Shown here: one piece after another, positions 1 to 64,000 of the stretch
Numbering within the stretch: position 1 is the first letter of the stretch
How the letters are laid out: each line of letters starts with the position of its first letter
Source of the DNA: Podarcis gaigeae
Lineage: Eukaryota
DNA length: 64,000 nucleotides
Assembly: GCA_964106915.2 (NCBI GenBank)
Contig: OZ066927.1
Strand: one strand, 5' to 3'
Position numbers and translations under genes: made by a program
Notes under the pieces: model-generated
Told to the model about the DNA's origin: nothing
What the model saw: only the letters and a program-made list of their open reading frames with translations
The model's database searches: none

Positions 1-556
1 TTCTGTTTGAGGAGGGGGAAGGCTATGTCTTGGAAGTCAGTCAGTTCCTGGCAAAAACAGGTATGCTCTTCCCATGCAATGCTGGAGATTTATTTAGCTC
101 CTTTGCTTGCAGCATGGCAGCTTAATCTTTTTTTTTTGGGGGGGGGGGTTGTGTCACTGTATGCAAGGGGATAAGTGAGAGCATATTTTGAGCAGCTTTG
201 ACACTTGATGGACAAGCAGGGGCTCCATGTGCCTCTCTTTTCTCCCCCTTTTTCAACTGGCTGGGAGGAAGTGGAGTCCCTCCCAAATTCCTCTACAATT
301 GGCTCCTTTCCCTGCATCATGTGACCTCAACCAGCTATGGCAAGAAATCCAGGGAGATTTCCTTGCATAATGTGCTGGAGGCTCAATCAAGCATTCGCTC
401 TGAAGTGTGTCTGTGTGCACAAGGTCAGAGGGGGCAACACCTCCTTATCTTCAGAATGAGCTCCATTGTTCAGTGGTTGAAGCTGTAGTTTCAGGTTTCA
501 TCCTTGCACCTATTTCTATATGTATTATGGGGTAAGGACAATATCTCAGTTCTCTT

Positions 557-992
557 AGGAATGTAAGATCCTGCTGGATCAGGCCACTGGCCCATCTTGT
601 AAAGCATCCTGTTCTCACAGTTGCCCATCAGAAGATGCCTGTGGGAAAGCAGCAAGCAGAGCATGAGCACAAGAGCCCTCTCCCTTCCTGTGGTTTCCAG
701 CAATTGGTAGTTGGAAGTGTTGCTGCCTCTAGCTGTGGAGGCAGAGCAGAGCCATCATGGCTAGTAGCCATTGACTGCCAACTCCTCCATGAATTTGTCC
801 AATCCTCATTTAAAGCCATCGAAGTTGATGGCCATCACTGCCTTTGGTGGGACAGTGAGAGTGAGTTCTACAGTTTAACTGTGCGCTGCATGGAAGACTT
901 CCTTTTTTCCACTTGGAATCTTCCAACATTCAGCTGCATTGAATGTCCATGAATTGTAGCATTATGAGAAAGGGAGGAATTTTTTCTTCTGT
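557..992 (-). mobile_element. CR1 LINE 3' end
   Basis: Decayed GHSMQLNVGRF...RTVKL ORF2 C-terminus plus a 3' UTR shared with other copies. Confidence 0.8.
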
Positions 993-1658
993 CCACAGGA
1001 ATAGAAAAGGTTGGTGGTAACTGGATGTCTGGGGCAAAGATAACTTGTGGTGGAATTGTTTTTTCTCTTCCAGTCCACTGTCCTTCTTCACATGATGAGA
1101 GCAGGAGAAGGGAGCTTTTCAGAATACCTTGCAATAACTTTATAGAGCCTGCAATGTTGGCAGCCCCCAAAACACAGACACTTAATCAAAGGGATTTATA
1201 TGTTTAGCATGCAGGGGATCATTTGAGTGTTTTAACTGTACTCACCAAGAGTGTATGGCCAGTGAATTGGCAGAGAGAGAGAGTGTGTTCTGAAAAATGT
1301 TGGCAAGGATCTCCTTCCATATGGAAGCTGTGTCTGAGCTTTATTTTTTGCCCCAAGCTTTCCCCATGAAAACCTGCTCTTTAAAGATGAATTGGAGCAA
1401 CCGTCAGTTTGGGTTTTCTGTGGATTGACGTTTGCTCCAAGTGAGCTTTAAAGAATGGGTTTTCATAGGGAAAGCTCTAGAGCAAAAACACACACAAAAG
1501 GGCACCGAGACACGGAGCTCTAAATCATGGACCATGCCTGGAAAGAGCAGAGGAAAGGTAAGAGTGGGTAAATCCCAGGTTAGGGAAGGCTGCCATAGAT
1601 GAAAAAAAAAATCACTTTTGGGGAAGAAGAACAACGTTTTCTACCTAAGCAGCAATCG

Positions 1659-1994
1659 CAGACCCTCTAAGTGTCCCTATTTTCCAGAGACAGTCCTGAA
1701 TTTACAGAAGCTGTCCCAGTTTCAGATTTGATCCCAGAATGTTCCACTTTTCCTTAAGACGTCCCTATTTTCATTGGAGAAATGTTGGGGGGTTTGGAGT
1801 TATGTGACCCCCCCCAAGTCAAGGACATAAGTAACCATACAACCTTAGAAGACATCTGAAGACAGCCCTGTATAGGGAAGTTTTTTAATGCTTAATGTTT
1901 TATTATGTTTTCATATATGCTGAAAGCCATCCAGAGTGGCTGGGGCAACCCAATCAGATGGACGGGATATGTCGGAGAAATGTTGGAGGATACG
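1659..1994 (+). mobile_element. Non-autonomous TIR element (CAGACCCTC termini)
   Basis: Inverted homologue at 3001-3328; imperfect TIRs. Confidence 0.65.
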
Positions 1995-2762
1995 CAATTG
2001 CTTTCTGTTGCTGATTAGCAAGAGATTAGCAAGAGAAAGGAGACCCCTGGGTAGATTGGTTTTCCTGAAAAGGAGTGGAAGTGCTTTGAACAGATGTCAA
2101 TGCTCTTGTGTGGGCCAAGGTCTTGTGTTCAAATGTCTCCTTTCCACCACACTGTGCTGATCAGTGGTTACTTTGCTATCACTGGTTTCCTGCTTGTCTG
2201 GTGTAGAGGCAAGTGTTGTAATCCTGTGCACACTTACCTGAGAGGAAGCTCCTTGGACTACCACTGAGTGGGCATGCACAGAGTTGCACCATTAGTGTGC
2301 GAACTCTGAAATCCCAATTTCAAGACTCACAAATCCACTAGGTGGGCCTGATGCAAGTGGCTCAACTTTCAAACCCTGCCTTAGCTTTGCAATATGGGCT
2401 GCCTTACACGGCTGTTGTTCTGATCATTGAGACGATGTCTGTGAAGTGCCTTGAACTTTTGGAATATGCTATATACCACTAGCAGGGGGCTTGTGGCCCT
2501 CCAGCTGCTGTTGGGCCCTAAATCCCATAATACTTGACCATTGGTCATGCTGGCTGGGGCTGTTGGGAGTTGGAGTCCAGCAACACCCAGAAGGCTGGAG
2601 CTTCCCCATCGTTATTCACACCAAGTCTTCATATGACTTACAGTGCTTCAGCAGCTCTGTGTGTGACTTCTCATCACCAGGTACTGTTGCAGCAGGTTTG
2701 TCATGGTCTTTGGCTAGACCAATAAACTTACACTGATTGCTTGATTAAGCCCCACTCATTCC

Positions 2763-2952
2763 CAGGCATAGGAGCCAGCTCCTAGGAGCTGACGTCCCTT
2801 CGTGCCCCGCCCAATAAAATATTTGAGGGGTCTGCCCCCCCCATTGGTGGAAATTGCCATTCAAATGGTGTGTGCTCACCACATCTTCTCATTGCTTATG
2901 TGGGGTGGGGCTTACCTGCCCCTGCCGTATTTAATTCACATTGGCACCCCTG
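2763..2952 (+). mobile_element. Dispersed MITE-like repeat (second copy at about 27682-27865)
   Basis: Two colinear copies: cataggagcca.ctcctagg ... gcacccctg. Confidence 0.6.
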
Positions 2953-3000
2953 TTCTGCGTGTAGAACAGAACTTTCCAAACTGAGTGTCATGAAACATTA

Positions 3001-3328
3001 CATACCCTCCAACATTTCTACGATGAAAATAGGGACTTTCCATTCCATAATGATAATTTTACTGTTTATACCCCACACATCATACTGGGTTGCCCCAGCT
3101 TCTCTGGGCGGCTTCCAAATTATATAGAAACATAATAAAACATTAAACATTAAAAAAAACACCTTCCCTATACAGGATTGCCTTCAGACAGTTTCAGGGG
3201 TTAACTCCATACTCTCCAATTTTCTCCAATGAAAACAGGGGCATCATAAGGAAAAGTGGGACATTCTGGGATCAAAGCTTCTCTAAATCAGGGACGTGCC
3301 TGGAAAATAGAGACACTTGGAGGGTCTG
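3001..3328 (-). mobile_element. Non-autonomous TIR element, inverted copy of 1659-1994
   Basis: TIRs CATACCCTCCAA / TTGGAGGGTCTG. Confidence 0.7.
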
Positions 3329-4262
3329 CATGTTAGTGTGTCGGCTGCAATGTGCAGGTGTGTCGTGCAAATGCTCCCTGCATTCGTCCTGAGGCTAGAA
3401 AGGGGTTAGTTTAACCTCTGGTTTGCTAGTAAAACTGAAATACTGTGTCGTAAAAAGTGTGCCACCAGCATGAAAAGTTTGGAAAGCTCTGGTGTAGAGG
3501 ATGGCAATTGCTGAGTCACTGAGATGCAGATGACCTTCAAGGCCACCTAGTCCCCAAAAGATAATCCACAGGTTGAGGCTCTGTGGTTCTGTGCACACTT
3601 ACCTGGGAACAAGGCCAGCTAGCACACAGTAGGATTTTATGCAAATTCTGATACAGAACTCCATACACCAATATGGAGCTCCCTGGTGGCCCAGGAAAAG
3701 GGGTTAGATCAAAGGGATGTGTGCTTTGATCTCCATCATCAATTCACTGCTGTCCTGAATGTCTTTGTACTCCTCCAGGAAGGGGGATATCTCAACAGGA
3801 AGGGCCTTTTAGGTGGCAGGAGAGCTTCATGTCTGGAGGGAGCCTTTGTTTTCCCAAAGGACTTCTGGGACGGGGATAGAGAATGAGGTTTTGCACAGAG
3901 GATCCACAATATATCTCCTATCTTTACACTCACACACATGCATGGTGCCTTACTTTTAAAATTGGAAAAGAAACAAATATTTATGTTTGTGTGTATGAAA
4001 ACCACTTTGAATTCTAATTTGGGCACAAGCTCAATTTTTACCCCCAGATGAAGGTCCACCTCATTCTTCTGGCTAGACTTTGCCATATGGTGCCATCTTC
4101 TTTGCATCTCCACCATAAGGATTCTCAAACTGATTATTAAAAATACCAGAAGGATTTTTTAAAAATAACATTCTAATTTTCCTTTTAAAAAATGCATAAG
4201 GTTTTGTATTACTAAAAGAGCAAGCCCTGAAAAAGGGAAAATTCGAACCTATAATGGTTGCA

Positions 4263-4480
4263 GGGCCAGTGTGGTGTAGTGGTTAGAGTGTTGGACTAGG
4301 ACCTGAGAGACCATGGTTCAAATCCCCACTTGGCCATGAAGCTCATTTGGTGACCTTGGGCTACTCTCTCACTCACAGCCTAAGCTACTTTGCAGGGTTG
4401 TTTTGAAGGTAAAATGGGTGAGGAGAAATATGTGTGCCACCTTCAGCTCCTGGGAGGAATGGTGGAAGAAAAATTTAATA
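4263..4480 (+). mobile_element. tRNA-derived CORE-type SINE (Squam3/MIR-like)
   Basis: A box TGGTGTAGTGG, B box GGTTCAAATCC, core TGACCTTGGGC, A-rich tail; related copy at 35323. Confidence 0.75.
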
Positions 4481-4849
4481 GAATTAATTTTAAAAATTAA
4501 AACTAATTAATTTAGCCAACATTTGATCCAGGCAAGCCACCAGAATAAGCTCTCCTTCCTCTTGCGGAGACAGCGTCAATCACTTGGTCAAATTCTGAAA
4601 ATTCTTCCATAACAATTGACTTGCAAAAATTTGTCTTAAATTAAAAAAACAATTCATCATAGGGCACTGTTAAAACTGCCAATGGTTCCAACGATTTGAA
4701 AAGGCCATCTCCATTTTTTTCCTTACAAAAATGAAGAAGTAGAAGCAACATTTACAAGAACATAGACAGAAATTCCATTTTTGGAAGTTTCCTGCCTGGA
4801 TATTTGACAGGCTATTCCCAAATGTGTTGACAGAAACTAATGTGGAAGA

Positions 4850-5396
4850 CAGATAGATTTCAAAAGATAAGCAAGTTTATGAAGCAGACGTCTTCACATC
4901 AACAGGGTTGACTCGGTTCAGTTCTGGCTTAAACAGAAACAAACGAACAGAAAGAATCTTGGGAAACAAGGTCACAGTCATTGCAAAACGCTGTGGCACG
5001 ACGGCTGAGGATATTGACCATGCTTAGCATTCAAATAAGACAAGAAAACACTGGCATTTCAGTTTCATTTGAAAATACAAAGACAGTAGTAAAGTTGATA
5101 TTTCGAGACAATACTCTTTGACATGTTTCAAAACTCTATTGGTAGTTTAGCCAACTAGCTAGAGATTCTAGAAACGCTATTCCTTTTGCAGACCAGTCAA
5201 AGAACAAACCATATATTGCACACACAGAGGAGAAGTGGCCAAAGACAGACGTCCCTCTCTTCTCCAACGAGGGCATGTGGATGTCGGAACGGATGCACCA
5301 TTAACCCCGGAAGACTCGTGTCCATATATACAAGGCAATCTGGAATTCAGGACTGTGATTACAAAAGCAGAGGACCAGAAGGATTTGCCACGTCGC
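4850..5396 (-). other. PRKCB: PRKCB betaI 3' UTR (3' end uncertain)
   Basis: Repeat-free AT-rich sequence after the TAG. Candidate non-canonical poly(A) signals are CATAAA (4876-4881) and ATTAAA (4474-4479) on the minus strand. Confidence 0.55.
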
Positions 5397-5549
5397 CTAA
5401 ACATGAATGACAAACTCAGGGTTAGTGTAGGAGAATCCTGCAAACTCGTTCTGGTCCAAGTTCATGATGAAGAGTTTGTCGGTGGGCGTGAGTTCCACAG
5501 GCTGCCTCGTGAACTCCTTATCGAAGTTGGAAGTGTCGTGTTTGTCTTT
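5397..5549 (-). CDS. PRKCB: PKC-betaI-specific V5 exon, [50 protein letters not shown]
   Basis: Acceptor catccaacag|AAA with branch-point-like TTTAAC about 23 nt upstream; 50 codons then TAG; turn motif LTPTD, hydrophobic motif FAGFSY. Confidence 0.97.
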
Positions 5550-6996
5550 CTGTTGGATGAAAAGCACAGGGTTAAAAAGGGAGGCCGAGGGAATGGAGTG
5601 GGGGAGCAGGCCAGAGAACTCCCCCCCCAACAAACCAGCCACCAGACCCATCAGGCAGCTCAGAAGAGGAGAGGGAAGGAATAGCCATTCCTATTTCGAA
5701 GGAGATATATCGATGTGCCATCACTGTGGACCTGCAGCAGTCACTGGGAGACAGTGGGCTCTGTGTCTCCGCAGGGATAAATATCCCCTTGTTTTGGACC
5801 AAACTTTCTACTTCCAAAAATGTCAGCAATGGTTACAATCCAAATGTGTGCACACAACAATCTAGGAAGAGCAGATTTCTACTGCTGCTTCTGCAGCCTG
5901 AGTTCTCAAAGCATTTTTAAAGGCAGGGATAGGGAACCTCAGGTCTGGGAGCCAAAGCACTGCCCCCCCAGGTCAATCTGGCCCCCGGGACTCCCCCCAA
6001 ACTATGCTCTTCTTGCTGGCCCTGTTCTACATGCTCCTCGAGTACTTTTGCCAGGCTGGAATTTGTCCAAATTGTGATAATGCCTCTTGCTCATCTGGAG
6101 TCGATGGGGGCCAAAAACATGTGTGTGCCTGGAACGTAGCCTAAGTGTACACAGGTAACGGTCATACCTGTTGCTCCTCCCACTTTTGACTCTGACCACG
6201 CCCACCACTGACATGTGGCCTACAGAAAGCTGCCCACAAGTAAAGGTGGCCTCACTCATTTTAAAGCTTTCTAAGCTGGTGAGGCTTGTGGTCTGATCCC
6301 AGGCATATGCTCATTTACTCAGAATGGTTATTATCTTCAGTGGTAAGCAGGTACGAAGCATGAGCTGGGAGTTCCCAGCTGGACACATCATTACGTGGCC
6401 TCAGGTATACCTTGGTTCCCGCAGCCTCAGTCACCCCTTCTGTAGTTTGGGGGCAATAATCTGCTGGAGTGGATCATTATGAGAGTTACAGAGACAATAT
6501 ATGTGCAGCACTTAGAGGAAGCTAGAAATTTATAGCAATAATTGCATATAAGAGTGCTACTTATTTTCTATTCGTATTAATAATACTATTAATGTAATGC
6601 ATTTTTAATAGGAAAAGGGGGGCTAGGAGTTTCGTGACGAGAACTGCTGCTCAGTTAACTGTCAGACTCACTCCCATCCCCTTGACAGTGTGTGCATTCA
6701 ACCCCTCTCTCCAGCACAGCCTACAAGTTTTATGTTTTATATATCAATTTTCAAACATTCTTGGGAAAGGCCATGCATTAAATTGGACATCTTACATTCC
6801 AGGTAGTGACATATTTATGCAGGGAGTGTATTTGCAGGAGGAAACAGTGAAAAACAGCAACACAGAGAGAAACAATTTTTTCCATCTTGCACTGTATTGA
6901 ATATCCCTAGAACGATGCTACTGCCCTTACAGAGGGGACAAGAAGTTCTCCTGTATGTGGTGATGAAGATGAAAATGATAGCAGCAGCAGTAGTAC

Positions 6997-6997
<1 letters not shown>

Positions 6998-7043
<46 letters not shown>
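6998..7043. repeat. (AAT)15 microsatellite
   Basis: Direct reading. Confidence 0.98.
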
Positions 7044-7789
7044 GCAGCAGTCATAGTAGTTTCTTATCATGCAAACGTTTCATTGAATTTCATTGATTTG
7101 CAATACAGAGTTAGGAAAAGACTTGGTGAAGGAAGCATCCCTGTAAAACACAGTAAACTAGAGCCAGAAAACAAGGCATAAATGCTTCTGTTGCAGCAAG
7201 GGGAGCATTTTGCATGCTGAGGGGAGAGTTATCTTCTTCTGCAGTACCAAGGACGGGGAACCTGTAGTCCTTCGGGCATCGCTGGGATTCCACAGACGTT
7301 GGTCAACATCCAGGGATAATAATCGGAACTGTAGGCCAATGACATCTGGATGTCTACAGATTCCCAGATCTTGCACTACACCTTGTGGACAGAAGTACTC
7401 TTGTGTAACTCCCTTTCATATCAATGGCGCTGGTGCAAAAGGACATCCTAGTTAATGGTGGTCATCGCTTGCTTTGTTATGTATATACATTCTACGAGGA
7501 AGCCAATCCAGGGATTCCCTGCCCAAATTCTATTATGCAATTAATAATGGTGCTGCAGTGAAAGGGGAACCCTAGATGGCTTTCAACCTGGTGCCCACCA
7601 GATCTTTTGGGGAACATGCTTGCTGGTTTCCCACAGGCACTGGTTGGCCACTATGAGAACAGGACTAGATGGGCCACTGGCTGATCCAGCAAGCTCTTCT
7701 GATGTTCTTAGGAAAGTCTCGTGGTCCATATGGCTTCCCTTCAATTAGAGATTGGGTGGAAGACAGGGTAGTGAGTGCATGCATACACA

Positions 7790-8122
7790 CATAGCTCAGT
7801 GGCAGAGCATCTGCCTTGCATGCAGAAGGCCTCAAGTTCAATCCCTGGCAGCTCCAGGTAGGGCTGGGAGGGAACCCTGTCTGAAATCCTGGAGAGCCAC
7901 TGCCTATCTGTGTAGACCAGGCTTCCTCAAACTTGGACCTCCAGATGTTTTGAGACTACAATTCCCATCATCCCTGACCACTGGTCCTGCTAGCTAGGGA
8001 TCATGGGAGTTGTAGGCCAGAAACATCTGGAGGGCTGAGTTTGAGGAAGCCTGGTGTAAACAATACTGAGCTAGATGGACCAGGGGTCTGATTCAGTATA
8101 GAAGAGCTTCCTGTATTCCTAT
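7790..8122 (+). mobile_element. tRNA-derived SINE (Squam2-like), interrupted by a MITE
   Basis: TAGCTCAGTGGCAGAGC A box and GTTCAATCC B box; body resumes at 8054 after the MITE. Confidence 0.8.
7918..8053. mobile_element. hAT-type hairpin MITE, 136 bp
   Basis: TIR CAGGCTTCCTCAAACT; 8-bp TSD gtgtagac / gtgtaaac. Confidence 0.92.
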
Positions 8123-8169
8123 GCAGGAAAACCCTTGAGTGTACATTCTCGGGATCAGAGCTAGTTTTT

Positions 8170-8224
8170 ACAAACAAACAAACAAACAAACAAACAAACA
8201 AACAAACAAACAAACAAACAAACA
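8170..8224. repeat. (AAAC)n microsatellite
   Basis: Direct reading. Confidence 0.98.
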
Positions 8225-9918
8225 TTTGCCAAACAATAATCACTTTCTATAATTTCTCTTGGATTCTATAACCATTAAGGTTGTCAGAATTTGGAAGCAT
8301 GCCCTCCCAGAGAGGCCTCTGCTTGGTGATTGCATCATAGTAGGTCTGTCACCTACCCACACCTAAACTATGGGGGCTGGAGCAGCTGAACCAGCATTCA
8401 CAGCCTCCGGCATTACTCCTGCCTGGCTGCTGATTAAATGCCAACATGGCTGAAGTCATTAGGACCATATGAATGAGCAAGCTTTTGTGGGATGAACTTT
8501 TTCACCAGCCTACTAATGTGTGGTAGAGCATGTAGCAAAATGGCCACCTATTAAGGACCCTGAGATGGGTGAAACATCCAATCACATATTTAATGTAGGT
8601 GTTTTCTGACACACAGCTGAGATGATGACAGACTCTCATGTTGCAAAGGTCTGACTTTTCAATGAGAAGTTATGCAAGCCACAGCTCATCACTTAAGTTT
8701 CTTTTTGCGATGTGGCCCAGGAAGTCGGAAGCTGTGTTCTCACCACCCTTGCCTGTGATTGACATGAGAGCATTCCATGCAAATGGATTGGGAGGGGCCA
8801 TAGCTCAAAGGAAGAACAGCTGCTTCGCCTGCTGAAGGCCCCAGATTCAATCCCTGCCACCCTCAGGTCAAAGAATCTTTGATAAAAACTAAGGTAGCAT
8901 AGCAGGATGATGTTGTAGTCCAAAACATCTGGAGGGCACCAGGTTGGAGAAGCTGGTTGAAAATGACTGGCTTCTCCATGAAATTATTTCAGTCATAAAG
9001 GAGTCTTGTAGCAGGGCTCTGTCCCCTGACCACATAACTTACCCTATGAGCTCCATCCCTTTAGTAGCCAAGAGTAGTTTTCTCTTGCAGCAGAGTCCAC
9101 TTACACCCTCCAAAGCGTCATTCATGCAGTAGGAGTTGAAATACCTTGGAGGACTGTCATCAACCCCAGTAGGCAGGACGTGGTCAGATGGGCCAATGAC
9201 TTGAGTTGATTGACGGCCAAACCCATTTCTTGGTGGTTTCATCACTCTCTGGTTGACCTCAGCTATTTGTCCCAAGCCATCCCCATTACCACTAGCGCTT
9301 AAACAAGGAATTAGCTCATCTCTTTGCACATTCAGTATCTTATAAAGGTTGGATCTGGGCTGAAGCAGGCTATATTTTGATCCCCGGTGAGATTCTAACC
9401 ATTTTAAGGGATCCCCACCTTAGGTATAATAACCCTGTCTGACAGACACTTAAAGAAATAAATAAGTTTCAGGCTGGCTCTATATCTTCCCAGACTCAGA
9501 GTTAACATATACCTTACAGATTTACCAAATGCTTGTTTAAGATAATAAGGGAGACCAAGATAAAAAGAGAAGTTTGTTTCAAAAACGACAGCAGCCATGT
9601 TTAGGTCTTCAGTGGGTTGGTTGCACCAGGGATACTGATGTTACTGAGGGCTATTGCCCAGTAACTTTTTTTTGGCAGCACCATCTGTTTCATGTTTACT
9701 TGGAGCTGCCTTCTGCCAAGTTGAATCAATGGTCCATCTATCACTGTAATGTCTACACTGATTGGCAGCAGTTCCCCAGCGTTTCAGGCAGGGGAGGCTC
9801 CTACCCTACCTAAAGGTGCCAAGGACTGAGCCTGGGGACGTTCTGCAGTGAAAGCAGATGGTCTACCACTAAGGTAAGATTCTAGTCCTCATGATTTTGA
9901 ATAGAAGGCTAATTTAAA

Positions 9919-10107
9919 TAGGAACACTGGAAGCTACCTTATCCTAACCACCGGTCTACCCAGTTCAGTATTGTTTACACTGACTGGCAGTGGCTCTCCA
10001 GGGTTTCAGGAAGGAGACGTTCCCAGCCATACTTAGAGATGCTTCCAGGGATTGAACCTGGGCCCTTCTGCATGCAGAGCAAGTGCTCTGCCACCAATCC
10101 ATGGCCC
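9919..10107 (-). mobile_element. Squam2-like SINE (a second, more decayed copy lies at about 9705-9872)
   Basis: Reverse complement of the 7790 family. Confidence 0.75.
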
Positions 10108-10624
10108 TTACTCAAATGCAATGAGACTGACTCCCAGCCCCAAACTGCAATCCAAGTCAGACCCATTGACTCCTAGGTGAGTGAGTGTAAGATTGCAGCA
10201 ACGGTCAGCTCATTGTATTCCATGGGAAAACCCAAGTAGCCATTTGTTCAGCTTTAAATAGCAGCTTTCATGGGGAAAGCTCTGGAGTGTGTGTGCTCAG
10301 ACATGGAGCTTTAAAGTGAGGACTTGTACCTGGAAAGAGTGGGGCAAAAGGTAAATGCAGATAAGTCCATCACCAGATACATCCCAAGGCTGCTATTTGC
10401 TCACAAGGACATCTGCCTCCAGAGCAAAACCATCAGGCTGCTGATGTCTCATGCAATGACCAGGTGGGACCTGATGGAGCAAACACTTTGGGGGTGCCCC
10501 CCATCAAAAACATCATCAACAGTTTTGAAATACCTAGCAGAGGAAGGCTGCTTCCTTTGCGGAGAACGAGAGAACAAAGGTATGATCTTCCATTCTTTGG
10601 CTTGAGCGAAGTTAGGCCTTATGG

Positions 10625-10760
10625 CAGGCATAGGCAAACTCGGCCCCCCAGATGTTTTGGGATTACAACTCCCATGATCCCTAGCTAACAGGACCAGTGG
10701 TCAGGGATGATGGGAATTGTAGTCTCAAAACATCTGGAGGGCTGAGTTTGCCTATGCCTG
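10625..10760. mobile_element. hAT-type hairpin MITE, 136 bp
   Basis: TIR CAGGCATAGGCAAACT; perfect 8-bp TSD ccttatgg. Confidence 0.95.
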
Positions 10761-12703
10761 CCTTATGGCTTCTTATGCTGGCTGTTCAATAGTTGGGCAG
10801 GAGACAAAGTCACAGCACCTTCCCTTTCTAGTGGGAAGCCCATCCAATTTTTGCATACATTTACAGGGCAGGGAGCATGGAATTCAGTTCAGCAAAGGAG
10901 CAGGCTAATTGGACCACCCAAATCTTTCCACCTCACTCAAGAAGGGTTGACTAGTGACACACCTATTGTGCAAACCTGGTCCACTTGATTGCCAGCCTCA
11001 GAGTTGCTGTACTGGATCAATGTCAATGGTAGGGATGGAGAATGGAGACGAGAGAGTTCACCTGGATCCATCCAAAAGCATGTGAAGTCCAAGTGGCTTA
11101 AATTTCATTGTAAGATGTGAATTCATGGCTCCCAGACCAGGCTGCTCCAGGTATGTAGATGCTACAGATAGCTTGTACCCTGTCCTGATAGGTTACGTTC
11201 TCTCAGAAGGTCCCAATGAACCCAGAAGCTCAAAGGGTCCACCGCTGTGATGAGTTTCCTGGAGGAAGGCTTTTTAAGATTGGGCTTCTCATCCGTACCT
11301 GTTAGGCTCTTCCACCCAGGTTATCTAGTGTATAAAACTGCTTAGATAGACTTTCCCACAAACTGAAATGCAGAACTGAAATTTCAGTCTGCAGAGGGGA
11401 GCACTTTCCTTTCTTTTTCCTTAAAAAAACACAAACTGATCACATCAAACAATTTTATAAAAGCAGTAATAAGGCCTTGTTGAAAGAACACCTTCAAGCT
11501 CACAACATTAAGGACTTCACATGCTAAGTTTAGTAGTTTAGTTCATACTTCCCCAAACTTGTGCCCTCCCAATGTTTTGGACTACAATTCACATTGAAGC
11601 CAGCATCATATGGCCATGCTAGCTGGGGCTGATGGGAGTTGTAGTCCAAAACATCTGGAAGGCACCAGGTTGCGTTGGAAAGCTGGCTGAGACCCTGGAG
11701 TATAATTCTGAGCACCCACACCTGGAAATGTTTTCAAATTTTAACTCTGTAAATTGTTTGCAAACAGATTTGAGACGTGATTCTGCTTGCAATTTTCTTC
11801 TGCAGTAACCCCCATGCCTATCACCATACTGTCATTTAGTCTCGTTTACAAATAAGTTGAGTTTTCCTCCAACCAAGATTTCTGACTCTTTATTTTATAA
11901 TTGTATCTGGGGAAAAAATTGGCACATGAACAACTCAAAGCGAACGGTAAGTGAAGAACCCCTCCCCACCCCCAAAGAGAGAATAAAAGGTGTCCGAGCA
12001 GCATCAGAGTCTTAAAAGAACCCATTTCATTTTCCTTCAAGGTTGCCAGCCCTACTGGCAAAGGAGAATTCCAGTGGCAAGTCTTTGTTACTTTCAGAAG
12101 ATTAGTTGAGACAATAAAATAAAATAAAACACAGCTTCAGTCAAGTTACACAAATACTGTTTGGACTTTTAAATATCAGCTTCATTTTAGTAAAAATACT
12201 CAGGTTTTTGACACACGTAAAGCGCAGTGGAACAGACAGGAGTTTGTCGATTTGGCAACTGGACAGACAGCACCCCACCCCACCCCAAATACTTTTAAGG
12301 AAAGAAACCCACAAAGGTTTGATAGGGTAACGTCGACACCGTGACATGAGTGGTAGATACTAGGGTGACCATTGGTTCCAAAGCATTCACAGGAAATCCT
12401 GCCATCTTGTTCAGCTTTGCTGGACCAGATTGTAGCCAACTGATGGGTTATGAGCAGGGAATTGACTGACACAGCCCTGCCTGCGTGTGATACTGTTCTT
12501 TCTTCCCGGGAGCTCAGGCATCAGTCTGCGTGTGGTTAGAAATTAGCCTGAAACTCTGGGGGCCCACGCTGAGCTTGCAGCCTCTGCTTGGGAAGAAGCC
12601 CCTGGTCAACCTGCTTGCCACCAGCTCAGCATCAACCTGGGCTGAGAAGCAGGATGTTGCTGGACCCTTTGGGCTGAAAACCATGAAAAATGGATAGCGA
12701 GAA

Positions 12704-12705
<2 letters not shown>

Positions 12706-12741
<36 letters not shown>
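12706..12741. repeat. (TC)18 microsatellite
   Basis: Direct reading. Confidence 0.98.
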
Positions 12742-12743
<2 letters not shown>

Positions 12744-12766
12744 GCAACCCAGAGCTTTGCAACTTA

Positions 12767-12959
12767 AGGAAGAGCATATGGGGCTGCCTGGCAAAGAGTC
12801 AGACCCACCGGGACCAGCTAGCTCAGAATTGTCTACACTGATCAGCAGCAGTGGCTCTCTGGGGTTTCAGACAAGAGAATGTTTCCAGCCCTTGCCGCAG
12901 ATGCCATTGGCAACTGACCTTCTGCATGCCAAGCAGATGCTCTACCACTAAGCTACAGC
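12767..12959 (-). mobile_element. Squam2-like SINE
   Basis: Similarity to the other copies in the window. Confidence 0.7.
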
Positions 12960-13627
12960 ACGGCAAATCTGCCAGTTTCAGTTCGCCTCAAGTTCTCATT
13001 TATCCAATCTTAAGATGACTTCTGCACATTTCCAAATCTGTTTGCAATTTTTATTTTTATTTTTAAAAGCCCTCAAGAAAATTTATCACCATTTAAAGGC
13101 TCATCCTCACATAGTTTTTACCCTGCTCTTTCCAGGCACAGCTCTGCGCTTTTAAGTTACATGTCCGAGCGTCCTTTTTTGGCCATGAAGACTTCCCTAC
13201 AAAACCCCCCTGCTCTTTAAAGCGGAAGTGCAACAAATGGCAATTAGGGTTTTCCATGGATTGTGGGTTTTCATGAGGAAAGCTCTGGAGGAGACAAAAG
13301 GCTGCTCAGACATGTAGCTTTAAAATACGGCACGTGTCCGGAAAGCATGGAGGAAAGAAAGGTGAGTGTGGATATGCCTTGAGTGCAAGTATCTCCTAAT
13401 ATGCACATTTTTTGTATGCAATTTTCCCACAGTGTGGGAAACAGGACGTTGAACTTGAGGGACCCCTGGTCTGATCCAGTTTCAGGGCACACCTTAGTTT
13501 CTTAGGGGCAACACAGTGTCTCAAGCCATGTGTTAAAATGCAGGACCTGTCAGATTCCTGTCAAGTTATCTCTGGGAATGCATGTGCACAATTTAAAGTG
13601 AAGCATGGAGTGGAAGCGGGAGGTTGA

Positions 13628-13940
13628 ACCCAAGAACAGCCTCCTGGATCAGGCCAATGGCCCTTCTAGTCCAGCATCCTGTTCTCACAGCCGGATGTCC
13701 CTATGGGAAACCCAGAAGCAGGACCCAAGCGCAAGAGTTGCTCTCCTGTCCTGTGGTTTCCAGCAACTGGTATCCAGAAGCATTGCTGTCTCTGATCATG
13801 AAGGCAGAGCATAGCCATCCTGGCTAGTAGCCATCAATAGCCCTCTCCTGCATGTATTTGTCCAATCCCCTTTTAAAACCATCCAATCACTGTCTCCTGT
13901 AAAATTAGAGTTTGCCTATGTGCTGTGTAAATAAGTACTT
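13628..13940 (-). mobile_element. CR1 LINE 3' end (another short copy at about 14074-14250)
   Basis: Same 3' UTR family as 557-992. Confidence 0.75.
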
Positions 13941-15095
13941 AATGCTGCCTTTAGCTTGCTTTCCCTTCCCCCAAAGCATCCTGAGAACTGTAGTTTGATG
14001 AGGAGGCTGAAAATGCTCTGTAAGAGATCATCTCCTCCCCAACAATTCACAAGGGTCCTCAGGGATAATGCTCATAAGAACGTAAGAAAATGCTGCTGGA
14101 TCAGGCCAGTGGCTCATCTAGTCCAACATCCTAGTGGCTCATCTAGTCGATTTCCCATACGCCAACCAGATGCCTGTGGGAAACCCGCAAGCAGGATTCG
14201 AGCACAAGACCCCTCTCCCCTTCTGTGGCCTCCAGAAACTGCTATTCAATTTGTGTATGTGTAGATCCAGGCATGCCCCGCTCCCCAAGTCTCCTTCACT
14301 TCATGGAGATTTATGGGGTCCTACAACCTGGCTGTGCTTTCTGCACCCCCACATTCAAGACCAAAGGGAGAAAACTCAGCACCGTCAATTTGCAATGCAA
14401 AGGCAATCTGCAGCCGTTCCTGTGCAGCTGCAGTAAAAAATGGCTGTGGGCTGCATCTGCATTCAGGCTGGATTCAGTCGGGTTGCAAGGACTCAAAAGG
14501 AAACGGGTTCACGTGTGCTGAATGATCCCTCCTCCCAAAGGTTCCCCAACTTTTTCAGGAGATAGCACCCTTTGAAAAAATGCGGGAGGGATTCCGCAAT
14601 GAATTTTGTAAAAGCAAGCAAAATAGCCCAGCCTGCAAAAGTGAAAAGGCAGTAACAGCTGGTCCTTTTGCAAAATACGTAATAGAGGCAGAGAAGGATG
14701 GCAGCATCTGCAGGATTTTTACAAGTTATTAAATTAATCCACTGCTTGTCCCCTAATCTAAGGGTGGGGAACCCGTGACTCTCCAGATGTTGTTGGACTG
14801 CAACTCCCAGCAGTCCCACCCGGCATGGGCTAAGGTCAGAGATGATGGGATGTGGAGTCCAGCCACATATGGAGGGCCACAGCCCCCCTGCTCTAAACCA
14901 AGGACTAGGTGGCTTTTCTCAGGCTGATTTTGAAGCAAATTGGCTTTCTTCCCAAGCCTTGTGTCCCATCCCAAGTGTTATTAAGCCTACAGAAAGAAGC
15001 ACCTTTCTTTTCCCCACAGTCTTTGAAACATGGTCATTCTAGTATCACCACAAAATAAATTCAGGTCATGACGGCTAATGGTTTGCAACAGAGGA

Positions 15096-15105
15096 TGTCA
15101 CCACA
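15096..15105 (-). promoter_or_regulatory. Candidate post-stop 5' splice donor of the betaII exon (TGTG|GTGACA), exon end at 15102
   Basis: The motif is in the sequence 68 nt after the betaII stop. It matches my recollection of the mammalian donor that joins the betaII exon to the betaI exon. Confidence 0.6.
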
Positions 15106-15169
15106 ACAGCTGCCGGGAGTAGATGGTAATGGATGCGGGAGGGTGATGCTTATGGTCTACAATGGCTAC

Positions 15170-15328
15170 TTAGCTCTTGACTTCAGCTTTAAAAAACTCA
15201 GAGTTACAAAAGGAAAATCCTTCGAATTCTGATTGGTCAATGTTCCTGATGACTTCCTGGTCGGGTGGTGTTAAGACAGGTGGGTGGCGAGTGAAAAACC
15301 GGTCGAAGTTTTCGGCGTTTCGTCCGCA
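15170..15328 (-). CDS. PRKCB: PKC-betaII-specific V5 exon, [52 protein letters not shown]
   Basis: Acceptor ttcatag|TGC after a long polypyrimidine tract; 52 codons then TAA at 15170-15172; NFD, turn motif LTPPD, hydrophobic motif FEGFSF. Confidence 0.97.
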
Positions 15329-16011
15329 CTATGAAAGGGGAAAAAAAGAACTCATGGTAGGTGGCGAAAAGGGGGAAAGAAAAGCGGGAGGAGGAGAAAA
15401 AAAACAAAAACCAACCCAAATGCAAAAGTCGGAGGTGGTTTTTGCCACATCCCCACCCCGTCCCAGGCTCCAGCCCCCCACCCCCGCCCCTGGTGGTCAG
15501 GCAAAGTATCTCCAAATGAGCAAAACGAGGTGAACGAAAAAAGAAACAATGCAAAATACTTATGACTCCTTTGGCGGGAGGGTGGATCTGATTGCAACCG
15601 CGGAGTATTTTGTCATGGAGGTGCTGGGGAACTGATAAGCTGTCAGCCAGCCACCCGGCAAGTAATTGTAGGAGAAGGATGAGATGACAGGGCAATTACT
15701 TGCAGAACTCCACCAGCCGCATGCAATACCGTACCTGTCCCAGAATGTGCCACATGCATGGGAAGGTGTGTGTGTGCGGGGTGGCATCTCTCTTTTGGAA
15801 AAACAAACACATTATACTTGTATATCCTGCTCCTGCACAGAGTTCTCCATCGTCTCCCATCCAAGGGACAGATCAGGTTCACACCCGCTTAGCTTCAGCC
15901 AGGCTGCAGCCTCAGGTGTCCCCAGACCGCACCCTCTTGCAAAAAAAAGAGAGACTGGAGTTTCAGCAACATGCTTCCGGGGACCTGTGCCCCCGCTCCA
16001 TTTTAAGCCCA

Positions 16012-16316
16012 ATCAGAAGGTCGGCGGTTTGAATCCCCGCGACGGGGTGAGCTCCCGTTGTTCGGTCCCTGCTCCTGCCAACCTAGCAGTTCGAAAGCAC
16101 GAAGTGCAAGTAGATAAATAAGTACCACTCCAGCGGGAAGGTAAACAGCGTTTCCGTGCACTGCTCTGGTTTGCCAGAAGCAGCTTAGTCATGCTGGCCA
16201 CATGACCCGGAAGCTGTATGCCGGCTCCCTCGGCCAATAAAGCGAGATGAGCGCCGCAACCCCAGAGTCGGCCACGACTGGACCTAATGGTCAGGGGTTC
16301 CTTTACCTTTACCTTT
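16012..16316 (+). mobile_element. Sauria SINE, 5'-truncated
   Basis: Body closely matches the other copies in the window; ends in (ACCTTT)n. Confidence 0.9.
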
Positions 16317-18096
16317 TTAAAAACCGGCTGCTCAATCTGACAAGGCACCAAGGGGATACCACTACTGAGAACCACTGCCCACTTCTGGGCACATAGGTTC
16401 ACCCCAATCTCCCCTCAGAAAGGCCAGGAAATCTGCTGTGAGAACAACAGTATTTCAATTACCAAGGAGTCCAAACTAGGCACTGTGACACACCTGTCTG
16501 TTTACCCCTCTTCTCTTCCAACTGTAACATTGAGTCATAAGCCCTCATTTTGCATATTTTCTAGGCCCTTCCCCCACCCCACCTCACATGAATGGCTGCT
16601 TCTGGAAGGGAAGGAAACCAAGGAAAGAACGATGTCACACATGGCAGGGAGGACCAAATTGGTCGAGATAGCAAGCCAGGTGTGACTGCAGTTGTGCGAT
16701 CCCCTCGCCCCCACAGCAGATCGCAAGTGCAGACACTATAATGTCTACTTTGAGGCTGGGTTCCTCGGAGGAAGAGTTTGATCAACCAGTCATTGCCATG
16801 ATAGCTTGGGGCATCTGCTGAGTCATTTCGTTGAGCAGCACCACTTATGCAAGTTCTCAAGATTTCATTTCATGGAAACACTTACGGCACACCCATTTTC
16901 AGACAAATCAAGTTTCAGCGGCTGAGGGCCATTGTTTGTAAGAACCAATGATTAAAGAAGAATACCAGCATAGTTTCAGTTTCCCTCTGTTTCCCAAGTG
17001 TTTCCCATTAATTTGTGATTTCCTCCGTCCCCCCAAAAGAAGTCTGCATGAAAATTTGTTTGCATTTCCCTGAGAGTGCTCATTTTTGCACGTGATTCTG
17101 TCTGATGCAAGCATATTTTTTTTGCAACCAATTTTCCCAACACAAGGTAGTTTTGAACATTATTGTCACCAGGATATGCATTTTTAGAGAACTGCACCAT
17201 AAAATTCAGAGCAGTGTGGAGTTCCAAGGATGTGCTTCAGTTTGTTCACTGGCCGGCAATTGCAAATTGAGTACATCCAAAGTAACAAGAGAACAGGAAA
17301 AAATTATCTCCCTGCCCCCCACCCAAATCCCTATAATCCAAGCCTTTGCCTGCGCCTACTGGGCTGTTTGGGTTGCGATCTATCAGCTCTGAAAAGAGGA
17401 CCTTTAAGTGTCTAGCTCATACATTGCAAGCTCAGAGAGGATGCTTTTAAGGGAACACAAGAACATCTTCTATGGGATTCGACTCTGCCAATCAAAGGGC
17501 TTGTCAGCGTCAGCATTAATGGCTTCCCTTTAATGGTGACTGAACTGTTGTTCATATCAAACGGACCATCTAAGCCTTGCTCTCTTGGCGTGATGCCCTC
17601 AGAGGAAATGGAGGCGCTTAGAAGTACCGTACATCCCTCCTTCATGCACACACACAGTTTTTAAAAAGTAGCCACTCATCCCAGGCAGTAGCTTTTTTCA
17701 CCGCTGTGTTTTTACCCCCTGCATGGTATTTAACTTTCATTTGCTAAGAAAAACAATTTGCATTTTTAATAAACGTAACAGCAGGCTCTTAAAAAAAATT
17801 AATTATTCAAGGCAAACACTTGCAAACTGTCAAGCCTCTTCAGCTTCTCACAACTGGGAGCTTGTAGCAGGGAAAGGAGGCTACTCTGGGGTCCACGTAT
17901 TCCTTCCCCAAATCCCACGACCACCGCAGGATCTTTCAGCAAAAAGTGCCCCACCACCAACCTTCCTTTCCAGAGATCCAAGCAGAAAGCTGTTCCCATC
18001 ATGCTGAGTCCACTGGAACCCAGAAAGTGGCCTCATACCAGGTTCCAATATTTGCCCATCAAACAGCAGTGTCATGGGCAAAAAAGGTCTTCTCAT

Positions 18097-18099
<3 letters not shown>

Positions 18100-18135
<36 letters not shown>
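18100..18135. repeat. (CT)18 microsatellite
   Basis: Direct reading. Confidence 0.98.
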
Positions 18136-18137
<2 letters not shown>

Positions 18138-18997
18138 CCATAACCAGAGATTGAACTCACAACCTTTCCCATGAAAAGCATAATAATTTTGTCCACCAGT
18201 GAAATACAGTCCCTCCCCATAACCATTGGAGGTAGTGTTGAGTGAGGTCTGATTTCAGCAGAGACATTTACCATGGGCTACAGCTGGAAGGTACCCAAGG
18301 GTCATCTAATCCAACCCCCTGCCATGCAGGAATTGCAGCTAAATAATTCCTGACAGATGACCACCCCACTTCTGCTTAAAAACCTCCAATGAAGGAGAGT
18401 CCAACACCTTCCAAGGAAGTCCTTTAGATTCTTTTGGAATCTTAGGAAAGGCTGGATTCTTTTAGAACCTGCTGCTGTATCCAATCTAGTGCTAGGTTAA
18501 AGTCACTTAGCGGTATACTTGTTCCACTCGTTTTGCACCAGTGAAATGTTGTTGCACAAGATAACGCATAAGCAGGTTGCTGGCAACTTTGTGGCACAAC
18601 GGATTGCGAAATCCATGGTGCAATCAGTTTCTGTTAGCGCAGGTATGGCGTCGGATTCATCTGTTGAGCAACATTAAAACTCACTTTGCACTAGAGAGCC
18701 CTATGCCTGGAAAATCCAAGAGCTAATTTGCGTCCCCGAAGAGGCCTATCGAAAATATGAGAAGAGCAGATATGCTGTGTTTTGGCTTGTGGTCTCTGGA
18801 AGCACAGATAGCCTGAGACCTGGATATGCCCCCTGCTACAAGGAGAACCTAATTTCCTAAGGCCAGTGGGGGCTGCTAACTTCTAGACATCTGGTCCTGC
18901 TGAAATAAATAAAAGGAGAGGGGCCTTTTCAGGGGTGGTCTCTCCTTAGATAGGCTCCTAGGCAAGCCCTGGTTCAAATCTCAATCATGCCCCAATT

Positions 18998-19172
18998 AGG
19001 AACACAGGAAGATACCATATACAAAGTCAAACCAATGGTCCATCTAGCCCAGTGTTGTCTACACTGGCTGGCAGTCGGTTTCCAGGGTTTGAGGCAGGGA
19101 CTCTTCCTAAGCCCTTCCTGTAGATGCCATTGGGGGTTGAACCTGGGACGTTCTGCATGCAAAGCAGGTTGT
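18998..19172 (-). mobile_element. Squam2-like SINE
   Basis: Similarity to the other copies in the window. Confidence 0.75.
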
Positions 19173-20353
19173 GCTGTATCAAAGGTGAACTGCTCCAGAA
19201 GCTGTGCTTATGCCATGTTGGCACTCAAGATAACCCTTTCATTAATCAAAAGCTGCTGTGGTTCTGGGCTCATACATCTTCAGATATGCCTGCTTTGATA
19301 TACTAATTGGCTTGCTTTGATGGTACCCTTATCCATGGGAACTGGGATGTTGGGCTCCGAGCCCAGAAGAGGAACTATCTGTAATGTTTTGGGTACCGGC
19401 CACCTACAGCCTGGCCATCTCCTTGCTGTGGAGCCCATCCCATGGAAGGCTTTGAGCTGGGCCAAGGGGAACTGACAGGCTGCTGTGCTGTAAGCCAATG
19501 CCTTTCTTCAATAAAAGCATCAGAACTGGCCATTCTGGTGTCTTTTGGATCCTCCTGCGTCTCACAAACTCCCACAAGCTTTCCTCCAGCTCTGCAACTG
19601 TGGTTTGGGTTTACAACACAGGTGCTCTGCCAATGGCCCTTCCCCAAGCTGGGCAAGCTCTCAGCCTGCACTTCTTCCCTCTTCAATAATGATCTACCAA
19701 AGAGTGTTATCGGGAAAATCTCTAAAACCATGTCAGGGAAATGCTTTGGAGATTCTGCAACGTTCTATAGTGTGACAAGTGTCACTCTTACTCAGGGGCC
19801 AGTGGGAAAGCAAAGCATGTTTGGGGAAGGAGCAAGAGCCCCTCTTTACCCCCCCCCCTTTGAGTGCAGGAGCCAAACAGCAATCCTGTAACGAAGGTGC
19901 AAGGTTGCTCTTGCCATTTTCATTTTGGATAGCGGAGTCTGCAGCTCACAGCTGCAAGAGGAGGAGTTTTATCAGCACGTGCACTGAGGCACTGAAACAT
20001 GCACAGGGTCTCTAAGAGCTGGATGTGCAGAACGGCTGTAAAAGGTAGCTAGCTGCCTGCCTGGATGTCTGTGTTTTTCTTTAAGCAGCTATTTTTTGGG
20101 GGTGGTGGTTATTAAGCCTTGGACATTTTTGAAAGCTGCTTCAAGCGCCTTCTCCACAAGCCACAAGTCTGCAACTGCGGAGAACTTCTTTTCCACATGA
20201 TTCACGTCCCAGAAGACAGCTTCAAAGACATTCGTCTCCTCTAACCCGACCTGACAGCAGCAAGTCTCACAGAGAATGACATTCGGAAATCAAAATGATT
20301 GAACAGCTCATGTGCCCCCGCGCTGTTCCCAGGAGCCCTTGCTTCCATGCAGG

Positions 20354-20355
<2 letters not shown>

Positions 20356-20389
<34 letters not shown>
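20356..20389. repeat. (TG)17 microsatellite
   Basis: Direct reading. Confidence 0.98.
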
Positions 20390-20390
<1 letters not shown>

Positions 20391-20799
20391 TACTCATCAT
20401 AATCATAGAATCACAGAACTGTAGAGTTGGAAGGGACCCCAAGGGTCATCTAGCTCAGTTGCCTGCATTGTAGGAATCAACCCCCTTAAGACAGATGGAA
20501 AGCACCTACTTAGCGGCACCATCCATGGATCAAATCTGAACATGGGGAATCACTTCCAAGAGGTATTCATGATGGCTCTTTATGTTTGCTTACTGCCTTG
20601 GAGGTTCACCAAACTAGCTGACCTGAAAAAGGTTTACCTAGCAGCAAAATGGGCAAGTGTTTTTGTGGACAAGCATTTGTAGGTCGGGCTTGGGGAGTGG
20701 GAAATGAAATGCAGAATGGTTATTTACTGGCCATAATAAATGATCATCCTATAAGATTCTTTCCCCTCCAACCTATTGCCCATATTGTTTTTTTTAATA

Positions 20800-21055
20800 G
20801 GACAGCATCTACACTTTGGAACTCCCTGCCTATTGACACCAGGCAAGCACTTTCGCTGTGCTCGTTCTGGTGCCTGCTACAAACATTCTTGTTTAGACAA
20901 GCCTACCCAGATGTTTTAAAAGTTGATGTGATTTTTAATCTGTTCTCAGTCTGTTGTTATTTTGCCTTCCTGCAAGTTTTACCTTATTGTTAATTCTTCT
21001 TATTGTTTTGTAAACTATCTTGAGGTTTTTCTACATTCTAGTGGTGTATAAATAA
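20800..21055 (+). mobile_element. L2 LINE 3' end
   Basis: ASTLWNSLPIDTRQALSLCSFWCLLQTFLFRQAY C-terminus, T-rich UTR, TAAA tail. Confidence 0.7.
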
Positions 21056-21749
21056 GAATCAGCCAGCCGAGCTCCTCGCTGCATGGGCAGGCAGTGCAGT
21101 GCAGTGCAGTCTTGTGAACCCTCCATACCTCTTTCCCGCTCTCACCCAGTGTGCTTGCAAAGGACACAGCGCCACTGGATGAACCAATGGTCTGATTCTG
21201 TATAAGGCAGCTTCCTAGGGTCCTATGCTCCAAAAATGGAGCCATCCTCAGTCATGTCTTGAAACTGGCTTTCGCATCCGAAACAGAAGAGGAAAAAGGC
21301 AAGCCTAGGCCAGGCAGCAGTGTGGCAGGAAGCTCTACCTGCTTCTGTAAGCCTCACACGCCTGCCAGCTCAGCCTGCTCCTGGACGTGCAGCTAAACCT
21401 TTGAAAATACACTTGTCACTGCCTATTAGCTTCAGAAGCACCTGGTGCAGCAGAGACATCAGGCAGGGCGCCTGACAACACTGGCGGTAAAGGATGAGGG
21501 CTGTATCTCTCCTCCTCCCTGTTTCAGAATGAGGACTGTACTAGGAAAGGCTTTCTGCACTTGCAACATAGCCTTCACCAACCTGGTGTTGCCCAGATGT
21601 TCTGGGAAGTACAGCTCCCAGGTGTTTTGGATTACTATGGTGCCGTCATCCTGACTGGGGCTGATGGGAGTTGTCGTTCAAGACATCTCAACAGCATGAG
21701 GCTGGGGGAGGCTGGCATGATGGTTAGGTATTCCAACAAGATCCACCAT

Positions 21750-22196
21750 CAGTGGTTCTCAAAGTGGGAGGCAGGATTACTTAGGGGGCAGCTAAGAGGC
21801 AAGGGGGTGGCCTGGGGCACTGTAAATGACTATCAGACTTTGAAAAGATGGCATTACTGGATCAAGTACATCAGTCTTGTTGAATTAGTTAAACGAAATG
21901 TTTTAGCAGTATTTTGAATAAGTGTATAATTAATTGTCAGGGAAGTGGGTGGTGCTGTGGGTTAAGCCACAGAGTCTCGGCCAATAAAGCGAGATGAGCG
22001 CCACAACCCCAGAGTCGGTCATGACTGGACCTAATGGTCAGGGGTCCCTTTACCTTTACCTTACAATTAATTGTCACTTTTGAATTTTATTGGGTTATTA
22101 TCTTCTTTAGTGGGTCATGCAAACCACTGTTCTGAATCATGTTGGGGGTGAGTTTATGGAACCAAGGGGGCTACCTGAAAGAGTTTGGGAACACTG
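21750..22196. mobile_element. Old hAT-Charlie-like element hosting the deleted Sauria SINE
   Basis: Imperfect TIRs CAGTGGTTCTCAAAGT / AGTTTGGGAACACTG; no intact TSD. Confidence 0.45.
21940..22061 (+). mobile_element. Sauria SINE with large internal deletion
   Basis: 5' head joined directly to the 3' end and ACCTTT tail; TSD tataattaattgtca / tacaattaattgtca. Confidence 0.85.
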
Positions 22197-22636
22197 TGAT
22201 ACACCCCCCCCCAACAGCACCTGGTATTCAGAGATGAAGTGAAGCATTTAGCTACCAGGGCTTCAGCTGTTGATCCTTAACCAAACTCCTGGAAACTGCT
22301 GAGATTTCGAGGACCATCTGAGATGCAGAATGTGAGGGCTGCAAGCTCACAATGACAGCTGCAGCTCCAGCGCCATTGCCTGAAATGACCTTGATGGGGT
22401 ACTGCAGTGCATATTTAAAAGAACCGGACCCCTGGGGTGTGCGCGAGCATGTTTCTGCTTTCCCACAGAATGTAATTCAGCTTTTGCCCTTTGTACGGAT
22501 GAGATGTGACTACTGACCCTTGTTCCTCAAAGCGTTATGCAGCTCCATCCAGAAATAAACACTTTCACTCGCCAGCTGCACCCCACGCAAGCTGCAAACT
22601 CTTAATTGTATTGATTGATCCAGCAAGCAGCAAGCC

Positions 22637-22970
22637 TGTCATGGACTGGTTGGTTGGGAGGAACCAGCTGCGGAAGCCCCGAGGGAAGAAGGCTGAGAGC
22701 CTGGGGAGCAGTGGTGGGACAACTATGAGTGGTCAGAGGGAGAAGAGAGGGCAGACTGGGAGAAGAAGGTGTTGGAAGCTGAAGAGGTAACAGTAGTGAG
22801 TGGGGAGAGTCTGTGGCAGAGGGCAGTCCAGAGATAGAAGCAGAAGCAGAAGGGGAGGAAGACCAAGAGGCAGAGATGGGCCGTGCATTGTGAAGAGGGA
22901 TGCATGGCTCTCCCTCCTGCTGCGACAAGCTCCCCATCCCACTTGTCTCCCAGAACCAGAAGAGGCATGG
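22637..22970 (+). mobile_element. Truncated LTR related to the 46819 solo LTR
   Basis: Starts TGTCATGGACTGG (compare TGCCAGGGACTGG); shares GTGGTGGGA and CTCCCAGAAC motifs in the same order; purine-rich. Confidence 0.5.
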
Positions 22971-25514
22971 TATTTGGTGATTATAACAAGCTTAATCCCA
23001 TAGGCTTCAATAGGTTTACTCTGAGTATGATTTCAAAGAGCCCCCCCACCACATTCCTTCTGGAATTTTGGCCAAGATGTAGCTGTCTTTAGTTGATGGA
23101 TTTCCCTCCCAGATTTCATTATTTTAGCACTGTTGCCTCCGTGATTGATGCTTTCTTGTCGGAATTTGGTTTCTTTAGTCATGTTATATTGGATTTCTTT
23201 TGAATGCATTGCATTTCATTTTATCACGGGAGCCACTTTGGAATCGTTTCATAAAGGAAAGAGGGATCTAGGCCACTTCATATAAATCAATGTCTGCATA
23301 TCGCTGCCTTTGGGGAGATAATTTACAAATTAATAAAAAGCCATCACTCAGTACTATCAGGTCAGGACTGTTGGGCTTTTTCTTTCTTTCTGGTGGCTTT
23401 GTAATTAGAAGTGTGCCTTTGACATTCAGCCCCCACTAATAAGAGTTTGCCCTTGCCCATTAAAATTGGCCCCTTCTGATTAAACAACTAACACATGAGT
23501 TGATTAATCTGCCCATTAAACTGATTACAGCTTGCAGCCCCACTAATTATATAGCCGAGCAATTAAAAAAACACCAACCCCTTGCAAAGACAGAAGAAAA
23601 TCTAGGGATATCTCCAACTAAGCTCTACTCAGAGTAAACCCACTGAAATTAATGAGAGGGCTTCAGAAACTTCTGCCTTCAAGATCCACCTCTAACCTTC
23701 AGGCGTTTGACCAGCATTTGTTGTGGAAATGGGGGTGGGGGTGGGGGAAGCATTTTCGTGTTTGCAACTTTAGATGAGGTCAAAGATACCTCTTGGGATG
23801 CAACTACATGAAACTCCCTACAAGAGGATTCCCCAACCTGGTGCCCTCCTGATGCTTTGGACTACAACTCCCATCAGCCCCTGCCAGCACAGGCAGAAGG
23901 GATCTGTAGTCCAAAGCTCTTAGACGGGTCTCCATGCCTTCTGCCTTATGTGGGTGGGTGGAGGTTATAGTGTAAAAGTATAAAAAAAATAAGGAGGGCA
24001 CCAGGTTGGCTGGCACCTAGGGGTTTTTGTTGATTAAGAGGCATTTAAATCTTGTGACATCAAGGAATGGTGCCAAAAGTTAGCATCCCTGGGCTGAGTC
24101 ACTTTCCCCCATAACACCTAGGGTTACTCACCTTGCACCCTGACATGACCAAATCCTCCCTTTCCTCACCAGCTGCTGCCAAGGATGTAGCAGAGAAGGG
24201 AAGGGCACAAAGAAATGGAGAATGGGATGTCAGAGCACATGATCAGTGGCCCCAAATGTTATGGGGCAGAGCGGTGCAGGAGTCAACACAGGGGAGGCCC
24301 CCTTGGCTGGGGGCTGCCTCTGGCTGCTGCCTGGTTGGTGTTCAGTATGGTAGGGTCTTCTCAGTGGTGCTTCCCATTTGCAGGACATCCTCTCGAAAGG
24401 CTCGTCTGTCTCCCTCACTACTGGCTTTGAGGAGTAGTGGAAAAGCATTCCTGCTTCCATGGGCACGGCAGCCATGAAATTAAATAAAAAGAACTGAGGG
24501 GATGCGATTGCTTTTAATTTTCCCTACAGATGTTCTAAACATTTTGAGATGGTTTTAAATTGTTATAAAGTATGTTTTATTTTGTTTCTGTTGTAGTGTA
24601 CCCTGTACACCTTTAGGGAGGAAGGCTGGGGGGATAGAAATTTAATAAATCAATAAAAACACAGGCCTGCCATTTTCAGTGGGAACAATTTAACATCCCA
24701 CCCTTTGAAACATCTAAGCCCTATATCCAAAGAGGCCATCGCTCTGTCATGAAGAATGCAATCCTATGCTTACTTACTGGGGAGTAAGCCCCACAGAACG
24801 CAAAGGCACTTACTTTTGCGTAGACACCTCTAGGATTGCACTATATATTTTGCAATTATTTGTAAGAATGTGCTGCATCCCCCTTGCCTGAGCTTTGCCT
24901 TCAGATCACACAGGCTCTCCAAGCCCTGGCTTCTATGTAAAGAAGTAATTTGATTTTTAAAAAAACCAACCACCACCACCAGCCCATAATTATCTCAAGG
25001 AGAGCTAGTGTCAGGTTTGCTCCAAGCCACTTGGTATGCAGGGATGGCCGCGAAAGATCAGCCATGCACGACCCTGTCAGAACAGCCACTTCTACACAAA
25101 CACAACCAATCTGTCAGATTATTGGGGAGAGGAGGGGTTGGGGGTGCTTCAAGGAACAGCGCTGGCCGCTCTCAGGTGTAGCACAAGGAACCAGGCACTC
25201 AAAGTAAAAAGACTGCAGGAGCGAGAGATGCAGGGAGTGCTCGACTTGGGAACAGGAAACGGAAAAGTCAGAAAGAGGAAAGGAAGAGTCCAGCAATAAC
25301 CAAACCAGCTCATGAAAAAAAGAGAGAAATGTAAGAAGTTGCCAGCTCAATACTGTCCACACTGACTAGCAGCAGATCCCCAGAGGATCTTCTCAACCCT
25401 AACTGGAAATATCAGGGTTGTGAACCTAGGACCTCCTGCATATAATGCAGATGTCCTCCACCTCTGAGACATGGCTTTTCTATGTAGGAACACAGGAAGC
25501 TGTCCCATACAGAG

Positions 25515-25761
25515 GAGAGCCAGTGCGGTGTAGTAGTTAAGAGCAGTAGACTCGTAATCTGGTGAACTGGGTTCGCATCTTCGTTCCTCCACATGCAGCT
25601 GCTGGGTGACCTTGGGCCAGTCACACTTCTTTGAAGTCTCTCAGCCTCATTCACCTCACAGAGTGTTTGTTGTGGGGGAGGAAGGGAAAGGAGAATGTTA
25701 GCCGCTTTGAGACTCCTTCGGGTAGTGATAAAGCGGGATATCAAATCCAAACTCTTCTTCT
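25515..25761 (+). mobile_element. tRNA-derived CORE-type SINE (Squam3-like), (CTT)n tail
   Basis: A and B boxes, GGGTGACCTTGGGCCAGTCAC core, ends ctcttcttct. Confidence 0.75.
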
Positions 25762-25899
25762 ACATCTAACTTAGTGGTTGGCAGTGATTTTCAGTTGCGA
25801 GTCACTTAAAGCCCGACCTGGAGAATGAACTTGGGACCTTCTGAATGAACAGCAAGTACTTTGCCACTGAGCTGCAGCTAGATGACTGGAAGTTGACAA

Positions 25900-26545
25900 T
25901 AAGGACATTAGAAGAAGCTGTTGGATCAGGCCAATGGCCCATCAAGCCTAGCATCTTTTTCTCCTGCCACGGCCAGGCAGATGCCTGCGGGAAACCCACT
26001 AGCAGGATTGAAGCACAAGAGCAACATTCGCCCCTGCTGTGGTTGTCAGCAACTGCATACAGAAGCATTCTTGCCTCTGACCAGAGAGGCAGAGCATAGC
26101 CATCCTGGCTTTTAGCCATCAACAGCTTTTTTGTCCAAGAGTTTGTCTAGTCTTCATTTAAAGCCATCTAGTTTGGTGGCCATCACTGCCTCATGTGGCA
26201 GGGAGTTCCATAGTTCAACTATGCGCTGCATTAAGAATTACTTTTTATGTGTCCCGAATCTCCCAACATTCAGCTTCAGTAAGTTCTAGTATTAGGAGAG
26301 AGGGAGAAAAACTTCTTTCTATCTCCAAACCATGCATAATTCTACAAACTTCCATCAAGTTGCCTCTTACTTCCCTTCTCTCTAAACTAAAATGTCCCAT
26401 CGGCTGCAATCTTTCTTCCTCAGGGAGAGGCTCCATCCTCTTCATCATTTCAATTGTCCCTTTCTGAACCTTTCCCAACTCTTCAGTACCCGCTTTAGGG
26501 CGAGGCAACCAGAACTGTACACTAGGATTCCAAGTGTGGTTGTAT
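25900..26545 (-). mobile_element. CR1 LINE 3' fragment
   Basis: ORF 26245-26562: VQFWLP...EERLQPMGHFSLERREVRGNLMEV, typical of the CR1 ORF2 C-terminus, followed by 3' UTR. Confidence 0.85.
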
Positions 26546-28344
26546 GAAGTTGGGGAGCGCACTCCCTTTCCTTTTAGGAGTTTGCAGAAAGTGCCATTAT
26601 CCAGGGATTGGCACAGAAACGCTGGCCGGACACCAGATCCTCTTTGGGATAAGAATTCTCCCCGGCTTTTGGCGCCTGCTCATAAACTATTCAAGCTGCT
26701 GCCTGCCTTTTACCTGCTGAGTGAATTACCACGTCATGAATGATTCAGGCGTACAGTGCAGTTGCTGAGCTAGAGGTTCCGAGGGAGCAAAAAGGACCTT
26801 TTCTCAGCCCCTTCTCCAAGAGAAAGAGAGAGGTGTGGGGGGACGGGACTCCAACTCAGGTCTGGTGGCAGAGATGGAGCCCAGGATAGGAGACCCCGAC
26901 ATACAAGCCAGTGAGAAAAGCCAATAGTGATTTGAACATTCAGAAGTCTAACAGTCTCAGTTGGGTGCCAGTTGCAAAACTCTTAAAAAAAGGAAGGACC
27001 TTTTGTCCCTGTCCTTTCTCCCCCCCCCACCCCACCCCCCAGTGAGCAGAGCACGGCTTAAGGCTCCCATGTAGCCTGAGTTAATGAAACCCCACTTCTG
27101 GTACCGGGGCTGCTCCTGCCTCTCTGCAGGCTTGTGATTTAAGAATGGCATTTTGGCCAGACGGAAACCAGCAGAGTGTTTTCCATAGACTGGCTAAAGG
27201 TTATGTTGTCTATGCCTCCCATGGGCGACTTTCAGGAGACCTTGGCATCACCACGTGGCCTTCTCGAGCTGAACGCACTTAGAGCTAATGCAAGAAAGTG
27301 ATCACAGGCACATCTTTCTCAGAGAACAGGCACGTATCAGGCAAGCTTTTCGGAGCGGGTACAGGGACATCCCATGCCTTGCCTTGGAAAAGAGAGCCAG
27401 CAACTCTGCTCCCCACTTCTGTGGAGTTTTGTGGAGTTGCAGAGAACTATAAATCAATCCAGGCCTAGTTCTTGCAAACAACAGCGGTTGAGGCCACCAA
27501 CCTGCATCTCAGCTGCAGGTGAGAAGTGAATGAATCAAAGCTCATAGGATGCTGCCAGCATCTCTGACTGAATGCCTCCCTCAAAAAGACTCCTTCATTA
27601 GGATGTCAAGGAGAAAACTAGGGTAGACATTTTCTACCCAATATGTACTGGGGATTTATCTTATTTTATTTTTGTATGGAGGACATAGGAGCCAACTCCT
27701 AGGTGACGAGGTCCCTTTGCCCCTCCAATAAAATATCTGAGGGGCCCCCCCCTGTTGATGTGCATTGCCATTCAAATGGTGTGCATGTGCAGTGTCTTGT
27801 TATTGATTATGTGGGGCTGGGCTTACCTGCCCCCCTCCAATATTTTATTCAAGTTCGCACCCCTGTTGGAGGATATTCCCATCATGTGAGCCCCCATCCT
27901 GCAGTCTGCGCACCCACAGGATGACCACCTCACATCCTGCATGTGTGAATCAGTCAACAGAAAGCAGCCCTTAATGCAGGACACCGACATAGTCATGGCT
28001 ATAAGAAAGGGGACATGTTATTGTCCGGGTCAAGAAGGGGCTGTGATAACTGGTCTCATCCACACCCAGCATTCCAAGCACCCTGATGCCCCTTTAAATA
28101 GCCACGGCTTCCCCTAAAGAATCCCGAGAACTCTAGCTTGTTAAAGGGTGCAAGGAGTTGTTAGGAAAATCCTTTGCAGAGGTGCAATTCCCAGCGCCCT
28201 TGACAAACTGCAGTTCCCAGGTGTCTTTGGGGGAAGCGTCGAAGGTGGCACAAGAGTGCTTGAAATGTACGCTGCAGATGCGAAGCGAGTGTCTCTGCTG
28301 GAAGAAGAGAATTGTGGCAGTGAGACGGGAGGGGAGGAACTTAC

Positions 28345-28485
28345 AGCTTTGGGCTTGAAAGGAGGCTGGATCTCTTTCCGTTCAAGTTTGTCCCAATCGA
28401 TGTAGCGGAAAAAGGCGTGCTCCCTGATATCGCGCTCTCCTTCAGGGCCGCACCCCAAACGCTTTGCTGGATGCTTGGTCATGAG
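28345..28485 (-). CDS. PRKCB: PKC-beta last common exon (approx. exon 16), [47 protein letters not shown]
   Basis: Acceptor ctctccaag|CTC (AAG type), donor GCT|gtaagt; 141 bp; PxxP motif of the AGC tail. Confidence 0.97.
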
Positions 28486-28609
28486 CTTGGAGAGACAGAG
28501 ACAGAGGGGGGGGGGGAACACATTTATTTGTTAAATAGCTAACCATTTGAGTTAGGTGGGTGACATTCATTCCACTTCACCTGACACTGCAATGTCTTAA
28601 CTGGATATA

Positions 28610-29100
28610 TAGAACAGTCAGGGATGCCTGCAAAGCTGCAAATGCTGGGATATGGCAAATATTCTGGGCATGTCCCAAAAGCAGAAAATTCTGGGGAGAT
28701 ATAGCAATGGCAATGGAAGAAACAACTGTCTATGCTTTGCCCACAGAGTTTCTAGTTTTCCTATTTGTCTATGTTAAAGAAACTGAATTAATAGAGGACA
28801 GGGAATTAATGCAACATCTCTTAGCTGCTGCCAGAATGATTATTTGTCTGAAATGGGAAAAAATGAAAACATAAACAATGGGAGAATGGATAACAACAAT
28901 TTGGGACATAGGATGCATGGTTAAGTGAGACACAGAGAGGGCAGGCAACAACAGAATGTTTTTATCAAGAAATGGAGTACAGTAGTTTCACAATGTACTG
29001 GAATAATGTAAACCCATTTGTGTTACTTGGACCCTTGTAATATTAATTTATGTTCAATTTTAGTATGGAAATTTGTTCCTCTATGTTGAATTCTAGTCAT
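28610..29100 (+). mobile_element. Decayed L1/Tx1-clade LINE ORF2 C-terminus
   Basis: C...GIWQIFWACPKSRKFW...LLAAARMIICLKW resembles the L1 CCHC region. Confidence 0.6.
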
Positions 29101-30357
29101 CCTTTTCTACTCTTATTTTTTTGTGGTATCTGCTATTATACATTGTGTTTTGTGTTTGTGTGTGTGTAAGTAACTAAGTACGGTAAGTAAACAAAACAAC
29201 AACAATCCTGTTCTGGTTCATGAATGTTTTTAAAGAAGGCACAAGTGATAAAAATGGATGCAAACGACTCCCATTCTACAGCTGAAAGTGGATCAGAGGT
29301 TAGGCAAGATGTGGGGCTGCTTTTACCCAGCACCATGAAGAGGTAAGAAAGGCAGCTTTGTACTTTGAGGGCAATCTCTGCAAACCTGATGCTGTAAAAG
29401 CAATTAAGTGCAAAGACTGGCCACCCAGTTTAGCACGGAGCCATCTCCATTCAGAATCTCTTTTTCATTAACACCAAGAACAGGGAGGGAATTGGCAGCA
29501 TCCGGCTCCGAAGGCTTCAGTTAATGAAACGGCACGTTCCGCGAGAAAGGGACGAGGCATGAATTATTGCTCTTTATCGCTGGGATGTGCCTTCCAAGCA
29601 GCCAAGCAACATCTCTTCCCACCCCCCCCCCACCCCCAACTCTCCAGCGAGCGGGGCAGGAAAAATAAAAAGTGAACCCAGAGACTCGGAAGAAACATTA
29701 ATATCCTGGTGATGGTGGTACACGGCTCTGGCCCCAAGATAAGAGACAGATAGCAAGGGATGCAAAAGGCTAGATAAACCAAGGGGATATGAAAGAGAGT
29801 TCTGGTTTAAAGGCTGAGTGGGTAAAGCAAGCCTCTTTCTGGGTCCAGTGACACTTATAGGAACTTAAGTGCAGTGAAGTGGCTAAAATGACAGAGACAC
29901 TAGCGAGGAGGTCTCCAGTGCAAATCTCACCTCTGCCCAAAGCGCTGTCAGTAATACATAGCCCTTGACAAGTAACACTGGAAATTTTCTACGGCAAGAG
30001 ACTACAGCTGCCTCCCTTGCGCTCCCAATCTGCTGCCCTCCAGATGTTTTGGACTACAACTCCCATCAGCCTCAGCCAACACAGCTGTGCGCCCAACAGC
30101 TTCAAAATTGCTGGTGTGGCCTTGATTGGTTATAAGATTACAAATAAGATGGTAATTTGCTTGAAAAATTTTATGAACAATGTAAGTGCGAGCGGATGAC
30201 GCGAGGAAGTCCAAAGATGTTATGAAATTTTGTAAAGACACAAACAATGCTGTTTTTCATTTTTGTATCTCTTTTATTAAAAAAACCTAATAAAAATTTT
30301 GAAAAAAAAAAAAATTGCTGGTGTGGCCTGATGGGAGTTGTAGTTGAAAACACTGAC

Positions 30358-31195
30358 ACTAGAACAGGTGGACGTCCAATGAAGATGAATGCTGGAAGAT
30401 TCAGGACCGAGAAAAGAAAAGTACTTATTCATGCAGCACGTAGTTAAACTATGGGACTCACTTCCACAGGAGGCAGTGGCAGCTGTTAACTTGGATTGCT
30501 TTTAAAGAGGATTGGACAAATTTATGGATGATTAAGCTATCAATGGCTTCTAGTTACAATGGCTATGCTTCTGTCTCTATCATTGGAGGCAGCAATGCTT
30601 CTGAATTCCAGTTGCTGGAAACCATAGCAGGGAGGGGAAAGTGCTCTTCTGCTTGGGTCCCACTTGTGGTTTTCTGTTGTTGTTATTGTTTAGTCGTTTA
30701 GTTGTGTCTGACTTTTCGTGACTCCATGGAGTCATCCCCTTCTCCTTGGTCCCTCAATCAGTCCTCTGTCATCCCCTTCTCCTTGTGCCCTCAATCTTTC
30801 CCAACATCAGGGTCTTTTCCAGGGAGTCTTCTCTTCTCCTGAGGTGGCCAAAGTATTGGAGTCTCAGCTTCACTATCTGTCCTTCCAGTGAGCACTCAGG
30901 GCTGATTTTCTTAAGAATGGATAGGTTTGATCTTCTTGCAGTCCATGGGACTCTCAAGAATCTCCTCCAGCACCATAATTCAAAAGCATCAATTCTTTGG
31001 CGATCAGCCTTCTTTATGGTCCAGCTCTCACTTCCATACATCACTAATGGGAAAACCATAGCTTTAACTATACGGACCTTTGTTGGCAAGGTGATGTCTC
31101 TGCTAATTGGGGCATTTGGTTGGCCACTGTGAGAACAGGATGTTGGACCAAATGGGCCATTGGCCTGATCTAGCAGTCTCTTCTCATATGGTCTT
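30358..31195 (+). mobile_element. CR1 LINE 3' end interrupted by BovB
   Basis: GRPMKMNAGRFRTEKRK...; 3' UTR resumes at about 31105. Confidence 0.8.
30675..31104 (-). mobile_element. RTE-BovB LINE 3' fragment
   Basis: SRDITLPTKVRIVKAMVFPLVMYGSESWTIKKADRQRIDAFELWCWRR...LEKTLMLGKIEG is the BovB ORF C-terminus; (CAA)n-like tail. Confidence 0.92.
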
Positions 31196-33254
31196 AACAC
31201 CTGGAAGGCTGAACTGCAATCTACATTTCAACAAGGGCAGATGATGCATTGAAGCAGCTGAGTACCAGCACTCAATTGCTCAGGACTATTTTATGCTGTG
31301 TTGCAATAGGGACAGAAATTATATTTTCCAGGCAAATTCTAGCTGCCTTACCATTACTATTATATATATACTAAAGTATGTTTGCAAGGACAGCAAAGCA
31401 CCATTTTATATGCACTGGGGTCTTGAGTTTATGCTGCTTCGTAGAATAAAATATCCTCATTGTGTATAGATTCGTAGCACCGGCACACCTAACTCAGTAT
31501 TGTCAGCACTGGCTGGCAGCAGCCCTCCAGGGTTTCAGGCAGGGGGCATGCCAGGGATTGAAACAGGGATCTTCCATATGCAAAACTGTTGCTGTGGCCC
31601 ATTCTTCAGGTGAAGATGAGGGCTGAGGGCATGAACCGGCAGCCTCATGCCAAACATGGGGACCTGAGGAGGGGTTTGGAGTCAGGTGGCCTCCTGCATG
31701 TGTTTGGGCTTCAGATCCCAGGGCAGCAAGAGGGAATGGGCAGAACCAGGGAGATGATGCATTTGGAGCCCGTGTGCTTGCAATGCATAGAACAGACACT
31801 CCATTTTGAAGGTTCTGGATGCCAGCTCCCTCTTGGTTGAGGAGGATGCCCTAGAGTGCCTCTAGGCTGCTCTGCTTTGTCCCCTACAGCTAACAATTTA
31901 TTCACAGTGCTTTAATTCAGACTCTAGCTCGGAGGCATCATTTGCCCCCTGCAAGATAGAACCCATCCATGCTTCTGCACCACTTTGCACAGCGTCAGAG
32001 AACCAGCCCTGCTTCACCTGACAGCTGGAGCTGCAAGTCTCCAGTGCATCCCTGACTGAGCGGTGCTTGACACAGAATTCAGCATCCTTAGAGTCTTTTG
32101 TTAGAGCTCTTATGGCTCAGGGAAAAAAGCTTGCAAATATGTGGGCAGAGAGTGAGCGAGAGTGGTCAGTGTGTGTGTATTCCATTATTTTATTTAAAAG
32201 CAATTATTTATAGGCTGCAAATGCTCCCATAAGACATTCCTCATTCTCAACCCTAGCTCAGGGATGTTATGTGAGAGACTCTTCATGCAGTACACAGTTA
32301 ACCTACGGAACTCTCTCCCACAGGAGGCAGTGAAAGACACCAACTTGGAGGGCTTTAAAAGAGGATTAGGCAAATTCATTGAGGAGGGGGCTGTCAATGG
32401 GTACTAGCCATGATGGCTACAATCTCCCTCCATAGTTGAAGGTAACAGTCCTTGTGGCTTTCTCACTTTATGGGCCCTTGGCCTGATCCAGCAGGCTCTT
32501 TTTATGTCCTTACTCCTTGCCTGAACTCTGGAGAGACACTGCCCATCAGGGTAGACAAACGTGAGTTGGGTGGACCAATGGACTGAGGCAGCATAAGTCA
32601 GTTTCTTATGACGTTTCATGTGACATTAAACACTGCTACAGATCAAAACGGCAAAGCACAAAAGCATGGCATCAGTCTTCATTAAGACAGCAGCCAGCCA
32701 AATGTAGTGGCAATATGAGGCCAGCACCACACCACTCTGAACTGTGTATAGCTCTGAATTTGTGTCTATGAGAAGTAGGATACATTGCACACAACTGACA
32801 AGTAGATACAAACCAAATTAACTTGCACAATTCACAGCCAGGCCCAGGAGCTATTGGAAGTATCTGCTGCTAATTCAGTTATTCCTAGGCTAACGTAGGA
32901 GTGCAGCCTTGTGCTGATTTTGACACTTGTTGCAGAATGAGGCAGTAAGAATATAAGGTTTCCCCTGCTGGATCAGGCCAAAGGGGCCCCATCTTAGGCC
33001 AGCCATCTTGTTCTCACAGTGGCAACCAGGTGGGAAGAGGCCCTCAAGCAAACTGGCAGAGTCTTGAGACAGTAGAATGGACTGGAGTACCTGAGGAGAG
33101 ATTGTGGGATCACTGTTTTGATGCTCCCCTATACTTTCTAAAAATATAATTTCAAGTAGAAACCTAGCATAGCCACGAGAAGCTGTACAGGAACCTCTCT
33201 CGCTAGCCCCCTTTCCTTCACATGGATGATCCTGCTGGGAGTCCCCATTCCACT

Positions 33255-34130
33255 CTTAACTGTCAGAAATTTCTTCCCATGTTTAATAGAAATCTCCTTT
33301 CTTGTCATTTGAATCCATTGTTTCTGGACTGGTCCTCCCCTCTGGAGCAGCAGAAAACGAACTTCCATCACGTTTTATGTGGCAGCCTTTCAGATATTTG
33401 AAGATGGCTATCATATCAACTCTCAGTCTCCTCTTTTCCAGGCTAAACATACGCAGCTCCCTCAGCTGTTCCTCAAAAGGCTTAGTTTCCAGATAGTCTT
33501 GGTCCCTCCTCAGCACAGCTCCCAACTTGTCAACATCCTTCTCAAATGTTGGTGCCCAGAAGTGGACACAGTCCTCCAGGTGGGGTCTTACCAAGGCAGA
33601 ATAGAGTGGCACTACTACTTCTCTTGATCCAGACACTAGACTTCTTTTTGATGCAACCTAGAATTGTATGAGGGATGCGGGTGGGGCTGTGGGTTAAACC
33701 ACAGAGCCTAGGACTTGCTGATCAGAAGGGCGGCGGTTTGAATCCCCGCGATGGGGTGAGCTCCCTTTGCTCGGTCCCTGCTCCTGCCAACCTAGCAATT
33801 CGAAAGCACGCCAAAATGCAGGTAGATAAATAGGTACCACTCCGGTGGGAAGGTAAACGGCATTTCTGTGCACTGCTCTGGTTCACCAGAAGTGGCTTAG
33901 TCATGCTGGCCACATGACCCGGAAGCTGTATGCCAGCTCCCTCTGCCAATAAAGCGAGATGAGCACTGCAACCCTAGAGTCGTCCACGACTGGACCTAAT
34001 GGTCAAGGGGGTCCCTTTACCTTTACCTTTAGAATTGCATGAACTCCACCCCCACCCCCGCTACTGCACCACACTGTTGACTCATACTTGTGGTCCGCTA
34101 AGACCCCTCGATCCTTTTCACATGTCACTG
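33255..34130 (-). mobile_element. CR1 LINE fragment, interrupted by a Sauria SINE
   Basis: SREVVVPLYSALVRPHLE...FSLEKRRLRVDMIAIFKYLKGCH. Confidence 0.88.
33672..34029 (+). mobile_element. Sauria SINE, full length, inserted in a CR1 fragment
   Basis: GGGATGCGGGTGG head, ACCTTT tail, TSD tagaattgtatga / tagaattgcatga. Confidence 0.93.
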
Positions 34131-35322
34131 CAAGCAACTCTCCCTTCCTCTTCTTCCCTCTTCCTGCCCCAAAGGAAGGTCAGAACTTTTGCACCTCCTG
34201 TCTCCCCTACCTAAGTAGGGCTGTGCAATCCATCACAGGAGATGAGTAGAAATAAGAAGCTGGGGAAAGTCACGTTTGCCGCGGCTGCTCCAAGAGGGAA
34301 TGAAGAAAAGAGTGTTTGTGTTCGCATCCAAATGTATTTGCCGACATTTCTGAGAAGCTGAAATTAAAACATCGTGGGGTGGGGCTGTGATCAGCAGCTT
34401 TAGAATATCGCAGATGGTCCACAGTAGCCTTGCCAGAATTAGGAAGCCGTTTCCAGCTAGTTTTGACGTAGTTTTAGAAAGGCAGGCTGTACTTTGGTTC
34501 AAAGGTTGGTGCCACCCAAAGGTCAGAGGCAGCCTGCAGCCTCTCCTTGCCCGCTGAGATCTCCATCCCACAGCCTGCCTGATAACCGGACATCATTCCC
34601 TTTTCCTGGGCATTGTATATATTGCAGAACACATTGAGGAAGCCAGCAATTTCATGCCTCCTGCGTGGAGAGGGGCATGCTATGTGCCAGCAATCTGTGC
34701 ACCTGGAAACAGCACATTGTTCAAAGCTCATTCTAAAATCCTCACATCAAGATGAAAGGAAGTGTTTCTATTTATGCGACGCCACCAGCTTTGCTGAAAG
34801 CAGGCTTTGGAGATCTTCACAAAGGCCTCTTCCAGCAAGCTACATCCTCCGCGTGATCATAAATAATGTGGGCTCGCCTTTCTGGGCACATTCCCAATAT
34901 AACTGAAAGGACGTGGGAGCTCCTTCCTCATGGCTTCCAACACCAGGCAGGTAATGCCTGGAGGGAGGAGTCATGGAGGACCCAGTTCGGATGCTTCCCA
35001 ATGCTGCTGGTATTCAATAGCCTTCCATGGAGCTGGATATCTTGCCTTGGAGCACCCCAGCAGCCACACCCATCATTTCTGAGTTTGGGTAAATTTTACT
35101 TGTGATTCCTGCATTGCAAAGAGTTGGACTACACTCATGCACACACACAACACACACACAAATGGTATCTGGATGTGTTTGTAGGTTTTTCATTTTCTTT
35201 GGGTTTTTCATTACTTGGTTTTCATGTTTGTATGTTTTTGTATATTGCTTTGGGTCACAATTCATTTTTTAAAAAAGGGACTGTCAAATGCAGATCATGA
35301 TACAAGACTTGCTGGGCTTCCA

Positions 35323-35542
35323 GAGCCAGTGTGGTGTAGTGGTTAGAGTGTTGGACAAGGACCTGGGGGAGACCAGGGTTCAAATTCCCCGACTTGGCCA
35401 TGAAGCTCAATGGGTGACCTTGGGCCAGTAGCTGCCTCTCAGCCTCATCAGCCTATCCAACCTCACAGGGATTAAATGAGGAGTGGGGGACCATGTACAT
35501 GCCATTTTGAGCTCCTGGGAGAAAAAGGGTGGGAGATAAATG

Positions 35543-35574
<32 letters not shown>
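35323..35574 (+). mobile_element. tRNA-derived CORE-type SINE whose tail has expanded into (AGAC)8
   Basis: A and B boxes and core like the 4263 copy; (AGAC)n at 35543-35574. Confidence 0.75.
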
Positions 35575-35639
35575 CCTTGCAGCACCTAACACATAGGATG
35601 CAAAGGCATCCAGGGATTTCAAGGTAAGCTCCTGCCGCC

Positions 35640-35914
35640 GAGCTCCTGCCGTCGGGACGGAGATACAGGACGATGAAGACAAGAAGGAGCCGTCTTAAGA
35701 ACAGCTTCTTCTCCAGAGCGATCTCGGCCCTGAATGGGAAGCCTGGACTTTGAAAGTCATCTAATCTTCCTTGCTGTATTATACTGTATTGTTTTAATTA
35801 GTGTTTTTATAGTTGTTTTGATTTTGTGTGGAGTGCCCTACCTGGATGGATGGAGCAGCCAAGTAATTTCGTTGTCTCCGAGAGGGGGCAATGGCAATAA
35901 AGATATTATCTATC

Positions 35915-35959
<45 letters not shown>
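35640..35959 (+). mobile_element. Rex1/Babar LINE 3' fragment with (TATC)n tail
   Basis: Frame from 35640 reads ELLPSGRRYRTMKTRRSRLKNSFFSRAISALN; 3' AATTTCGTTG...CAATAAAG then (TATC)n. Confidence 0.8.
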
Positions 35960-36154
35960 AGCACCACCACCACCTTTGATACCACTTTCTTTGACTCAAA
36001 AAATTGTAGAGGGAAATTGTAGAGGGAAGTGGGAGGAAGGAGAAAAGAATAATATGATGGATTGAGGAAATATAAATGTAAATGTTGGGGGTATGGTGAG
36101 GAAATGGTGTTGGCTTTGGTACATTTGTATTGTAATGTAATATGTGAAAAACCA

Positions 36155-36187
36155 ATACATACATACATACATACATACATACATACA
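36155..36187. repeat. (ATAC)n microsatellite
   Basis: Direct reading. Confidence 0.97.
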
Positions 36188-37094
36188 GGAGAGAGCAGTT
36201 TAACTTTTTTTAAAAAATAATAATTGTAGAGTTGGAAGAGATCTCAAGGGCCATCCAGCCCATCTCCTCTTGCAATGCAGGAGGATTTCTTCCCTATGTC
36301 CCTGCAGCCACAGTTTCTGATATCTCAGCACAACCAGCAATGAAGGAGGATTAGATTTGCTCTCCAGGGCTGCCTTGAAGCCAGGGCCAGTAGCAGTCTG
36401 GTAGAAATCTTTGCACCTTGGCCTGAAATTGCCTACAGTTTTCATCTCCTGCTAGGATTCCTGGCAGGGCAGGAAGCTGGGGGCTGGCTGTGCCACTGCT
36501 CTCTGCACACACCGGACTGAGACTCCTTCCTCATGTGGCACCTGTGGTTCCTGCATTCTATAAAACCCCTCCTGACCACACACAGGCACAATGGCTCTCT
36601 ATGGAACCCAAACACCAGCTTCCTTGCCTGGGTCCTTTTAAGACAAACACAGTTCTCAAGAGCCAACGCAGACAGCTTGTCCTTTGCTGTCTAAACCTGC
36701 CCTAAATAACACCTGACTTTGGCATTCATGAGGCAAATTGGGTAGAGAGAAGCAAATCCCTCTCCAATTGTTCCTGGAACAAGGGGCTGCAGAATAAACA
36801 GGCCGTTCTGTGTTCATATGCAAAGCCCTGTCCAAAGATGCAGTTTTCATCTCCCCCTCCCTTTCCACTGGCCAATTCCCTTTCAAAGCCTGACAAACGC
36901 CAATGAGGCTCATTGCAGAAGCTCATTAGCAGAAAGATCTCTGCCCTTTCCCCATCCTGGATACACACACTGTGGCTGACACTGTTCATAACATCGCAGC
37001 AAAAGCTTTCAGGAGCAAGAAAATGTCACCATCTTTGCATGTTTGTGTGCGTGCACATATAAATTTCTACCTGCGTGATTCTAAAGTACGTTGT

Positions 37095-37780
37095 GTATGC
37101 GATTCTAGGCTGCATCAACAGGAGTCGACTGTCTAGATCAAGGGGTGTAATAGTCCTGCTCTAGTCTGTCTTGGGTAGACTCCACTAGAGGACTGTGCCC
37201 AGTCCAGTTCCGGGCATTGCAGTTTTAGGATATTGACAAGCTGGAAGGTGTGCAGAGAAGGGAGACCAAGATGACGAAGGGTCTGAAAACCAAGCCTGAT
37301 GAGGAACAGTTGATGCTGTTTGGGATGTTTAACTTGGAGAAGAGAAGACTGAGAGGTGGCAGGATAGCCACTTTCAAATACAGTGGTACCTCAGGTTACA
37401 TACGCTTCAGGTTACAGACTCCGCTAACCCAGAAATATTACCTTGGGTTAAGAACTTTGCTTCAGGATGAGAACAGAAATCATGCTGCAGCGGTGCGGCA
37501 GCAGTGGAAGGCCCCATTAGCTAAAGTGGTGCTTCAGGTTAAGAACAGTTTCAGGTTAAGAACGGACCTCCGGAACGAATTAAGTACTTAACCTGAGGTA
37601 CCACTGTATCTGAAAAGCTTTCACAGGGAAGGTAGAGCAAGCTTGTTTTCTGCTGATCTAGGGGAAAGGACCCAAACCAGTGGATTCAAATAACAAGAAA
37701 GGGGATTCTGACGAAACATTTTTGGGGGATTTTGATGGTTGAGAACTGTTCCACAGTGGAACGGATTCTCTGGGAAGACA
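37095..37780 (+). mobile_element. CR1 LINE fragment, interrupted by a mariner-type MITE
   Basis: QRRETKMTKGLKTKPDEEQL..GMFNLEKRRLRG; continues after 37608. Confidence 0.85.
37381..37606. mobile_element. Tc1/mariner (pogo/Tigger-like) MITE
   Basis: Perfect 18-bp TIR CAGTGGTACCTCAGGTTA; TA TSD on both sides. Confidence 0.93.
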
Positions 37781-40404
37781 GCCTTTGGTCATCTCCCCGC
37801 ATTCCCCACCTGACAGTTGCTTGGTTGGCTTATCAATTGGCCATTACTGAAAGAAAGAGAGGAAAAACCCAGCAGATGTTTTAATCAGTCCTGTCTCTTA
37901 CCAACTGGTAGCCTTCAGTCCCGGACTGATGGGAAAGGAAATAAAACTGACAGGAAGTTTTATCGCTATGCCAATCTCCAAACCCGCCTCCCTCCTCTTC
38001 CCAGACACAATGGGCAAAGTAATGACTCTTGGGTATAGCCGACTTCAACGCTAACAGCTGCTGTGAGGGGGAAAAGGTCATTCTACCCCACTCCCCACAC
38101 CAAAGCATCACAGCTTAACCTCCTTTAATGGACAGGAGCAGTGCTGACATCAATATTTGGGGGGCTGACTTGTGCAAGGCACCCTCCAGGTGGATCCATA
38201 GCCCGGAGGAGAGGAGCGGGTGTGCAGGCAAAATGATCTCAGGTTGCCCCCTCTGACTTTCTTGGCCACTCTGCATACAAAGTCACCTGTCACTTGGGGG
38301 CAGCCATTCTGGCAGACTGCCTCAGTGCAGGAGAGATGGGGAGCAAAGCCCATTGCATCACCTTTGCTAAATGAGGAACCTCCTGTCCCTGAACTCTTGT
38401 CCCAGCTGGCCATGACAGGAGCAACTGCTTAGAAATCAGTGCCTGAGTTTAGAGTTGGATTTTCTCCTTCCCACCCAGTCCTTCTCCTCTTGTGTATCAT
38501 TTGTTGTTGTTGTTGTTTCTGTTTCAGCTTGCTCCACACTCCATGTGACAGCCCTTCTGATATTTGAAGATGGCTCTCATATCCCCTCTCAGACTTAGAA
38601 TCAGAGCTGGAAGGGACCACAAGGGTCATCTATTCAGGAGCCTTTTTGCCCAATGTGGGGCTCTAACCTGGGTCTTCTCTTATCCAGGCTAAACGGTCTC
38701 GGCTCCCTCTGCCATTCCTCAAAAGGCTTGGTTTCCAGACCCTTGATCCTCTTGGTCTCTCTCCTATGCCCACCTTCCAGCTTGTTGGGTTATGGATATG
38801 CTGGTGCTGGTGCTGACAGGAAGGAGGTTAAAGACCATTTTGAGCAGATCCAGCACCTTCTCTGCCTTGGCTTTTAAGAAAGAGGGTCATATCAGACAAG
38901 AGTCAGAACACCGCTGATGTTTAAGTGTGAGGGTTAGAGGAATTAATGCCTCAGAGGTGGGGAAGGAGGCTGAAGTAACAGGAACATGGAGACACACTTT
39001 CAGAGCAAAGTCAACTCCCAGGTGACCTGGAAAAGTACCTTCCTCACCCTCCCACCATCCGTGGCCCATTAAACCTGGAGCAGCTGAGCAACTTTTCCTC
39101 CAATCTAACACACAGCACTTTGGCCAAATGGCAAGGCAAGCAAAGAGGACATCAGAGATGGAAAGTGGCAAATTGATGAGGTAGCCTCAGCCCCCAGAAG
39201 TGCTCCCTGGGCCCCAGAGAATAATCCCAGTTGTTAGCCTGGAGCCCTCTCCTCCACGCATCCCAAATGGTACACTCATTTCATGATGATGCACGCAATG
39301 CAAATGATCAATCCTGAGGTTAAATTGACATTCAGGGCCCTGTGCAGCCCGAGATTAATTTTTTCAAGAGGGAGAATCAGATTCTGCTTGCAAAAATTGC
39401 CTTTACACTGTGTGCGGATGTCTCCAAAGCCAGAGGAGAGCTCAGCACTTTTCTGGCAGTGAAAAGGCAAGGTCAGGTTCCCCCTTTGTATCTCTGATTG
39501 CTAGCAGAAGGAGAATAAATTATGCCAAACGTGTGCCCCATTTGGCCTGACTTAGATGGGCTGCAGAACTACAGCCATCCTTTGCGCAGGGAGGAAGTTT
39601 GGGCAGAAGACCCATAGCCCTGATTTAAGTCAATGGGCTCAGCCCAAGTAAACTTGGTTCTCAAATCAGAAAGCCTTAAAGATGTTGAGAAGGCAGCAAT
39701 TTCTGTCCTGTCCTGGGTTCATTGCAGTCAGTACTGTTTCTGTTCAGCTACAGTTCAGCTTTGAATCAAACCTATTGCAACTCTCTCACTCTCCACTACA
39801 GATGAAACTAATGCAATTACTTAGGGTATTAGCTTCAGTGCATTTCAGTGGAAGGCAAATGTCGAAAACAATGCAGAAAATAATGTAATCGTTTATGTAA
39901 CATATGCGGACTACAGAAACAATAGAATCATAGAACTATAGAGTTGGAAAGGACCCCAAGGGTCATCTAGCCCAACCCGCTGCAATGGAGGAGTCACAGC
40001 TAATACTGGAAATATCGCTGGCTTTCCCTTCCATGGTTTCTGTTCTCAGAGGATCATGCACACTGCAGCAATTTCAGTAGCCTGAAAAGGAAACTGCAGG
40101 CAAATTAGGATAACCTCTCTACAACCCAGAATCTTCCTGACCCTGTGAATTAGATGATGGCAGACATCCGAAGCCAAGTTGCTACCTTGTATGAAGAACA
40201 CAAGCAAAGCCCTTCTGGATCAGGCCCATCTAGTCCAGCATCCTGTTCTCACAGTGACCAACCAGATGCTTCAGTAGGAAGTCCTCAAACATGACTTAAG
40301 TGCAAGAGCAGCACTCTCCCCTTCTGTGCTTCCCAGCAACTGGTATTATTACTCAGAGGTAAACCGCCTCTTTGTGCATCCAACACACCCAGAGCAGCTC
40401 TTAC

Positions 40405-40512
40405 CCCTTTGCAGATGGCCACTGCTTCCTTGGACATAGATTTTGGATAGGCTACATTGTGCTCCATGATGGACTGGAAGAGTTCGTCTTCATCTTCACC
40501 TTCAAATGGTGC
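40405..40512 (-). CDS. PRKCB: PKC-beta kinase exon (approx. exon 15), [36 protein letters not shown]
   Basis: Acceptor ctgtag|GCA, donor GGG|gtaaga; 108 bp. Confidence 0.97.
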
Positions 40513-41260
40513 CTACAGCATTGGGGAACAGAAGGAGGAAAAGTTTTAGGGCTACTGGTGCGCTGCAATCCATTTCTGTATCACAGAGATAGGCAGCTGT
40601 CTGCAGGCCATAGAACTGATTTTGCCAACCTGATGCCTTCCAAATGTTTTGGATGGCAGCTCCCATCAGCCCCAGCCAGTGATGGGAGTTGTAGTTCAAA
40701 ACATCTGGAGCTCACCAAATTGGTGAAAGAAGGGCGGGTGATATAACGGGCAAAGTAAAATGTAGCAAGCAGACCAGGTGGCATGTACATGCTTCCCCCT
40801 TCTTTTTTGCCCAGACTTTCTCCAACTGATGCACCCTGATCCTCCTTAACCTTTCCTTTTCATTTCTCCTTCATCTCTTTCCCCCTTTTCCCTTTCAGAA
40901 TTCAAGTCTACAGATGGCTGCATAGTTTGCAAAGCTCCTAATGACAGTCCTAAGTGCTTACCCAGCGATGCTGCTGGGATTCTACCCAGAAGCCAGGCAA
41001 CCAGCACACAACTCCCATTTATCGTGATGCTGTGTACGGCTTCGATCCCATCCAGACTTGGAGACAGGCTGGGGGTTTGGCTGGGACAAGACACTGATCA
41101 CCAGTCCTCAATCCACAGCTTGAAAGGCTGTTAGTCTTTGCTTCACACACTCCCCCTTCCACAAGCTCGACCAAACAGGCCATTCCAGAATCTGGGTTGT
41201 GCTCAATCCCTTGGACCTCACTGAAAACCCCACAACCTCTGCCCCCCCAAAAAAACCCTA

Positions 41261-41394
<134 letters not shown>

Positions 41395-41441
<47 letters not shown>

Positions 41442-41446
41442 CACAC
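41395..41446. repeat. (CA)n microsatellite, interrupted once
   Basis: Direct reading; about 40 nt upstream of the 41356 acceptor. Confidence 0.97.
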
Positions 41447-43409
41447 GGTTTTTGGCCCACTGTCTGTCACAAGGCAAAAATTATTCTAACTGTTGCAGCG
41501 ACAACAAGCAGATTTCCTGCTGACTTCCCAGGGATTGCAAACAAACACTAGGATTAGACACTTATCAAGAAAGACCTGAGCCATTCCTGAACCTCCAGCC
41601 TCCTTTCTTGTGAAAGACCAATGGGCAATTCACATCCACCGCCACTGCAGCCACACAGTCCACCGTGCTGCCTCTGCCATCAGCATCAGTGCCGATTTCC
41701 AGCAACATCCCATGAAATCTCATGAGATCCATCACGCTCCATAAGATCTTGTGAGATTTCGGCGAACTCTCGCTAGAAATCGGTGCTGATTCTGGTGCTG
41801 CTTCTCTGCCGGTGGTGGAGCTGGAATGGGTGCGTCACCCATGGGGGCACCACCTCGGGGACTTCCACTGCCTGAAGCCACTGCTTCAGCCTGCTTCATG
41901 GCCAGCCCTGTCATTTGCCCACCTGCCCACAAAACTGCGTGCTTCCAGACTGCTGCTGCTTTTTGGTGTAATTCAACCACATACTAGCAAATCCAGGTTT
42001 TGCAAGTATTGTTGTTTGGGAGGTCTTGTGCAAAAACCCCACTTTCCCCAAAGAGTGGACTTTTTCCAATGAGAAAAGTGACAGTGAAATGCATTGGAAA
42101 GTGTGGTATGAGTACACTGGCTTTGATGCAAAATCGTCTAACCTCCCTGCAAGCAAATCAGAACTAATGCCCAATAAGCAGGTCATTTTGGATCATGCAA
42201 TATGGCAGGCGTTTCTATTTTCTGTTTAATTTCATCTCTCTCTTTTCTGTTGCAATGTATCTGTGGCATGGTGCTGCCTGTCACATAAATTGCAATATGG
42301 GTGTTCATGTAGGAAATGTTAATGCATCACAATATGATTTTGAAAGGATGAAGGTAGGAGCTGGAGGTGGGCGAATGTGAAAATCCACTGTTTTAACTCA
42401 TTTGCCCAGAGTGGACAAATGGTTGAGTTTGGGGAGGTCGCTTCAAGTGCCCACAGAGGATCCCCATTTCTTTGCCATTGTGCAAGGAAGTTCCCATTGG
42501 GAGAAATATTGCCTCTTTTCGAGAGAGAACTAGAGTACTCCATGCAGCTGTCAAACTCTTGTGCCCAGATCAGAGCTTTTGGGCCACGATGAATGGTCTG
42601 GGAGAAGCTTCTCTTGGTGATGAAGACGATTGAGGCTGTGTATATTTTTCAGCAATTACCGTGCGATTTGCATTTATGTTTGAATATATGAATCTTTTCG
42701 GAATAGAAATCTGTAATTAGGATGAATAAATGACGGAACGGTTTTGCATTAAGTAACAGATGGCAGTGCCTCAGGCTTGTCAAACCCCATACGCTTAAAC
42801 GAGGCAAACAAATGGGGAGGGGGGGAGGCAGAGTCCTTCAAAATGCAGGCTCTTCCTCCTCCTTTTGCTTGCTTTGGGGCATTCTGTGTTGGCCCTTAAT
42901 AGGTTTTCCTGGCAAAACTTTGTCTGATTTCTTGCTGCTTATTTGCGATTTCTTCTCCACTTACATAACTCTCTTTTTCTGCCCTGCAGTTCCTTGGGCG
43001 ATTTGTAGCAGAGACTCGGGTCAACTGCTTTGGACATCTCAAACCTTTATTTTCCATTATTTATTCATCACATTTACCTCCCATCTCCTTCAAGGAGCTC
43101 AAGGTGGTGTACGTGGTCCTCTGCCTCCCCTCACAACAACCCAGCGAGGTAGGTCAGGCTGAGCGATACTGGCTGTCCCAAGGTAACGGCTGAGTGGGGA
43201 GTTGAACCCTGCAGGTGTTGGCAGGGGGAGGCCTCAATGAAGCTCAGGAGCAGGGCTGGGAGAAGACAATGGTTTCTATTCCGTCCTCTGTTTGTTGCAT
43301 GCGGCTTTGTTTCTGTTCTGCTGCAGTCCGGCTTCTGATAAAAACAACCTTATTCATCTCCCTTCAGCATTCCCTCCATCAATACTGAGCTGGACAGGTG
43401 TATTGGCAA

Positions 43410-44082
43410 GGCAACTATGGCAATGGCTCACCAGGCCTGTGTGCTGAGCACACGGTTTTATGGAAATGAGTCGTGGGCAGCTTACAACTGTCAGGAGGGA
43501 CACCCCAATGCCTTCCACATGCACTGCATCAGGAGGATTTTGGGTAACACAGAGCAGCACAGAAGTCCAAACAAAGATGTACTCTTCCAAGCCTACATTA
43601 CAAGCATGTTCACACTCCTGTCTCAGGAACATCTTGGTCATGTCTACAGAATGGAAGATCCCCAAGGATATACTTTATGGGGAACTGGCTTCAAGCACTA
43701 GGCCCATTGGCAGACCAACTCTGCACCACAAGGATGTCTGCAAATATGACATGAAGGCTGGCCACATCAACCCTGCCATGTGAGGATCCCTTGCAGACAA
43801 CCACAGTCCCTGGAGAGACAAGTTGTGTATCCATAGCAGTGACCAGAGGAGAAACGGCTGTTGGGAGGAGCTCAGAGAGAAGAAAGCCATGGTGCATCTG
43901 CAGCCACAAAACTGGGCATCTTCATCTGCCCTAGCTGCAACAAAACATGTCTCTCCCACATGTCTCTATGGCCACAGCAGGCTCTGCAACCTGACCTCAC
44001 CCCCAAAGGTGCAATCTTTACCTCACCCCCAAAGGTGCACTCCTCCATTGCCTCCCAAGACAGACGGATGCCAACCAACCAA
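43410..44082 (+). mobile_element. RTE-clade LINE 3' fragment (non-BovB)
   Basis: Frameshifted YGNESW..AFHMHCIRRILG, LGHVYRMED, IPKDILYGELAS..RPIGRP, terminal C-x2-C zinc finger and (ACCA)n tail. Confidence 0.82.
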
Positions 44083-44434
44083 TGGGGCAATTCTACGTAA
44101 TTCTGTAATTAATTGCATCCCCCAACACCATTCATTTCAGTGCAAAGGAAACACAATGTAAATAGGTTGGGGAATAACTAATTATGTGTCATTCACGGAC
44201 TGTAAACAACAGCAGCAAATACTGATTGTATTCGCCAGATTGATTTCCATTCTGAACATGGGATGAATAAGCGAACATCAGCAATCTCTGCTCCTGTTCC
44301 CATTGGGATTCTCCAGCTTCTCTACTCAGAAGGCAGCAGAGTTGTTTGACATTGGACTCTGATCTCAGAGGGCACCATACAACCTCTGGACTGGCCAGCT
44401 GCAAATCCAAGAAGTTTTTCTGTTGGAGTAGCAG

Positions 44435-44581
44435 CATGGGCGTAGCCAGGATTTTTGTTGGGGGGTGCGTGCCTTTTCTTAGGAGGGGCAGCCTTTTTTA
44501 GGGTGGAGCAGAACCCAAGTTTGCTATGTATTTTATTGATTTGGGGGGCAGTTGCCCCCCGCCCCCCGGGCTATGCCCATG
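44435..44581. mobile_element. MITE with CATGGGCGTAGCC TIRs
   Basis: TIR pair; related copy at 48475-48628. Confidence 0.75.
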
Positions 44582-45588
44582 ACCGGCAGAACAGCAGTGT
44601 GGTCCCCATACATTCATGCCTCCTGTTCCAGCTGTTTTAATGAAGCAGCTGTACTAAGTTGGACCTTCATAGAATCCACCCAGCTTAGATTGAACTGAGG
44701 GAACTCCATTGTCCAGGCCACACGGAGAGGTCAAGCAAGGATGGAGGGGGAGAGGTGTGAAGCATCATCACCTCTGCATTTCTTCGCTTGGAAGAGTTCC
44801 TGCCTCTTTTCTAGCCTTGGGGGGGAAACCAGGTGCAGATCTTCCCACCCCAGAGAAAAATGCATTAGAAGCACTTGTAGGAAATGGAGGACTGTTTGTA
44901 CACCAGTGGGGTGTGAAACTTTAATCCCTCCAAACAGCCCAGATAAAAGTTTATGGAGCTTGCTGCACTCCTAGCTGTCATTAGCACTCAATATAGTCAT
45001 TTTGGCACCAAGGAGAAATCCCCAGAATCAATGAGATCAAGGGAAGGGGAAGCATGAGATGCACTCATGCTCGGAAGTGCAAAACCTGTTCATTTGCTGC
45101 AAAGTGTTATTCCTGGCCGCCTTCATCTCGGGAGCACATCTGTGATGTTGGAGGAACAATGGGCCACTCTTTTGTGTGGATCAGAACAATTATTCTCCAC
45201 TGAAATGAATGAAGAGAACTGAAGGATGTGCAGTTTTGAAAACCTTTGATGGGGAGTTATAATTGCCTCTGTCTCTAGTCCCCACACCTCCAGTCTACGG
45301 CAGGGTTTGGAGTAGTTGCCTACTTGCCCACCACCACAAACCCTCTCGTCCCAAACACATTTATAGTGTTGGTCCAATGTTGGCAGAGATCCCCTCATTT
45401 GACAACCTTTCAGATCCCCAGGGTTATCAGCAACCATGTTCTCCTCAAGAGCAGACCCCTTGAAATGGATGGCTCCAAGTTACTCCTCTGCATTGATTTC
45501 AGTGGGCCTCCTCTGAATAGGACTAACATGAGATCAATGAGTCGCAGAATTGTATAGTTGGAAGGAAGGAAGAAAGGATCCTCTAGCC

Positions 45589-45726
45589 CAGCGGTTCTCA
45601 ACCTGTGGGTCCCCAGATGTTGTTGGACTACAACTCCCATAATCCCTGAGCTCTGGCCTTGCTAGCTAGGGGTGATGGGAGTTGTAGTTCAACAACATCT
45701 GGGGACCCACAGGTTGAGAAAGGCTG
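45589..45726. mobile_element. hAT-type hairpin MITE, 138 bp
   Basis: TIR CAGC..TTCTCAACCTGTGGGTCCCCAGATGTTGTT; perfect 8-bp TSD ctctagcc. Confidence 0.95.
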
Positions 45727-46461
45727 CTCTAGCCCAACCCCCTGCAAGGCAGGAATCACAACTAAGTGTCCTTTTGAACCTGATGTTTGTCTGCAAAGGT
45801 TTGGGAGATCTGAGTCCGCGCCCATCAAGGGCGTTCTGCTTGAGCCTCACAGCATTGGACTGGAGAGAGCATAAGTATGGCATTATTCCAGAAGCTAGGC
45901 CAAAGTTTGCAATTTAGTTAGTTCCTTTAAATATTCCTAGGTCCCTTTTGCACATTGCTCCAGGTGGCTTACATACCAATTTCGCATCTACTTTCACAAA
46001 CACTGCAGTCTGTGGTTTTGTTCTCTGTTCGTTCCAAAGTAAAAACAATGAATTAAAAGCCAAGAAAACAAGCACTTTGGAGATGATGCCCAGTTGCCGA
46101 CCAAGGGTGGGGGAGAGAGAATGATGGTTTGTTCTACTCTGAAAGCGCATTAATCATGTGCAGAGATCCAGCCACATGCTGGCCAGGCTCCCATATTAAT
46201 CTTGGCAGAACAAGGGGAAAATAACGCACATTAGCCTAGTAATTAAACGTCTCCCTGGGAAGGATGAACACACAAAGTGGTTTAGCATTCACAGGCACTC
46301 CTCAGAGAGACAGGAAGAGAGGAGCGATGTCCTGATATGCTACCAGCCACGGATATCAATATAACATGCCGCAGCACTCCATATCTTTAGAGCCATGGCT
46401 CCCAAATCTTTTTGAGCCCTGCCACTTTTGTTCCATAAATTCATCAGTGGTGGACTTTGGG

Positions 46462-46610
46462 CTCTCATGTAGAAGGTCCCAGGTTCAAACAGCTCCAGGT
46501 ATGGCAGGGAAAGTCCCTGGTCTGAAACCATGAAGAGCTGCTTCCAGTCCATGTAGACAATATTGAGCAAGCTGGACTCATGGTCTGACTGGGTATGAGA
46601 CAGCTTCCTA
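46462..46610 (+). mobile_element. Squam2-like SINE, 5'-truncated
   Basis: catgtagaaggtcccaggttcaa ... cagcttccta. Confidence 0.7.
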
Positions 46611-46818
46611 AAACAGAGACCCAATGATGAATAGGAGAGATCCGGTACAGAGCAGCATCAGGCAGCTTCCTTTGTCTTCCCATCACAGAACTGTAGAATT
46701 GGAAGCAACCCAAAGGGCCATCTGGTCCAAATGCCTGCAGTGCAGGAATCACAGCTATCTTCCATAGCTCAGGGGATGGGGCACCTGCTCTGCATGTAGA
46801 AGGTCCCAGGTTCAATCT

Positions 46819-47458
46819 TGCCAGGGACTGGCTAGATGAGGAAGAGGGCTGGGAGCTGCCTGCCAAGAGCCCCCCAGAGAGGGCACAGGAGAAGAAGACT
46901 TAGATCCCAGATCCTGGTGGTGGGATAGCGGCCACACCTCAGAGGAGGGGACAAGCTGGGAGGTACTAGAAGCAGGAAGCATGAGGGATCACAGGGAGAC
47001 AGAAGCAGGCAGGTGACTCAACACAGAGCAGGATGATGAGGTTTCCAGTTTGGAGGCAGGCTCCAACAGAGATGGCTGAGGGGAGCTAGACCCTGCATCT
47101 TTCCCATAGCACCAATAGAACAGCCTCTCAGCTGAAGGCTCTCTGGCCCCATTGACTCCCAGAACGCAAAGGATGTTACATGTTGCTGAGCAACGGGCCA
47201 GACAGGCACAGAGAGAGGCTCCTGGGGTTTGCTGTAGCAGAAGATTACAAGAGAGGAGCCCTGACTCAGAGGGGTAGAGAGAGAAGGAGAGGCTGCACAC
47301 CAATTCGAGCAACTTCTTCATGGGGAGGGGGTTTGTTACCCTTATGAGCCTTCTTGTATTTTCCTCCTTTCCTTAATAAAGAAACTGAACTGCATGTTAG
47401 CCTCTCATTTCCCTCTCTGACCTGTGAATGACCTGATCATCCTGTCAGCCCTTTGACA
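46819..47458 (+). mobile_element. Solo LTR, 640 bp
   Basis: TG...CA termini, perfect 5-bp TSD AATCT (46814-46818 / 47459-47463), AATAAA at 47375-47380; removing it restores a Squam2-like SINE. Confidence 0.88.
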
Positions 47459-47554
47459 AATCTCTAGCATCTTCAGGTGGGGCTGGGAAAGATTCCCTGC
47501 CTGAATTGCTGGAGAGCTGCCAGCCCGTGTAGCCAATATACTGCAGGCCAGAGT

Positions 47555-47715
47555 CAGGCCAACAGTCCATCCAGATCAGTGCTGTCTACACTGACTGGCA
47601 GTGGCTCTCTAGGGTTTCTGGTGGGAGTCTTTTCCCAGCACTACCTGGAGACACCTGGGATTGAACCTGTGACCTTCTGCATGCAAAGCATGTGCGCTGC
47701 CCCTGAGCCACAGCC
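47555..47715 (-). mobile_element. Squam2-like SINE, tail-to-tail with the LTR-split copy
   Basis: Similarity to the other copies in the window. Confidence 0.75.
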
Positions 47716-48133
47716 TCAGTTACACAGAGCAATTTGTGATTCTGCAGCCAAAATTTTGGCGCTTCTAACTCATTTAAAAATGAACTTTGTTGTTCATCAA
47801 GCACACATGCTTTGATAAGGAGACCATGGGCTGTAACTTCTAACAATTTAAGCATCCACTAAATTGTTGCAGAGGATCAATTGTCTTTATTCCCTTGGTA
47901 ACGGCTTGTTAAGGTGCTAAAAATAAAGCAAGCCTGCTCCTTTCCTTCAGAGCACTTATGGAAATTTAACTGATGCATTGATTAAGATTTCTTCAAGCCC
48001 AAGCCTTTAAAACAAACAGCATTTGCCTAAACGATATATTAAAAAACTGAAAGTTACGGAATCGTATTATTAATACTAAGGGTGATAGCCAACACATGTC
48101 ATACTCAAGAGTAGACCCACTGAGATTGTAGTA

Positions 48134-48770
48134 GAAAAATTAGGGGTTGGCTTCTGCAGCCCAACTCTCCTAGGGACTCTGAGTCCCCTAAGTCCATGAT
48201 CGGTCAGAGAAGAATGGACCGAGGCAGGAACCAGTAGAAGGAAAGCAAGGAAGATATTTATTTTCATGTTGCAACAGAGACCCCTGTATCCTCAGCAAAG
48301 AGGACCCCGAAAAATAGTGTGTAGCACCTTTTAAAGACTTTAGAAATTGCCCAACCTCTTAGCCAAAGACCACCCAAAAGCATCACACGCACATCACAGA
48401 AAGAGGCAGTCTACAACAGAAATTTGAGAGTGTGATCTGTCTCCTGTTTGTCAAGATACCTGATAATGTGTGCCCATGAGCATAGCCAGGATTCTTGTGG
48501 GGAGGGGCAGGACTTTTGTTTGGGGGGGACAGAACTGACGTGATTGATCAGTTAAGTATTTCTATTATTTTACTTGATCTGGGGTGGGGGGCAGCTGCCC
48601 CCCGGCCCCTCTCCGGGCTATGCCCATGCAATCACCCCACCAAGGCCCCACCTTGATCATTCTTTTTGAAATTGTAAATACCCCAAGTTCTGAAACCATC
48701 GTCACAGACCTCCCCTATTCATACACAAAATGTGCTCTTTCGGTCAGATTTGAAGGGTAAGTGAAAAGAA
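48134..48770 (-). mobile_element. Possible LTR remnant carrying a nested MITE
   Basis: Minus-strand AATAAA near 48257 in LTR-like context; no TSD identified. Confidence 0.3.
48475..48628. mobile_element. MITE, same family as 44435
   Basis: CATGAGCATAGCC / GGCTATGCCCATG termini. Confidence 0.75.
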
Positions 48771-48773
48771 CTA

Positions 48774-49009
48774 CAGTGGTACCTCGGGTCACATACGCTT
48801 CAGGTTACATATGCTTCAGGTTACAGACTCTGCTAACCCAGAAATAGTACCTTGGGTTAAGAACTTTGCTTCAGGATGAGAACAGAAATTGTGCTCTGGC
48901 GGCGCAGCGGGAGGCCCCATTAGCTAAAGTGGTGCTTCAGGTTAAGAACAGTTTCAGGTTAAGAACGGACCTCTGAAATGAATTAAGTACATAACCAGAG
49001 GTACCGCTG
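48774..49009. mobile_element. Tc1/mariner MITE, same family as 37381
   Basis: TIR CAGTGGTACCTC, TA TSD; internal 16-bp duplication acataYgcttcaggtt. Confidence 0.92.
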
Positions 49010-49159
49010 TATTGGGAAAGGTTTCTCCAAGATGGCTTTTGGGATTGTTCTGTGCACTAGGTGTATTTTTCTCAGGGAATATTTCCTAAGTTTTGAAAGG
49101 TGGAGGATTGGCTTTCTGTGGAGTGTGTGTCTGCTATGTGTGTGCACCCTTAAAATTCA

Positions 49160-49411
<252 letters not shown>

Positions 49412-49715
49412 CTAATGGAAGGTAGAGAGGGCTGGCAGGTAGTTTAAGGGGGGAACAGAGCAGAGAAGACGACCCCCAGCAATGAGAGTACCAACCCCCT
49501 CGAGCTGAGCAAGCTTTTTATTTTATTATTATTGTTGTTTATTTATTTTCTAACAACAGCAAAAGTGCAAGCATGGCAAAAGGAAACGAAGACTCCAAAA
49601 CCTAAACCATAAAACGCCACAACCTGGAAGGAGAAATGTGCAAAGATACAGCGCGGTTCCAAAAGGATAATAAAGTATTAACTCATACAAAGATTCCCTT
49701 TACAAATAATAAAAT

Positions 49716-50038
49716 CAGGGGTCAGCAAACTTTTTCAGCAGGGGGTCGGTCCACTGTCCCTCAGACCTTGTGGGGGGCCAGACTAAATTTTTTTGGGGGG
49801 GAATTGAATGAATTCCTATGCCCCACAAATAACCCAGAGATGCATTTTAAATAAAAGCACACATTCTATTCATGTAAAAACACCAGGCAGGCCCCACAAA
49901 TAACCCAGAGATGCATTTTAAATAAAAGGGTACATTCTACTCATGTAAAAACATGCTGATTCCAGGACCATCCGCGGGCCGGATTTAGAAGACGATTGGG
50001 CCAGATCCTGCCCCCAGGCCTTAGTTTGCCTACCCATG
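49716..50038. mobile_element. hAT (Charlie-like) non-autonomous element with an internal tandem duplication of about 62 bp
   Basis: TIRs CAGGGGTCAGCAAACT / AGTTTGCCTACCCATG; TSD aataaaat / aataaaag; repeat at 49820-49881 and 49891-49952. Confidence 0.85.
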
Positions 50039-50984
50039 AATAAAAGATTTATACAGTGAGTGGAGAATAAAGGTTCTAGATAGGCTTAAATGAGCCAGAC
50101 ATTTGCATATACTGGAGGCACTGAGTGACCAGGTGCCTTAATATTTGTATAAGAAATAAAACCATGCCATTTATTTTTTTATACATGGTCATTCAAGCTC
50201 TGCCCTTTGGATACTTTTAAGTTCAGGAGCTATCTTTTCAAGAAGGGCAATTTGCTGAGCAAACAAAACGCACCCAGCTACCCTTTGAAAGCTGCACATC
50301 TATGAACTTTGCAAAGCACATAGAATCAAAGAGCTAGGAGGGGCTCCCTAGAGTCATTTAGTTCAACCCCCTGCAATGCAGGAACCCCTTCTCTGAAGAA
50401 AAAGCGTGCACCAAAAATAAAACCTCCGAAAATATAATACCACGGTGTAACCATGCTTGTAATGCTGTGCGCAGTTCTGGCCACTTTACACATCGAAAGG
50501 ATGTTGTAGAGCTGGTTCGGAAATAGGCAACCGAAACTGTTCTTATTATTATTATCAATTAAATCTCTATTCTGCACTTTCTCCAAAGGGAGCCCAGGGA
50601 GGCAAACCCCAAAGTGATAAAACAAAACAATTAAAAATAAAAATATATTTAAAGCAATAGAAAACATTTTTAAGCAACTTAAGCTCATTTTTTATAAATT
50701 AAAATCATGTTTAAAATGATCAAGGGGTTAGAATGAAAGGAAAGGAAAGACTTCAGTGTTTGGGGCTTTTAATTTAGATTAATGATTGCTAAGAGGAAAG
50801 CGAAGGAAGTGGGGGAAATTATGCATGAGTTGAGCTAAAACCACAAAAGAGAAAAGTTTTCTCCATGTGGATGTATGTTTTTAGGACCCACTTAATTGGA
50901 AGTGGTTTTAAATTGCTTTCAGTGCTGTAATCTACCCTGGCACCTTATGGTAACAGGCAGGAAATCAATAAATGAAGGAGTCAT

Positions 50985-51340
50985 CCATTGAGTATTGGGC
51001 AACTCAGAACAGACAGAAGAAGGAACTTCTTTGTGCAGCACATAGCTAAGTTCCAAAATTCATAACAAGAAGATGCAGTGACTGGCCCGAACTAGACACA
51101 TTCATGAAGAAGGCTATCAACGGTAGGGTTGCCATATTTTGAAGAGCTAAAAAAAGAGGACACATTTGCCAACATCTACTTTTAACTATGGATCTCTAAG
51201 ATGACTTTCATCATGAAAAAGAGGACGTGTCCTAGAAAAAGAGGGCATATGGCAACTCTAACAACGGCTATGTGCCTCTGGATATCAGTTGCTAGGAATC
51301 ACAGGAGGGAAGAGGACTGCAGTGCTCAGATCCAGTCCTC
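50985..51340 (+). mobile_element. Decayed CR1 3' end, interrupted by a MITE
   Basis: acagacagaagaaggaacttctttgtgcagcacatag...gctatcaacgg matches the CR1 end seen elsewhere in the window. Confidence 0.65.
51124..51260. mobile_element. hAT (Blackjack-like) MITE
   Basis: TIRs TAGGGTTGCCATA / TATGGCAACTCTA; TSD atcaacgg / a-caacgg. Confidence 0.8.
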
Positions 51341-52367
51341 TGTTAGAAGGCATCTCAAAGAGAAACCATCTAGGTGAGGGTGTCCTCTACTTAAGGAGAA
51401 ATAAGACTATACAGGGAGAGCAGAAAAAGGGGGTCTTGTTCCCCACTGTGGCAGTCCCTAGTGTCTTTCTGTTTAAATGTAATTTACATCTAGATTAGCT
51501 CATTTCACATTTAGATTAGCAAGCACATGCAAATTGTATGCAAATTGGTGCCCTTTCCCCATCTTGGCTTTTTTTTTGAGTGACGCATTTCCGCATTTCC
51601 TCTTTTTCAGGGTTGGCCACACTGTCACCTTCCCATCCTTCAGCTTTCTCCTTCAATGATGTGGCTGTCTGCTTTGCATAAGTGAATTGATAGTTCTCCA
51701 AACTCCCTGCTGGGTTGTGGAGGCAGCACAGAGGTTCCCTGGCTGTCGGACAGCTGGATTTCATACCCCTAAAGCTACACCCACAAATTTGGGGGCAGGG
51801 AAGGGAGGAGGTCTCCCAGATGGCTTAGGGGAGACAGGCGGGTGTTTGGAGAGGGAGGGGGACTGCTGGAGCCCTGGATGATCTGCTGCTGCCAGGAGGC
51901 AAGTTTAAAGGGGGAGATCATTCCCTCCTTGTTGAGAACTCTCACTCTCTCAGTCACCCATCTGCTGCTGCAAATGCGAGGCAGCAGTTATGGGCAGAGG
52001 CAGCCCTTTTTAGGGGAAGGAGGAAGCGGTTCTTTTCTGCATCCAAGGAAAATGGCAGTGAGCTTGCTTGGCTCTAGCAGGAAAGCAGCAACAATTGCTT
52101 TCCACCCATGATCAGCTACACGGCACACCTAAATGTGTCCTGAGTAGATCCACTTGATGAACAGTCTGAAGGACCCTGTGTGAAAGACAGGGAAGGAGAG
52201 ATCTCTCAGTGTGAGAGGCTGGGAGAAGATAGGGATGCTCCCAGGTGAGAGCTGGGGACACACATCTTTTTCCATCTGGGGAAAAAAGTTAAGATACGTT
52301 TCTGAGAGAAGATCTTGTATTCGTCTATCTCTTTTCCTTTCTTTTTATTATTCTTTGTGTAGATTAG

Positions 52368-52730
52368 GTAAAGGTAAAGGTACCCCTGACCATTAGGTCC
52401 AGTCGCGGACGACTCTGGGGTTGCGGCGCTCATCTCGCTCTATAGGCTGAGGGAGCTGGCGTTTGTCTGCAGACATCTTCCGGGTCATGTGGCCAGCATT
52501 ACTAAGCCGCTTCTGGTGCACCAGAGCAGCGCACGGAAATGCCGTTTACCTTCCCGCTGGAGCGGTACCTATTTATCTACTTGCACTTTGATGTGCTTTC
52601 GAACTGCTAGGTGGGCAGGAGCTGGGACCGAACAACGGGAGCTCACCCCGTTGCAGGGTTTTGAACTGCCAACCTTCTGATCGGCAAGCCCTAGGCTCTG
52701 TGGTTTAGACCACAGCGCCACCCAAATCCC
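52368..52730 (-). mobile_element. Sauria SINE, full length
   Basis: Perfect 14-bp TSD tttgtgtagattag (52354-52367 / 52731-52744). Confidence 0.93.
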
Positions 52731-52819
52731 TTTGTGTAGATTAGCTTGTCTTTTATTGTATTCTGAAAAGTGTTAATAAAACTCTATAAAAAGAAGAAGA
52801 ATGACCCACTGAGTTCCAT

Positions 52820-53090
52820 GACTTAGAAACCTAGAACTGTAAAGCTGGATAGGACCCCAAGGGTCATTTAATCCAAACTGCAATGAAGGAATCACAGCTA
52901 AAGAATCCCTGACAGATGGCCATTCAACCTCTGGTTAAAGCCCCAATGAAGTAAGGTCCACCACCTTCCGAGGGATTCTGCTCCACTGTTGAACAGCTCT
53001 CACCCTCCTGGTGTTTATTCAGAATCTCCTTTATTGCCTTCTGAATCCATTGATTCGGGTCCTACCCTCTGGAGCAACAGAAAGCAAGCT
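52820..53090 (-). mobile_element. CR1 LINE 3' end (second subfamily; short tails of it recur at about 18280, 20397, 36220, 38590, 39915, 45545, 46680, 50318, 62060)
   Basis: tagaactgtagagttggaagggacccc-type terminus. Confidence 0.7.
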
Positions 53091-54530
53091 GAGGTTGGGG
53101 CCTGTTTGGTCTGTTCTCCAGGCCTCAACTGTTGGTGGGCAACATCAGCTCCAACTACCCACCATTCTCCCTTCTTTGAGCTGAACTTGGACCAGGCAGC
53201 CTTCTGCAAAACAGGACATCTGGCCACCCGAGTTGTGGTTTCTGGCTCATGCAAGGCCAGTTCATTGTGATAGCTTAGCGCTGCTGGTGTGTTTGATTGC
53301 TACATCACTGGCCGAAATCTAACACAGAGTCAGGCAACAACTAAACATAAATCTGTGCTGGATTTAGACCACTAGTTTCAATTTATAACTGTTTTCGTTT
53401 GGATGTCTTGTGATGTTCGGTTTCTAGAATCTAAACACTTGTTTTGGGTCTCACTCATAATGCAACACAGAAAAGTTAAAAAATAATAGAAACTAAAAAC
53501 AAAATGCAGAATTTGCAGGCATACTGCAGATTTATCTGGCATTTCTACAACGGTTCCACGGGTTTAAAACATGACTTAATTTGTCTACAGTTATTTCCTT
53601 GATTCATTGGCTATTTTGCCCTGTTATTGCTTCAAAACCCAAAGGATATTGTCCAGTTCAGTAATGAAAGCCAAACAAATGCTATGCATATTTTAAGCAT
53701 TCTGCATTTTTTTTTCCCTCAGGGAAAATAAATGAAAACAAGCATGAGTTATTTCTATGCACCACCAAATAAGATTAAACCCTATATTGGCAATCAGTCA
53801 TATGGACTAGAAACTTGATTTTTTAAAAAACAAACAACAACAACAACCTGCAATTTTGCACCCAGTATTTTTAGCTTGTACATGTAATAAAGGCATGCAG
53901 GCAAGGCTGGGTATCCCACTTCTTCCCAGCCCAAACCACCCTTGGAATGACTCCTGCAATTCCATAATGGTTCTTTTTTAGGGGGATGGAATAAGAAGGG
54001 ACTTATTTGCCCCCTAACATGCAGGCGTCACCTTCTTTATGAGGCATGAATTCCTTCAGGATCAGTCCTTTGATCCTTTGATGTGGCAGAAACACCCTCA
54101 CCACCACCACCAAACTATTGGGGGCAAAAATCGCAGTGGGAATGCAAGTCTCAAGGTTGTCTGTTCTGCTCTGCTAATAGAGAAAAATGCTCTTAATTTT
54201 CATCAAGCAACAGCAATTGCAAAACAGAAGAGGGGACTCCCCTCCCCACATACACACCCAAGGGCTGCTAGAGCTGTCAGTCTTTAGGGTGACAGCTTCC
54301 TCCCTGCTGGGCATCACTAGAAGTAAAATCTCTGAGTGATGGATGGGTGGTTAGTCCTTGTCTCCAGGGCCCCTGCATGCACAGCAGCAGGCAAATTAAC
54401 TAAGAACTCCTACAATTTGGAATCTCCACCAAACCTGTGCCAAAGTTTTGCAGTTTTTGTGCAGCGTTGTGCAGTGAAACCCCACATTTTGCAGGGCCCC
54501 ACATACTGAGTAATTAATACATCAAACACA

Positions 54531-54902
54531 CGGTGACGCTGTGGTCTAAATCTCTGAGCCTCTTGGGCTTGCCGATTGGAGGGTCGGCGGTTTGAATCCC
54601 CACAACGGGGTGAGCTCCCATTGCTCTGTCCCAGCTCCTGCCAACCTAGCAGTTTGAAAGCACACCTGTGCAAGTAGATAAATAGGTACCACTGTGGCAG
54701 GAAGGTAAACGGTGTTTCCATGCACTCTGGCTTCCAGCATGGTGTTCCAATGAGACAGAAGCAGTTTAGTCATGCTGGCCACATGACCCGGAAAGCTGTC
54801 TGTGGACAAACGTCAACTCCCTCGGCCCAAAAGCGAGATGAGTGCTGCACCCCATAGTCGCCTTTGACTGGACTTAACCATCCAGGGGTACTTTACCTTT
54901 AC
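54531..54902 (+). mobile_element. Sauria SINE, divergent subfamily
   Basis: Same architecture with extra internal segments (e.g. tctgtggacaaacg); ACCTTT tail. Confidence 0.88.
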
Positions 54903-56087
54903 TGTACTTAACATTAACTACAAACCCCAAAATTTGGGATCATCTGCAATCCTGTGCCAAAGTCTTGCAGTTGTTTAGCAGCATTTTGTAGCGATAACTC
55001 CGCATTTTGAAGCACCCCACAAACTGAGCAACTGATACATCAAACATGGACAGGAACAGCTGGCCATTGCACTCATGCAGTAGCCAATGACATGGATTTT
55101 GAATTCTTGGCGCCGTTTTCTGGGACAACAACATCATTCCATTGTACCTTTAAGAAGAAAGCTCTGCCTTCAATGGGGTACAGGCCAGGGGGGAATAAAC
55201 GGAGACAACAGCATACAGAAGGCAGAGCAGAGCTTTCAGCAATGTGCCTTAGGCAGCAATCTTTTTTTTAAAAAAATGATAAATACAGGTGATACCAAAG
55301 CGTCTTTATTTTCCATCTGTCAAATGTTGGGGTGGTGGTGCGATATGCTATAATGTCAAACGCTTGTCTCTCCCTCCCCACAATTCCTGGTGGCTTTCCC
55401 TAGAGCCAGTCAGCTGTTTACAGGAGGGAGCTAGATGTTCTCCAGGGCTGCTGAGCATTTTTTTTGGGGGGGGGAACGCTACTCAAATAGAAGAGGAAGT
55501 GGGGAGCGAAGTCAGGGGTGGGTGGGATAATGCCTTCTGCATAGATTACTGCTCTGGGCAGCCGAGAGCCTTCCAAAGCCACGTCCTGGAATGTTTAGCA
55601 GCCAAACAGCAAATGGCAGGTTTTTACAGCAAGACTCCAGACAAATCACTTCTGAAGTGCCAGCTTTATGTGTCAATGATGAGGCAGCGTCGGGCCCTCC
55701 CCGCACTGCGAGCTGCCAGCCGTGGTTTGTCAAGCAAACAAAGATTTAAGACCACGAGCAAAGGGAAGCCTCAAAGATGCTCGATCAGTCGGCTTCCCTA
55801 CAGAATCCAGGAGGAGGGGAAACACACACACAAAACACCACATTTGTTTGCAAAGCACTGGCATTCGGAAGTCTTTGGCTCTGCTTGCTGGAAATGCACT
55901 CCATGGACGATGGCCAAATGGCCACCCGAAAGGCAAGCTGGTGGCTTTTTTAGAGCACCAGGAACCACGTCCCCATGCAGAAAGCCTTGAATGCACACCC
56001 TCAATGCCAATCGCCTGTCGAACAGGAGGGGAGGTGCTGCTGCTGCTGCCTTTCTAGAAGCCCGAGAGAGAAAGCATGCCCACCTAC

Positions 56088-56150
56088 CGATAAATGATTC
56101 CTTTGTTATGTAAGAAGAACAGGCCAATGGCTATCTCAGCTGCGTAGAAC
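56088..56150 (-). CDS. PRKCB: PKC-beta kinase exon (approx. exon 12), [21 protein letters not shown]
   Basis: Acceptor ttgcag|G, donor CG|gtaggt; 63 bp, phase 2/2. Confidence 0.96.
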
Positions 56151-56372
56151 CTGCAAGTAAAGATTAGAGACGAAGAAGAGTGATAACGAAGGGAGGCACC
56201 TGGAAACGGAAAGCTTTGCTATCTAATTACAGCATGGGGCATCCAGCGTGGAGGGAGAAAGTCCATCTGCCTGCCCCCCCCATAATCCAAGGGAGACCCT
56301 TTGCCCCCTGGGGCCCCCAAGCCATGTTTGACCTCTTAGCCTGAGCTTTATATTAGGGAGCATCCAACTTAC

Positions 56373-56464
56373 ACAGCGTGGGGCTCCTTAAACCGTCCAA
56401 CCTGTTGAATCTGGTACATGAGATCGCCGCCGTTCACATACTCCATGACGAAATACAAGCGGTC
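56373..56464 (-). CDS. PRKCB: PKC-beta kinase exon (approx. exon 11), [31 protein letters not shown]
   Basis: Acceptor ctctag|GAC, donor GT|gtaagt; 92 bp; hinge motif MEYVNGGDL; not in the ORF track in this frame. Confidence 0.97.
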
Positions 56465-56784
56465 CTAGAGAAGGAGAGGAGAGGAGAGAGAGGCGTAACA
56501 GAAGCCCAGAGGTGGCTAGTGCCCATTGGGACTGGTAGGGCAGGAAGCAGGGAGGCCAGCAGCAGGTGGCGCCAGAGCGAATGACAAGCAGAGGCTGAGT
56601 ACTACAAGCAGCTACACCGAGACTAAGGAGGAGGAAGCTGGCAGCCAGGGACACCCTCTAAATGGATTGTAAGTAAGACAGCAGGCAGGTGGGTATTGCC
56701 TGGGTGCAGAGTAGGGTTGCTGGGGCAGTGCCCCATTGGCCCTAATGTCCTGCAAATCACCCAGAGAACGGTCAGCAGATCCCT

Positions 56785-57133
56785 GTAAAGGTAAAGGGAC
56801 CCCTGACTGTTAGGTCTGGTCGTGACCGACTCTGGGGTTGCGGCGCTCATCTCGCTTTATTGGCCGAGGGAGCCGGCGTACAGCTTCTGGGTCATGTGGT
56901 CAGCATGACTAAGCCGCTTCTGGCGAACCAGAGCAGCGCACGGAAACTCCGTTTACCTTCCCGCTGGAGCAGTACCTATTTATCTATTTGCACTTCGTGC
57001 TTTCGAACTGCTAGGTTGGCAGGAGCAGGAACTGAGCAATGGGAGCTCACCCCATCGCGGGGATTCGAACCACCGACCTTCTGATTGGCAAGTCCTAGGC
57101 TCTGTGGTTTAACCCACAGCGCCACCCACATCT
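56785..57133 (-). mobile_element. Sauria SINE, full length
   Basis: Reverse complement of the 33672 copy; gtaaaggtaaagg tail. Confidence 0.92.
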
Positions 57134-59076
57134 ACCTGTATTAATGAAAATCTCTCTCTATATATATATATATATTAGAGAATGGTGAGAACGAGTAGTT
57201 TGGATTGAGGCAGAAGTGTATGAGTAAGGTGGGGGTAGGGGTGGTTAAGTCTGTTTTCTTGATCTAAATTGCCCGTTCTGGAACTGCTGTATGTCCCATG
57301 GGGCTAAACACACAGCTGCTTCTATATGTTTAGCTGCACATACACAGCAACGCAGATCCAACTTTCCTTTTAGCAGCTCAAGCTTTTTGTATGTTTTTAA
57401 GTATTCACTTTCCCCCTCAAATTTATTGCTTCACCTTTCTGTAAATTGCTTTGAAGGTTTGCTTTTTTAAACAACCAGGCAGTTTATAATTTTTTATGAA
57501 ACAAACAAATAAGTCAGCACACATGCCCCCCGCCCCCCCCCATTGTATCATTCACAGCAACCCTGTAAGAGAGGCTATGTTGAGAGATAGAGACCGGTCA
57601 CTCAGCGAGCTTCAGAGCTGAGTGGGGATTTGAGGCGATTCCTCCTCCATCTCTACACTGGAGAGCTGCTGCTGCCAGTCTGTGCGGACAATACTGAGCT
57701 AGATGAATCAAGGTCTCAGGGGAAGCCAGCTCCCTGCAGTCTTTGTTTTGGCTGTGGAGGCTCTGATCTTCTTTTGCGGGGAAAAAGATGGTGCACACAT
57801 TTAATCCACTCTCATTTTATCCAGGATCAGGAGGGTCACTCGGGAGCAGGTGGAAGGCAAATCCAGAGGCCCCAAAACACCTGGGCAAAAAAGTTAATTC
57901 TCTCCCCCTTTGAGATGAAGATTTGAGATTTTCATCCTTGCCAGCAAATGGGAAGAGCAGCTCTGGCTGAGACTGCTCTCCTCCAAATCAAAGCGCTTTG
58001 TACTCAGCACCTGATAATACCCTCTGCTACAAATTTTGATTACGTTACCAATATGATTACCGCTAAGCTACAGGCAGGTCTCCGGGAACTAATCCTCTGC
58101 CGACACACTTCAGATGTCAGAAAGAGAGACGTGCAAAAGGAAAAGCTTCGCTGCATGCAGGAGTTTCATTAGCGAGCGCAGAGAAGGGCCCAGCCCCACT
58201 TGCCTGCCGCTGCAGCAAAACGCCTTTTGCAAAGCCAAATGGCTGGCTGACATTTCAGTGTAATCCTCCAAGCTCATTGTAGGAAGCCTGAAAGGATGGG
58301 CCTTGCACTGTGCCTATCGCTGCCTCCTCTCCTCTTCCTTATCTGCAGCCAGCCCCGAACAGTTGTGGAAGCAATGACTGCTCCCTTTGCAAGCGGTCCC
58401 CCCAATGCCTCTGTTTATTTCGGACCGGATGTTCCTGATGATTCATTGCTTTAGGGCAGATGGCCACAATCTGGTGCCCTTCAGCTGTTTTTGGAGTTCA
58501 ACTCCCACCAACCCCAGCCAGTAGAACCATGTGGTCCCTTCTTCATCTCTTTCCCTTCTTTAGTCCTCCTTATGGCCACAGCCTCTGTCCTTGCCTTCCA
58601 CCCACTCTGCCCTGGACTCCCTTAGCCCCCACCATCTACTGAGCACCCCAACATACCATCTCCAGCTCCTCTTCCTGCCAGCAAGACAAAGTTCCTCCCA
58701 TCTCTCCTAAGCTTCCCCATGTTGTCCAGTATCGCTTGGTGGCATTGCCTGGGATCAAGGCAAGGATGCTCTCTGTTCAGCTGAGATCAGGGGCTTCCAA
58801 ACTGTGGTCCATGGACCATGTGGTGCTTGTGGGAAGATGAGTGATTGCAGTGGCTACTCTGTGGTTCTTGGAACCTGGTGTTCCGCCCAGAAGGTGAGTT
58901 AGATGGATGGTGTGGAGGGGAGTTTGTTGGAGACATGGCAGGAGTAAGGGAGGAGGCCCTTGAAAGGAGTGGAGGGGATTAGCAGCACAGTTAATGGGAG
59001 GCTAGAACGGAGGCATTTAATCTTGATTCAATTACAAATCACCTAGCATCCAGCATTGCTCACTGCAATTTCTTCA

Positions 59077-59598
<522 letters not shown>

Positions 59599-60217
59599 TC
59601 AAGCAGCCTTGTCATTTTTGCTGCCGGGTTTATTAATGTAATCTTATTCTTTCTAGAGTCCTGAAACGTTGTTGTTGTTTTGCCTCTTGTTATGTTTGCT
59701 ATAGGGTTGTTGGTTTATCATGTTATTACAAAATTGTTTTGCAGTGTTTGATTCAGAAATGCATTCCTGTCGTCTTGGTTGTAAATCCCTTTGAACGTGA
59801 CTTTGTGTGTGGAAAAGCAGCATACAAATAAAACGATGAATTTATTTTATATTTATTAACGCACAGCAGGTGCTTTACCACAGAGCTACTGCTTCCCGCT
59901 AAAAGTATTGCAAGACACTAGTCCTCATGGTTTGGATGCCATCTGGCACAGGGCTGGCGTTCAGCAGCTCTGTGTGATGTTTTGAATTACTATGACATTA
60001 TTGAATTGCATTCATTCCTTCGTTGTTTGCTTTATTCATATGTTATAGTGATTGTAATGCTTGCTGTTTTTTTTAATGCTATGGTGAATATTGTGAGCTG
60101 CTTTGAGCTCAACATTTGTTGTTGCAAAAACAGAATACAAACTTAAAATCAACTCAAAATCCAATAAAGCAGCTCTCAGCTATAGTCCTTTCCAAAAGAC
60201 ACAGGAACATAAAAAGA

Positions 60218-60437
60218 TAAAGGTAAGGGGACCCCTGACCATTACGTCCAGTCGTGGCCAACTCTGGGGTTGCGGCGCTCATCTTGCTTTATTGGCCGAG
60301 GGAGCCGGCGTACAGCTTCTGGGTCATTCTGGCGAACCAGAGCAGCACACAGAAACGCCGTTTACCTTCCTGCCGAAGCGGCACATATTTATCTACTTGC
60401 ACTTTGACGTGCTTTCGAACTGCTAGGTTGGCAGGAG
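60218..60437 (-). mobile_element. Sauria SINE, 5'-truncated with a small internal deletion
   Basis: Tail and 3' body match the other copies. Confidence 0.88.
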
Positions 60438-60607
60438 GCTGCTTTATACTGAGTCAGAGCCTTTGTTCATCCACACCATTGGTCCATCTACACTGACTGG
60501 CAGTGGCTCTCCAGGGTTTCAGGCAGGTTCCCTCCCACCCCTACCTGGAGATGCCACTGGGGATTGAACCCAAGAACTTCTGCATGCAAAACAGGTGCTC
60601 TACTGCT
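60438..60607 (-). mobile_element. Squam2-like SINE
   Basis: Similarity to the other copies in the window. Confidence 0.75.
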
Positions 60608-61640
60608 CCAGCCCATCCTTCTGTGAGTGAGATTGAAGAAGTTCACCCATGCCCATTTGGCAACCCCTCACCTGCCCATTTGGCTGCCCCGCAAGCCAGC
60701 CCACGCCTCTTCCCCTGTGTGGAATAACTTGTCCCCCTAATATTTTAAACCAGTTGTGGCAAGCTGCAGATTTATTTATTACAATAAACCCGAGCCGCAG
60801 AGCTTCCTGCCAACATAATTTTCTGTCGTTAATCAAATCAAGCCGAAGGAAGGCTCCCGAAAAATGCCAACAACACCCTGCCAGTTATTAAGATACATTG
60901 CTTCAATTTGTTGTGGTATTGCTTTGGAAATCAACACGGCCACCTCCCCCCACCCCACAACCTGCTCACTGGCCTGTGGGGTTCAAAATGGACGTTATAT
61001 TCCCTGGAAATGGATTGTTTTGCCACACAGTCGATCGGCATCTTGGTAGGGGGGATTTCCAGACCACCTCGCCTGACTTTGATCTACTCTGCCCCAGGAT
61101 CCTTCCGATCTGCAACATCAGATCGAGCCCGCCCCTATGACCTCTGAGCCTGCTCATCTGCTTCTCTGGACCAGTAGCTCTGGAGCAGATTCCTGGTCTT
61201 GCCTTTGACCTGGGCAACTCTCATGCTTCATGTGGTCTGACTGGCTACTAGGCCTGGTACCCCCTTCTTGCATTCTACTTACTTTGCAGTCTTATTTATT
61301 TATAGGCAATTCATGGAAATTGCACATTCGGTAACATAAGTACGCCCATATTCAACACCACAAGTTAATAAAAGTTAAAGACAAATGCTGAAAGAAAAAT
61401 AAAACTCTAAAACTGCAAAATAACCCCACTTGCCTGGGAGTCAGCCCTCTTGAGTTTAATACTTCGGAGGAGGCCTGGTTAGGAGTATCCCATACAGTGG
61501 GGACTGGGGGACTTGTGGCCCTGCAGGGGTTCACAGAAGCATAGAATTGTAGGGTTGGAAGGGATCCCAAGGGTCATCTAGCGCAACCCTCTGCAAGGCA
61601 GGGATCACAGTTGAAGAATCCATGACACGATTCTTTGTTG

Positions 61641-61780
61641 GACTCCAGCACAGTTGGTAAAGCACGAGTCTCTTAATCACAGAGTCGTGGGTTCAAGCCC
61701 CAGGTTGGGCAAAAGATTGCGGCACTGCATGGGTTGGGCTAGATGACCCTCAAGGTCCCTTCCAACTCTATGATTCTGTG
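61641..61780 (+). mobile_element. tRNA-Lys(CTT)-derived SINE with CR1 3' tail
   Basis: Head resembles tRNA-Lys (CTCTTAATC...GTCGTGGGTTCAAGCCCC); CR1-type ATTCTRTG tail. Confidence 0.75.
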
Positions 61781-63435
61781 AACTCCTGCCAGCCCCTGCA
61801 GCCACCAGGGTCAATAATGAGGCATGATGGGAGTTGGAGTCTGACAAGATATGGAGGGTCATAGAGGTTCTGCATCTCTGCTTTAAAGCTACAAAAATCT
61901 AATACAGTGTCAGATGAAATCACTATGCCAAAGTCCAAGCAAATTTCTGAAAACTACAGAAAACAATATTCAGTGATCTTTGAAGTGGTACAATGGGACA
62001 GTACACCAGGCTGTTAATCAGAAGGTTGGTGGTTCGAGGGACAGTTGTGGACAGGATTCATTCATTGCATGGGGTTGGACTAGATGACCCTCAGGGTCCC
62101 TTCCAACTCTGCAATTCTCTGATTGCATGATCTACAAAAATCATTTAAAAGATTTTTAAGACTGAAAAGGAGAGCCAATCTTTTAGTGCATTGCATTATG
62201 GGAAAACAAAGATGGCTGTGCAGCTGAGGGAACTATCCATCCAGATAGGAGACATCCCAGTACAGCAACCTACCAAGGGCCCTGAAAGCTCTGGAGCTGT
62301 CTGTGGGCCCCTAAACAATTTGTTCAAAGTACAGCTTGGGAATTGCAGACAGTGGTTCACAGCTCTATAGTGGCACCTAGTGACCAAAAACAAGCATTAC
62401 AGCACATACAAAAGAGAGGGCAAAACGCCGCCATTGGTTATCATTCAGAAATTAAGCATTCCCACCCCCTCCCACCCTAAAACATGCACATACACTGCCA
62501 GAGATTCACTCCAAACCAACACAACAACCCACAGAACAAAAACTTCGTGTATCACCTTATAAGTCTTTTGCCCTGTGGACTGGATGGCAGCTTCGATATG
62601 TGGGGAGGTGATTTTAATGGGGGAAATAACCTTGGGGGAGGGGGGAATTATATAACCCCCTCCCTGCAGCCCTAATCCATATCAGCACTTTTCGCTGTCC
62701 CACCCTAAAGCTGGTATCAACAGCCATGCAGGTTCCAAACTCATCACGTCCAGTTTGGTCTTTAGACTGTTTGGCAATGAGATACATTCAAAAAAGAAAT
62801 TGGATGTGTTGGGAGAACATTCCCCGGAGTGTAAAACACAAAAATTAAAATCGATTATATTTCAAGATGAAAGCAGTCCCCGGAGAGCGGGCTCCAGTCA
62901 CTGTAAATAATTCTCTAATGGTTCCCCAACGCTGCTCAGGCAATCGAATTTGGCTCCTGAAGGGTGAACATCTCCCAACAGATGGGGAGACGGTGCCCAG
63001 GGCTGGTGTTCGCTCCTTGCAACCTCTGCAAGAGAGGAAGAGGCAGCCATTTCCTGGAGTACAGAATTAAATGGGGGGTGGGGGTGGGAGAGGCTCCCGA
63101 GGGCTTGCTACAGCAGCCCATGTTTCATGCAGTAGCCTTTGTACAGCTTGCAAATGTGCGACGCCATGCAGGCGGAAAGCCAAACTGTTTCACACAACTG
63201 CAAAAGATGGGGGGGGGGAACAAAACCCCATCCTTTGGGGAGATACTGGCGTACAGCACAGTTTACTCACGAGAAGTAACTCGCATGAGGGAAGGAGGAG
63301 GAGGCTTTGGACAAAACCCCATGCTTCACAGAAGCATAGAATTGTAGGGTTGGAAGGGATCCCAAGGGTCATCTAGCCCAACCCTCTGCAAGGCAGGGAT
63401 CACAGTTGAAGAATCCATGACACGATTCTTTGTTG

Positions 63436-63584
63436 GACTCCAGCTCAGTTGGTAAAGCATGATTCTCTTAATCACAGAGTCGTGGGTTCAAGCCCCAGAT
63501 TGAGCAAAAGATTCCTGCATTGCAGGGGGTTGGACTAGATGACCCTCGTGGTCCCTCCCAAGTCTACAATTCTATGATTCTATG
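63436..63584 (+). mobile_element. tRNA-Lys(CTT)-derived SINE with CR1 3' tail
   Basis: AGCTCAGTTGGTAAAGCATGATTCTCTTAATC...GGTTCAAGCCCC head; (ATTCTATG)2 tail. Confidence 0.8.
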
Positions 63585-64000
63585 TCTGGACAGAAAGCCC
63601 TGCCAGGCAGCTGCATTCAACTTGGGGTACAAAAGTAAGAATGCAAGAGCCTCAGAAGAGCCTACTGGATCAGGCCAAAGGGTGCTGCACCCTGGTCTCA
63701 CATATCCCAAAACTGCACCCACCCCCCAAAAAAGTGTGCATTAGGGGGGGGGAGTGGTTTAAAATGATCATTTTTTTCTTGAGGTCCTTTTTTAAAAAAA
63801 TGCAAATTCCCACAGAAGTGCGATGAACTGAAATTTGCCAAAAGATAGGGGGAAAGAGGCCATTGCAAGAGTGCGATTGACGGAGCTGCCTTGAAAACGG
63901 TTGTAAGCTGGTGCTGCAGCCTCTCTCAGCCCTTAGTCCTGTTGCAGAAAGAAATAGTGCTGCCCCCTGAAGGGGCAATGAAAAGAGAAGGGTCTTCCTG

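Follow-up and report, generated by a model that had tools for sequence, protein, structure and literature searches.

A predicted hairpin and a UGCAUG pair ahead of the PRKCB betaII exon of Podarcis gaigeae: neutral cluster or candidate splicing element

The window, i.e., the whole 64-kb stretch of DNA analysed here, encodes the 3' half of PRKCB on its minus strand. Ahead of the betaII exon it carries a single-copy element in which an 11-bp perfect inverted repeat encloses a loop with two UCAU motifs, with two UGCAUG hexamers close by. We favour, at about even odds (probability roughly 0.5), the reading that hairpin, UCAU loop and UGCAUG pair came together neutrally, by chance, within an intron of 13 kb and have no selected splicing role; a chance cluster is about as likely as a working switch. 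Any function of the hairpin and the hexamers is something that we infer.

The last common exon of PRKCB is separated from the betaII exon by an intron of about 13 kb, and the relevant exons and acceptor lie as follows:

28345..28485, minus strand: last common PRKCB exon, with a GT donor at 28344, joining in frame to the betaII or the betaI acceptor
15329..15404, minus strand: betaII acceptor, pyrimidine tract and AG, from sequence
15170..15328, minus strand: PRKCB betaII coding end, the proximal alternative 3' exon, from translation, starting at 15328 after the AG
5397..5549, minus strand: PRKCB betaI coding end, the distal alternative 3' exon

The last of these is presumably the betaI end. 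The final 17 residues of the betaII end were similar to the betaII antibody peptide printed in PMC3537621. PRKCB has been described as having two proteoforms, produced by alternative 3' splice sites at the end of the gene (PMC8303486), and the exon layout in the window matches this account. Past the betaII stop, the first canonical poly(A) signals are two tandem AATAAA at 13050-13061 (minus strand), which would make the betaII 3' UTR about 2.1 kb long.

A preliminary description of this DNA had claimed a perfect inverted repeat in non-repetitive intron, a 24-nt pyrimidine-rich loop with two UCAU, two sense-strand UGCAUG sites, and a distance of 330 to 430 nt from the betaII acceptor. All of these claims held when the element was re-examined:

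15753..15758, minus strand: UGCAUG (RBFOX consensus), distal copy, predicted unpaired at 0.39-0.40
15720..15725, minus strand: UGCAUG (RBFOX consensus), proximal copy, predicted unpaired at 0.27-0.40
15693..15703, minus strand: 5' arm of the 11-bp perfect stem in pre-mRNA orientation, mean pair probability 0.79-0.99
15669..15692, minus strand: loop, 24 nt, pyrimidine-rich, predicted unpaired at 0.83-0.97
15658..15668, minus strand: 3' arm of the 11-bp perfect stem

The two arms are exact reverse complements. Read on the minus strand, which is the PRKCB sense strand, the loop has pyrimidines at 20 of its 24 nt and contains a tandem UCAUC-UCAUC (15687-15678), the sole tandem UCAUY pair in the window with both strands counted. 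The UGCAUG copies are 33 nt apart and precede the start of the betaII exon (15328) by 392-430 nt, with no other sense UGCAUG from 12741 to 17643. Another close sense pair, 39 nt apart, was seen at 63126-63170 (minus strand) in an upstream intron; such pairs recur. A pattern search and a DNA search of the species' own genome (1.51 Gb in 211 contigs) each returned one match to the element, these searches passing over very common words.

In predictions for the pre-mRNA strand, the mean pair probability of the stem was 0.96, 0.96, 0.99, 0.99, and 0.79 across five contexts of 141 to 1061 nt, and at 141 nt the stem was predicted at 0.01 on the opposite strand versus 0.96 on the transcribed strand. 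An 11-bp hairpin with an open loop is therefore predicted to form in the pre-mRNA. As modelled, its folding energy appears ordinary, with z-scores of +0.71 for 141 nt and -0.06 for 601 nt; the 60-nt window that holds the hairpin had a z of -1.55 and ranked 130 of the 1135 60-nt windows across 5610-28300. A z of -4.51 obtained for a trimmed 52-nt hairpin was disregarded as circular. In the scan of 5.6-28.3 kb, several of the lowest z-scores, reaching -5.6, fall together at 18010-18260 and 16680-16750 (minus strand), far below that of the hairpin. Long-range inverted repeats to 18155-18731 were short, imperfect, and not all nested, and were taken as chance.

Beyond the hairpin, the last intron segment holds two further stems, which sit between the 11-bp hairpin and the betaII acceptor, and it is bounded upstream by a repeat:

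15850..15935, minus strand: old dispersed repeat of about 90 nt, with eight further copies (77-87% identity), forming the upstream limit of the unique segment
15552..15612, minus strand: second perfect stem, 9 bp with a 43-nt loop, pair probability 0.40
15405..15444, minus strand: third perfect stem, 9 bp with a 22-nt loop, immediately ahead of the long pyrimidine tract, pair probability 0.98

Similarity to the repeat ends near 15842-15850, about 90 nt upstream of the element, without reaching it. This repeat is possibly a 5S-derived SINE remnant, as it seems to resemble the internal promoter part of 5S rRNA. Directly upstream of the unique segment, a SINE-like insertion at about 16000-16320, which we take to be a Sauria SINE, has similar open-frame text near 33824, 52555, 54676, and 56962. 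A transposon origin of the element, miniature inverted-repeat or other, was rejected, since the genome held no further copies and the adjacent repeat ends before it. Rfam covariance models gave seven matches at E up to 5 within 14000-17000, none of which overlapped 15658-15758, and descent from an Rfam family (miRNA precursor, snoRNA, cis element) was therefore also rejected. Between the second and third stems, a G-rich tract at 15447-15494 has a predicted pairing partner in the betaII pyrimidine tract, in its C-rich portion (15360-15400, minus strand), and this modelled pairing could mask the tract. Among yUnAy branch-like motifs in 15340-15845, the one closest to the AG is CUGAC at 15500-15496, some 170 nt away. 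A cryptic exon near 15625-15560 was considered, because AGs come after a CUGAC at 15646 that looks like a branch site; contigs from two relatives had no joint there, an outcome that fits with or without such an exon.

Relatives were compared through sequencing runs. The search found 24; the stretch was present in 20 of them, and at least half of its words in 19, which indicates that these relatives are near-identical. Over 15500-15845, a contig from one run (X15) differed at one place, and a contig from another (X17) at four places plus one insertion. None of the five distinct changes fell inside 15658-15758 (P = 0.18 under uniform placement, for two close relatives). The stem and both UGCAUG were unchanged in the two relatives that yielded a contig, both of which are about 99% identical. 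Two other runs, X23 (0 of 12.8 million reads matched, about 12% of the run) and X20, yielded no contig and carry no weight either way. Stem matches at seven metagenomic loci were set aside as not orthologous, with unrelated loops and flanks without similarity. The X15 and X17 contigs, from runs guessed to be RNA, cross 15500-15845 unbroken and without a joint at a depth of about 7. Five runs of this kind contain 54-65% of the words of a stretch in which exon makes up about 27%. Such intron coverage points to intron that was unspliced or retained, or to DNA that entered the library.

How often such an arrangement arises by chance was estimated post hoc, with every test framed once the pattern was known and within a scan of very many windows. 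For 64 kb, 150 Markov simulations gave an expectation of 0.62 perfect stems of at least 11 bp with a loop of up to 30 nt (probability of at least one, 0.45) and of 0.77 close UGCAUG pairs, versus two pairs seen. Among the stems in all 150 simulated windows, three had two YCAY in the loop, one had two UGCAUG within 100 nt, and none had both. The same stem search in 400 kb of the contig returned 71 matches, 16 of them from one CA/GT run, leaving 56 distinct, several of which look repeat-derived. Two YCAY in the loop were found in 0 of the 142 stem orientations from this 400 kb, and the joint NOVA-plus-RBFOX pattern likewise in 0 of 142. A comparable story of stem plus motifs, scored with 12 loop motifs and 8 hexamers as a panel of other RNA-binding motifs, could be fitted to 22 of the 142 background orientations, or to 2 of 110 without the CA/GT run. 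Tandem UCAUY occurred nine times in the 400 kb, both strands counted (0.72 per 64 kb of strand), and two UGCAUG per 500 nt in 32 of 1600 genome windows (2%).

Locally, the features were rarer. Dinucleotide shuffles of the 506-nt segment 15340-15845 reproduced an 11-bp stem in 5 of 1000 cases (0.5%), at least two UGCAUG in 25 of 2000 (1.25%), and a tandem UCAUY in 18 of 2000 (0.9%). The segment's three perfect stems of at least 9 bp, a cut-off picked after the list of stems was known, were matched in none of 1000 shuffles and in 7 of 760 genome windows. Single features are common per 64 kb, their clustering ahead of a regulated acceptor is mildly uncommon, and the local enrichment in 15340-15845 is modest.

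If the cluster is neutral, the stem would nonetheless fold in nascent RNA, since the pyrimidine-rich loop is predicted to give no competing pairs, and folding need not by itself influence the choice of an acceptor 330 nt away. Replication errors such as template switching and slippage can yield a short perfect inverted repeat or a 5-nt tandem duplication. Other elements would in that case determine the betaII/betaI choice, for example those of the mammalian SRSF5 pathway, in which the SRSF5 binding site lies downstream of the betaII exon. This insulin-PI3K-AKT2/CLK1-SRSF5 (SRp40) pathway promotes betaII (PMC3537621, PMC8482499); it shares a splicing decision with the candidate element, but involves another factor and acts in the opposite direction, as betaII is activated. 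The neutral reading agrees with single features that each occur about once per 64-kb window, with the ordinary folding energy, and with the absence of Prkcb from the Nova2-dependent last exons described below. Against it stand the three events rare in shuffles (0.5%, 1.25%, and 0.9%), gathered in one unique segment before a regulated acceptor, the joint pattern found in neither the 150 simulations nor the 142 orientations, the strand specificity of the stem, and the five changes in relatives that all spare the element (P = 0.18).

The functional alternative that survives best, although on balance rather unlikely, is that RBFOX, bound to the UGCAUG pair, would repress the proximal betaII acceptor and shift splicing toward the distal betaI in RBFOX-rich cells. 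The three stems would then at most shorten the distance to the branch region, and what the loop reads would not matter. In calcitonin/CGRP, too, repression falls on the proximal one of a pair of alternative 3' ends. RBFOX bound upstream of an exon acts as a repressor, and a pair of UGCAUG causes calcitonin exon 4 to be skipped (PMC2018636); more generally, upstream binding of NOVA or RBFOX favours exon skipping (PMC10551640). From these precedents, one would expect sites of this kind ahead of the betaII acceptor to repress betaII. The PRKCB element resembles the RBFOX repressor elements of calcitonin/CGRP exon 4 and ATP synthase F1gamma exon 9 (PMC2018636) in having exact UGCAUG twice, on the pre-mRNA strand and upstream of the regulated exon. 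The motifs are 33 nt apart and locally rare, with three perfect stems in the stretch leading to the acceptor, and judged from its sequence the element could work like an upstream RBFOX silencer. However, the calcitonin/CGRP and F1gamma elements have one exonic copy and one in the upstream intron and are mutationally proven (PMC2018636), whereas both PRKCB copies lie about 400 nt from the AG and are predicted to be 60-70% paired. The near-identity of the relatives compared also limits what the unchanged motifs can say in favour of RBFOX.

Published data sets and reports were searched for such control. RBFOX-related supplement tables in the available part of PMC5538552 had no entry for Prkcb, the T-cell lists there covering cassette exons only. 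Prkcb was likewise not found in the accessible supplements of PMC8600936, where the gene is missing even from the expression table, nor in those of PMC10676425 (part) and PMC4930328 (two small files); none of these blanks decides regulation. No RBFOX or NOVA control of PRKCB splicing was reported in the literature searched, which comprised titles and abstract openings, with subscription papers largely outside it; this agrees with the preliminary description, whose author knew of no such module for PRKCB. Papers naming PRKCB together with RBFOX2 and splicing included none on control of PRKCB, as judged by title and abstract start, and PRKCB is merely listed in the available part of PMC4864242.

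The module originally proposed, in which NOVA would bind the tandem UCAU of the loop and, together with RBFOX, repress betaII in neurons, we consider improbable. Functional NOVA clusters usually have at least three YCAY. The element has two per 45 nt, a density equalled or exceeded at 18.6% of window positions. Its two loop UCAU are predicted to be unpaired at 0.84-0.98, and NOVA1 binds UCAUY (PMC2018636), so that a tandem UCAUY in a predicted single-stranded loop is a point of likeness to NOVA elements (PMC2018636, bioRxiv 10.1101/2025.07.24.666508). The NOVA KH3 SELEX element, in turn, is a hairpin of 20 nt in which UCAY is preceded by W and followed by C, and which has an ACCNNN stretch (bioRxiv 10.1101/2025.07.24.666508). 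The PRKCB hairpin does have a C trailing UCAU, but differs in having two repeats only, in the greater length of its stem and loop (46 nt), and in its UCAU following G or C, with no ACC in the loop.

Some alternative last exons (ALEs) are regulated by NOVA: Nova2 loss alters 17 of them in 9 genes in mouse brain (PMC6092797). Among these, Sept8, like PRKCB, has a proximal and a distal 3' exon to choose from, but there NOVA works through a conserved region that is dense in YCAY and lies at the proximal poly(A) site (PMC6092797), whereas the PRKCB candidate is a hairpin upstream of an acceptor. Conserved RBFOX sites are present in about 15% of NOVA targets (PMC10551640). In the available part of PMC6092797, Prkcb was absent from the Nova2-knockout list, which holds significant events only (FDR 0.1, change 0.2) and from which Sept8 and Cdc42 were recovered as search controls, and also from a list of 65 motoneuron ALEs. 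NOVA1 may have compensated for the loss of Nova2, and mouse may not carry the element. The NOVA half of the proposed module is thus the weaker one, because of the two YCAY, the mismatch with the KH3 SELEX hairpin, and the absence of Prkcb from the Nova2-knockout list. Since the element lacks two defining features of NOVA elements and shares with RBFOX elements just the motif, we assigned it to neither class.

We regard as very unlikely a more elaborate arrangement, in which a chain of three hairpins in the last 500 nt would place the RBFOX pair and the NOVA loop at the betaII acceptor, which would thereby be silenced in neurons and muscle, with PKCbeta feeding back on its own betaI/betaII ratio. 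PKC-mediated activation of RBFOX2 is mentioned in a review (PMC11380049), from which it would follow that PKCbeta steers its own isoform ratio in a feedback loop; such a loop would oppose the insulin-SRSF5 arm. The chances are slim that the open C/U-rich loop instead receives another pyrimidine binder (the KH domains of hnRNP K or PCBP, or PTBP1) that would tune the betaII acceptor: the pyrimidine content of the loop and the binding of hnRNP K KH3 to UCAU in a terminal stem-loop of lincRNA-p21 (bioRxiv 10.1101/2025.07.24.666508) fit this idea, but C/U-rich tracts are common.

The C-terminal tails of PKCbeta I and II are different, and the ratio of the two proteins has been studied in insulin signalling, B cells, and brain. 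Known splicing control of PRKCB is hormonal, through SRSF5, and the literature searched yielded no tissue-specific repressor ahead of the betaII acceptor. If the favoured neutral cluster is correct, the window has no functional feature here; if the element is functional, it would be another instance of a standard type of splicing element. RBFOX, and perhaps NOVA, would in that case form a tissue-specific repressor arm in the control of betaII, with a short, mutable target.
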